From the NCBI GenBank assembly GCA_031279085.1, contig JAITJD010000009.1, positions 23,763-87,762 of the forward strand: DNA of 64,000 nucleotides. Reading direction: 5' to 3'. Below are positions 1 to 64,000 of the stretch, in pieces. Positions within the stretch are counted from its first letter, which is position 1; each line of letters starts with the position of its first letter. The DNA is from Rickettsiales bacterium (GTDB taxonomy: Bacteria > Pseudomonadota > Alphaproteobacteria > Rs-D84). A model generated the notes under the pieces. The model did no database searches. It was not told the origin of the DNA and saw only the letters and a list, made by a program, of their open reading frames with translations. A program made the translations under genes and the position numbers.

Positions 1-483
1 GTATGCAATGTCGAAGAGGCCGCGGCCGGCGCCGGAAATAAATATTCGGCGCTTGTAAAAGAAAGATTCAGCGAATCCGCGCCGGTGCTTGTGATTTCAT
101 CTAAAATAGAAATGGAAATTTCGCAAATGGCGGACCCAGAAGAGCGAAAGATGTTTTTGGACGAATTGGGGTTGAAAGAATCCGGATTAGACCAGGTGAT
201 TCGCACCGGCTATAAAACATTGGGCTTGCAGACATTTTATACAGTCGGGCCCAAGGAGGCGCATGCTTGGACTATAACGGCGGGAATGGCGGCTCCGCAG
301 GCCGCTGGAAAAATACATACTGACTTTGAAAAAGGATTTATTCGGGCAGAAATAATCAGCCCGTCGGATTATCTGGCCCTGGGCGGCGAAACGGCTGTAA
401 AAGAAGCCGGGAAAATGCGCCTGGTTGGCCGCGATTACATTATGCAGCCTGGCGACATCTGCCATTTTTTGTTTAATAATTAA
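1..483 (+). CDS. ychF: Ribosome-binding ATPase YchF, C-terminal part; the 5-prime end lies before the window (frame is open from position 1).
   Basis: The translation carries a TGS-domain C-terminus typical of YchF/Obg-family proteins (GPKEAHAWTI, APQAAGKIHTDFEKGFIRAEII). There is no stop in this frame back to position 1. Confidence 0.8.
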   Translation, partial: VCNVEEAAAGAGNKYSALVKERFSESAPVLVISSKIEMEISQMADPEERKMFLDELGLKESGLDQVIRTGYKTLGLQTFYTVGPKEAHAWTITAGMAAPQAAGKIHTDFEKGFIRAEIISPSDYLALGGETAVKEAGKMRLVGRDYIMQPGDICHFLFNN

Positions 484-494
484 TAATCGCCGGC

Positions 495-2129
495 TTATAT
501 GTCCGATAGTTTTTGCAGCCTTTCTCGCGACTTTGAGATTTCGGTGTCGATGGCTTCAATTCTGGCGCGCGTCGATTCGTCGCCGGATAACAGTTTGTTT
601 AAAATCTCTTTTTTTTCAGCCAGCAGTTTTTCCAAATATTTTTTCAGTTTTAAGGATACTATGAATTTTTCTGAGGCGGAAAAATTCATGTATGCGGCGG
701 TTTCCGCCGCATAGGGAGAATTCATCATATTCAGTCCGGACAAGAATTCGGAATATTGCTCTGCCAATTCAGGATAGGTTTCTATTATAAAACCCAAGGT
801 ATTTTTTGTAATAGAATCAACTTCCGGCAGCGGAACATGCGCCTTTTGCTCCGCGCCTTTTGCTTTTTTCCAGTTATGCCATTGGTTGAATTTTCTCGAA
901 TCGTATTCTTTGGAAAATTCGCCGCGCAATGAAGAATCTGTTATCTTTTCAAGTTCTTTATTTAAAAATTTTTCGGCCTGCGCCCGCCCGCCCGGCGTGG
1001 ATACAAGATAATTTTTGTTGACGATATTCCATAGAAAATCAACAAGCGGAGCCGAGTCTTTCATAATTTCTTTCATTTTTTGCTTGCCGTCCGGCATTTT
1101 CAATATGTCGTCCGGGTCTTTGCCGCCGGCGACGAACGCGAATCTTATGTCGGAATTGTCGCGCATGAACGGCAGCGCGATTGAGCACGCGCGCGCCGCG
1201 GCCTTTTGTCCGGCTGCATCCCCGTCAAAGCAGAAAGTTATGTTTCGGTTAAGCTTGCATATAATCGCGATATGGTCTTCGGTCAGCGCGGTGCCCAGCG
1301 GAGCCACAGTTTCGGGAAATCCGTGAAGCTGCATTTGAATCGCGTCGATCTGACCCTCCACCACAATAGACCGGTTTGCGCGGTGTATCGCGTCGCGCGC
1401 AAAGTTCAGGCCGAACACAGTTTTTCTTTTGTGAAACATCTCCGTGTCCGCGGTGTTCATATATTTTGGCTCGCTGCCGTCCAAGCTGCGTCCGGAAAAC
1501 GCGATGATTTGGCCGGAAGGATTGAATATCGGAAACATCAGCCTGTCGCGGAAAAAATCACGGTTTCCGTATTCTCCGCGGCGGACAAGCCCTGTGGCTG
1601 ACAGCTTGTCGAATTTTATGTTTGCGAATTTGTTTGTGATTATGTTGTTTTTCGGGGCATAGCCCAGTCTGTATTTTTTTATCGCATCCGCGCTGAATCC
1701 GCGTTTTTTTATATACTCCAAAGCATGCGCGCCGTCTGCTTCGAAAAGTTTTTGCTGATATGTTTTAGCCGCGTTTTCCGTTATTTCGATATAAGATTCT
1801 TCGCGCGCGACTTGCTCCGGCGGCTTCGGCTTGTAATCCGGGACTTTCAAACCCGCCTGCTGCGCAAGCTCCGCGATGGCCGTCTTGAAATCCATATTTT
1901 CCGATTTCATGACGAAGGAAATCAGGTCGCCGTGCTCGCCGCAGCCAAAGCAATGGTAGAATCCCTTTTCTTCGTTGACGGAAAAACTGGGCGTCTTTTC
2001 ATTATGAAAAGGGCAGCATCCCCAATAGTTCTGACCTTTTTTTATCAGCGGAACGCGGCGCCCGACAACATCCACAATCGATAGGCGCGCCCGCAGTTCG
2101 TCTGTAAAGTTGTTGTTATAGTTCGCCAT
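495..2129 (-). CDS. dnaG: DNA primase DnaG
   Basis: CHC2 zinc-finger CCPFHNEKTPSF...HCFGCGEHGD, Toprim-like core EGQIDAIQM, 544 aa. Confidence 0.9.
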   Translation of the reverse strand: MANYNNNFTDELRARLSIVDVVGRRVPLIKKGQNYWGCCPFHNEKTPSFSVNEEKGFYHCFGCGEHGDLISFVMKSENMDFKTAIAELAQQAGLKVPDYKPKPPEQVAREESYIEITENAAKTYQQKLFEADGAHALEYIKKRGFSADAIKKYRLGYAPKNNIITNKFANIKFDKLSATGLVRRGEYGNRDFFRDRLMFPIFNPSGQIIAFSGRSLDGSEPKYMNTADTEMFHKRKTVFGLNFARDAIHRANRSIVVEGQIDAIQMQLHGFPETVAPLGTALTEDHIAIICKLNRNITFCFDGDAAGQKAAARACSIALPFMRDNSDIRFAFVAGGKDPDDILKMPDGKQKMKEIMKDSAPLVDFLWNIVNKNYLVSTPGGRAQAEKFLNKELEKITDSSLRGEFSKEYDSRKFNQWHNWKKAKGAEQKAHVPLPEVDSITKNTLGFIIETYPELAEQYSEFLSGLNMMNSPYAAETAAYMNFSASEKFIVSLKLKKYLEKLLAEKKEILNKLLSGDESTRARIEAIDTEISKSRERLQKLSDI

Positions 2130-2163
2130 TTTATTTTAATTTTTCAGATTTGCAAATCTGAAA

Positions 2164-4524
2164 TTATTTCCTGCTCCATGCTTTTTTTGCGGCCGGCTTT
2201 TTGTTGTTTATCAATTCGGCGGCCTGTTCCAAGGTCGGCTGTTCTTTGACGGATACATTTACTTTGTTGCTGGAAACATAAGCGCCGTACCTGCCGGTGG
2301 CGTAATAAAATATTTCCTTTCCGCTTGCCGGGTTTGTGCCCAAAGACACAGCCTCTGCTTTTTTATTTTCTCCCGATAGCAGCTCTTTCGCGATTTCCAA
2401 GGTGATGGTTTCGGCCGTGTATTTTTTCGCCGATGCGTTTTTATTGCCGTCCGTTATATACGGGCCGAATCTGCCGATTTTAAAAGAAATTCCGTCGCCT
2501 AGGTCATGCGCTGAAGTCCGCGAACCAAGAGCCTTGTCTTTTTCGGAATCCCCGTCCGCCGCCTGTTCGCTGACAGCCGCCATGTTTTTTATGAATTTGC
2601 AATCCGGGTAATTAGAGCATGACAAAAACGGGCCGAATTTTCCAAGCTTCATGATTATCGAACCTCCGCATTCCGGGCATTTTTCGCCCGCTGCTGCTGC
2701 GATATGCGCTTTCATGCTTTCGTTCAGCGCGTCTATGATTTCCGTTGTTTTGATGTCTTTTGCAGCGTCTATCATTTTTTGCGCCGGCCGCCAGAAGCTT
2801 TCCAGCGCGGGAATTTTCTTTATCGCGCCGTTCGATACATCGTCCAGGGCGTCTTCTGTCTTGGCGGTAAAGTTTACATCCACCAAATCCGTGAAATATT
2901 TCTGCAAATAAGCGGCGATGACCCATCCGCCGCCGGTCGGCTTAAAGCGGCGCTGCTTGTCTTGATCCACATATTTGCGGTCGACGATTGTGGACATAAT
3001 TGTCGCGTATGTGGACGGGCGCCCTATTCCCAGCTCTTCCAGTTTTTTAACCAAGGACGCCTCGGTATAGCGCGGCGGCGGCGCTGTGAAGTGCTGCTCT
3101 GGCAGCAGTTTTGTAATATCAATCTCATCGCCGACGGCCAGCGGCGGAAGTTTTGATTCCTTGTCGTCATCGGTGTCGTCTTTATCCTCCACATAAACTT
3201 TCATGAATCCGTCAAAGGTGCGTGTGCTGCCGGTTGCGTGGAATACGGCGACAGTTTGAGATTTGAGGTCTGAGGTTTGGATATCAACGTTTACCGAATC
3301 GAATTCCGCGTTGGTCATCTGGCAGGCGATTGTGCGTTTCCAAATCAAATTGTAAAGCTTTGCTTCGTCGCCGTCCAATGATTGGCCCGCGGTTTCAAAA
3401 TGAGTCGGCCGTATGGCTTCGTGCGCTTCCTGCGCGTTCTTGGATTTTGTTGCGTAAACATTCGGAGACTTCGGCAGAAAGGCGTCCCCGTATTCGCGGG
3501 CAATGAATCCGCGGATTTCGGAAACCGCGTCCGCGGCAAGGTTTGTCGCGTCCGTTCGCATGTATGTTATAAGGCCCTGTTCGTACAATTTCTGCGCGGC
3601 GGACATCGTTCGTTTGGAGCTGAAATATAATTTTCGCGCCGCCTCCTGCTGCAAGGTGCTGGTCGTGAAAGGCGCCGCCGGCCGGCGCGATACTTTCTTT
3701 TTTTCTAGGGCGGCGACAAATGCCGCCAATGGGGACCCAAGTGCGGGAATCGAAGACAAATTGTTGGCTGAAAGTTCTGAGATTTTAATTTCATCTGTCA
3801 GGGCGTTCAAAATTGAAGACATTTTTTCTTTGTTTTCAATTGTCATCTTGTCGATTTTTTCATCATTGAACTTCGCCAGCCGCGCCCGGAAAGAATTATC
3901 TTTAATCCGCGCCATGCGCTTTGCGTTCTGGCATAGCGCGTCCAGCGACCAATATTCCGTCGGCTTAAACGCTTCGATTTCACGCTCGCGGTCTACGACC
4001 AGTTTTACTGCGACCGATTGAACTCGGCCGGCGCTGCGCCCAAGATTCCGGCGCCACAGCAGCGGCGAGACCCCGAATCCGATCAGATAGTCCAGCGCGC
4101 GCCTGACAAGATAGGCGTCGACCAGATTCTGGTCTATCTCCCGCGGTTTTTCCAAGGCGGCCTGAATCGCCTTTTTCGTAATTTCATGAAACACGACGCG
4201 GTATACTTTTTTGCCCGCCAGAGCTTTTTTATCTTTCAAAATGTCCAGCAGGTGCCAGCTGATTGCCTCTCCCTCGCGGTCGGGGTCGCTGGCCAGATAC
4301 ACATTGTCCGCTTTTTTCAATTCATCGGTAATCAGCTTGATCTGCTTTTCCTTGCCGGGCATGATCTGCCACTTCATCGCAAAACCGTTGTCCGTGTCAA
4401 CGCTGCCATTTTCGGGAACCAGATCGCGCACATGGCCCACGGACGCCACGACGCGCCAGCCCGCGCCCAGATATTTTTCAATAGTTTTCGCCTTTGAAGG
4501 AGATTCGACAATCAGCAGATTCAT
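2164..4524 (-). CDS. topA: DNA topoisomerase I
   Basis: N-terminal Toprim MNLLIVESPSKAKTIEKYLG, TopA core, C-terminal Zn-ribbon CPECGG...CSNYPDCKF, 786 aa. Confidence 0.9.
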   Translation of the reverse strand: MNLLIVESPSKAKTIEKYLGAGWRVVASVGHVRDLVPENGSVDTDNGFAMKWQIMPGKEKQIKLITDELKKADNVYLASDPDREGEAISWHLLDILKDKKALAGKKVYRVVFHEITKKAIQAALEKPREIDQNLVDAYLVRRALDYLIGFGVSPLLWRRNLGRSAGRVQSVAVKLVVDREREIEAFKPTEYWSLDALCQNAKRMARIKDNSFRARLAKFNDEKIDKMTIENKEKMSSILNALTDEIKISELSANNLSSIPALGSPLAAFVAALEKKKVSRRPAAPFTTSTLQQEAARKLYFSSKRTMSAAQKLYEQGLITYMRTDATNLAADAVSEIRGFIAREYGDAFLPKSPNVYATKSKNAQEAHEAIRPTHFETAGQSLDGDEAKLYNLIWKRTIACQMTNAEFDSVNVDIQTSDLKSQTVAVFHATGSTRTFDGFMKVYVEDKDDTDDDKESKLPPLAVGDEIDITKLLPEQHFTAPPPRYTEASLVKKLEELGIGRPSTYATIMSTIVDRKYVDQDKQRRFKPTGGGWVIAAYLQKYFTDLVDVNFTAKTEDALDDVSNGAIKKIPALESFWRPAQKMIDAAKDIKTTEIIDALNESMKAHIAAAAGEKCPECGGSIIMKLGKFGPFLSCSNYPDCKFIKNMAAVSEQAADGDSEKDKALGSRTSAHDLGDGISFKIGRFGPYITDGNKNASAKKYTAETITLEIAKELLSGENKKAEAVSLGTNPASGKEIFYYATGRYGAYVSSNKVNVSVKEQPTLEQAAELINNKKPAAKKAWSRK

Positions 4525-4560
4525 ATTCGCGCCTTTTTCCGTTTATATTTATCAGTTTAT

Positions 4561-5706
4561 TCACACGCCCTTCGCGCTTAGCTGCAAGTCTTTGTGAATC
4601 CTTGCATTCTGGCAAAGCCCGAACCCCAGCATCAGGGACAGCAGGCTGCTGCCGCCGAACGACATAAGCGGCAGCGGCACGCCGACCGTCGGCATCAGTC
4701 CCAATACCATGGAAACATTTATAAAGTAATAAATGAAGAAGTTCAACATAAAACCAAAACACAGCAGCTGTCCGAATCTATTCCTGCAAGTTTTTGCCAT
4801 CCAGAACAGAGTGGCGATGATAATGCTGTATATCAGAATCAGTGAGATGGCGCCGATGAAGCCGAATTCTTCGCCCAGCATCGTGAAAATAAAATCAGTC
4901 TGCTTTTCCGGCAAAAAAGACTGCTGCGACTGCGAGCCGTGCATGTATCCCTTGCCGACAAGCCCTCCGCTGCCGAATGCTATTTTTGCCTGGTTTATCT
5001 GGTATCCGGATCCTTTGGAGTCATGTCCGGGATTGACGAAGGTTATGATTCGTTCTCGCTGATAGTCGTGCATGGCTCCAAACCATACCGCAGGCGCGGC
5101 CAGTATGGTCAGAATCATCGCGACAAGAAACCATTTTTTCCGCGCGCCCGTTATATAAAACATGCCTATTGTTATCATGCCCAGGGAAAGCGCCGTGCCC
5201 AGATCCGGCTGCGCCACGATTAAAATGAACGGCGCGACCAGCATGGCTGCGGGAATCAGATAATTTTTAAGTTCTGTGGATTCTTTCCAGTTCATCCAGG
5301 CAAAATATCGCGCCAAAGCCAGCACCAGCGCTATTTTGATGAATTCGGATGGCTGGAAGTGAAATAATCCAAAATCCAGCCAGCGCTGGGCGCCCATTCC
5401 GGTGTGCCCGATGAATGTTACCAGGACTATCATCAGCAGAGCAAAGCCGTAAATAAAGTATGCGGATTTAATCCATAATTTGATATTTAAAAAAGCGGCC
5501 AGAAAAAATACGCCAAGCCCGAGAATGATTTTGACGGATTGCGACAGCGCGAAAGGCCGCCATGCCCCGCCGCCGGCCGAATACAGAACAATTACGGAAG
5601 TGGCCAGAACAAGGCATATAGGCACAAACAGCGCCGGCGAGAACCGTTTCAGCTTTTCTGTAAAACTCATCATGTTCGCGTTTGATACGCGCGTTTGGTT
5701 AGCCAT
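4561..5706 (-). CDS. mrdB: Rod shape-determining peptidoglycan glycosyltransferase RodA (FtsW/RodA/SpoVE family)
   Basis: Polytopic membrane protein of about 10 TM segments with FtsW/RodA-like sequence. It sits immediately downstream of the PBP2 gene in a mreCD-mrdAB arrangement. Confidence 0.8.
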   Translation of the reverse strand: MANQTRVSNANMMSFTEKLKRFSPALFVPICLVLATSVIVLYSAGGGAWRPFALSQSVKIILGLGVFFLAAFLNIKLWIKSAYFIYGFALLMIVLVTFIGHTGMGAQRWLDFGLFHFQPSEFIKIALVLALARYFAWMNWKESTELKNYLIPAAMLVAPFILIVAQPDLGTALSLGMITIGMFYITGARKKWFLVAMILTILAAPAVWFGAMHDYQRERIITFVNPGHDSKGSGYQINQAKIAFGSGGLVGKGYMHGSQSQQSFLPEKQTDFIFTMLGEEFGFIGAISLILIYSIIIATLFWMAKTCRNRFGQLLCFGFMLNFFIYYFINVSMVLGLMPTVGVPLPLMSFGGSSLLSLMLGFGLCQNARIHKDLQLSAKGV

Positions 5707-5718
5707 AAGCTTTCGCCC

Positions 5719-7530
5719 TTAATTTTTTAGTTTCTCGCTTTTCAGCACTTCCCTCATCGTGTCGGAGGCGGCTCTTGCGGCCGGGCCGCTGCTGCCGGAA
5801 TGTTCGGTGATTATGCATATCACATACTTTGGGCTGCTTGTCGGGGCGTATCCTATGAACAGTCCGTGGTTTCGCATATTCCATTTCAGCTGCTCGTTCG
5901 AAAGCATTCCTGTTTCACGTTCTGATCTTGAAATGCTGCGAACCTGGGAGGTTCCGGTTTTGCCCCCCATTTTTTTACCGTCGACATTTATAGCGCTGCC
6001 GGCGGCCGTTCCGCCTGCTTGCAGGACTTGTTCCAGTCCTTTGAGCACATATTTTATATTTTTTGCTTGCAGTTTTAAATCGGCGAAATTTTCCGTTCCG
6101 CGGTCATCTATCAGCTTTGGAATGACGGACTTGTTGGAAACAACGCGAGCCAGCATGACCGCCAGTTGAAGACAGTTTGATAGAATAAAGCCCTGCCCTA
6201 TGCCGGATATGATGGTGTCGCCGTGCAGCCAGCGCGCCCCGGTTTGCATTTCCTTCCATTTTCTGTCGGGGATTACGCCGGCCATTTCGCGCGGCATGAT
6301 GTCCTGCATGAATTTTTCAGCCAGCCCCAGGCGCAGAGCCATCGACTTGATTGAATCAATGCCGATTCGCATGGCTATTTGATAAAAATATGTATCGCAC
6401 GAATGTTTCAGCGCGCCGGCCAGATCCATATGTCCGTGGCCTTTGTGCTCCCAGCAGTGATACCGCCGGTCGCCGTAATCCCAGTATCCGGGGCAAAAGA
6501 TTTTTTCATTTGGAAGAATCGCCCCCGATTCGAGCGCCGCCAGAGCCACCACTATTTTAAATGTCGACCCCGGCGGATAAAGCCCTTCAAGCGCCTTGTT
6601 CATAAAAGGCTTGGCCGGATCGGAACGTATTGATGATATATATTCTTCGCCGTCGTCCAAGCGAAAGTTGTTTGGGTCAAAGCTTGGCGCGGACGCCATG
6701 GCCAGAATTTTTCCGGTGCTTATCTCCATTGCCACGCCGCATCCGGATCTGTTCGCGGTCAGGGCGTCATGCAGCTTTTTCTGGATATTTTCGCGGATTG
6801 TTGTTTTTATGTTTTTGCCGGGCTCGGCTTTTATTGATTGCGATTTGTCTTCGCCCGTTATGCGTCCTATTGCGTTTGCTATCATCACAGTCTGGCCGGG
6901 CTCGCCAAGCAAAATGTTGTTGAAAGTTTTTTCCAGACCCGTGATTCCCGTCGTATAAAAAGGCGCGTTCGGAACCGGCTTTTCTGGAACGCCGACATAT
7001 CCGAATATTTGCGCGCCGGCCGCGCCTAGTTCATAAATGCGGGCAAATCCGCTTCGTATATGAAGTCCGGGCAGATTCTGCGCTTGCAGTTCGGCCAGTT
7101 TCTTCCAGTCCGAATTCTCGCTGACAAGCACCGGCTGAAAGCCGGCTTGCTTTTTTATCGCCGCATAAATCTTGTTTGTTCTTTTCTGTTTAAGTTTCAG
7201 CTCGACGGCGACAGCCGATATCAGCGCATCCAGGTCCTGGGCTTCTTCCGGTATGATGTATATCCTGTAAATCGGGACGTCTCGGGAAATCGAGGTGTTT
7301 GAATCTGACAGGATTTTTCCGCGTTCCGGCATATTTATCTGGATTCTGAAAGAGTTGCTTTCGGATTTGCGCTTGTATTCGTCATAGCTGAAAACCTGCA
7401 TTTGCAGCATGCGCAGCACAAGGATAGATGTCAGAATAGCTCCCGTGCTTAAAAAAAGCGCGGATCGTCTGTCAAAAGTCTTTGCGATTTCATTGTCTAT
7501 CATCGCTAATTCTCCGTGCCAGCGCGGCAA
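5719..7530 (-). CDS. mrdA: Penicillin-binding protein 2 (peptidoglycan D,D-transpeptidase)
   Basis: N-terminal TM anchor, SXXK active site GSTFKIV, SXN and KTG(T) motifs (GGKTGTSQV), 603 aa. Confidence 0.85.
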   Translation of the reverse strand: MPRWHGELAMIDNEIAKTFDRRSALFLSTGAILTSILVLRMLQMQVFSYDEYKRKSESNSFRIQINMPERGKILSDSNTSISRDVPIYRIYIIPEEAQDLDALISAVAVELKLKQKRTNKIYAAIKKQAGFQPVLVSENSDWKKLAELQAQNLPGLHIRSGFARIYELGAAGAQIFGYVGVPEKPVPNAPFYTTGITGLEKTFNNILLGEPGQTVMIANAIGRITGEDKSQSIKAEPGKNIKTTIRENIQKKLHDALTANRSGCGVAMEISTGKILAMASAPSFDPNNFRLDDGEEYISSIRSDPAKPFMNKALEGLYPPGSTFKIVVALAALESGAILPNEKIFCPGYWDYGDRRYHCWEHKGHGHMDLAGALKHSCDTYFYQIAMRIGIDSIKSMALRLGLAEKFMQDIMPREMAGVIPDRKWKEMQTGARWLHGDTIISGIGQGFILSNCLQLAVMLARVVSNKSVIPKLIDDRGTENFADLKLQAKNIKYVLKGLEQVLQAGGTAAGSAINVDGKKMGGKTGTSQVRSISRSERETGMLSNEQLKWNMRNHGLFIGYAPTSSPKYVICIITEHSGSSGPAARAASDTMREVLKSEKLKN

Positions 7531-7951
7531 AAGGGATATATAGAATGCTTAGCCATAAAAACAAGCCCGCCGACCAGGCAAGCCCGGAAAGGCCGCTGAA
7601 CCCTGTCAAAGACAGCAAAAGCGAGGCCGTGCCGAGATATCCCATGAAAATTAGCAGGCCGTCATATTTCTGCCGTGTCAAGTCCACAAAATTCTGCAAG
7701 CCGTTCGCGGCATAGAAAAGGCAGTAAAGGGATGTCCAGAACAAGGTTATGTCGAATTTGTAGTCAAGCAGAAAGCAAAAAATCACCGCAAAGGGCGCAA
7801 ACCAGTTGGCCGGCTTTATGAATGAATAATAGAATATAGGTATGATTGCCAGGACGCCGCCCGGATTCCAAAAAGGATCCGACAGGCGCCATGAAATTAT
7901 TGTCGCCAGGAAGGGAAAAAGAATTTTAAAGATTTTCAGCAATCGCTTCAT
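7490..7951 (-). CDS. mreD: Rod shape-determining protein MreD (inferred from position and hydrophobicity)
   Basis: 153-aa polytopic hydrophobic protein located between mreC and mrdA. It overlaps the mrdA start by about 40 nt. Confidence 0.55.
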   Translation of the reverse strand: MKRLLKIFKILFPFLATIISWRLSDPFWNPGGVLAIIPIFYYSFIKPANWFAPFAVIFCFLLDYKFDITLFWTSLYCLFYAANGLQNFVDLTRQKYDGLLIFMGYLGTASLLLSLTGFSGLSGLAWSAGLFLWLSILYIPFAALARRISDDRQ

Positions 7952-7980
7952 GTTTTTTTAGATTTCAGATTAACCTGAAA

Positions 7981-8811
7981 TTATTTGTATCTTTCTTTGC
8001 CGTCAAATTCCAAAACCAGGCAGTCGGATTTGCTTGTCGGATGCGGAATGCCGGCCTCTGTCGCGCTGATCAGCTCGCCGACGGCGATTCCGTCGGGCAA
8101 TATGCCGCGTATGCCGCTGGTTATCAGTTTCAGGCCTTTTGCGGGTTGGAATTCAGGGTCGCTGAAAAAACCTATTTCTGGCGTGTCGGAACCGTTGCCG
8201 TGCAAAAATCCATAAACCTCAGAACCGGCTATGCGGACCGGTATGTTTGACTGGGTGTCGCGCAAAGACCGCACCTTGGCGAAATTCACGCCGACATCGG
8301 AAACCACGCCGATCAACATTTTGTCAAAGGAAACAACAGCCATTCCTGTCTCCACGCCGGATTTCACGCCCTTGTTTATAAAGAAAGTGTTGTGATTGAA
8401 AGCTTTGTTGTCATATGTGATCGCCGCCGCAATAGTTTTCTGAGGCGTCGCGCGCGAAATATCCATGACGTTCATCAGGCGCTGGTTTTCTGATATGGCG
8501 ACATCGCATTCGTTCTTGTTTGCAAGGGCGTCGGCCAGCCGCGCCTTTAATTCTTCATTTTCCGTGCGCAGGTTGGAAAATTCGCGCAGGCTCGTCGCGG
8601 CTTTTCCAGCCGCCCTCAGCGGCCATGATATGCCGTCGCCGATAAATTCCGCCGCCGGCAGCACGACATGCGCCAGCCCGTTCATAATCTTGTAATCCGG
8701 CTTGTCAATCATGACATATATCAGAAACACCGGCAGCATTGCCGCCATCGCGATGGATTTGGCAATCTGGTATAGTCTGGAAGATATTTTTTTCTGGTTC
8801 ATATTGGGCAA
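7981..8811 (-). CDS. mreC: Rod shape-determining protein MreC
   Basis: N-terminal TM segment, a coiled-coil region (ENEELKARLADA), then a beta-rich periplasmic domain, 276 aa. No mreB is found upstream. Confidence 0.8.
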   Translation of the reverse strand: MPNMNQKKISSRLYQIAKSIAMAAMLPVFLIYVMIDKPDYKIMNGLAHVVLPAAEFIGDGISWPLRAAGKAATSLREFSNLRTENEELKARLADALANKNECDVAISENQRLMNVMDISRATPQKTIAAAITYDNKAFNHNTFFINKGVKSGVETGMAVVSFDKMLIGVVSDVGVNFAKVRSLRDTQSNIPVRIAGSEVYGFLHGNGSDTPEIGFFSDPEFQPAKGLKLITSGIRGILPDGIAVGELISATEAGIPHPTSKSDCLVLEFDGKERYK

Positions 8812-8930
8812 GGATAATGCTTAAAACCCAAATATTCAATTAAAAACTTGCTTTTTGCTTTTATTGTGCCAAAATAAGCGGGTTCCAAAGTGGCAAGGCA
8901 TTGCCATCAGGAGAATCAAAAGGATAAAAA

Positions 8931-9134
8931 ATGCCAAAAATGAAAACGAAATCGTACATTAAAAAACGTGCGAGCATGACCGCGACCGGAAAAATCCGCG
9001 TTGCCAGAAACAGCCATAAAAAATTGCTGCGAAAAAAATCCAAACGCGCGAACAACGCCGGAACCAAGGCGCAGTATTTGAACGACAACATGGTGGGGCA
9101 GGCCAAACTGCTGGCCCCGTACGGATTGAAATAA
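8931..9134 (+). CDS. rpmI: 50S ribosomal protein L35
   Basis: MPKMKTKSYIKKR...GKIR pattern, 67 aa, immediately upstream of rplT. Confidence 0.9.
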   Translation: MPKMKTKSYIKKRASMTATGKIRVARNSHKKLLRKKSKRANNAGTKAQYLNDNMVGQAKLLAPYGLK

Positions 9135-9146
9135 AAGGGGCTGAAA

Positions 9147-9515
9147 ATGGCAAGAGTGAAACGCGGAACAACCGTAAAACAAAAGCATAAAAAAATACTT
9201 GAACGCGCCAAGGGATATCTTGGGCGCCATCATTCGACATACAGGGCTGCGCGCGAAAAGACCGAAAAGGCCGGCCAATACGCGTATCGCGACCGGCGCG
9301 TCAAAAAGCGCGAATTCCGAAGCCTGTGGATTGTCCGGATAAACGCGGCCGTCCGCGCCGCTGGCTTGTCGTACAGCCAGTTTGTGAACGGCTTGAAAAA
9401 AGCCGGTATAAATCTGGACAGAAAAGTCCTGGCCGAAATGGCGTATGCCGGCGATGCAGGCTTTGCAAAACTTATTGAAGAAGCAAAACGATTTATCAAT
9501 CATGAAGTTAAATAA
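9147..9515 (+). CDS. rplT: 50S ribosomal protein L20
   Basis: [18 protein letters not shown]...[22 protein letters not shown], 122 aa. Confidence 0.92.
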
Positions 9516-9550
9516 GCCTTGGCGGTTGGGTTGATTGTTTGTAATATAAG

Positions 9551-9576
9551 AACCGTCCGCTGGACGGTTTTTTTTA
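9551..9576 (+). terminator. Rho-independent terminator after rplT
   Basis: Hairpin accgtccgc-tgg-acggt followed by a T8 run. Confidence 0.6.
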
Positions 9577-9612
9577 GAAAATCGTCGCGCAAGATTTGAT
9601 TTATTAAAAATA

Positions 9613-10590
9613 ATGGAAAAAAACATGCTGGAACAAATAAAACAGATAAACTCGTTGGAAGAATTGCAGGCTTTGTATTCTGCAACTTTTGGCAAAAACG
9701 GCGCAATGACCGCGCGCCTGAAAGAGATGAAGAATCTTGAAGCCGACGCGCGCGCGGCGTTAAACCAAGAAAATGCGGAACTGCGCGAAGCCTTCAAGTC
9801 GCGCCAGATCGAAATCGAGGATACGGCGCTGTCGCAATCCCTTGCGCGGCAAAGGCTGGACGCGGACGCGGCGGTTTCCCCGCGAGCGGAGCCGCGCATG
9901 CCGGGCCGGCTGCATCCGTTGTCGCGAAATTTCGCTGAAACATCCGCGGTTCTTTCCGGCATGGGTTATAAATATTATTCGGGCCCGGAAATAGAGGACG
10001 ACTGGCACAACTTCACCGCGCTGAACACGCCGGAATACCATCCGGCGCGCGGCATGCTGGACACGTTCTTTCTTGAGGGCGGCGACATGCCGCGCGGGCA
10101 GACGTCCGCCGTTCAGATTCGCGCGATGGAGGCCGACGGCGCGCCAATAAAAATGTTTGTTATCGGTCGTGTTTATCGCCGCGACTTGGATGCCACGCAT
10201 ATCCCGTCGTTCAGCCAGATAGAAATGCTATGGATAGACAAGGACATAAACTTGTCCGATTTGGTAAGCGAATTCGGCCTGTTCTTGAAAAAATCTTTTG
10301 GCCGCGAATTCAACATGCGAATCCGGCCGAGCTTTTTCCCGTTCACAGAGCCCTCGTTGGAAGTGGATATAGAATGGCAGCCCGGCAAATGGCTGGAACT
10401 GGGCGGCGCCGGCATGGTGCACCCGAACGTCCTGCGCAATGCGGGCGTTGATCCGAACGAATATCAGGGCTTTGCGCTGGGGTTCGGATTTGATCGCCTG
10501 GCGATGATGAAATACGGGCTTACCGATTTGCGCGAATTTTTCAGAGGCGATGTTCGCTGGCTGAGAGCGAACGGATTCAACGCGGAATGA
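9613..10590 (+). CDS. pheS: Phenylalanine--tRNA ligase alpha subunit
   Basis: Class II aaRS core with PheS motifs (HPARGMLDTFF, FPFTEPS, GFGFDRLAM), 325 aa. Confidence 0.92.
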   Translation: MEKNMLEQIKQINSLEELQALYSATFGKNGAMTARLKEMKNLEADARAALNQENAELREAFKSRQIEIEDTALSQSLARQRLDADAAVSPRAEPRMPGRLHPLSRNFAETSAVLSGMGYKYYSGPEIEDDWHNFTALNTPEYHPARGMLDTFFLEGGDMPRGQTSAVQIRAMEADGAPIKMFVIGRVYRRDLDATHIPSFSQIEMLWIDKDINLSDLVSEFGLFLKKSFGREFNMRIRPSFFPFTEPSLEVDIEWQPGKWLELGGAGMVHPNVLRNAGVDPNEYQGFALGFGFDRLAMMKYGLTDLREFFRGDVRWLRANGFNAE

Positions 10591-10606
10591 ATAAAAGGAT
10601 TCTAAA

Positions 10607-19869: not shown

Positions 19870-20598
19870 TTAAAATCGTCCCATTCCGCCATTGATATGA
19901 ATTGCCTGGCCGTTGATGTATCCGGCCTCGTCGCTGGCCAGAAATACGCAGGCGGATGCCACATCTTCCGGTTCGCCGAATCGCCCTGCGGGGATTTGTT
20001 TTAAATAAGCATCTTTCAATTCGTCCGGCAGAACATCCGTCATCGGAGTCTTGATAAACCCGGGCGCGATCGCGTTCGCGGTAATTCCGCGGCTGGCTAC
20101 TTCTGCGGCGATAGATTTCGTCATGGCTATGATTCCGCCCTTTGAGGCGGCATAGTTCGCCTGGCCCGGTCCGCCGATTGCGCCGATGATTGACGCCATG
20201 TTGATAATGCGGCCGAATTTGTTCTTCATCATAGGCATGACGGCCGCGCGGCACAAACGAAAACTTGCGCGCAGGTTTGTGTTTATCACATCGTCGAACT
20301 GCTCGTCGGTCATGCGCATCAAAAGATTATCTTTGGTAATGCCGGCGTTATTGATAAGAATACTGATTTTGCCGGCCTTTTCGATGGTTTTTTTAATCAG
20401 ATCTTCGGCCGTGCCGTCAGCCAGAACATCGGAGGCAATCTTGATGAACGAATCGTCAAAATGATCGCTCAGCTTGGATTCAGACCTTCCTGTGATTACC
20501 ACGATCGCGCCGGCATCCTTCATTTTTTGTGCAATGGCGACTCCTATTCCGCCGGTGGCGCCCGTTATTAATGCGACTTTGTCTTTTAATGAGAACAT
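19870..20598 (-). CDS. fabG: 3-oxoacyl-[acyl-carrier-protein] reductase FabG
   Basis: SDR fold with GATGGIG glycine motif, NAG, and YxxxK as YAASK, 242 aa. Confidence 0.9.
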   Translation of the reverse strand: MFSLKDKVALITGATGGIGVAIAQKMKDAGAIVVITGRSESKLSDHFDDSFIKIASDVLADGTAEDLIKKTIEKAGKISILINNAGITKDNLLMRMTDEQFDDVINTNLRASFRLCRAAVMPMMKNKFGRIINMASIIGAIGGPGQANYAASKGGIIAMTKSIAAEVASRGITANAIAPGFIKTPMTDVLPDELKDAYLKQIPAGRFGEPEDVASACVFLASDEAGYINGQAIHINGGMGRF

Positions 20599-20613
20599 TT
20601 TTATTTCCTTTGT

Positions 20614-21567
20614 TTATATTTCTAATTTTCTTGCCGTCATGCTTGGCTCTATTCTTGTTGTCAAACCCGTCAGTATATTGCCGGGGCCGACCTCGATAGT
20701 TTCCGTAATTCCCAAGGCCGGCATCGCCAAAACCGATTCTCGCCAGCGCACCCCGTGCGTTATCTGATGAACAAGAGCCGATTTTATTTCATCAATATCC
20801 GTCATTGGCGCGCATGTCTTGTTTGAGATTATCGGAACAGTCGGAACGTTCATTTCTATTTCGCCCAGCGCGGCCATCATTTCTTCGGCGACCGGCGCCA
20901 TCAGGCGGGAATGCGGGGGCACGGACAGCGGCAGCGGCATTGCGCGTTTTGCGCCGGCTTCTTTCGCCATGTCCATCGCGCGCTCGATTGCGGGCTTGCT
21001 GCCGGAAATCACAATCTGGCCGGGGGCGTTGTCGTTGGCGATGTCGCATACCGCGTCGCCGCCGGCATCCGCTTCCGCCATTCGGCAGACAGCCGTTAAT
21101 TTCTCAATATCCAGCCCCAGCACGACCGCCATCGCGCCCTGCCCCACGGGAACTGCGCGCTGCATCGCGTCGCCGCGCAGGCGCAAGAGTTTCGCGGTAT
21201 CCGCCAGGGTCAGCGCGCCGGCCGCGCACAATGCGGTGTATTCGCCCAAAGAATGACCGGCGACATAGGGCGATTGAAGATTTGAAATTGGAGATTGATA
21301 GTCGTATCCGTTGTTTTGCAGCCATGCGCGCAGCATCGCGATAGAAACGCACATGATTGCCGGCTGGACATTCGCGGTCAGCGTCAAATCTTCCATCGGG
21401 CCGTTAAAAATAATATCGGACAGCTTTTGATCCAGCGCGTCGTCGACCTCGTCGAATACGCGCCGCGCGGCGTCGAAGTTATCGAAAAGATTCCTGCCCA
21501 TTCCGACGGTTTGGCTGCCCTGGCCCGGAAAAATAAAAATAGACGTCATGCCAAAACTCCTTTGCAC
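20614..21567 (-). CDS. fabD: Malonyl-CoA:ACP transacylase FabD
   Basis: FPGQGSQ and the GHSLGEY active-site motif, 317 aa. Confidence 0.9.
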   Translation of the reverse strand: MQRSFGMTSIFIFPGQGSQTVGMGRNLFDNFDAARRVFDEVDDALDQKLSDIIFNGPMEDLTLTANVQPAIMCVSIAMLRAWLQNNGYDYQSPISNLQSPYVAGHSLGEYTALCAAGALTLADTAKLLRLRGDAMQRAVPVGQGAMAVVLGLDIEKLTAVCRMAEADAGGDAVCDIANDNAPGQIVISGSKPAIERAMDMAKEAGAKRAMPLPLSVPPHSRLMAPVAEEMMAALGEIEMNVPTVPIISNKTCAPMTDIDEIKSALVHQITHGVRWRESVLAMPALGITETIEVGPGNILTGLTTRIEPSMTARKLEI

Positions 21568-21570
21568 AGA

Positions 21571-22146
21571 TTATACTTTGCGAATGCTGAATTCGCAACC
21601 GCAATAATTCTGGCGGTAAAACGATTCGTTATTCAGGATTTCCGACTGCTGTTTTTTATCCCATTCGATAGGCATATACATCAGGCCGGAAATTACGGCG
21701 GCAGCGGCCGCGTCGACCTGGCTTTGGTCTTTATGCCTAGACACGCCCAAGACCGACGCAATCGCGTTGTATCCGTTTTCCAGCGCGAACTTTTGCGCGA
21801 ATTTAAACCGGTGCCGAAAACATTCGGAGCATCGTTTGCCGCGTTCGGGCTCGGATTCCAATCCGCGAATCGCATCCAGCCATTCGTCATGATTATAATT
21901 TCCGACTGCATGCTTCACGCCCATGGATTCGCAGTATTTGATCTGCTCGGCCAGTCGTTTCTGATATTCGGATTCGGGATAAATGTTCGGGTTAAAGAAC
22001 AGGACTATAAAGTCAGAGATTAGGGTCTTTGGTTTTCTATTTCCAATCTCCAATCTCTGGCATCCGGTCCTCAGCTGCTTGATAGCGCCGCACGAACACG
22101 GCGCGCAGCAGGACAGCAATACAAGCCGTATCGTCTTATATCTCAC
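21571..22146 (-). CDS. queH: Epoxyqueuosine reductase QueH (DUF208 family), probable
   Basis: Conserved Cys pattern LLSCCAPCS, FFNPNIYP, CSECFRHR and YCGCEF typical of the DUF208/QueH family, 191 aa. There is a 4-nt overlap with the metG stop. Confidence 0.6.
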   Translation of the reverse strand: MRYKTIRLVLLSCCAPCSCGAIKQLRTGCQRLEIGNRKPKTLISDFIVLFFNPNIYPESEYQKRLAEQIKYCESMGVKHAVGNYNHDEWLDAIRGLESEPERGKRCSECFRHRFKFAQKFALENGYNAIASVLGVSRHKDQSQVDAAAAAVISGLMYMPIEWDKKQQSEILNNESFYRQNYCGCEFSIRKV

Positions 22147-24143
22147 ATCTTAAACTCTTCGCCTATTTTGGAATTTTCGGGCAGTTCGACAATTATTTCG
22201 TGATCCTCGCCGATGCCCAGTTCGTCCGCGGCGCACATCATGCCGTTCGATAAGACTCCGCGCACTTTGCGCGCGGTCAATGTCAAGTCGGCAGCAGGCA
22301 AATTCGCACCAGGCTTCGCCCATACGCCGACCAGTCCGACGCGCACATTCGGCGCGCCGCATACAACGGTTTGCGGCTTGCCGGCGCCATCATCGACAGT
22401 CAGGACATGCAGATGATCGGAATCGGGGTGAGGTTCGACCGTCAGTATCTTTGCAATCACGACCTTAGGTGTTTTTTTAGTATACTTTTCAACCATTGCG
22501 TTAACTTTATCATCGTCGATTCGTTCGAATAAATTTTCCGGCACGATAAATTCCGCGCCGTCTGCAATGCGGCGCTCGTACCTATCGGGCCATGACAAAT
22601 CGCGAGATGTAGGGCGCCGGAATATGTCCAGCATCTTATTTGCAGTTGTCGGAATAAACGGCGCGGCCGTGCGGGCATAGAAGTCAATTAGCTGGAAACA
22701 TTCGTTCAGTACTGCGCCCGCGCGTTTCAAATCGCCGTTTTTAATCAATGCCCAAGGTTCCGCCCTGGTCATGAATTCATTGCCAAGCGCCCACAATCCG
22801 CGCAACGCGGAAATCGCGTTGCGGAATTCGCAAGCCTCCAACGCGGCTGTCAGCTCGGCCAGTTTTGCGTTGACATCAGCATCGATATCGAATGCGCCCT
22901 GCCCTGCATTTGGCACCGACGCGCCGAAATTCTTTTCAGTCATTTTGCACACGCGCGAAACGAAATTTCCCAGCATTCCGTTCAGGTCTTTGTTCACGAT
23001 ATCCGCAAAGCGCCGTATGGTAAAGTCGGTGTCGTCCGTTTCCGGCGCCGATGCCATCAAGGCATAGCGCCACGCGTCGCTGGGGGCGTCGCGTATGGCG
23101 TCTTCCAAAAATATTCCGTTGCCGGTGGATTTGGAAATCTTGTTTCCTTCAAAGTTCAGAAAACTCAGCGCTTTCAGCAAATCAACCTTTTTCCATTCGT
23201 CGTCCAGGGCAATTTCCTGGCCGGGAAAAAACATAGAGTGGAATTTTATGTTGTCCTTGCCCATAAATTGCACATAGTGGCAGTTTTCTCCGCCATGCCA
23301 CCAATCCGCCCAGTTTTTATTCGCAGCTTGGGATATTGAAACATATCCCCACGGCGCGTCGAACCAGACATAAAAGACTTTGTTTTCATAGCCCGGTTTG
23401 TTTACCGGAATTCCCCACGAAAGGTCGCGCGTCACAGATGGGTCTGGTATTTCTTCGGTCAGATATTTTTTTGTCGCGGCGATTGCGCCGCGCGGCCAGC
23501 CGTTTTTTTCCATATTGTCGGCCAGCCACCGTTCCAGCTGCGGCTTTATCTTGTGCGCCAGATAAAACAGATTTTTCGTAGGGCGCATTTCAACCGGCCC
23601 GCCGGTGGCGGATGACCGCGGATTTATCAGCTCGTTTGGCTCGTACACAGCATAGCATTGGTCGCATTGGTCGCCGCGCGCGTTTTCGTATCCGCATTTC
23701 GGGCATGTGCCTTCTATCTGCCGGTCCGCCAGAAACATTTTGTCTTTGACGCCGTATGGCTGCAAGGTTTCCCGTTCTTCTATAAATCCGCCGGAATCCA
23801 GTCTGGAAAAAAGGCTTTGAACCAGCCGTTGCTGAAATTTTGTGTGCGTGCGGCCGTATCCGCCGTCAAATGACATATCGAAATCCTGCATGGACTTTTC
23901 ATGCAGCGCGCGGTACTTGTCCACATAGTCTTCGACCGACAGATTCTCTTTTTTCGCGCCGACGATTGACGCTGTGCCGTGATCGTCGGAACCGCACACA
24001 AAAAGAACATTTTCGGCCCCGTATTTGGCGCGTGTGAACCGCGCGTAAATGTCCGACGGCAGAAAACAGCCGACCATATGCCCGATGTGCAGAAAATTGT
24101 TCACATAAGGCAATGCGGACGTTATCAGGAATTTCTTTTTCAT
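22143..24143 (-). CDS. metG: Methionine--tRNA ligase
   Basis: HIGH as FLHIGHMVG, KMSKS as KISKSTGN, zinc knuckle CPKCG...CDQC, C-terminal EMAP/Trbp111-like tRNA-binding domain (VVCGAPNVRVG), 666 aa. Confidence 0.93.
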   Translation of the reverse strand: MKKKFLITSALPYVNNFLHIGHMVGCFLPSDIYARFTRAKYGAENVLFVCGSDDHGTASIVGAKKENLSVEDYVDKYRALHEKSMQDFDMSFDGGYGRTHTKFQQRLVQSLFSRLDSGGFIEERETLQPYGVKDKMFLADRQIEGTCPKCGYENARGDQCDQCYAVYEPNELINPRSSATGGPVEMRPTKNLFYLAHKIKPQLERWLADNMEKNGWPRGAIAATKKYLTEEIPDPSVTRDLSWGIPVNKPGYENKVFYVWFDAPWGYVSISQAANKNWADWWHGGENCHYVQFMGKDNIKFHSMFFPGQEIALDDEWKKVDLLKALSFLNFEGNKISKSTGNGIFLEDAIRDAPSDAWRYALMASAPETDDTDFTIRRFADIVNKDLNGMLGNFVSRVCKMTEKNFGASVPNAGQGAFDIDADVNAKLAELTAALEACEFRNAISALRGLWALGNEFMTRAEPWALIKNGDLKRAGAVLNECFQLIDFYARTAAPFIPTTANKMLDIFRRPTSRDLSWPDRYERRIADGAEFIVPENLFERIDDDKVNAMVEKYTKKTPKVVIAKILTVEPHPDSDHLHVLTVDDGAGKPQTVVCGAPNVRVGLVGVWAKPGANLPAADLTLTARKVRGVLSNGMMCAADELGIGEDHEIIVELPENSKIGEEFKM

Positions 24144-24317
24144 AAAAAGCCTCGCTTTATTTTAAATGAGAGTGTAGATGGTAAATCATATAGTGTAAAC
24201 AAAAAAGTACAAGAGGATATTATGCGCGCCCGCGCATCATTCGGCCAGAGAAAATAAAAAGTTTGTATGTCATTTTGGTCTGTTGCCCCCTATCCGAAAT
24301 GTCAAGGACGCGAAATG

Positions 24318-24395
24318 TGGTGGGTGATATTGGGCTCGAACCAACGACCTTTACGATGTCAACGTAACGCTCTAGCCAACTGAGCTAATCACCCA
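24318..24395 (-). tRNA. tRNA-Val (anticodon GAC)
   Basis: On the minus strand the sequence GGGTGATTAGCTCAGTTGGCTAGAGCGTTACGTTGACATCGTAAAGGTCGTTGGTTCGAGCCCAATATCACCCACCA folds as a cloverleaf with a 7-bp acceptor stem and anticodon loop TTGACAT. The CCA end is encoded. Confidence 0.85.
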
Positions 24396-24479
24396 TGCGA
24401 CCCAGATTATAACAAAGCCGAAAATAATTGCAAATAATTTGTATGCGGATTCGGTCAAACGCCCGTCGCCGCAGTATTT

Positions 24480-25028
24480 TTATTTTGCCGGCGCGATAAT
24501 TATTGATTTTGTTTTCTCGTCCGGCCTGGACTTGCTTTCCAAAGAGCCTTTGTCCCCGATAATCGCGATTATTCGGGAAAATAATTCAGGAACAATTTCC
24601 TTGCCCTGCGCCAGAACAAGCTTTGGCCCGTGGGTCATGACCGCGATTTTGACCTTGTCGCCGTTTTCCAGGAATTCGAAGACTTTCTTCATTTTGATAT
24701 TCAAATCATTGTCTTCGATGAAAGGCTTTACCCAGACCTCTTTCATTTCCGTGTTTTTTTGATTCTTGCGCGCTTCGTTGGCTTTCTTTTTCTGTTCGTA
24801 TTTGAATTTTCCATAATCCATGATTTTTACAATCGGCGGCATTGACGTCGCATTGATTTCAACCATGTCCAGCCCGTCGGAAACTGCCATTTGCAACGCC
24901 TGCGGCGTTGGCATTATGCCCAGATTCTGGCCGGTGCTGCTGATTACTTGAACGCTTTTTGCAAAGATTTTATTGTTTATGCGGGGGCCGAGGTCCCTAC
25001 GCGCATCACGATTAAATATAGGTTTAAT
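24480..25028 (-). CDS. infC: Translation initiation factor IF-3, with a non-canonical AUU start codon
   Basis: C-terminal domain PPIVKIMDYGKFKYEQKKK. The reading frame extends upstream of the first ATG with IF-3 N-domain sequence (RINNKIFAKSVQVISSTGQNLGIM). ATT AAA at 25028-25023 is preceded by SD aaggag 7 nt upstream, mirroring the autoregulated AUU start of E. coli infC. Confidence 0.8.
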   Translation of the reverse strand: MKPIFNRDARRDLGPRINNKIFAKSVQVISSTGQNLGIMPTPQALQMAVSDGLDMVEINATSMPPIVKIMDYGKFKYEQKKKANEARKNQKNTEMKEVWVKPFIEDNDLNIKMKKVFEFLENGDKVKIAVMTHGPKLVLAQGKEIVPELFSRIIAIIGDKGSLESKSRPDEKTKSIIIAPAK

Positions 25029-25083
25029 TGTAAGCTCCTTAATGTAAATTCAAGGAATATTATTAAATATATTTTGCAGATTT

Positions 25084-25848
25084 TCAACAAGTTTCGAGAA
25101 ACGCGGCCAGTTTTTGCAACGCGCTCCATACATCTTTTTTGCTATCCGGTTTCAACAGAAGGTAATTTGGGTGGAAAATCGGAATTATGAATTTGCAGAA
25201 ATCCATGTTCTGCAAACATGCTCCATGATCTTTCGGCAGCCTTGCGCCGGCTATTTCGATTGCGGCCAAAGTGCCCAGGGTCAGTATTGCTTTCGGATTC
25301 GCCAAAGATAAGGCTTTTTCTAAAAAGGGCTTTGTCAAATCAAGCTCTTCCCTGGTCGGCGTCCGCCCGCCCGGGCTGCGCCAAAATACAAGCGGCATGA
25401 TTGAAACCGTGTCGCGGCTGAGATTTATGGCCGCCAGCATCTTGTCCATTAATTCGCCGCCGGCGCCGGTAAGAATTTGCCCGCTGTCGTCGTCGTCAGC
25501 GGACGGCATGTCCGTGATTATCAGCAATTTGTCTTGACCGGGTGTTTTTGCAAAATGAGGCGGAACCACATTCTGCGCGAATTGTTTCAACGGGTGATTG
25601 AAGTTTATAATGGCGTCCGACAAATTTTGCAATGAATCGGCGCCGCCGGCCGCGTCTTGCGCGGCGGATAGACTGACGGGCGCCGCCGCCGGAACGGATG
25701 CGGGAGCGTGCGCGGGTTTTTCTTTCTGGCGACTTTTATGAGAATTGTTCTTTTCTGGCGGCGGCGCGGCGAACGCGCTTTCTTCCTTCAATTCCCAATT
25801 TATCGCGGACAGAGCCAAATCGCGCAAAGAATATAATAATAAAGACAT
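25084..25848 (-). CDS. Uracil-DNA glycosylase, family 4, with a low-complexity Ala/Pro-rich N-terminal extension of about 110 aa
   Basis: C-terminal UDG-4 fold (LLIITDMPSADDD, GQILTGAGGELMDKML, IFHPNYLL). The N-terminal extension contains AAPPPEK...PAHAPASVPAAAPVS. Confidence 0.7.
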   Translation of the reverse strand: MSLLLYSLRDLALSAINWELKEESAFAAPPPEKNNSHKSRQKEKPAHAPASVPAAAPVSLSAAQDAAGGADSLQNLSDAIINFNHPLKQFAQNVVPPHFAKTPGQDKLLIITDMPSADDDDSGQILTGAGGELMDKMLAAINLSRDTVSIMPLVFWRSPGGRTPTREELDLTKPFLEKALSLANPKAILTLGTLAAIEIAGARLPKDHGACLQNMDFCKFIIPIFHPNYLLLKPDSKKDVWSALQKLAAFLETC

Positions 25849-26119
25849 TTATGACACTTGGGCTAACATAATTCAACACATTGCGGAAAGGTTGCAAAAT
25901 TCGCGGCTTGCGTTCAAGCAAAATCTTTGATTCGTGATTTCAATGTTGTTGGATTGATGGCGATAAAAAACTTCTTAAATATTTGATAGTTTTCCTATCG
26001 GGGGGCAAAATCGCAAGAATTCGCGCCATTAAAGTAAAATTTTTGTATTTTTTCTTGATTTTATCAATATTTTGGTATAAACTAAAAAAACAAGCAACAA
26101 AATATAAGGGGGTGTTTTA

Positions 26120-26536
26120 ATGAAAGTTAAAAATTTTGCAATCTTGGCTGGTATTGTCGGATTGTTGGCCGCTTGCCGTGGGTCAAATATCGTAGAGCCG
26201 GCTGATATGAACGGCCAGAAAGTTTTCTTTGCGTTTGATTCCGCGGAAATTTCCGAAGAAGCGCGCGACAACCTGCTGGGTCAGTCGTTATATCTGAAAA
26301 ATCATTCGGATACGAAAATCCAAATCGCCGGAAATTGTGATGAGCGTGGATCAACCGAATACAATCTGGCATTGGGCGCGCGGCGCGCGAATTCCGCAAA
26401 ATCCGTCATTGTGAAAGACGGCGTCGATGCAAAGCGCATATCGACTATTTCTTATGGCAAGGAACGTCCGTTTGCGACCGGAACCGGCGAAGCCGTTTGG
26501 AAGCAGAACAGAAACGCGACCACAACCGTCAAATAA
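26120..26536 (+). CDS. pal: Peptidoglycan-associated lipoprotein (OmpA-family C-terminal domain)
   Basis: Lipobox LLAAC after a signal peptide. OmpA-like domain with FAFDSAEI, NCDERGSTEYNLALGARRA and SYGKERP, 138 aa. Confidence 0.8.
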   Translation: MKVKNFAILAGIVGLLAACRGSNIVEPADMNGQKVFFAFDSAEISEEARDNLLGQSLYLKNHSDTKIQIAGNCDERGSTEYNLALGARRANSAKSVIVKDGVDAKRISTISYGKERPFATGTGEAVWKQNRNATTTVK

Positions 26537-26540
26537 TAAA

Positions 26541-26566
26541 AAGCCGGCAATCGCCGGCTTTTTTGT
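26541..26566 (+). terminator. Rho-independent terminator after pal
   Basis: agccggc-aatc-gccggct followed by T6. Confidence 0.6.
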
Positions 26567-26604
26567 TATTAATAAATGCGCCGCCTGATCCGGGCGGCGC
26601 GTTC

Positions 26605-27201
26605 TTATATTATATTTTTGCAAATATGCCCGCAGCGAACGCCGGTGTGGCAGAAGATTTTGTATCCGGCCTTGCGGGCCTCATCGCAAAAGAAAAGATC
26701 TTCGCTAAGCACGTACCCGTTGTCATAATTTATATACCGGAACCATGTCTTTGTCGGCATAGCGCGGAACACGTCCGTTTTTATAAGGGCGCAGCCCATT
26801 CCGCCGCCCCTGATCTCCATGACCATGTCTTCTGGCAGCTGACTTATGCTTATGTTGGTTTCGTTCGTATAATCCGTTTCGGACATGCGGAATAATTCTG
26901 TCTGGCCGCTGCTTGAAAACTTGCGCGGATACCATCCCAAGATTATATCTTTTCCGGCGGCAAAAAGCTTTACCAAGGCGTCGCACGGAAGGATATTGTC
27001 CGAATCCGTCATCAAAACATAGTCGAATTCATCGCCTATCGCCCGCTGTGCTATCTGGTTTCTTGCGCGGGCGCAATCATATCCGCGCACAAAATCAAAA
27101 TATATGCATGAATTTTCCAGATGATGCAAAAACCACAAGGACTTGAAGCAGTCGGGCTCTATGTTTTCAAAAGTCGGCACCGCGATAAGAACTTTCAGCA
27201 T
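26605..27201 (-). CDS. Putative glycosyltransferase (GT-A-like, DxD motif)
   Basis: 198 aa; LMTDSDNILP (DxD) and a Cys/His-rich core. Family assignment is uncertain. Confidence 0.45.
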   Translation of the reverse strand: MLKVLIAVPTFENIEPDCFKSLWFLHHLENSCIYFDFVRGYDCARARNQIAQRAIGDEFDYVLMTDSDNILPCDALVKLFAAGKDIILGWYPRKFSSSGQTELFRMSETDYTNETNISISQLPEDMVMEIRGGGMGCALIKTDVFRAMPTKTWFRYINYDNGYVLSEDLFFCDEARKAGYKIFCHTGVRCGHICKNII

Positions 27202-28217
27202 ATTCCACCTTTTTAAACTGAGCTGTATTATATTCGGAATCTTAAATACGACAAAGTTCGAATTGGTCTATAATATAACAAAAACCATGTTGCAAAATTG
27301 GCTGCTCAGAGTAGAAAATAGGCGGAAAAATATGATTCAGAAGTTCAAAATAAAATCTGAAAAAATCAGCTCCGCAAAAACACAGCGCGGCAATATATAC
27401 CTGTAATTTAAAATGCGGTCTTACCAGACAGGCTGAAATCCGCGTAATTCCCCGTATTTTTTTACCGGCATTCAGGAACCGCGATCAAATTTCTGATAGG
27501 GTTCTTTTTTTGTCTTGCATGATTTGATGACATTTTCTTACATATTTCGGAATTGAAATTTTTGTATATCAATATTGATTGAAAGACAATTTTCCGTCGC
27601 GGTCAATAATTCTTTTTTGATAAAAACAGACAACTGGTATCTTATGTTTGCGAGGCGGAAAATGCATGTATGCATTTGCAGATTTTTGACATCAAAAACA
27701 TATTTGAATAATGTTTTGTTAATTAATAAAAAATCAATTCTTTTGGCTTGCGATTTTTTAAAGCAACTGTTTGCGGGCCGAGTTTTTTATTCATCCGACC
27801 CGTATTTTTGGAAGATGATGGCAAGACCGTTAGTGCGTTTGAAAAGTAAGCGCTGAAAAAAGCTATTGGGTCGGTTTGCAAATGCCGCCGGATAAAAAAT
27901 TTTTTGCAAAATATCAGCCTGTTATAGTTTTGCGCTAAAAGATATGATAATAAAAAACTAACGAAAACACCGGCATTGTCTAAGGTTTATTTGCTAAATA
28001 TGGCGGTTTCCTAGTGTTTTTTATAATTCCGGCCATAAAATCTTGCAAAAAGGCCGGTAAAATAACATCTTTGCAAGGAAAAATGTTGTTTTACAGCACG
28101 GCGGTATAGTTTCTGATATAAAAATGGTCAAAAAGGCCGGCAAAAAATAAATTTTCATGTGAAACAGCCGGTATTTTGTTGTTTTGATTTAATTTTTAAA
28201 AACGACTATTAGTCGTT

Positions 28218-29081
28218 TTATATTTTCATTTTTGATTTCATTTCAATCAAAACCGGCATAGAGATATTTTTATCAGCAGCTCTGTTAATCAAGCTATTTA
28301 ATGCTTGAATTCCTTCAATTGTTCCGGTGATTTCCGTATTTGTTGCGATTGCAACGCCGGCCGAGTAATTGCGGCTAGTTTTTGATGTCGCTGATAAAAA
28401 CAAGTCCCCTATTCCGCATAATCCAAGGAAACTATCGATTTTTGCGCCCGATGCAAGCCCTAAATTAACGACTTCATTCCAAGCACGGGTAAAAATCAGC
28501 GCCTTTTCGTTTTCACCGCTTGCCTTTATGCTGGAATAGCCGGAAATCAGCGCAATGGCATTCTTTCCGATTCCGCAAATTTCTGTCCCGATTATATCAT
28601 CTGAAATTTCCAAATATAATTTATTCAATATATGTTTCCCGATGTCGACAGCGGCGGCAGTGCCGGCCAATGTGCTGCCGGTTGGCAGGCCTTGGGCGAC
28701 TTCTTTCGCAAACTGCGGGCCGGATAATACGCCAAAATCAAGGCATTCTGGCAATTCTTCCGCAAGTATTTCGGACATAATTTTATCACTGGCCGGCTCC
28801 ATTCCTTTTGTGCAGATAATTACCGGCTTTCCCCGATAAAAATCATGACTTTTCTGCAAGGTTTTGCGAAAATGAGCCGCCGGCGTCGAAACCAGCCAAA
28901 CATCAGCGGCCGAGAGTTTTTTTATTTCTTTTGTGATTTTAATTTTGATTGGCATATTTACGCCGTCGAATTCGGCATAGCTACCATCATAAGACCATAA
29001 TATTACATCATTGCCGGCTTTTTCTGCTATAATTGCAAGCGCCGTGCCCCATGCCCCCGCGCCAAGAATTCCGGCAATCAT
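28218..29081 (-). CDS. gpsA: Glycerol-3-phosphate dehydrogenase [NAD(P)+]
   Basis: N-terminal Rossmann GILGAGAWGTALA, GPQFAKEVAQGLPT (GPSFA-like), a short 287-aa form. Confidence 0.75.
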   Translation of the reverse strand: MIAGILGAGAWGTALAIIAEKAGNDVILWSYDGSYAEFDGVNMPIKIKITKEIKKLSAADVWLVSTPAAHFRKTLQKSHDFYRGKPVIICTKGMEPASDKIMSEILAEELPECLDFGVLSGPQFAKEVAQGLPTGSTLAGTAAAVDIGKHILNKLYLEISDDIIGTEICGIGKNAIALISGYSSIKASGENEKALIFTRAWNEVVNLGLASGAKIDSFLGLCGIGDLFLSATSKTSRNYSAGVAIATNTEITGTIEGIQALNSLINRAADKNISMPVLIEMKSKMKI

Positions 29082-29097
29082 TTTGCGTTCCTTTCAG

Positions 29098-30717
29098 TCA
29101 TTTGTCCTTGATGATTTTGCTCAATTTTTTTTCTAATTTCGGAACAATGGCAAGCCCGTCGTCAGACAAGTCGATCGCGCGCAAATAAGCGTCTTTCGCA
29201 AGCTTTGTATTGCCCAGCTCCAAATACAAATCGCCCAGCTGTTCAAACAAAGCAGAGCAGGATTCTGACACTTGCCCTACTCTTTCAATAAGCTCCAATG
29301 CTGATGCGGCGCCTTCTTTTGCCCTCACCGCCATGCCCAGCACATTCCAAAACTCCACATCAGTCGGGTTTTTACGCACCAAAGCGATCGCGTATTTATA
29401 GGCTGTTTCCAGCTCTCGTTTTTGAGCGGACCATATTTTGGATTGCATAGCCAGAATATTGGCATCAACGGGCAAAATATCAGCCGCGTCGCGTATATCG
29501 GACTGCGCGGATTCCATATCGTCGAACATAAAATAAATATTTGCGCGGCTTTTTAAGAAAAAAGCTTTTCCCTGGTCTGTCAGGTTGTCGTTTTTCAGCG
29601 CGAGGTCGACAACTCGCAAAGCTTTGTTTTTATCGCCTTTCTGCACATATTTTGCCACCAGTTTTGCAACTGCGGGAACAAACAAAGGATTTGCCTGGAC
29701 CGCGATTTCCAATTTGTCTATTTCATCGGTTTTCTCAGCCAGTCTTGTCAGAGCGAATGAATAAAAGGGGCTTTTCGGGTCAATCGAGTTGAAATATTTC
29801 TCGTAATCGCCGCCATTATTGAAGAAATATTGTCCGATGTAATAATTGACAGCGTTATTTTCTTCGGTTTTCTGCGATATTTCCGCAAGGCGCAGCATAA
29901 GAATCGAAAGATCGGAATACATCATGATCTGCGTATGGGACACATTCTGGACAAGACCAAAAGCCAATGCGTTGCGATATCCGCCGTAATCCGACCAATC
30001 TGGAGAAATTTTCACATTAAGCATGTACATGCCGCCGGGACGTTCTGTAAATTCTTTTTTAAGCTTTTCCGCCGCGTCAAACATTTTGTTGTGTTTATAA
30101 AAAGCGATCATGTACAAATAATCGTTTACATTGATAAAATCCACACTGACTTTTCCGAATTGCTTCGCGGCAAGCTCCGGCTTGTTTGTTTCGGCATAAA
30201 TCTGCCCGCGGACAAAGGATTTCCATGAATCGTTTGTTTTAAGCTTGCTTATGAACTTTAAAGATTCATCTGATTTGCCCAAAGCGACGCCAGACCAGAT
30301 GCGAAGAGGCGCCATTATTAAAGAATCGTCTTTTTTATGCTTGGCATATACAGATTTCCAATCATCTTTCCGCAGCAGATATGCGTCATGAATCAATTGT
30401 GATGCCGTGCCGGTTTCTTCCTTGAAAGAACCCGGGTTTTCCAAGACATTTCCGCTTAAAAAACCCGATAAAATCACGGTATTGCCGACAATGGGAATAT
30501 CTTTGTCTTGCAATGCGGCCGAAAATTCGACGGCTTTTTCGAAGTCATTTATATAAAGAGCGTGCTGGGCGGCAAGGAAAGCGCCGTATTTATTCGCTTG
30601 ATATTCATAGCGCAAAGCGTTTGTTTTAGCATAATCAAACGGCGAAAGAAAATAGCCCATCACAATTACGATGACAAGCGGGCATAAGATTGAGAATAAA
30701 TTTTTTATTTTGCTCAT
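29098..30717 (-). CDS. TPR-repeat protein with an N-terminal membrane anchor (hypothetical)
   Basis: 539 aa; one N-terminal TM helix followed by repeated helical-hairpin (TPR-like) sequence. Confidence 0.5.
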   Translation of the reverse strand: MSKIKNLFSILCPLVIVIVMGYFLSPFDYAKTNALRYEYQANKYGAFLAAQHALYINDFEKAVEFSAALQDKDIPIVGNTVILSGFLSGNVLENPGSFKEETGTASQLIHDAYLLRKDDWKSVYAKHKKDDSLIMAPLRIWSGVALGKSDESLKFISKLKTNDSWKSFVRGQIYAETNKPELAAKQFGKVSVDFINVNDYLYMIAFYKHNKMFDAAEKLKKEFTERPGGMYMLNVKISPDWSDYGGYRNALAFGLVQNVSHTQIMMYSDLSILMLRLAEISQKTEENNAVNYYIGQYFFNNGGDYEKYFNSIDPKSPFYSFALTRLAEKTDEIDKLEIAVQANPLFVPAVAKLVAKYVQKGDKNKALRVVDLALKNDNLTDQGKAFFLKSRANIYFMFDDMESAQSDIRDAADILPVDANILAMQSKIWSAQKRELETAYKYAIALVRKNPTDVEFWNVLGMAVRAKEGAASALELIERVGQVSESCSALFEQLGDLYLELGNTKLAKDAYLRAIDLSDDGLAIVPKLEKKLSKIIKDK

Positions 30718-30743
30718 AATTCCATTATGCTACAATAAATCAA

Positions 30744-31319
30744 ATGAATAATAAAGAAAAATTTGAAAAATATGCCGATTTGCTGCGCGAATGGTCGCAT
30801 AAAATTAATTTGGTTGCGCCCAGCACTTTGGAGTGCATAGAACAACGGCATTTTGCGGATAGCGCGCAGCTGGCGGAATATTTGCCGTCAAATGTGTTAA
30901 TTGCGGACTTGGGGGCAGGGGCGGGTTTCCCGGGCGTTATTCTGGCTATATTGGGTTGGGAAGTCATTGCGATAGAATCAATCGGCAAAAAAGCGAATTT
31001 CTTAAAGACTCTAAAAACTGAATTGGATTTGCCAAATTTGACTATTTTTCATGGTCGCGCCGAGGATTTTATAAAAAACCTTAAAAAGACCGGTAAAAAG
31101 CTTGTTTTTAGTGCGCGCGCATTTGCGCCGCTTGTCAAAATTTTAGACTATGTCGCACATACAAAAAGCCGGCTTTTTCTATTAAAAGGCCGGGATATTG
31201 ATACCGAAGTTTTAGCTGCAAAACAGAATTACACTTTTGATTATAAATTATATCCGTCAAAAACCGGCGACGGCTTTATAGTTATTATTGATAAAGTCAG
31301 TCAGAAAAAAATAGCATGA
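30744..31319 (+). CDS. rsmG: 16S rRNA (guanine527-N7)-methyltransferase RsmG (GidB)
   Basis: SAM-binding motif ADLGAGAGFPGVILAIL, 191 aa, immediately upstream of parAB. Confidence 0.85.
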   Translation: MNNKEKFEKYADLLREWSHKINLVAPSTLECIEQRHFADSAQLAEYLPSNVLIADLGAGAGFPGVILAILGWEVIAIESIGKKANFLKTLKTELDLPNLTIFHGRAEDFIKNLKKTGKKLVFSARAFAPLVKILDYVAHTKSRLFLLKGRDIDTEVLAAKQNYTFDYKLYPSKTGDGFIVIIDKVSQKKIA

Positions 31320-31412
31320 CATATTCTTATGAAATAAGATATATTGCATTGGTTTTACTGTATTTATTAATAAGTTTTTATTTTATAACAAAAGTCTTCT
31401 TGACTGTATCGT

Positions 31413-32240
31413 TTGTATTTTATATCGTATATCCGAAATACGGAAATAATGATAATGACAAAGATAATTGCGTTTGCTAATCAAAAAGGCGGGGTAGGCA
31501 AGACAACTACCGCGATAAATATTGGCGCATCGCTGGCCGCAATCAAAAAGCGGGTTTTATTGATTGATTTAGATCCTCAGGGAAATGCCGGAACCGGTCT
31601 AGGATTTATTCGCGCGGCGCATCCGCAGAATGTTTATGGGGTTATAATGGGTACCGCGAGCGCCGCCGATAATATTTTATCCACGGCTGTGCCCGGGCTG
31701 CATATTTTGCCTTCCAATCCGTCTTTATCTGGCGCCGAGGCGGAGTTGCTGGACATGGACAACCGCGAATATCGTTTGCGGGATTCATTGGGGCAGGTCA
31801 GGGAGCATTATGATTATATTTTGCTGGACTGTCCGCCGGCCTTGGGGTATTTGACTTTGAATGCTTTTACGACCGCCAATTTTGTGATTGTTCCATTGCA
31901 GTGCGAATTTTTCGCTCTGGAAGGCGTCCAGCATTTGGTTAATACAATAAGCGAAGTTCGGAAAAACTGGAATCCAGAGCTGGAAATCCTGGGCGTTTTG
32001 CTGACAATGTATGACAAACGTTACGGCCTTACAAAAGCTGTGGAAGAAGATGTTCGCGCGACATTTGGCGACAAAGTGTTCAAAACCGTGGTGCCGCGCA
32101 ATGTTCGCGTTTCCGAAGCGCCCAGCCATGGAAAACCGGCTTTATTTTACGACTTCAATTCTTCCGGCGCGCAGGCTTATTTGCGGGTGGCCACGGAAAT
32201 CGTCAATGCGGGGGCCGGCGGGCCGGCGGGCGGCGATTGA
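31413..32240 (+). CDS. parA: Chromosome partitioning ATPase ParA (Soj)
   Basis: Deviant Walker A NQKGGVGKTTTAINIG, 275 aa. Confidence 0.9.
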   Translation: MYFISYIRNTEIMIMTKIIAFANQKGGVGKTTTAINIGASLAAIKKRVLLIDLDPQGNAGTGLGFIRAAHPQNVYGVIMGTASAADNILSTAVPGLHILPSNPSLSGAEAELLDMDNREYRLRDSLGQVREHYDYILLDCPPALGYLTLNAFTTANFVIVPLQCEFFALEGVQHLVNTISEVRKNWNPELEILGVLLTMYDKRYGLTKAVEEDVRATFGDKVFKTVVPRNVRVSEAPSHGKPALFYDFNSSGAQAYLRVATEIVNAGAGGPAGGD

Positions 32241-32318
32241 CAATATATACAAGGCAGAGCCGGCAGATGTTTTGCATCTGTCAAAAACAGGCGCTTGTCA
32301 AATGAAAAGGATTTTATT

Positions 32319-33194
32319 ATGAGCAAATTCGGACTCGGCAAAGGTTTGGCGGAATTAAAGGCGGAAATGGGAAATATTCCCGATATTTCTGTTTTGACCG
32401 GCAGCGAAAGGGTGGCGGTTAGACAAATTCCGCTTGTGCAGATTGGCGCGAATCCCGATCAGCCTCGCAAGACTTTTACAGAAAATGAATTAGAGGATTT
32501 GGCGGCCTCCATCAAAGAAAAGGGCGTTTTGCAGCCGATATTGGTGCGCGCGGTCAAAGGGCGCCCGCATGCTTATGAAATTGTCGCGGGCGAGCGGAGA
32601 TTCCGCGCCAGCAAAATGGCCGGACTGGCGGAAATACCGGCGCTTGTCAAAACACTGACAGATGATAATGCGCTGGAGCTTGCGCTGATTGAAAATGTGC
32701 AGCGCGAAAACCTGAATCCGATTGAAGAAGCATCGGCATATAAAAATCTGATGGAAAAATGCGGTTATGAATTAACCGATGTTTCGCGCATGATAGGCAA
32801 ATCGCAAAGCCATATCAGAAATATGATGAGATTGCTGGATTTGCCAAATAAAATCAAAGAAATGGTGGGGCAGGGCGCTATTTCCGCATCGCATGCGCGC
32901 ACAATCGCGGTTGCGGAGAATCCGGAGAATCTGGCGCGTGAAATCATTTCAAAAAATATGTCGGTGGCGGAAACTGAGAAAAAGGTAAAGGAATCCGCCC
33001 GTTCTGCAAAAAGCCGGTCTTTTTTATCAAATTCAATGCCAAAGGCCCAGGTTCGGGAAATTGAGTCAAAGATAAAGAACGCGCTGGGCGCGACCGTTCG
33101 CCTGCGTGAAAAAAAAGGCGGGGCGGGCGAGATAATCCTGGCCTTTGAAACCCGCATTCAGATGCGCGAACTGGTGGACAAACTGACGAAATAA
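32319..33194 (+). CDS. parB: Chromosome partitioning protein ParB (Spo0J)
   Basis: ParB box AGERRFRASKMAGL, an HTH region, and a C-terminal dimerisation domain. Start is placed at the ATG preceded by SD aaaagga; the ORF track has an alternative upstream ATG at 32295. Confidence 0.88.
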   Translation: MSKFGLGKGLAELKAEMGNIPDISVLTGSERVAVRQIPLVQIGANPDQPRKTFTENELEDLAASIKEKGVLQPILVRAVKGRPHAYEIVAGERRFRASKMAGLAEIPALVKTLTDDNALELALIENVQRENLNPIEEASAYKNLMEKCGYELTDVSRMIGKSQSHIRNMMRLLDLPNKIKEMVGQGAISASHARTIAVAENPENLAREIISKNMSVAETEKKVKESARSAKSRSFLSNSMPKAQVREIESKIKNALGATVRLREKKGGAGEIILAFETRIQMRELVDKLTK

Positions 33195-33229
33195 TAAATC
33201 GCATTTTTAATGTTTTTTTATTTTGACGC

Positions 33230-33805
33230 TTGCATTGTTTCATAAAAATAAATAATATCAATATCATGTTGACAAAAAACATGTATATTAAAATCTTGAA
33301 GTCAAGCGACCTGGAAGTAATGGTCGGTTTGCAAACACGGGTTTTGGCGGCTTTGGAAAATGATTATTTTCTGAAATGCCGGAGTGTTGCCGACTGGCGC
33401 ATGATGCTGGGCAGCGAAGATTATGTTGTCTATGGAATCTATGACAAGGATCGGCTGATCGCCAGCGCTACGATACATTTTCCAAATGGCGTGGATTATC
33501 GCGATATTCCCGAGTTCTCGCCGGTTCCGGACGAAGAATTGGCGATTTTCCAAGCCGTCATGGTTGACAAGGATTACCGCAGAATGGGATTGATGCGCGT
33601 ATTGCAGGATCTTCGCAAAGGCGCCGCGATAAGGCGCAAGCGCGGAAAGATAATATGCAAGATATCAGCGGATAATTTGATCAGCTGCAAAAATGCGATA
33701 AATTACGGCTTTCATGCGGTCAAAGTCGCGCCGGACGACAGCGGGCATAACAAGATGTATTTTATCAAGAAATTAAACCTCGCACAGGGCTTTTTAACTA
33801 AATAA
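33230..33805 (+). CDS. GNAT-family N-acetyltransferase (probable)
   Basis: 191 aa; acetyl-CoA-binding-like segment QAVMVDKDYRRMGLMRVL and a GNAT beta-alpha pattern. Confidence 0.45.
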   Translation: MHCFIKINNINIMLTKNMYIKILKSSDLEVMVGLQTRVLAALENDYFLKCRSVADWRMMLGSEDYVVYGIYDKDRLIASATIHFPNGVDYRDIPEFSPVPDEELAIFQAVMVDKDYRRMGLMRVLQDLRKGAAIRRKRGKIICKISADNLISCKNAINYGFHAVKVAPDDSGHNKMYFIKKLNLAQGFLTK

Positions 33806-33842
33806 AGATAAAAAGCCGGCATAATCTGTTCTTTTAACTGTT

Positions 33843-34472
33843 TTATTGACCTGTATAATAGCAAGTTTGCATAAATTGCCAGTTTCCTGAATAATCGCTG
33901 CCATTAGGCGGCGAGGCATAGCATTTGCTTATTGTGGTATTATCTCCCGCGACGCTGGTTCCGCCTGTCGGGCAAATCTCGCAGCCGGAAGTTCCATTAT
34001 GGCTTAATCCATAATACCCCGCCGCACAACGATAGGTGGTTGAAGAGTTGCAAGTATTGCAGCTGCACGATTTGGTTGTCTTTTTCTGGTATCCTGTCCC
34101 GTATGCGCTCCAATCCGCATCGCTGGTGCAATTCATGCAGCCGGTGCAATTCGACTGGCAAATATTAAAATTAAAGGTGCAGCCGCTATAATTGATACTT
34201 TTTTGCGTCAAAACATAATTGGTTTGGCAAGAAGTGCACGTTATAACAGCAATACCGCCATCGAGATTGTAGCAGTTTTTTGAATAATACAAACAACCTG
34301 AAAGTTCAGGATTTACATCTCCGCCAACAGTAGTGGGGAAATAGTAGTCATTGATAACCGTTTCGCTGCCCATGCAGGCTAACGGGTTTGTGCAAGATGA
34401 TGCGGCAACGCATTGTCCGGTGATAAGAATTAACATGAATCCAAGAAAAAAACCACCCTTTGGATTAGGCAT
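33843..34472 (-). CDS. Cysteine-rich secreted protein (about 20 Cys in 209 aa, many CxxC motifs), hypothetical
   Basis: N-terminal signal peptide MPNPKGGFFLGFMLILITGQCVAASS, then repeated CxxC units (CTSC, CTGCMNC, CSCNTC, CEIC) and a Gly/Ser/Thr/Asn-rich composition. The region looks AT-richer by eye than its neighbours. Confidence 0.5.
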   Translation of the reverse strand: MPNPKGGFFLGFMLILITGQCVAASSCTNPLACMGSETVINDYYFPTTVGGDVNPELSGCLYYSKNCYNLDGGIAVITCTSCQTNYVLTQKSINYSGCTFNFNICQSNCTGCMNCTSDADWSAYGTGYQKKTTKSCSCNTCNSSTTYRCAAGYYGLSHNGTSGCEICPTGGTSVAGDNTTISKCYASPPNGSDYSGNWQFMQTCYYTGQ

Positions 34473-34523
34473 ATCGGGGGGTTCAAAATGTCGCAGAAAT
34501 CATGGATTTTAAAAAATAAAAAA

Positions 34524-34557
34524 ATGCCTAAAATAAACGGTGGTTTAGATTAGGCAT
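34524..34557 (-). terminator. Rho-independent terminator of the tripartite exporter operon
   Basis: Inverted repeat atgcctaa...ttaggcat; on the minus strand it is followed by a T-rich run (plus-strand A13 at 34511-34523). Confidence 0.5.
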
Positions 34558-34632
34558 ACATCTTTTGAAGCTATTCTATTGCTTTTTCATGGTTTTAGTC
34601 AACTAAATTCGTATAAAATATTTGAATATTAT

Positions 34633-35850
34633 TCATTCGTACCTCAGGCTGTCTATCGGATTTAGTTTTGCGGCTTTTATAGCTGGCATAACGCCGGACG
34701 ACAAGCCGACTACAATCGCCACGCTGACCGATAAGACCACGGGCCAAATGCTGAACGGAACGTTATATTCCAATATCAGTCGTCCGACCCCTTGCGATAA
34801 TCCGACCCCCAGCAGCAGACCGGCCATGGATCCGATAAAAGAAATTAATATAGATTCGGACAAAAACTGAATGATTATGTGAATTTCGCGCGCGCCGATG
34901 GCTTTTCTTATGCCTATTTCCCGCGTGCGCTCCGCCACCGACACCAACATCATGTTCATGATTCCGATAGAGCCGACCAGCAGCGAAACACCGGCAATCG
35001 CAATAAGCAGCAGTTTCATATAACCGGTCACAGTATTCATGGTTTCCATAACCTGTTTCATATCCATGATTTGAAAATCGTCCTCGTCCGTGTCTTTCAG
35101 TTTATGGCGTTCGCGCAGGATTGCCGTTATCTGCTCGGTCGCCAGCACATTGTCGGCGTCCGCATAAAGCTTCAGCGAAATCATGCCGACGCTTTCTGGG
35201 AAACGGCTGCCCTGCAATCGCTTTTTCAAAGTGGTCAGGGGGATTATTATCATGTCGTCCTGACTTCCCATTGCGGAATCTCCGCGCTCTTTGGTAACGC
35301 CGATAATCACAAAAGGAGTGTTTTGCACGCGTATAATCTCGCCCAGCGGATTTTCTGGCAAATCCAGCTCTCGGGCTGTTTTGGGTCCGATTATGGCGTA
35401 AGTGGACCCGTTGCGCACGGCAGACATGTCAAAAAAAGTGCCTTTTTCGATTTCTATATTCTGAACGGACACATAATCCGGATAAGCGCCCACCATGCTG
35501 GAAGACCAGTTTTTGTTTCCATAGATGATTTGTGCGGCGGCGTTTTGTATCGGGCTGACCGCGGCGACATCCGGCAGGCTGGCGATTACATCGGAATCGG
35601 AAATTTTCAATGTCTGGCGGTTTCCTGTTCTGACGCCGCCCGTTTGCGCCGCGCCAGCGCGAATCATGATTGTGTTCGTCCCCAGCGCCGAGAATTGGTC
35701 GCTTATCTGCTTTTGCACGGTTTCGCCGACCGCGACCATTATCACCACGGCCATAACGCCTATAATGATGCCCAGGACGGTCAGAAAAGACCGGATTTTA
35801 TTTCCGCTGATGGACAGCCAGGATTCTTTCAAGATATCGTTAAAACTCAT
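34633..35850 (-). CDS. ABC transporter permease, MacB type (periplasmic core domain plus FtsX-like 4-TM domain)
   Basis: 405 aa; N-terminal TM, a large periplasmic domain, and C-terminal FtsX-family TM helices (IGIRKAIGA motif). Confidence 0.85.
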   Translation of the reverse strand: MSFNDILKESWLSISGNKIRSFLTVLGIIIGVMAVVIMVAVGETVQKQISDQFSALGTNTIMIRAGAAQTGGVRTGNRQTLKISDSDVIASLPDVAAVSPIQNAAAQIIYGNKNWSSSMVGAYPDYVSVQNIEIEKGTFFDMSAVRNGSTYAIIGPKTARELDLPENPLGEIIRVQNTPFVIIGVTKERGDSAMGSQDDMIIIPLTTLKKRLQGSRFPESVGMISLKLYADADNVLATEQITAILRERHKLKDTDEDDFQIMDMKQVMETMNTVTGYMKLLLIAIAGVSLLVGSIGIMNMMLVSVAERTREIGIRKAIGAREIHIIIQFLSESILISFIGSMAGLLLGVGLSQGVGRLILEYNVPFSIWPVVLSVSVAIVVGLSSGVMPAIKAAKLNPIDSLRYE

Positions 35851-35891
35851 TTTTCAAAACCATGTTTTTTTATTGCGCCCGTCAGTTGTTT

Positions 35892-36611
35892 TTATAAATT
35901 CATTTCGTTTTTCGGGATTTTCCCGTCATAGTTTATGCGTCCGTCCCGGATATGAATCAGGCGGTCGGAATACTTCGCGATATCGAATTCATGGGTAATC
36001 ATGACGATTGTGATGCCCATATCATTGTTAAGCTTTTTGAAGAAATTCAAGATTTCATTGCCCATTTTGCTATCCAGCGCGCCGGTCGGCTCGTCAGCCA
36101 GGATAAGCTTTGGATCGCCGGCCAGCGCGCGCGCGATGGCCGCGCGCTGCTTCATGCCGCCGGACAGCTGGGTCGGCAGGTATGTTTCAAAACTGTCCAG
36201 CCCGACGCGTTTCAGCATTTCGCGCGCGCGGCGGACGCGTTCGTCCATGTTCATTCCGCGGTACATCAGGGGCAGCATCACATTGTCCAGAACCGACCGC
36301 TTAGACAGCAGGTTGAAGTTCTGAAAGACGAATCCGATATGCTCGTTTCTTATGACGGCCAGCTCGTCGTCGGTCATATTGGTGATGTCTTGGCCGTAAA
36401 GCTGATATGTGCCGGATGTCGGAGTGTCCAGCGCGCCGATTATGTTCATGCAGGTGGATTTTCCGCTGCCGGACGGCCCCATTATTGAAATAAATTCGCC
36501 GACCTTGATGTCAAAGGTCAGGTCGAACAAAACCTGCTGGCTGCCGCCCATTTCTATGGGGAAGCTTTTGCAGATTTTGTTCATTGAAATAATGTTTTTC
36601 TTTGGAGGCAT
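35892..36611 (-). CDS. ABC transporter ATP-binding protein (MacB/LolD-type)
   Basis: Walker A GPSGSGKST, signature LSGGMKQRAAIARAL, Walker B ILADEPTGALD, H-loop ITHE, 239 aa. Confidence 0.9.
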   Translation of the reverse strand: MPPKKNIISMNKICKSFPIEMGGSQQVLFDLTFDIKVGEFISIMGPSGSGKSTCMNIIGALDTPTSGTYQLYGQDITNMTDDELAVIRNEHIGFVFQNFNLLSKRSVLDNVMLPLMYRGMNMDERVRRAREMLKRVGLDSFETYLPTQLSGGMKQRAAIARALAGDPKLILADEPTGALDSKMGNEILNFFKKLNNDMGITIVMITHEFDIAKYSDRLIHIRDGRINYDGKIPKNEMNL

Positions 36612-36612
36612 T

Positions 36613-37821
36613 TTATCTCCGTCCGTCGGCCATGCCGCCGCCGCCCATTCTCATTCCAGTGTTGCCGGTTGCGGCCTGGCCGAGTTTGCCCGTGATTATT
36701 TTATCGCCGTTTTGCAAGCCGTCGGCGATAATTTCCGTTTCAGTCGCCGTAATCAGACCCTTTCCATAAGGAACCAGGATTACTGTCTTGCCGCGCTCTA
36801 TCGCCAAATGCGTTTTTGGCGTGGCATCGCCAGGATTATCAACTATTCCGTTAAAAGTGCGGGTCAGAAACGCCGAATTCGGAGATTTCCAAACATCGTT
36901 CTTTTCATTTATCATGATCGTCACAAAAGCCGTCATTCCGGGCATAAGGCGCAGATCGGAATTATCCAGGTTTATTACGACGGTATAAATGACGACATTT
37001 GAAGAAGTTGTCGGCGACAGGCGGATTTGCCGGACTTCGCCGTTAAATATCTGACCCGGGTAGGCGTCCACGGTGAATGTTACAGACTGTTTTTCCTTTA
37101 TCATTCCAATATCAGCCTCGGACACGGAAGTTTCAATCTGCATCTGGGACAAGTCTTCGGCAATTTCAAACAGATCGGGCGTCTGAAAGCTGGCGGCAAC
37201 CGTCTGGCCTTTGTCCACCTTGCGGGAAATTACAGTTCCGTCCACCGGAGATATAATGGTGGCATAGCCGAGATTGGTCATCGCTCGGTCGTATTGTGAT
37301 TGAGCGCGTTTTACCGCTTGTTCCGCCTGTTCGTAGTTTGTTTGCGATTGCTCCATTTCCGCGCGGGCGATAAAGCCGTCGGAATAAAGCGTCTTGTTGC
37401 GGTTAAATTCGTTTTTGGCGTAGTTGCGCTGGGATTCGCTGCTGACCAGCGATGCCTTGGCCTCATCAACCGACGCCTGCAAGACCAGGGGATCGATAGT
37501 CAGCAGAACATCGCCCTTTTTGACCTTGGAATTGTAATCGACGAATATTTTTTCAATATTGCCGCTGACTTGGCTGCCGACCTTGATTGTATTCAGCGGG
37601 CGGATTTCTCCGGTTGCTGTCACAACCTGGCGCAAGTTGCCGCGCGTAATAGCGACAGTGGCATATTTGTTTTCATTTGTTCCGGAACCGCCAAAAATAA
37701 AGGTCAAAGACAAAATGGCGAAAATCAGAATCAGCAGCCACCATTTAAGGCGCCAGATTTTTTTCAAAATCTTTCCCGCAAATCCTTTTTTCTTTATTTT
37801 TTCTTCGTTATTTTTTTTCAT
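36613..37821 (-). CDS. Periplasmic adaptor subunit (HlyD/MacA membrane-fusion protein family)
   Basis: N-terminal TM anchor, a coiled-coil hairpin, and lipoyl and beta-barrel domains, 402 aa. There is a 4-nt overlap with the upstream TolC-like gene. Confidence 0.85.
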   Translation of the reverse strand: MKKNNEEKIKKKGFAGKILKKIWRLKWWLLILIFAILSLTFIFGGSGTNENKYATVAITRGNLRQVVTATGEIRPLNTIKVGSQVSGNIEKIFVDYNSKVKKGDVLLTIDPLVLQASVDEAKASLVSSESQRNYAKNEFNRNKTLYSDGFIARAEMEQSQTNYEQAEQAVKRAQSQYDRAMTNLGYATIISPVDGTVISRKVDKGQTVAASFQTPDLFEIAEDLSQMQIETSVSEADIGMIKEKQSVTFTVDAYPGQIFNGEVRQIRLSPTTSSNVVIYTVVINLDNSDLRLMPGMTAFVTIMINEKNDVWKSPNSAFLTRTFNGIVDNPGDATPKTHLAIERGKTVILVPYGKGLITATETEIIADGLQNGDKIITGKLGQAATGNTGMRMGGGGMADGRR

Positions 37822-39164
37822 TTACTGTCTCCTATCTCCGATTTTATATCACCGATGGCCAGCGCGACAGCGGCGCGCTTTGTGAATAAGTCGTATTTTG
37901 CGGCGTTGTTCTGCTTTTGAGCGCTGGCCAGTTCGCCTTGAGCCGTCTGCCAGTCCAGCATAGTCGCGCGGCCGACCTTGTACATTCCGGCCGTTACTTT
38001 TTCGCTTTCGGTTGCAGATTTTAACAAAGTTTCTGTCTGGCGCAGCACGGTCTGGGCGGTTTTATAGTTCTGGTATGCGGTGAATATGTCCAAAGCCACC
38101 GAATCGACGGCCGCCCGCTCAGTTTCTTTGGCGCGGTCATAGTTCGCTTCGGCCGCCCGCATCCCGTATAAATTCGCAAAGCCCGCGAAAATAGGCATGG
38201 ATGCGCGAATTCCGACGCTGCCGCTTATCTTGTCAGTTCCCGGATTATAGGCGCTGGACGAAACATCATTGTATGATATGGAGCCTGTTGCGGAAATACT
38301 TGGCAGATTGCTTAAAAAGACGCTGTTGCGCCGGTGCCATGCGGCATCTTTGTTGGCGGTCGCGCGCAGCAAGTCCGGCCGAGATTTTTCGGCGGCGTTT
38401 ATCAGCTCGTCAATGCTTTTATTTTCTGTTGATTTTCCAAAATCGGACGGCATGTCCGCGATTTGTATATTTTGGTTTGCCGGAAAGGATAATTTGGAAA
38501 GCAGAGTGCCTTTGGCCACTTCGCGATTGTTTTTCGCGCGCTCTAATTCCAAATCCCGACTGGCAAGCGTGGTGTCCGCCTTTAAGACATCAGCTCTGGC
38601 GACGCTGCCGGCCTTGAATTTTTTATTTGCGGTGTCCAGCGCGGTTTGCGCCACTTTTTTCAGCGACTCTGCGGTCGCGACATCCGCGTCAGCTGTCAGC
38701 AGCGCGTAATAAGCGCCTATGACGCCATAGACATAATTTTGAACTGATTCATCATAATCGAATCCTGTGGAGCGCCATACGGCGGCCAGCTGATTCAGAT
38801 CCGACAATCGTTTGCCGAAATCGAAAATCAAATAAGATGCGGACAAAGACGCGCTCTTAGTCCATTCGTCAGACCATTCTTTGTTTTGATAGTTTTTTGT
38901 CATGCTGGCGCTGGCTGAAATATTGGGCAGATAAGGCGCGTATCCCGCGTTCTTGTTCAGGCGCGCGGCCTCCAAAGCCAGGTATGATGCCGATGTCTGC
39001 GGATTTCTGCAAAGTCCAAGCTCAATGACTTGTTGCAAGGAAAGCTCTTCAACCGGCACATTCTTCTGCGAATAGCAATCTGATGCCGCATTTGCCGCAA
39101 AAGAACAAAGGACAAAAAATAAAGAATAAAAAAAACTGCTTGGTTTCATAATAATCCTCTCCAT
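37818..39164 (-). CDS. TolC-family outer membrane efflux protein
   Basis: Signal peptide followed by two TolC-like repeats of alpha-helical and beta segments, 448 aa. It is the first gene of the minus-strand operon. Confidence 0.8.
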   Translation of the reverse strand: MERIIMKPSSFFYSLFFVLCSFAANAASDCYSQKNVPVEELSLQQVIELGLCRNPQTSASYLALEAARLNKNAGYAPYLPNISASASMTKNYQNKEWSDEWTKSASLSASYLIFDFGKRLSDLNQLAAVWRSTGFDYDESVQNYVYGVIGAYYALLTADADVATAESLKKVAQTALDTANKKFKAGSVARADVLKADTTLASRDLELERAKNNREVAKGTLLSKLSFPANQNIQIADMPSDFGKSTENKSIDELINAAEKSRPDLLRATANKDAAWHRRNSVFLSNLPSISATGSISYNDVSSSAYNPGTDKISGSVGIRASMPIFAGFANLYGMRAAEANYDRAKETERAAVDSVALDIFTAYQNYKTAQTVLRQTETLLKSATESEKVTAGMYKVGRATMLDWQTAQGELASAQKQNNAAKYDLFTKRAAVALAIGDIKSEIGDSK

Positions 39165-48043: not shown

Positions 48044-48259
48044 TCAAGGAACCGGATCATAGCCGTATTTTCCGCCCGGCCGGCATCGCATTATGCGTCT
48101 TATGCCCAGAAAGCACCCGCGCATAACGCCGTGCTTTTCAATCGCCTGCATGGTGTATTCGCTGCATGTCGGCACAAAGCGGCAGGCGGCGCGCCCGCCT
48201 GTGAAAGGGGACACCACCAGCTGGTAGAATCTTATTAAAAATAAAAAAACACTCTTCAT
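48044..48259 (-). CDS. yidD: Membrane protein insertion efficiency factor YidD
   Basis: 71 aa, conserved VSPFTGGRAACRFVPTCSEY core. There is a 4-nt overlap with rnpA. Confidence 0.85.
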   Translation of the reverse strand: MKSVFLFLIRFYQLVVSPFTGGRAACRFVPTCSEYTMQAIEKHGVMRGCFLGIRRIMRCRPGGKYGYDPVP

Positions 48260-48633
48260 GAATCGGTGTTTTTTTCGCCTTTGATATCGCGGGCCGGCAC
48301 GACGGCCGTTGCTTTTGTTTTCTTTAATGCGCGTTTCATCATGGCGGCGCCCTCGGTCAATGTAGCGTCCAAAATCGCCCGCCTTGCGATAAAAACATAA
48401 TCCAGATCAGGGTCGAGCAAAGTTTCATTCTTGCGCATCCAGACGCGCAGCAATCGCTTGGCGCGGTTTCTGTCGACAGCCGCGCGGAATGTTTTTTTTG
48501 TCGCTATCAGGCCGTATCGCGCATCGCCCGGGAAGATGGTCGGCCTTGTTCTTGCTATGAAGAAATGTGTTGCGACGGCGGGCTCTGTTTCGGATATTGC
48601 GAATTCCCAATGTTTTTTCAAAGTGTTTCTCAT
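48256..48633 (-). CDS. rnpA: Ribonuclease P protein component
   Basis: RNR motif region AVDRNRAKRLLRVWMR and a basic 125-aa protein followed by yidD. rpmH and yidC are not adjacent. Confidence 0.8.
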   Translation of the reverse strand: MRNTLKKHWEFAISETEPAVATHFFIARTRPTIFPGDARYGLIATKKTFRAAVDRNRAKRLLRVWMRKNETLLDPDLDYVFIARRAILDATLTEGAAMMKRALKKTKATAVVPARDIKGEKNTDS

Positions 48634-48748
48634 GGCCTTTATGATAGCCGGTTAAAGGCGGATAGTCAATAGCCGTTGATATTCGGATGTGATGTTTGCA
48701 AATTTTCCATCAATTTAGTCAAACCCCTTCTTGATTTTTCCAAGATAA

Positions 48749-49870
<1,122 letters not shown>

Positions 49871-49959
49871 AAATGCGGAGATGCTCGCATTTTTAAATAA
49901 AATTGTTCGGTTGCTTTTTTGCTTTCAGTCTTTTATTATTCTCCAAAAGGATTTTTATC

Positions 49960-50172
49960 ATGGAAAAAGATAATTCAAAAAGCCAGGCGCCGCTTTCTTT
50001 CGAGGAAGCTTACAGGCAGCTGACTGAAATCGTGAAAAAAATGGAATCCGGCGAGTTGCCTCTGGCGGATTCTGTCGCAGCATACGAGCAGGGCGTAAAG
50101 CTGAAAGCTTATTGCGAGCAATTGCTGAAAGAAGCCGAATTGAAGATCGAAACATTGAAAGTCAACGGATAA
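49960..50172 (+). CDS. xseB: Exodeoxyribonuclease VII small subunit
   Basis: LSFEEAYRQLTEIVKKMESGELPLADSVAAYEQGVKL matches the XseB helical hairpin. Start is placed at the ATG with SD aaaagga (ORF track start is 19 codons upstream). Confidence 0.75.
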   Translation: MEKDNSKSQAPLSFEEAYRQLTEIVKKMESGELPLADSVAAYEQGVKLKAYCEQLLKEAELKIETLKVNG

Positions 50173-50239
50173 AAGAACAAAAAGTATACCGTGTCATTGC
50201 ATTCCTTTATATTTCCGTCCTTTTGTCTTTTTTTTTTAA

Positions 50240-52789
50240 GTGAGCGAAATGAGTGAGAAATTAACCCCAGTCATGCAGCAGTATGTTGATATGAAAGCTG
50301 AAAACCCCGATGCGGTTTTAATGTTTCGGCTGGGCGACTTTTACGAAATATTTTTTGAGGACGCCAGGACTGTAAGCAAGGTTTTAGGGCTTGTCCTTAC
50401 GCAGCGCGGAACCGATTCTGACGGCAGCGATATTCCTATGTGCGGAATACCATGGCACGCGGCGGACAATTACTTTGGCCGTTTGGTTCGCGCCGGATTC
50501 AAAATCGCCCTGGTAGAGCAGATGGAAACGCCGGCGGAGGCAAAAGCCAAAGGCCGCAAGTTTATTGAAAGACAAGTCATTCGCGTGCTGACGCCCGGAA
50601 CTTTGACGGATGAAAATCTTTTAAGCCCGAAAAGCTCCAACTTTCTGGTTGCGGTTATGGAAAAGAAAACTTGCGCTGGCGACATTGTTTTCGATATTGC
50701 CGGCTGCGATATTTCAACCGGTGAATTCTTCATCGGCGAATCTTCGACTATTTCCGACGACATGACGCTGGTTCGTCCGGCAGAAATAATCTATCCCTTG
50801 GCGGCGGCCGAAACCAAAGAAATCATGCGGCTGCGCGATGCCTTCAAAACAAGCCCGGTTTATGAAAAGCTGTATTGCCGCGCCGATATTGACCATATAG
50901 TGTCGCGGATTTTCGGGCACAGTTTTGATAAAGTCGAGCCGAACCATGACCTTTCTGACAGCGGGCCGAATGCCGTCATGCTGCTGGCGGGATATTTGTT
51001 CAACACTCAGAAAGATGCCGGCATAGTGTTTCGCGCGCCTTACAATTTTAAATCCGGGCGGCAATTGCTGATAGATTCGGCGACTTGGAAAAGCTTGGAA
51101 ATTGACAGCGGCATGAATGACGGCGGCAAGTGTCTGACGGATATACTGGATAAAACAAGAACTGCGGCCGGCGCGCGCCGATTGCGTTCGTATCTGCGCG
51201 CTTTGTCGGGCGATATTGCGGAAATACATCGCCGGCAGGGGCATATAAGCCACCTGTTGTCAAATCGCGATGTCATGGGCGCGCTGTCGGGAACCTTGTC
51301 GCGAATACCTGATGTAGGGCGCAGTTTATCGCGCCTGTTATCCGGACGCGGGAATCCGCGCGATATGCGCTATGTGTCCGATTTTATCGCAATACTGCCG
51401 GATGCGAAGTCAGATGGCGCGCGGCTGGATTCCGATTTGGCCGCAAAGTTTGCAAATACTGATACTCATGATATTCTCGCTCGGGAATTGAAATTGGCAT
51501 TAAGCGACGAGCTGCCGACTTTTTTCCGAGACGGCGGCCTGATCCGCAAAGGTTTTGATATCAGCCTGGATAATATGAAGGAATTGGCCAACGGCGCGAA
51601 AAAGACAATCGCCGCCCTGCAAGCCGAATATGCGAACGCGACCGGCGTCAGTGCGTTGAAAATCAAATACAACAATATCTTGGGATATTTTATAGAAGTC
51701 CCCAGCCAGCGTGCGGATTTCCTGATGAAGCCTGAAAACGGTTTCATACACCGCCAGACAATGGCCGGCAATATGCGATTTACGACGACGCGCCTTGTAG
51801 AACTGGACAACGAAGTCCGCAGCGCTGCCGAAAAAGCGGCCGGAATAGAAGCCGAGATAATATCTGCGCTTATAGAAAAAATCCGCGATGCGTCCCAAGA
51901 TTTGCTGAATGCCGCAGAATTGATAGCAGATTGTGATGTATGGTGCGCGCTGGCGGATGCTGCGTTGGAATATTCTTGGACCAGGCCGGATATAACGGAC
52001 GATATGTCGTTTGAGATACATGGCGGCCGGCATCCGGTTATTGAATCCGTGCTGCGCGATGCGGGCGACAGATTCATTACCAATGACTGTGTTTTGGATA
52101 ATAAAGCCGTCGCGCTGCTGACAGGGCCGAATATGGCCGGCAAATCCACCTATCTTCGTCAAAACGCTCTGATAGTCGTATTGTCGCATCTGGGGTCTTT
52201 TGTTCCGGCGTCAAAAGCAAGAATAGGAATTTGCGACCAGTTGTTCAGCAGGGTCGGCGCGTCTGATAATCTGGCCGCCGGCCAGTCGACATTTATGGTT
52301 GAAATGGTTGAAACCGCAAATATATTAAACCGCGCGACGCGCAGGTCTTTTATAATTTTTGACGAAATAGGGCGGGGAACGGCGACTTATGACGGAATGG
52401 CTATCGCGCAGTCGGTGCTGGAATTCCTGAATAACATGAAGTCGCGGACTCTTTTTGCGACGCACTATCATGAATTGACCGCTCTTGCCGGTGATAGGGC
52501 CGGCCAGCTGGATGGGGTTCAATGCCTGACCATAGATGTCCGCGAGCATAATAACGACATAATCTTCATGCATAAAATAATTCCGGGCGTCGCAAGCAGG
52601 TCGTATGGAATACATGTCGCGCAGATGGCCGGAATTCCTCAATCAGCGGTTGTGCGGGCAAGGGAAATCTTGAATGACTTGGAAAACAAATCCCCGCCGC
52701 CGGCAAAGGCGGAGCCTGAGATTAAAATAGATAAAAACAAAACGCAAAACTCCGGCGCAAAAGCGCAGCTTTCGTTATTTGGAGAATAA
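50240..52789 (+). CDS. mutS: DNA mismatch repair protein MutS
   Basis: N-terminal mismatch-binding domain (TPVMQQYVDMKAENPDAVLMFRLGDFYE), Walker A GPNMAGKSTYLRQ, HTH-like C-terminus, 849 aa. Confidence 0.93.
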   Translation: MSEMSEKLTPVMQQYVDMKAENPDAVLMFRLGDFYEIFFEDARTVSKVLGLVLTQRGTDSDGSDIPMCGIPWHAADNYFGRLVRAGFKIALVEQMETPAEAKAKGRKFIERQVIRVLTPGTLTDENLLSPKSSNFLVAVMEKKTCAGDIVFDIAGCDISTGEFFIGESSTISDDMTLVRPAEIIYPLAAAETKEIMRLRDAFKTSPVYEKLYCRADIDHIVSRIFGHSFDKVEPNHDLSDSGPNAVMLLAGYLFNTQKDAGIVFRAPYNFKSGRQLLIDSATWKSLEIDSGMNDGGKCLTDILDKTRTAAGARRLRSYLRALSGDIAEIHRRQGHISHLLSNRDVMGALSGTLSRIPDVGRSLSRLLSGRGNPRDMRYVSDFIAILPDAKSDGARLDSDLAAKFANTDTHDILARELKLALSDELPTFFRDGGLIRKGFDISLDNMKELANGAKKTIAALQAEYANATGVSALKIKYNNILGYFIEVPSQRADFLMKPENGFIHRQTMAGNMRFTTTRLVELDNEVRSAAEKAAGIEAEIISALIEKIRDASQDLLNAAELIADCDVWCALADAALEYSWTRPDITDDMSFEIHGGRHPVIESVLRDAGDRFITNDCVLDNKAVALLTGPNMAGKSTYLRQNALIVVLSHLGSFVPASKARIGICDQLFSRVGASDNLAAGQSTFMVEMVETANILNRATRRSFIIFDEIGRGTATYDGMAIAQSVLEFLNNMKSRTLFATHYHELTALAGDRAGQLDGVQCLTIDVREHNNDIIFMHKIIPGVASRSYGIHVAQMAGIPQSAVVRAREILNDLENKSPPPAKAEPEIKIDKNKTQNSGAKAQLSLFGE

Positions 52790-52816
52790 AGCAAAGGCGG
52801 GGCGGGACAGTTTCTT

Positions 52817-53743
52817 ATGGATGGATGGATAATCTTGGACAAACCCAAAGGAATGACCAGCCGCGCGGCCGGCGCTAGACTGGCGCGCATGTTCGGCATG
52901 AAGAAATTCGGCCATCTTGGCACATTGGATCCGATGGCGTCCGGAGTTTTGCCAATCGCGCTGGGGAATGCCACCAAGATGATTTCATATCTTGATGATT
53001 TGTGGGCTCGGCCGCATTTTGATGAATTCGGCCGGCAAACCGGCGCCAAAGAGTATGCGTTTGGTATTCAGTGGGGATTTGAAACGGACACTTTGGATAT
53101 AACCGGAGAAATTACAAAGCAAGACGGGCGTCTGCCGGAATATAAAAAAGTGGACGCTATATGTAATGATTATGCCGGTGAAATAGAGCAGACGCCGCCC
53201 GCATATTCCGCCGTGCATGTCGGCGGCCGTCGCGCGTATGAGCTGGCGCGCGCAGGTTTGGATGTCAAGATAAGCCCCAGAAAAATCGTGATTTACAATC
53301 TGGTTCTGGGGCAATCGGATTCATTGGATAAAACGAAAGGCAGCGCGTTCTTGGTTGATTGTTCAGCCGGGACTTATGTTCGGTCGCTGGCGCGCGATAT
53401 CGGCCGTCTGGCCGGCGGATATCTGGCGACTGTCGATATGATTTGCCGGATGCGGACGCACGGGTTTGATATAAAAGATGCGGTATCGCTTGATTTATTG
53501 GAAAATATGTATAACAATAACCCAAAGTCGGTTCAGGAATATCTGAAACCGATAGATTTCGGACTGGACGACATTCTGGTCGCGGAATTGCAGGGCGATG
53601 ACGCGGCGCTGTTTCAAAACGGCGGCATTGTCGCGACACAAGACGATTCCATCGGATTGCGGCGCGTTTATTGTTATGGCCGGCTTATAGGCGTGGGTCT
53701 GAACGATAATTGCGCGCTGATGCCGAAACGGGTGATAAAATAA
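52817..53743 (+). CDS. truB: tRNA pseudouridine(55) synthase TruB
   Basis: Catalytic motif GHLGTLDPMASGVLPI, 308 aa, upstream of rpsO-pnp as in the conserved operon. Confidence 0.9.
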   Translation: MDGWIILDKPKGMTSRAAGARLARMFGMKKFGHLGTLDPMASGVLPIALGNATKMISYLDDLWARPHFDEFGRQTGAKEYAFGIQWGFETDTLDITGEITKQDGRLPEYKKVDAICNDYAGEIEQTPPAYSAVHVGGRRAYELARAGLDVKISPRKIVIYNLVLGQSDSLDKTKGSAFLVDCSAGTYVRSLARDIGRLAGGYLATVDMICRMRTHGFDIKDAVSLDLLENMYNNNPKSVQEYLKPIDFGLDDILVAELQGDDAALFQNGGIVATQDDSIGLRRVYCYGRLIGVGLNDNCALMPKRVIK

Positions 53744-53755
53744 AAGGAAAACATA

Positions 53756-54028
53756 ATGTCGATTGCAAAAGCAAAAAAAACAGAACTTATAAAAGACTAT
53801 AAAACATCTGATTCTGATAATGGGGGCTCGGCGGCTTCTCAGGTTGCCGTTCTGACGGAACGTATCCGTAATCTGACTGAGCATATGAAGGCGAATCAAA
53901 AAGACAATCATTCAAAGCGCGGATTGCTGCTGATGGTCAATCGCCGCAAGAAACTGCTGGCATACATCAAAAAACGCAGTGTAGCCGAATACGAAGAATT
54001 GATAAAAAAGCTTGGATTAAGAAAATAA
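53756..54028 (+). CDS. rpsO: 30S ribosomal protein S15
   Basis: [40 protein letters not shown], 90 aa. Confidence 0.9.
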
Positions 54029-54052
54029 AACCGCGCCTTTGGCGCGTTTTTA
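54027..54052 (+). terminator. Rho-independent terminator after rpsO
   Basis: aaaa-ccgcgcc-tttg-ggcgcg-ttttt. Confidence 0.6.
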
Positions 54053-54110
54053 TTGTTTTGCGAAATCTTCCGGCATTGCAAAAAATTATGTTTGCTGTGC
54101 AAATTGGCAT

Positions 54111-54138
54111 TTGCAAATTGGATTTAATCGGTTATAAT
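54111..54138 (+). promoter_or_regulatory. Candidate sigma70-type promoter for pnp
   Basis: TTGCAA (54111-54116), a 16-nt spacer, then TATAAT (54133-54138). Confidence 0.4.
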
Positions 54139-54146
54139 TGACCGAT

Positions 54147-54209
54147 CAGGAGAGAAAGATTATTCATTTTTATTTGTTTATGACTATAAGAATGAATAAT
54201 TTTCTCCTG
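54147..54209 (+). promoter_or_regulatory. Long imperfect hairpin in the pnp 5-prime leader (candidate RNase III autoregulatory site)
   Basis: caggagagaaagattattcatt ... aatgaataattttctcctg: about 20 bp of complementarity between the candidate promoter and the pnp start codon at 54251. Confidence 0.4.
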
Positions 54210-54250
54210 TGATAAAACTAACAAAAGTAAAATTAAAATGGAGAAAATAA

Positions 54251-56419
54251 ATGTTATTCGGTTTATTTAACAAAGATGCTAAAACGGCATTGAACAACCC
54301 GGTTGCAGTCGAATTGCAGTACGGCGATGAAACATTGCGCTTGGAAACCGGCCGCTTTGCGAAACAGGCGAACGGTTCCATAATGGCGACAATGGGCGGC
54401 ACGATGGTTCTGGCGACCGTATGCGCGGAAAAAACAGCGGTCGAAGGGCAGGATTTTTTTCCGCTGACCGTCGATTATCAAGAGAAATTCGCGTCCGCGG
54501 GACGCATTCCTGGTTCGCGCGATCGCCGCGAAGGCAAATCCAGCACGGCCGAGACATTGACCGCGCGCTTGATTGATCGTCCGATTCGCCCGCTGTTTCC
54601 GGAAAACTTTAAAAATAAAGTGCAGATCGTCGCGCAGGTGTTCTCGTACGATAAAAAGAATCAGCCGGACGTTCTGGCCATGATTGCCTCGTCCGCGGCG
54701 CTGGCATTGTCCGGCGTTCCCTTTAACGGGCCGATAGGCGCCGCCCGCGTCGGATATGTCAATGGGCAATATCTGCTGAACCCTTCGCGCAAGGCCGCGG
54801 AAGAATCCGAGATGGATCTGATTGTAGCCGCGACCAAAGACGGGGTTCTGATGGTGGAATCAGAAATTGGCGAATTGGATGAAAAAACAACTCTGGGCGC
54901 CGTGAAATTCGGATTTGATGCGCAGCAGGCCGTGATTAATGCAATCAGCGAGCTGGCCGAAAAAGCCGGCAAGCCGACATGGGCCGCGCCAGAGCATTCC
55001 GCCGAATATATCGCCATGCAAAAGGATTTCGAACAGTTCGCCGGCGAGATTGAATCAGCGCTTGGAATCAAGGAAAAGCTGGATCGCCTGGATACTTTGT
55101 CCGCGATTCAAGACAAAGCCAAGGCGCGCGTTGCAGAGTTGTTCCCGACCAGCGAAACCGCCGCAGCAACCTTGCAGTCATGGCGCTTTGAAGTTATTGA
55201 GTCCATTGTATCGCGAATCATGCGCGGAAGCATATTGGCGGGCAATCCGCGCATTGACGGCCGCGACAACAATACGGTTCGCCCGATTGAGATTGAGCTG
55301 GGCGTTCTGCCGCGCGCGCATGGTTCCGCATTGTTCACCCGCGGCGAAACGCAGGCTTTGGTCAGCGTCACGTTGGGCGGAGGCAAAGATGCCTTGCCGA
55401 TTGAATCAATGGACGGCGCGAACGAAATGGATTTCTTTCTGAACTATAATTTCCCGGGTTATTCGGTGGGCGAGGCGAAAATGCTGCGCGCGCCCGGACG
55501 CCGCGAAATCGGCCACGGGAATCTGGCGTACCGCGCGCTGAACCCGATGATGCCGTCGCGCGATGATTTTGATTATGTAATACGCATTGTGTCCGATATT
55601 CTGGAATCCAACGGCTCTTCGTCCATGGCGACGACCTGTGGCGGATGTCTGGCCATGATGGACGGCGGCGTGCCCATTAAGCGCCCGGTCGCCGGAATCG
55701 CAATGGGATTAATCAAAGAAGGAAACGATTATGCCGTCTTGACCGACATCCTGGGCGACGAAGACCATCTTGGCGACATGGATTTTAAAGTGACTGGAAC
55801 AGATCGCGGTATCACGGCCCTGCAAATGGATATAAAAATCACATCGATTACTTTTGAAATCATGGAAAAAGCGCTGGCTCAGGCCAAAGACGGCCGCCTG
55901 CACATCTTGGGCAAAATGGAGAAAGCCATCAAGACGCCGCGCAATGCCGTTTCTGAATTTGCGCCGCAGAGCTATTCCATAAAAATCAATCCGGACAAGG
56001 TTCGCGAAGTCATCGGAAAAGGCGGCAATGTTATCCAGGCTTTGACGCGCGAAACCAATACTCAGATTGATTTGGCGGATGACGGAACGATCAAAATCTT
56101 GGCCGCCGCCAAGGAAGATGCCGACGAAGCGATTCGCCGCATCAAGGAAATTGTTGCGGAGCCCGAGGTCGGCCAGGTTTACGAAGGGGTCGTCAGCGGC
56201 ATCAAAGATTTCGGATTGTTTGTGAAAATTATGAACGGCTTTGAGGCTTTGGTTCATATTTCAGAAATCACCGGCCAGCGCATTGCAAAAATCGAGGACG
56301 CCAAATTAAAGGAAGGCGACAAAGTATTTGTAAAATACATGGGCGCCGACAAACGCGGCAAAACCCGCATGAGCATGGTGGGGATAAACCAGAAAACCGG
56401 CGAAGAAGAAAAGAAATAA
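54251..56419 (+). CDS. pnp: Polyribonucleotide nucleotidyltransferase (PNPase)
   Basis: Two RNase PH domains, a KH domain (IKINPDKVREVIGKGG) and a C-terminal S1 domain (GQVYEGVVSGIKDFGLFVKI), 722 aa. Confidence 0.95.
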   Translation: MLFGLFNKDAKTALNNPVAVELQYGDETLRLETGRFAKQANGSIMATMGGTMVLATVCAEKTAVEGQDFFPLTVDYQEKFASAGRIPGSRDRREGKSSTAETLTARLIDRPIRPLFPENFKNKVQIVAQVFSYDKKNQPDVLAMIASSAALALSGVPFNGPIGAARVGYVNGQYLLNPSRKAAEESEMDLIVAATKDGVLMVESEIGELDEKTTLGAVKFGFDAQQAVINAISELAEKAGKPTWAAPEHSAEYIAMQKDFEQFAGEIESALGIKEKLDRLDTLSAIQDKAKARVAELFPTSETAAATLQSWRFEVIESIVSRIMRGSILAGNPRIDGRDNNTVRPIEIELGVLPRAHGSALFTRGETQALVSVTLGGGKDALPIESMDGANEMDFFLNYNFPGYSVGEAKMLRAPGRREIGHGNLAYRALNPMMPSRDDFDYVIRIVSDILESNGSSSMATTCGGCLAMMDGGVPIKRPVAGIAMGLIKEGNDYAVLTDILGDEDHLGDMDFKVTGTDRGITALQMDIKITSITFEIMEKALAQAKDGRLHILGKMEKAIKTPRNAVSEFAPQSYSIKINPDKVREVIGKGGNVIQALTRETNTQIDLADDGTIKILAAAKEDADEAIRRIKEIVAEPEVGQVYEGVVSGIKDFGLFVKIMNGFEALVHISEITGQRIAKIEDAKLKEGDKVFVKYMGADKRGKTRMSMVGINQKTGEEEKK

Positions 56420-56456
56420 TATAAAGAATTTATTTTAATTTCAACCCTATTGCCAA

Positions 56457-56768
56457 ATGGAGAAAAAAATGGAAATGAACGAACTTATGGCGCAGGCAAA
56501 GCAGCTTCAAGACAAAGTCGCGGCGGCCCAGGAACAGCTGGCCGCGACCGTTGTAAAAGGAATCGCCGGAAACGGCGCCTGCATTGTCGAAATGTCGGGG
56601 AAATATGATCTGATAAAGCTGATAATCAGTCCGGATTTGCTGAAACAAGATCTGGCGGTGATAACGAGCACGATTTCCGATGCCTTTAAGGACGCCAAAG
56701 TCAAAGCGGACATGATTATAGACAAGGTTATGGGTGAAGCGACGGCCGGCATGCCGATGCCTGAATAG
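56457..56768 (+). CDS. ybaB: Nucleoid-associated protein YbaB/EbfC
   Basis: MNELMAQAKQLQDKV...GIAGNGACIVEMSGKYDL is a YbaB-family pattern, 103 aa. Confidence 0.8.
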   Translation: MEKKMEMNELMAQAKQLQDKVAAAQEQLAATVVKGIAGNGACIVEMSGKYDLIKLIISPDLLKQDLAVITSTISDAFKDAKVKADMIIDKVMGEATAGMPMPE

Positions 56769-56772
56769 TTTA

Positions 56773-56801
56773 TTCAAGATTTGCAAATCTTGAATATTTT
56801 T
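56773..56801 (+). terminator. Rho-independent terminator after ybaB
   Basis: ttcaagattt-gc-aaatcttgaa followed by tattttt. Confidence 0.6.
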
Positions 56802-56878
56802 GGATGTTTAGCTCAGCTGGCCAGAGCGTCTCGTTTACACCGAGAGGGTCGGGGGTTCGAATCCCTCAACATCCACCA
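56802..56878 (+). tRNA. tRNA-Val (anticodon TAC)
   Basis: GGATGTTTAGCTCAGCTGGCCAGAGCGTCTCGTTTACACCGAGAGGGTCGGGGGTTCGAATCCCTCAACATCCACCA folds as a cloverleaf with anticodon loop TTTACAC. CCA is encoded. Confidence 0.85.
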
Positions 56879-56936
56879 AGTTAAATTTGGGGTTTGTTAG
56901 CGGAATTGCAGGTCAGTTTCGCTTGGTTATAGTTTC

Positions 56937-57012
56937 GGATGGTTAGCTCAGCTGGTAGAGCACATCGTTCACATCGATGGGGTCGTTGGTTCGAGTCCAA
57001 TACCATCCACCA
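56937..57012 (+). tRNA. tRNA-Val (anticodon CAC)
   Basis: GGATGGTTAGCTCAGCTGGTAGAGCACATCGTTCACATCGATGGGGTCGTTGGTTCGAGTCCAATACCATCCACCA with anticodon loop TTCACAT. CCA is encoded. Confidence 0.85.
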
Positions 57013-57017
57013 AAAAT

Positions 57018-57042
57018 CAAACCGCCGTTGCGGCGGTTTTTA
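57018..57042 (+). terminator. Rho-independent terminator after the tandem tRNA-Val pair
   Basis: accgccg-ttg-cggcggt followed by T5. Confidence 0.6.
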
Positions 57043-57086
57043 TATAAGAATTCGCCGACAATCAGCCGGTTTGACGCGCTCTCGTT

Positions 57087-57869
57087 TTATTTCAAATGAT
57101 TTGTTTTCAGCCATTTCAGGGTTTGGGTTATATAATCACTGGCGCGGTCTGCATCGAATCTGCGCGTGCCGGGCGTCATCAGCTTGCCTTCGGCATCGAT
57201 CCATGTTTCATAATCTTTCGGAACGACTTTTGCAATTTTATCCAAATTTTGCGCGATATTTTCGCCGCACAGCCCGCCGGCATATCCCTGGGGGTGGTTT
57301 TTATATGCCGGCCGCGTCCAGTTCCCAGGCGTTATCCCCGCCCCATAGGATGCGTCAAACAGCAACGAAAATTCCGCTCCGCTTCGGTTTAGTTTTGAAA
57401 TCGCGCCCGTTTCGAATTGCTTTTTGGCATTATAAGGAAATATGAATTCACGTCTTGGATTATTTGAAATAATCCGCGAAAGCTTGGATGCGTCAAATCC
57501 GGCCGTTCCGTCGCCTATATTCAGCTGCCATCTTTTAATGACCGGCTGGCCCGTGTTTTTATGCGTCATATAAAACCAGTCCAGCAATTCCGGCGCTAAT
57601 TCCCCATGACAAAAGTCCGAGCACCATTGGTAATTGACATGAATCGCGATGTTTAGCGGCTTTGGCGCGGCCGCTGATATGTTCAGCAATTCGTTGAACC
57701 AAACATTTCTGGGCATATTATAGCTCATTGCAAATGAGTGCGCCTGAATCCCCAGCTCGACTTTCTCCGATATGTTCAGTAATTCCATGACTTTTTCAAT
57801 CGGGACATCTTCGCGCATATCAGAACAAGTAATATATCGTATATTCATCACAGCTCCTGTTGGTTGCAC
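57087..57869 (-). CDS. Hypothetical TIM-barrel protein with a phosphoribosylanthranilate isomerase (TrpF)-like C-terminal pattern
   Basis: 260 aa. The C-terminal region LLFDASYGAGITPGNW...YAGGLCGENIAQ...IDAEGKLMTPG resembles the TrpF DxGGSGxxFDW...AGGL...D.E.G pattern. No other trp genes are present in the window. Confidence 0.35.
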   Translation of the reverse strand: MQPTGAVMNIRYITCSDMREDVPIEKVMELLNISEKVELGIQAHSFAMSYNMPRNVWFNELLNISAAAPKPLNIAIHVNYQWCSDFCHGELAPELLDWFYMTHKNTGQPVIKRWQLNIGDGTAGFDASKLSRIISNNPRREFIFPYNAKKQFETGAISKLNRSGAEFSLLFDASYGAGITPGNWTRPAYKNHPQGYAGGLCGENIAQNLDKIAKVVPKDYETWIDAEGKLMTPGTRRFDADRASDYITQTLKWLKTNHLK

Positions 57870-58041
57870 ATTCCCTATATATAAAAGGCTAGGCTATAAA
57901 ATCTGCGGAATCAAGAAATTATTTCGCATGATTAAATATTTTAAAATTGACAAAAATCGTCTTGTATTTATAGAAAACGAGCAGTACAATCGAAAAATAA
58001 CAGGGAGAGCGAGAAAATATGTAATTATAAAAGGTTCTAAT

Positions 58042-64000: not shown

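Follow-up and report, generated by a model that had tools for sequence, protein, structure and literature searches.

A multi-copy, modular family of cysteine-rich and probably exported proteins from small-genome gut Alphaproteobacteria

Four described systems come closest to the protein analysed here. The Ephrin_rec_like module (PF07699), which is present in the Chlamydomonas mastigoneme protein Mst1, in ELAPOR1 and in thyroglobulin, is, like the related TNFR and laminin-EGF modules, an extracellular, disulfide-rich beta-hairpin unit. The VSPs of Giardia are characterised by CxxC motifs, a transmembrane helix and a CRGKA tail; of these likenesses it was the match to the Pfam profile that was tested here. 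The SAPLIP family, comprising saposins A-D, NK-lysin, the amoebapores and SP-B, includes pore-forming antimicrobials. OmcA and OmcB, cysteine-rich proteins in the envelope of the host-dependent chlamydiae, form cross-links through intermolecular disulfides.

The gene reported here is one of three paralogs in the metagenome-assembled genome (MAG) of a Rickettsiales bacterium, listed under the GTDB lineage Rs-D84, and was analysed within a window of 64,000 nucleotides, by which we mean the whole stretch of DNA considered. Alphaproteobacteria of the Rs-D84/Enterousia type occur widely in the guts of humans, mice, ruminants and termites, and their genomes measure about 1 Mb at most; Rs-D84 genomes, at under 1 Mb, are reported to be without many biosynthetic pathways, among them that for lipids, and without standard transporters, and the bacteria are predicted to depend on partners (PMC12306168).

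The gene and its surroundings

The features referred to below all lie on the minus strand.

33843..34472, minus strand: complete coding sequence from an ATG start, 209 amino acids and stop codon (open reading frame and sequence).
34401..34472, minus strand: predicted signal peptide, approximately residues 1-24, MPNPKGGFFLGFMLILITGQCVAA (sequence and heuristic family scan).
34158..34394, minus strand: variable head, residues 27-105, with 8 Cys (model, paralog identity, Cys parity).
33846..34157, minus strand: conserved tail, residues 106-209, with 11 Cys (alignments, model, paralog identity, Cys parity).
33921..34031, minus strand: Ephrin-receptor-like (GCC2/GCC3, TNFR-like) unit, residues 148-184, RCAAGYYGLSHNGTSGCEICPTGGTSVAGDNTTISKC (profile-profile comparison).
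33861..33863, minus strand: codon of Cys204, in CYYTGQ (family C-terminus comparison and parity analysis).
34510..34557, minus strand: hairpin ATGCCTAA...TTAGGCAT with an inner 5-bp stem, then a U-run, between the MacB-like permease gene and the Cys-rich gene.
34573..34602, minus strand: promoter-like TTGACT-18-TAGAAT, 10 of 12 matches (consensus scan).

The product is identical to NCBI MDR2412841.1 (LBD50_01355), annotated as a hypothetical protein. A preliminary description, made from the sequence, had proposed a secreted protein of 209 residues with about 20 cysteines and an unusual composition, and this is borne out. There are 20 Cys, or 9.6% of residues compared with a mean of 1.2% in the 37 other genes of the window (binomial probability of at least 20 approximately 2e-12); one, C21, lies within the signal peptide, leaving 19 in the mature protein. 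Thr, Gly, Ser, Cys, Asn and Tyr together make up 60% of residues. All four of the motifs that had been quoted are present (CTSCQTNY at 79-86, CTGCMNCTSD at 109-118, CSCNTCNSS at 136-144 and CEICPTGG at 164-171). They had been described as recurring units, but no true internal repeats were found when head was compared with tail, or one half of the tail with the other, using hhalign (all probabilities below 25%). The protein has three CxxC motifs and, within its family, four invariant cysteines (C149, the pair C164-x2-C167, and C184). Seven N-glycosylation sequons were counted by eye where about four would be expected from the composition, an excess that was judged not to be meaningful.

Scans of the protein against Pfam and NCBIfam at E<=10 gave no match, nor did a Pfam scan of the family consensus sequence. 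A metallothionein or a high-potential iron protein, the bacterial identities that the preliminary description had named against its own proposal, was matched neither in these scans nor in the PDB. The PDB sequence search, run with the profiles A1 and A2 described below, returned chance matches only, to the antibody CDR3 'CARGYYGSS' and, in a non-significant alignment, to a laminin-EGF module of perlecan, and a Foldseek search against the PDB found no structural match.

The gene is flanked by conserved housekeeping genes. Those of the window include LptD, TolC, RodA, PBP2 and MreBC, as in a diderm cell, together with FabD and AccC. The gene had been described as lying next to the terminator of an exporter operon. 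The interrupted hairpin of 13 bp with its U-run between the two genes is probably the intrinsic terminator of that operon, as judged from its sequence; it was not called by the consensus terminator scan because of its long loop. The promoter-like site lies upstream of this hairpin, so that its relevance to the Cys-rich gene is uncertain, and there is no clear Shine-Dalgarno sequence before the ATG. The possibility that the protein is a substrate of the adjacent MacAB-TolC-type pump was considered and rejected, because the genetic linkage is not conserved: such an exporter lies within 8 kb of a family gene in only one of the 59 other loci (L015), where the family gene is on the exporter's other side and on the opposite strand. 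No conserved neighbour or operon partner of the family genes was seen among 60 loci.

Variable heads on a conserved tail

The family to which the protein belongs was defined by two alignments, A1 and A2, and by an HMM built from A2, against which the 209-residue protein scores with an E-value of 3.6e-52 in hmmsearch. It comprises at least 924 clusters at 50% identity with E<=1e-3, and 458 at E<=1e-10; the representative clusters are nearly all of 160-240 residues, and all are without a name or a Pfam domain. No published description of the family was found in the literature. Family loci were located at 59 sites in 22 MAGs, all but two of which are titled as (Alpha)proteobacteria or Rickettsiales, the two exceptions probably being mis-binnings or unclassified bins. 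Named sources include Ca. Enterousia (GTDB order Rs-D84), and wherever a source is stated for a MAG it is an animal gut. Genomes of about 1 Mb carry up to at least 12 copies, this being a lower bound. On the sequences collected, therefore, the family is large, multi-copy and confined to small-genome gut Alphaproteobacteria.

This distribution bears directly on the proposal that the gene had been acquired horizontally and mimics the host. A recently acquired eukaryotic gene serving as a decoy or adhesin would account for the eukaryote-like composition, for the one Ephrin_rec_like-type unit described below and for a GC3 of 45% against 57 +/- 6% in the neighbouring genes. The low GC3 is, however, partly forced by a composition rich in Cys, Asn, Tyr and Thr, and is shared by a second Cys-rich gene in the window. 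The family, moreover, is old and lineage-specific, with hundreds of diverged bacterial members, several paralogs per genome and no eukaryotic relatives among its named members, the gene itself is set among housekeeping genes, and only about 35 residues of a protein without any Pfam match resemble a eukaryotic module. The proposal is thus largely refuted and we consider it extremely improbable. A phage origin was likewise rejected, no relatives being found in viral contigs.

Comparison of the family members divides the protein into two modules. The tail carries the signature C-x2-C-x2-C ... W ... TGYQKK ... C-x-C-x2-C ... YRCAAGYYG ... NGTSGC-x2-CP ... GTSxAG ... CY, with CYY near the C-terminus. 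In an AlphaFold2 model based on 145 sequences (pLDDT 82 overall) the tail is predicted with a pLDDT of 85-98, above 90 taken as a whole, and the fold is all-beta with long hairpins, while in the head the first 30 or so residues are of low confidence and are followed by two long beta-hairpins (residues 60-82 and 86-107). Over all pairs in the family the identity is 49% in the tail and 21% in the head. Among the three paralogs of the window's genome the contrast is greater, with tails 92-95% identical and the head of the 209-residue protein only 19-33% identical to the heads of the other two. General concerted evolution of the tails was rejected as an explanation, as the effect is strong only in this genome and weak elsewhere (within-genome identity 0.56, between-genome 0.51). 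The heads look like conserved types, not hypervariable antigens: identity between orthologous heads is 50-90%, and the paralog P0002 shares 65% identity in its head with the ortholog of another species.

In a subset of the family, about 12 members of the local pool, the head is saposin-like. The match of the P0028/P0243 head to human saposin D is full-length (E-value 1.6e-6), and this head also scores above the cut-off of Pfam SapB_2. The 209-residue protein itself has no SapB domain with the six Cys of the saposin register. That some members carry such a head shows that the heads of the family are exchangeable extracytoplasmic modules. It also raises the possibility of a secreted toxin or antimicrobial, in which the heads would be effectors, the saposin-like ones acting as membrane disruptors of the amoebapore or NK-lysin type, and the tail a targeting or stability module, directed against prey or competitors. 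Genuine saposin homologs in a multi-copy family with variable modules would fit this, although no immunity-like gene is consistently adjacent, the variable part of typical polymorphic toxins is not N-terminal, the reverse of the arrangement here, and the head of the 209-residue protein is not saposin-like and matches no toxin family. We regard such a role as improbable.

Within the tail, residues 148-184 carry the four invariant cysteines and resemble the Ephrin_rec_like repeats of Mst1, ELAPOR1 and thyroglobulin. Over 33 columns, hhalign gave a probability of 77-90% and scores of 27.9-28.6, compared with 9.7 +/- 2.0 (maximum 18.2) for 100 column-shuffled templates, none of which reached the real score, and 13 for a reversed template. 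Consistent with this, PF07699 is matched by four of 145 relatives at weak to borderline levels, the best with an E-value of 2.5e-5; the match of P0074 (residues 144-180) scores 10.6 bits, below the cut-off of 23.1. Neither the 209-residue protein nor the family consensus reaches the gathering threshold of PF07699, neither having a Pfam match at E<=10. The likeness to eukaryotic extracellular modules that had been suggested therefore holds for this unit; it is not supported for furin-like or VSP modules, and no tandem copies were seen, other segments giving hhalign probabilities below 25% against the repeat alignment. The remaining 150 or so residues have no known counterpart.

The number of cysteines in the family follows a parity rule. 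The mature proteins contain 15, 17, 19, 21 or 23 Cys in 186 of 222 members and an odd number in 197 of the 222, and in 161 of 197 members the head has an even and the tail an odd count, the latter typically 11. The 209-residue protein conforms to this, its head having 8 Cys and its tail, which ends in CYYTGQ, 11, and all 19 of its mature Cys occupy columns conserved in the family. The beta-hairpin head would thus contain four disulfides, and as the tail count is almost always odd, the tail would contain five together with one conserved unpaired Cys. The Cys nearest the C-terminus of the family is always within about 2-7 residues of the end yet shifts in position (CYYxx versus SYYCx), which makes Cys204 a candidate for the unpaired residue. 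Sequences with even counts did not reveal which Cys is free, and co-occurrence gave weak hints only (C112 with C138, C79 with C82, C33 with C67).

Metal binding, which had been offered as the alternative to a host-mimicking role, fares poorly against this pattern. Zinc or iron held by CxxC clusters, in a protein without disulfides, would be in keeping with the three CxxC motifs and the four invariant Cys, as well as with an anoxic habitat and the absence of Dsb genes from the sampled DNA. Cysteines are, however, gained and lost in twos with a constant odd remainder, as expected of disulfide pairs and not of sites of three or four Cys. Moreover, the positions of the invariant Cys correspond to those of disulfide-forming Cys in the Ephrin_rec_like repeats of extracellular proteins with solved structures, disulfide-dependent saposin heads are mounted on the same tail, and no metallothionein, HiPIP or zinc-ribbon family was matched at E<=10. 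It would seem very improbable that these are metal-binding proteins.

Export and possible function

In the N-terminus, MPNPKGGFFLGFMLILITGQCVAA|SS, a positive n-region and a hydrophobic core precede a small-x-small cleavage site, and signal peptidase I probably cleaves after VAA. Scored with a crude heuristic, which is not SignalP, 200 of 224 family members have signal-peptide-like N-termini. A lipobox-like AASSC27 is also present under a relaxed PROSITE-like pattern, and with C27 lipidated the odd Cys count would be accounted for. A lipobox-like motif is found in only 44 of 224 relatives, though, most members having non-permitted residues before the first Cys (position -1 is E, D, K, V or Q in many), and the odd Cys maps to the tail and not to the head. 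The lipoprotein was therefore rejected family-wide, and signal peptidase I appears from the sequence to be more likely than processing by signal peptidase II. No outer-membrane anchor, beta-barrel, family-wide lipobox, known sorting signal or route across the outer membrane was found.

How so many disulfides would be formed is a biochemical puzzle. DsbB normally depends on the respiratory chain. Rs-D84 bacteria are reported to be without respiratory chains and their habitat is anoxic (PMC12306168). The check for DsbA and DsbB that had been suggested for this organism detected neither: searches with the E. coli proteins and a scan for thioredoxin motifs found none in the window and 60 related loci, which together come to 877 kb and cover little of each genome. 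A nine-disulfide protein would thus have to fold in organisms without a respiratory chain, and with no Dsb genes seen in the DNA sampled.

As the default destination of exported proteins in diderms is the periplasm, the protein may be a periplasmic component of the envelope, such as a protease inhibitor, a structural protein or a redox or thiol buffer, with a disulfide-rich fold that keeps it stable in the gut. The only targeting feature seen is a Sec signal peptide and its signal peptidase I site; no outer-membrane sorting feature and no linkage to a secretion system were found. On the other hand, at least 12 diversified copies with interchangeable heads in a genome of about 1 Mb are hard to square with internal housekeeping, the saposin-like heads indicate membrane or lipid targets, and the conserved unpaired Cys and extreme C-terminus suggest attachment or sorting. 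A purely periplasmic role accordingly seems to us distinctly unlikely.

By analogy with hemophores, the proteins could also be released shuttles that scavenge nutrients, the heads catching cargo (lipids in the case of the saposin-like heads) and the tail docking on a cognate outer-membrane receptor. The mounting of saposin-like heads on the same tail, the biosynthetic and transport deficiencies reported for Rs-D84 and the near-identical tails of the paralogs in the window's genome, which would be expected if they co-evolve with one receptor, are in line with this. In none of 60 loci, however, do the family genes have a gene for a receptor or transporter linked to them, most heads, including that of the 209-residue protein, have no recognisable ligand-binding fold, and no export route was found; the presence of FabD and AccC in the window's genome also leaves lipid auxotrophy unproven for this organism. 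This would seem unlikely.

Our preferred reading, which we hold tentatively and as somewhat short of probable, is that of an exported, disulfide-stabilised, modular binding protein, displayed on the surface or released, that would contact host or partner cells. The protein would be exported by Sec, be oxidised in the periplasm and then reach the cell surface or the medium. There the conserved tail would be the shared part, a stalk, an anchor or a docking module, perhaps attached through an intermolecular disulfide of the unpaired Cys, and different heads would confer different specificities for structures of the host or partner cells that these metabolically dependent bacteria need. A bolder version, which is speculative and on balance rather unlikely, is a parasite-like repertoire of Cys-rich surface proteins taking up more than 1% of the genes, with swappable binding or effector heads, including lipid-extracting saposin-like ones, on a single conserved, disulfide-knotted tail of unseen fold, covalently tethered or oligomerised through the unpaired Cys, the family serving as the main interface for attachment to host or partner cells and for feeding on them. 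If exported binding proteins are indeed what this dispersed, multi-copy family encodes, it is an obvious candidate for the interface between bacterium and partner, with targets that can be cloned. The family would also add a bacterial disulfide-rich domain without Pfam entry or structural match, and would provide a case in which saposin-like domains are joined to a bacterial module.

Comparison with known cysteine-rich systems

The clearest correspondence is with Ephrin_rec_like, with which residues 148-184 share the register C-x2-G-aromatic...C-x2-C-P-x-G...S...G...C and the proposed extracellular, disulfide-rich, beta-hairpin character. The unit differs in being single and in a bacterial host, and in that its first half has one Cys (YRC) and not CxxC. 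With the SAPLIP family the relation is one of true homology, though only for the subset with saposin-like heads, the 209-residue protein having a beta-hairpin head and not the saposin fold; to our knowledge, saposins are rare in bacteria and a fusion to such a tail is not usual.

The likeness to the Giardia VSPs and high-cysteine membrane proteins is of a more general kind, both being multi-copy sets of exported proteins, rich in CxxC and in Thr, Ser, Gly and Asn, from a dependent organism living in the gut. The head and tail also recall the Giardia VSPs and trypanosome VSG, in which the N-terminal part varies and the C-terminal part is conserved. The family proteins are nevertheless far smaller (about 185 residues when mature), their heads look like conserved types and not hypervariable ones, there is no Pfam VSP match, and the 209-residue protein, ending in ...TCYYTGQ, has neither a C-terminal transmembrane helix nor a CRGKA tail. 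Chlamydial OmcA and OmcB have, as far as we know, no sequence similarity to the family, whose bacteria keep genes for peptidoglycan synthesis; by functional analogy only, a similar cross-linking might occur through the conserved unpaired Cys of the tail.

The cysteine-rich gene and its surroundings

Cysteine makes up 9.6% of the protein (20 residues), where 37 other window genes average 1.2%; a count this high or higher has a binomial probability of ~2e-12. T, G, S, C, N and Y together account for 60% of its residues. All four motifs quoted in the preliminary description were found, bearing out its account of the composition; the interpretation placed on it was supported in part. Scored by a rough heuristic rather than by SignalP, the N-terminus, MPNPKGGFFLGFMLILITGQCVAA|SS, shows all three parts expected of a Sec signal peptide, on which basis the protein is predicted to be exported; 200 of 224 homologues score alike. 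C21 falls inside the signal peptide, leaving 19 cysteines in the mature protein.

Features of the window
14386-14931, minus strand: DUF5662-family protein (E 3e-26), between the IleS gene and an HhH-GPD glycosylase gene
33843-34472, minus strand: Cys-rich coding sequence, ATG start, 209 aa
34510-34557, minus strand: interrupted 13 bp hairpin, then a U-run, between the Cys-rich gene and the upstream MacB-like permease gene
34573-34602, minus strand: good sigma-70-like promoter match, TTGACT-18-TAGAAT, immediately upstream of the hairpin
39413-42979, plus strand: 1188-aa protein with no cysteine and no Pfam match, just upstream of the TolC-like gene on the opposite strand
44613-45590, plus strand: second Cys-rich exported protein, an orphan, 325 aa, 30 Cys

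The hairpin and U-run form a plausible terminator; a consensus terminator scan did not call it. Only ~37 nt separate the U-run from the ATG, before which no Shine-Dalgarno or clear ribosome-binding site was seen. Read-through could account for expression of the gene, as could a promoter that overlaps the terminator; alternatively, the hairpin may act as a leader element.

The window covers ordinary chromosomal DNA of a diderm bacterium, with genes for replication and repair (DnaG, TopA, MutS, a recF-like gene), cell shape and wall (RodA, PBP2, MreC, MreB), translation and RNA (PheT, IleS, MetG, GidA, RsmG, PNPase) and partition (ParA, ParB), together with FabD, AccC, ThyX, LptD and an exporter operon (TolC / membrane-fusion / ABC ATPase / MacB-permease). 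The Cys-rich gene lies outside any island. Its GC of 44% and GC3 of 45% are 1.5-2 SD lower than in neighbouring genes, in part because its amino-acid composition forces this, and the gene for the 325-aa protein shows the same GC shift and a similarly low GC3. That second protein has a good lipobox at its N-terminus (FACAVAGC), matches neither Pfam nor the HMM of the 209-aa family, and is encoded between the recF-like gene and a 160-aa gene. In CANBCI01, a MAG from a different study, the gene adjoining recF at the related locus L015 is instead a member of the 209-aa family. The exporter operon there (L015 1141-5686) is near-identical to window positions 34633-39164 (E down to 1e-220) and the flanking genes differ, which shows local rearrangement around the Cys-rich genes among close relatives. 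The 1188-aa protein has hydrophobic Ala/Gly/Ile-rich segments in a central block with long charged regions on either side, and is possibly a membrane or effector protein specific to the lineage. The DUF5662-family gene is uncharacterised, conserved and within a housekeeping block.

A family of exchangeable heads on a conserved tail

The gene belongs to a sizeable protein family, so far undescribed, that has several unusual and testable properties. Its product is identical to MDR2412841.1 (LBD50_01355), annotated 'hypothetical protein' in a 'Rickettsiales bacterium' MAG that also encodes the paralogues LBD50_00165 and LBD50_03935. When 1.84 billion cluster representatives were searched with a profile, 924 relatives passed E<=1e-3, 458 of them also E<=1e-10; almost all are 160-240 aa long. 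Searching with the tail alone gave 366 proteins, the best 120 of which carry no Pfam domain or informative name, and a literature search found no paper describing the family. Among species-representative genomes it occurs at 59 loci in 22 MAGs; wherever a source is given, it is the gut of a termite, mouse, roe deer or human. Twenty of the 22 carry the label Proteobacteria, Alphaproteobacteria or Rickettsiales, 'Candidatus Enterousia' being one of these twenty; the other two are labelled only 'bacterium' and Muribaculaceae, the latter probably mis-binned. The family is thus multi-copy, dispersed and lineage-restricted: the family HMM found one copy in the window and, at those loci, at least 96 genes with up to 12 seen per genome, both lower bounds, since the scan was confined to pattern-matched loci with their flanks. 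No recurring neighbour gene family was found at these loci and no relatives were found on viral contigs. A scan of JGI metagenomes confirmed only 15 family loci, the sole record naming a source being a human gut metagenome.

The proteins are modular. In alignments the N-terminal head (aa 27-105 in the window protein) is poorly conserved and the tail (aa 106-209) well conserved, with the signature C-x2-C-x2-C ... W ... TGYQKK ... C-x-C-x2-C ... YRCAAGYYG ... NGTSGC-x2-CP ... GTSxAG ... CY ... CYY, the last near the C-terminus. Mean identity over all family pairs is 49% for the tail and 21% for the head; among the three paralogues of the window's genome the tails are 92-95% identical whereas the heads share only 19-33%. 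One of these, P0002, is 65% identical in the head and 71% in the tail to its orthologue P0004 from another MAG. Taken with the within-genome identities, this suggests that the head types predate the species and that the tails in the window's genome were recently homogenised or recombined. The effect is weak in other genomes (tail identity 0.56 within and 0.51 between genomes), so homogenisation is not a general rule. Between apparent orthologues heads diverge somewhat faster than tails (head/tail identity 0.70/0.81 and 0.51/0.64, for example). Longer members have a duplicated head unit or a duplicated first part of the tail. A minority (P0068, P0123, P0146, P0002, L042 7770-8498 and L046 7836-8510) run past the usual CYY end in short, Pro-rich, acidic extensions such as GGEIVELEPVTP or PPLPPLPDIT repeats; P0002 ends in ...CYYTSSFNENPIITDPGLVL.

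In about a dozen members of the local pool the head is helical and wholly different. That of P0028/P0243 scores 26.3 bits against the Pfam SapB_2 cut-off of 21 and aligns over its full length with human saposin D (E 1.6e-6); saposin C and surfactant protein B align with it as well. Further saposin-like heads were found by jackhmmer, so that the subfamily comprises P0028/P0243, P0055, P0134, P0049, P0125, P0053, P0114 and two tandem genes in L022 (6957-7571 and 7647-8315). Judged by these matches the head is a genuine saposin-like domain fused to the conserved tail. Heads are therefore exchangeable, a lipid-binding fold among them, which points to the tail as a generic carrier of extracytoplasmic modules. 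Saposin-like domains are unusual in bacteria. The subfamily occurs in a lineage reported to be without lipid biosynthesis (PMC12306168).

Cysteine parity and the Ephrin-receptor-like unit

All 19 mature cysteines of the window protein lie in family-conserved columns, and C149, C164, C167 and C184 are invariant. The mature count is odd in 197 of 222 members (15, 17, 19, 21 or 23 in 186); many of the 25 even-numbered members are fragments. Split at the head/tail boundary, 161 of the 197 have an even head and an odd tail. The tail typically has 11, or 9 where C112 and C138 are both absent, and saposin-head members, with 6 head and 11 tail cysteines, agree with this pattern. Cysteines thus come and go two at a time, as expected for disulfides, with one conserved tail cysteine lacking a partner; the co-occurrence signal across the family is weak. 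The last cysteine, always 2-7 residues from the C-terminus and sliding between CYYxx and SYYCx, is a candidate for the unpaired one, at low confidence. Set beside numbers that behave like disulfides plus one free cysteine, the metal-binding role also raised in the preliminary description is very doubtful.

AlphaFold2 gave a poor model from 11 sequences (pLDDT 65); with 145 it reached pLDDT 82 (85-98 across aa 60-209), the model being all-beta with long hairpins at 60-82, 86-107 and 128-149. Neither the window protein nor the family consensus has a Pfam match at E<=10. Among the 145 relatives, Ephrin_rec_like (PF07699), a eukaryotic growth-factor-receptor-type cysteine repeat, matches four (best E 2.5e-5; in P0074 the match spans the conserved tail segment) and the ELAPOR1 TNFR-like model matches three. 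When the family tail was aligned by hhalign to Ephrin_rec_like templates from the solved structures of mastigoneme Mst1 (8tx1), ELAPOR1 (9vqm) and thyroglobulin (6scj), residues 148-184 (RCAAGYYG...C-EI-C-P...GTSVAG...C) aligned with their cysteines matching, at a probability of 77-90% and a score of 27.9-28.6. Scores for 100 column-shuffled templates were 9.7 +/- 2.0 (maximum 18.2) and for a reversed template 13. No match was found between the rest of the protein and these repeats or itself. By these alignments the protein has one Ephrin-receptor-like unit set in otherwise unmatched sequence. Of the eukaryote-like disulfide repeats first proposed, this single unit stands; internal repeats, and a Pfam match for the window protein, were not found. 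The resemblance could reflect ancient shared ancestry or convergence, neither being favoured, and a recently acquired host mimic seems scarcely credible.

Possible role and comparison with displayed proteins

Ca. Enterousia and the order Rs-D84 have genomes below 1 Mb in which respiratory chains and many biosynthetic pathways are missing, and dependence on partners is predicted for them (PMC12306168). We tentatively suggest, at somewhat less than an even chance, that the proteins work beyond the cytoplasm and together form a set of binding modules, each carried on a shared stalk, anchor or docking tail, that serves the contact with host or partner cells on which these metabolically dependent bacteria rely. 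The unpaired cysteine could tether them through an intermolecular disulfide. A common tail might instead dock a released shuttle for cargo, which we regard as unlikely. No route across the outer membrane was identified for the family proteins, a weakness of the proposed binding repertoire. A purely periplasmic role is rather improbable. The disulfides raise a further difficulty. DsbB normally uses the respiratory quinone chain. No Dsb genes were found in the limited DNA searched, a weakness of the disulfide-based reading that matters because the lineage is reported to be without such a chain (PMC12306168).

From its sequence features the family would appear to belong among disulfide-rich extracellular modular proteins. 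That it comprises toxins or antimicrobials is distinctly improbable; polymorphic toxins have the opposite order of variable and conserved parts. A variable N-terminal and a conserved C-terminal part, the order seen in the family, is usual for displayed proteins such as autotransporter passengers, VSG and VSP.
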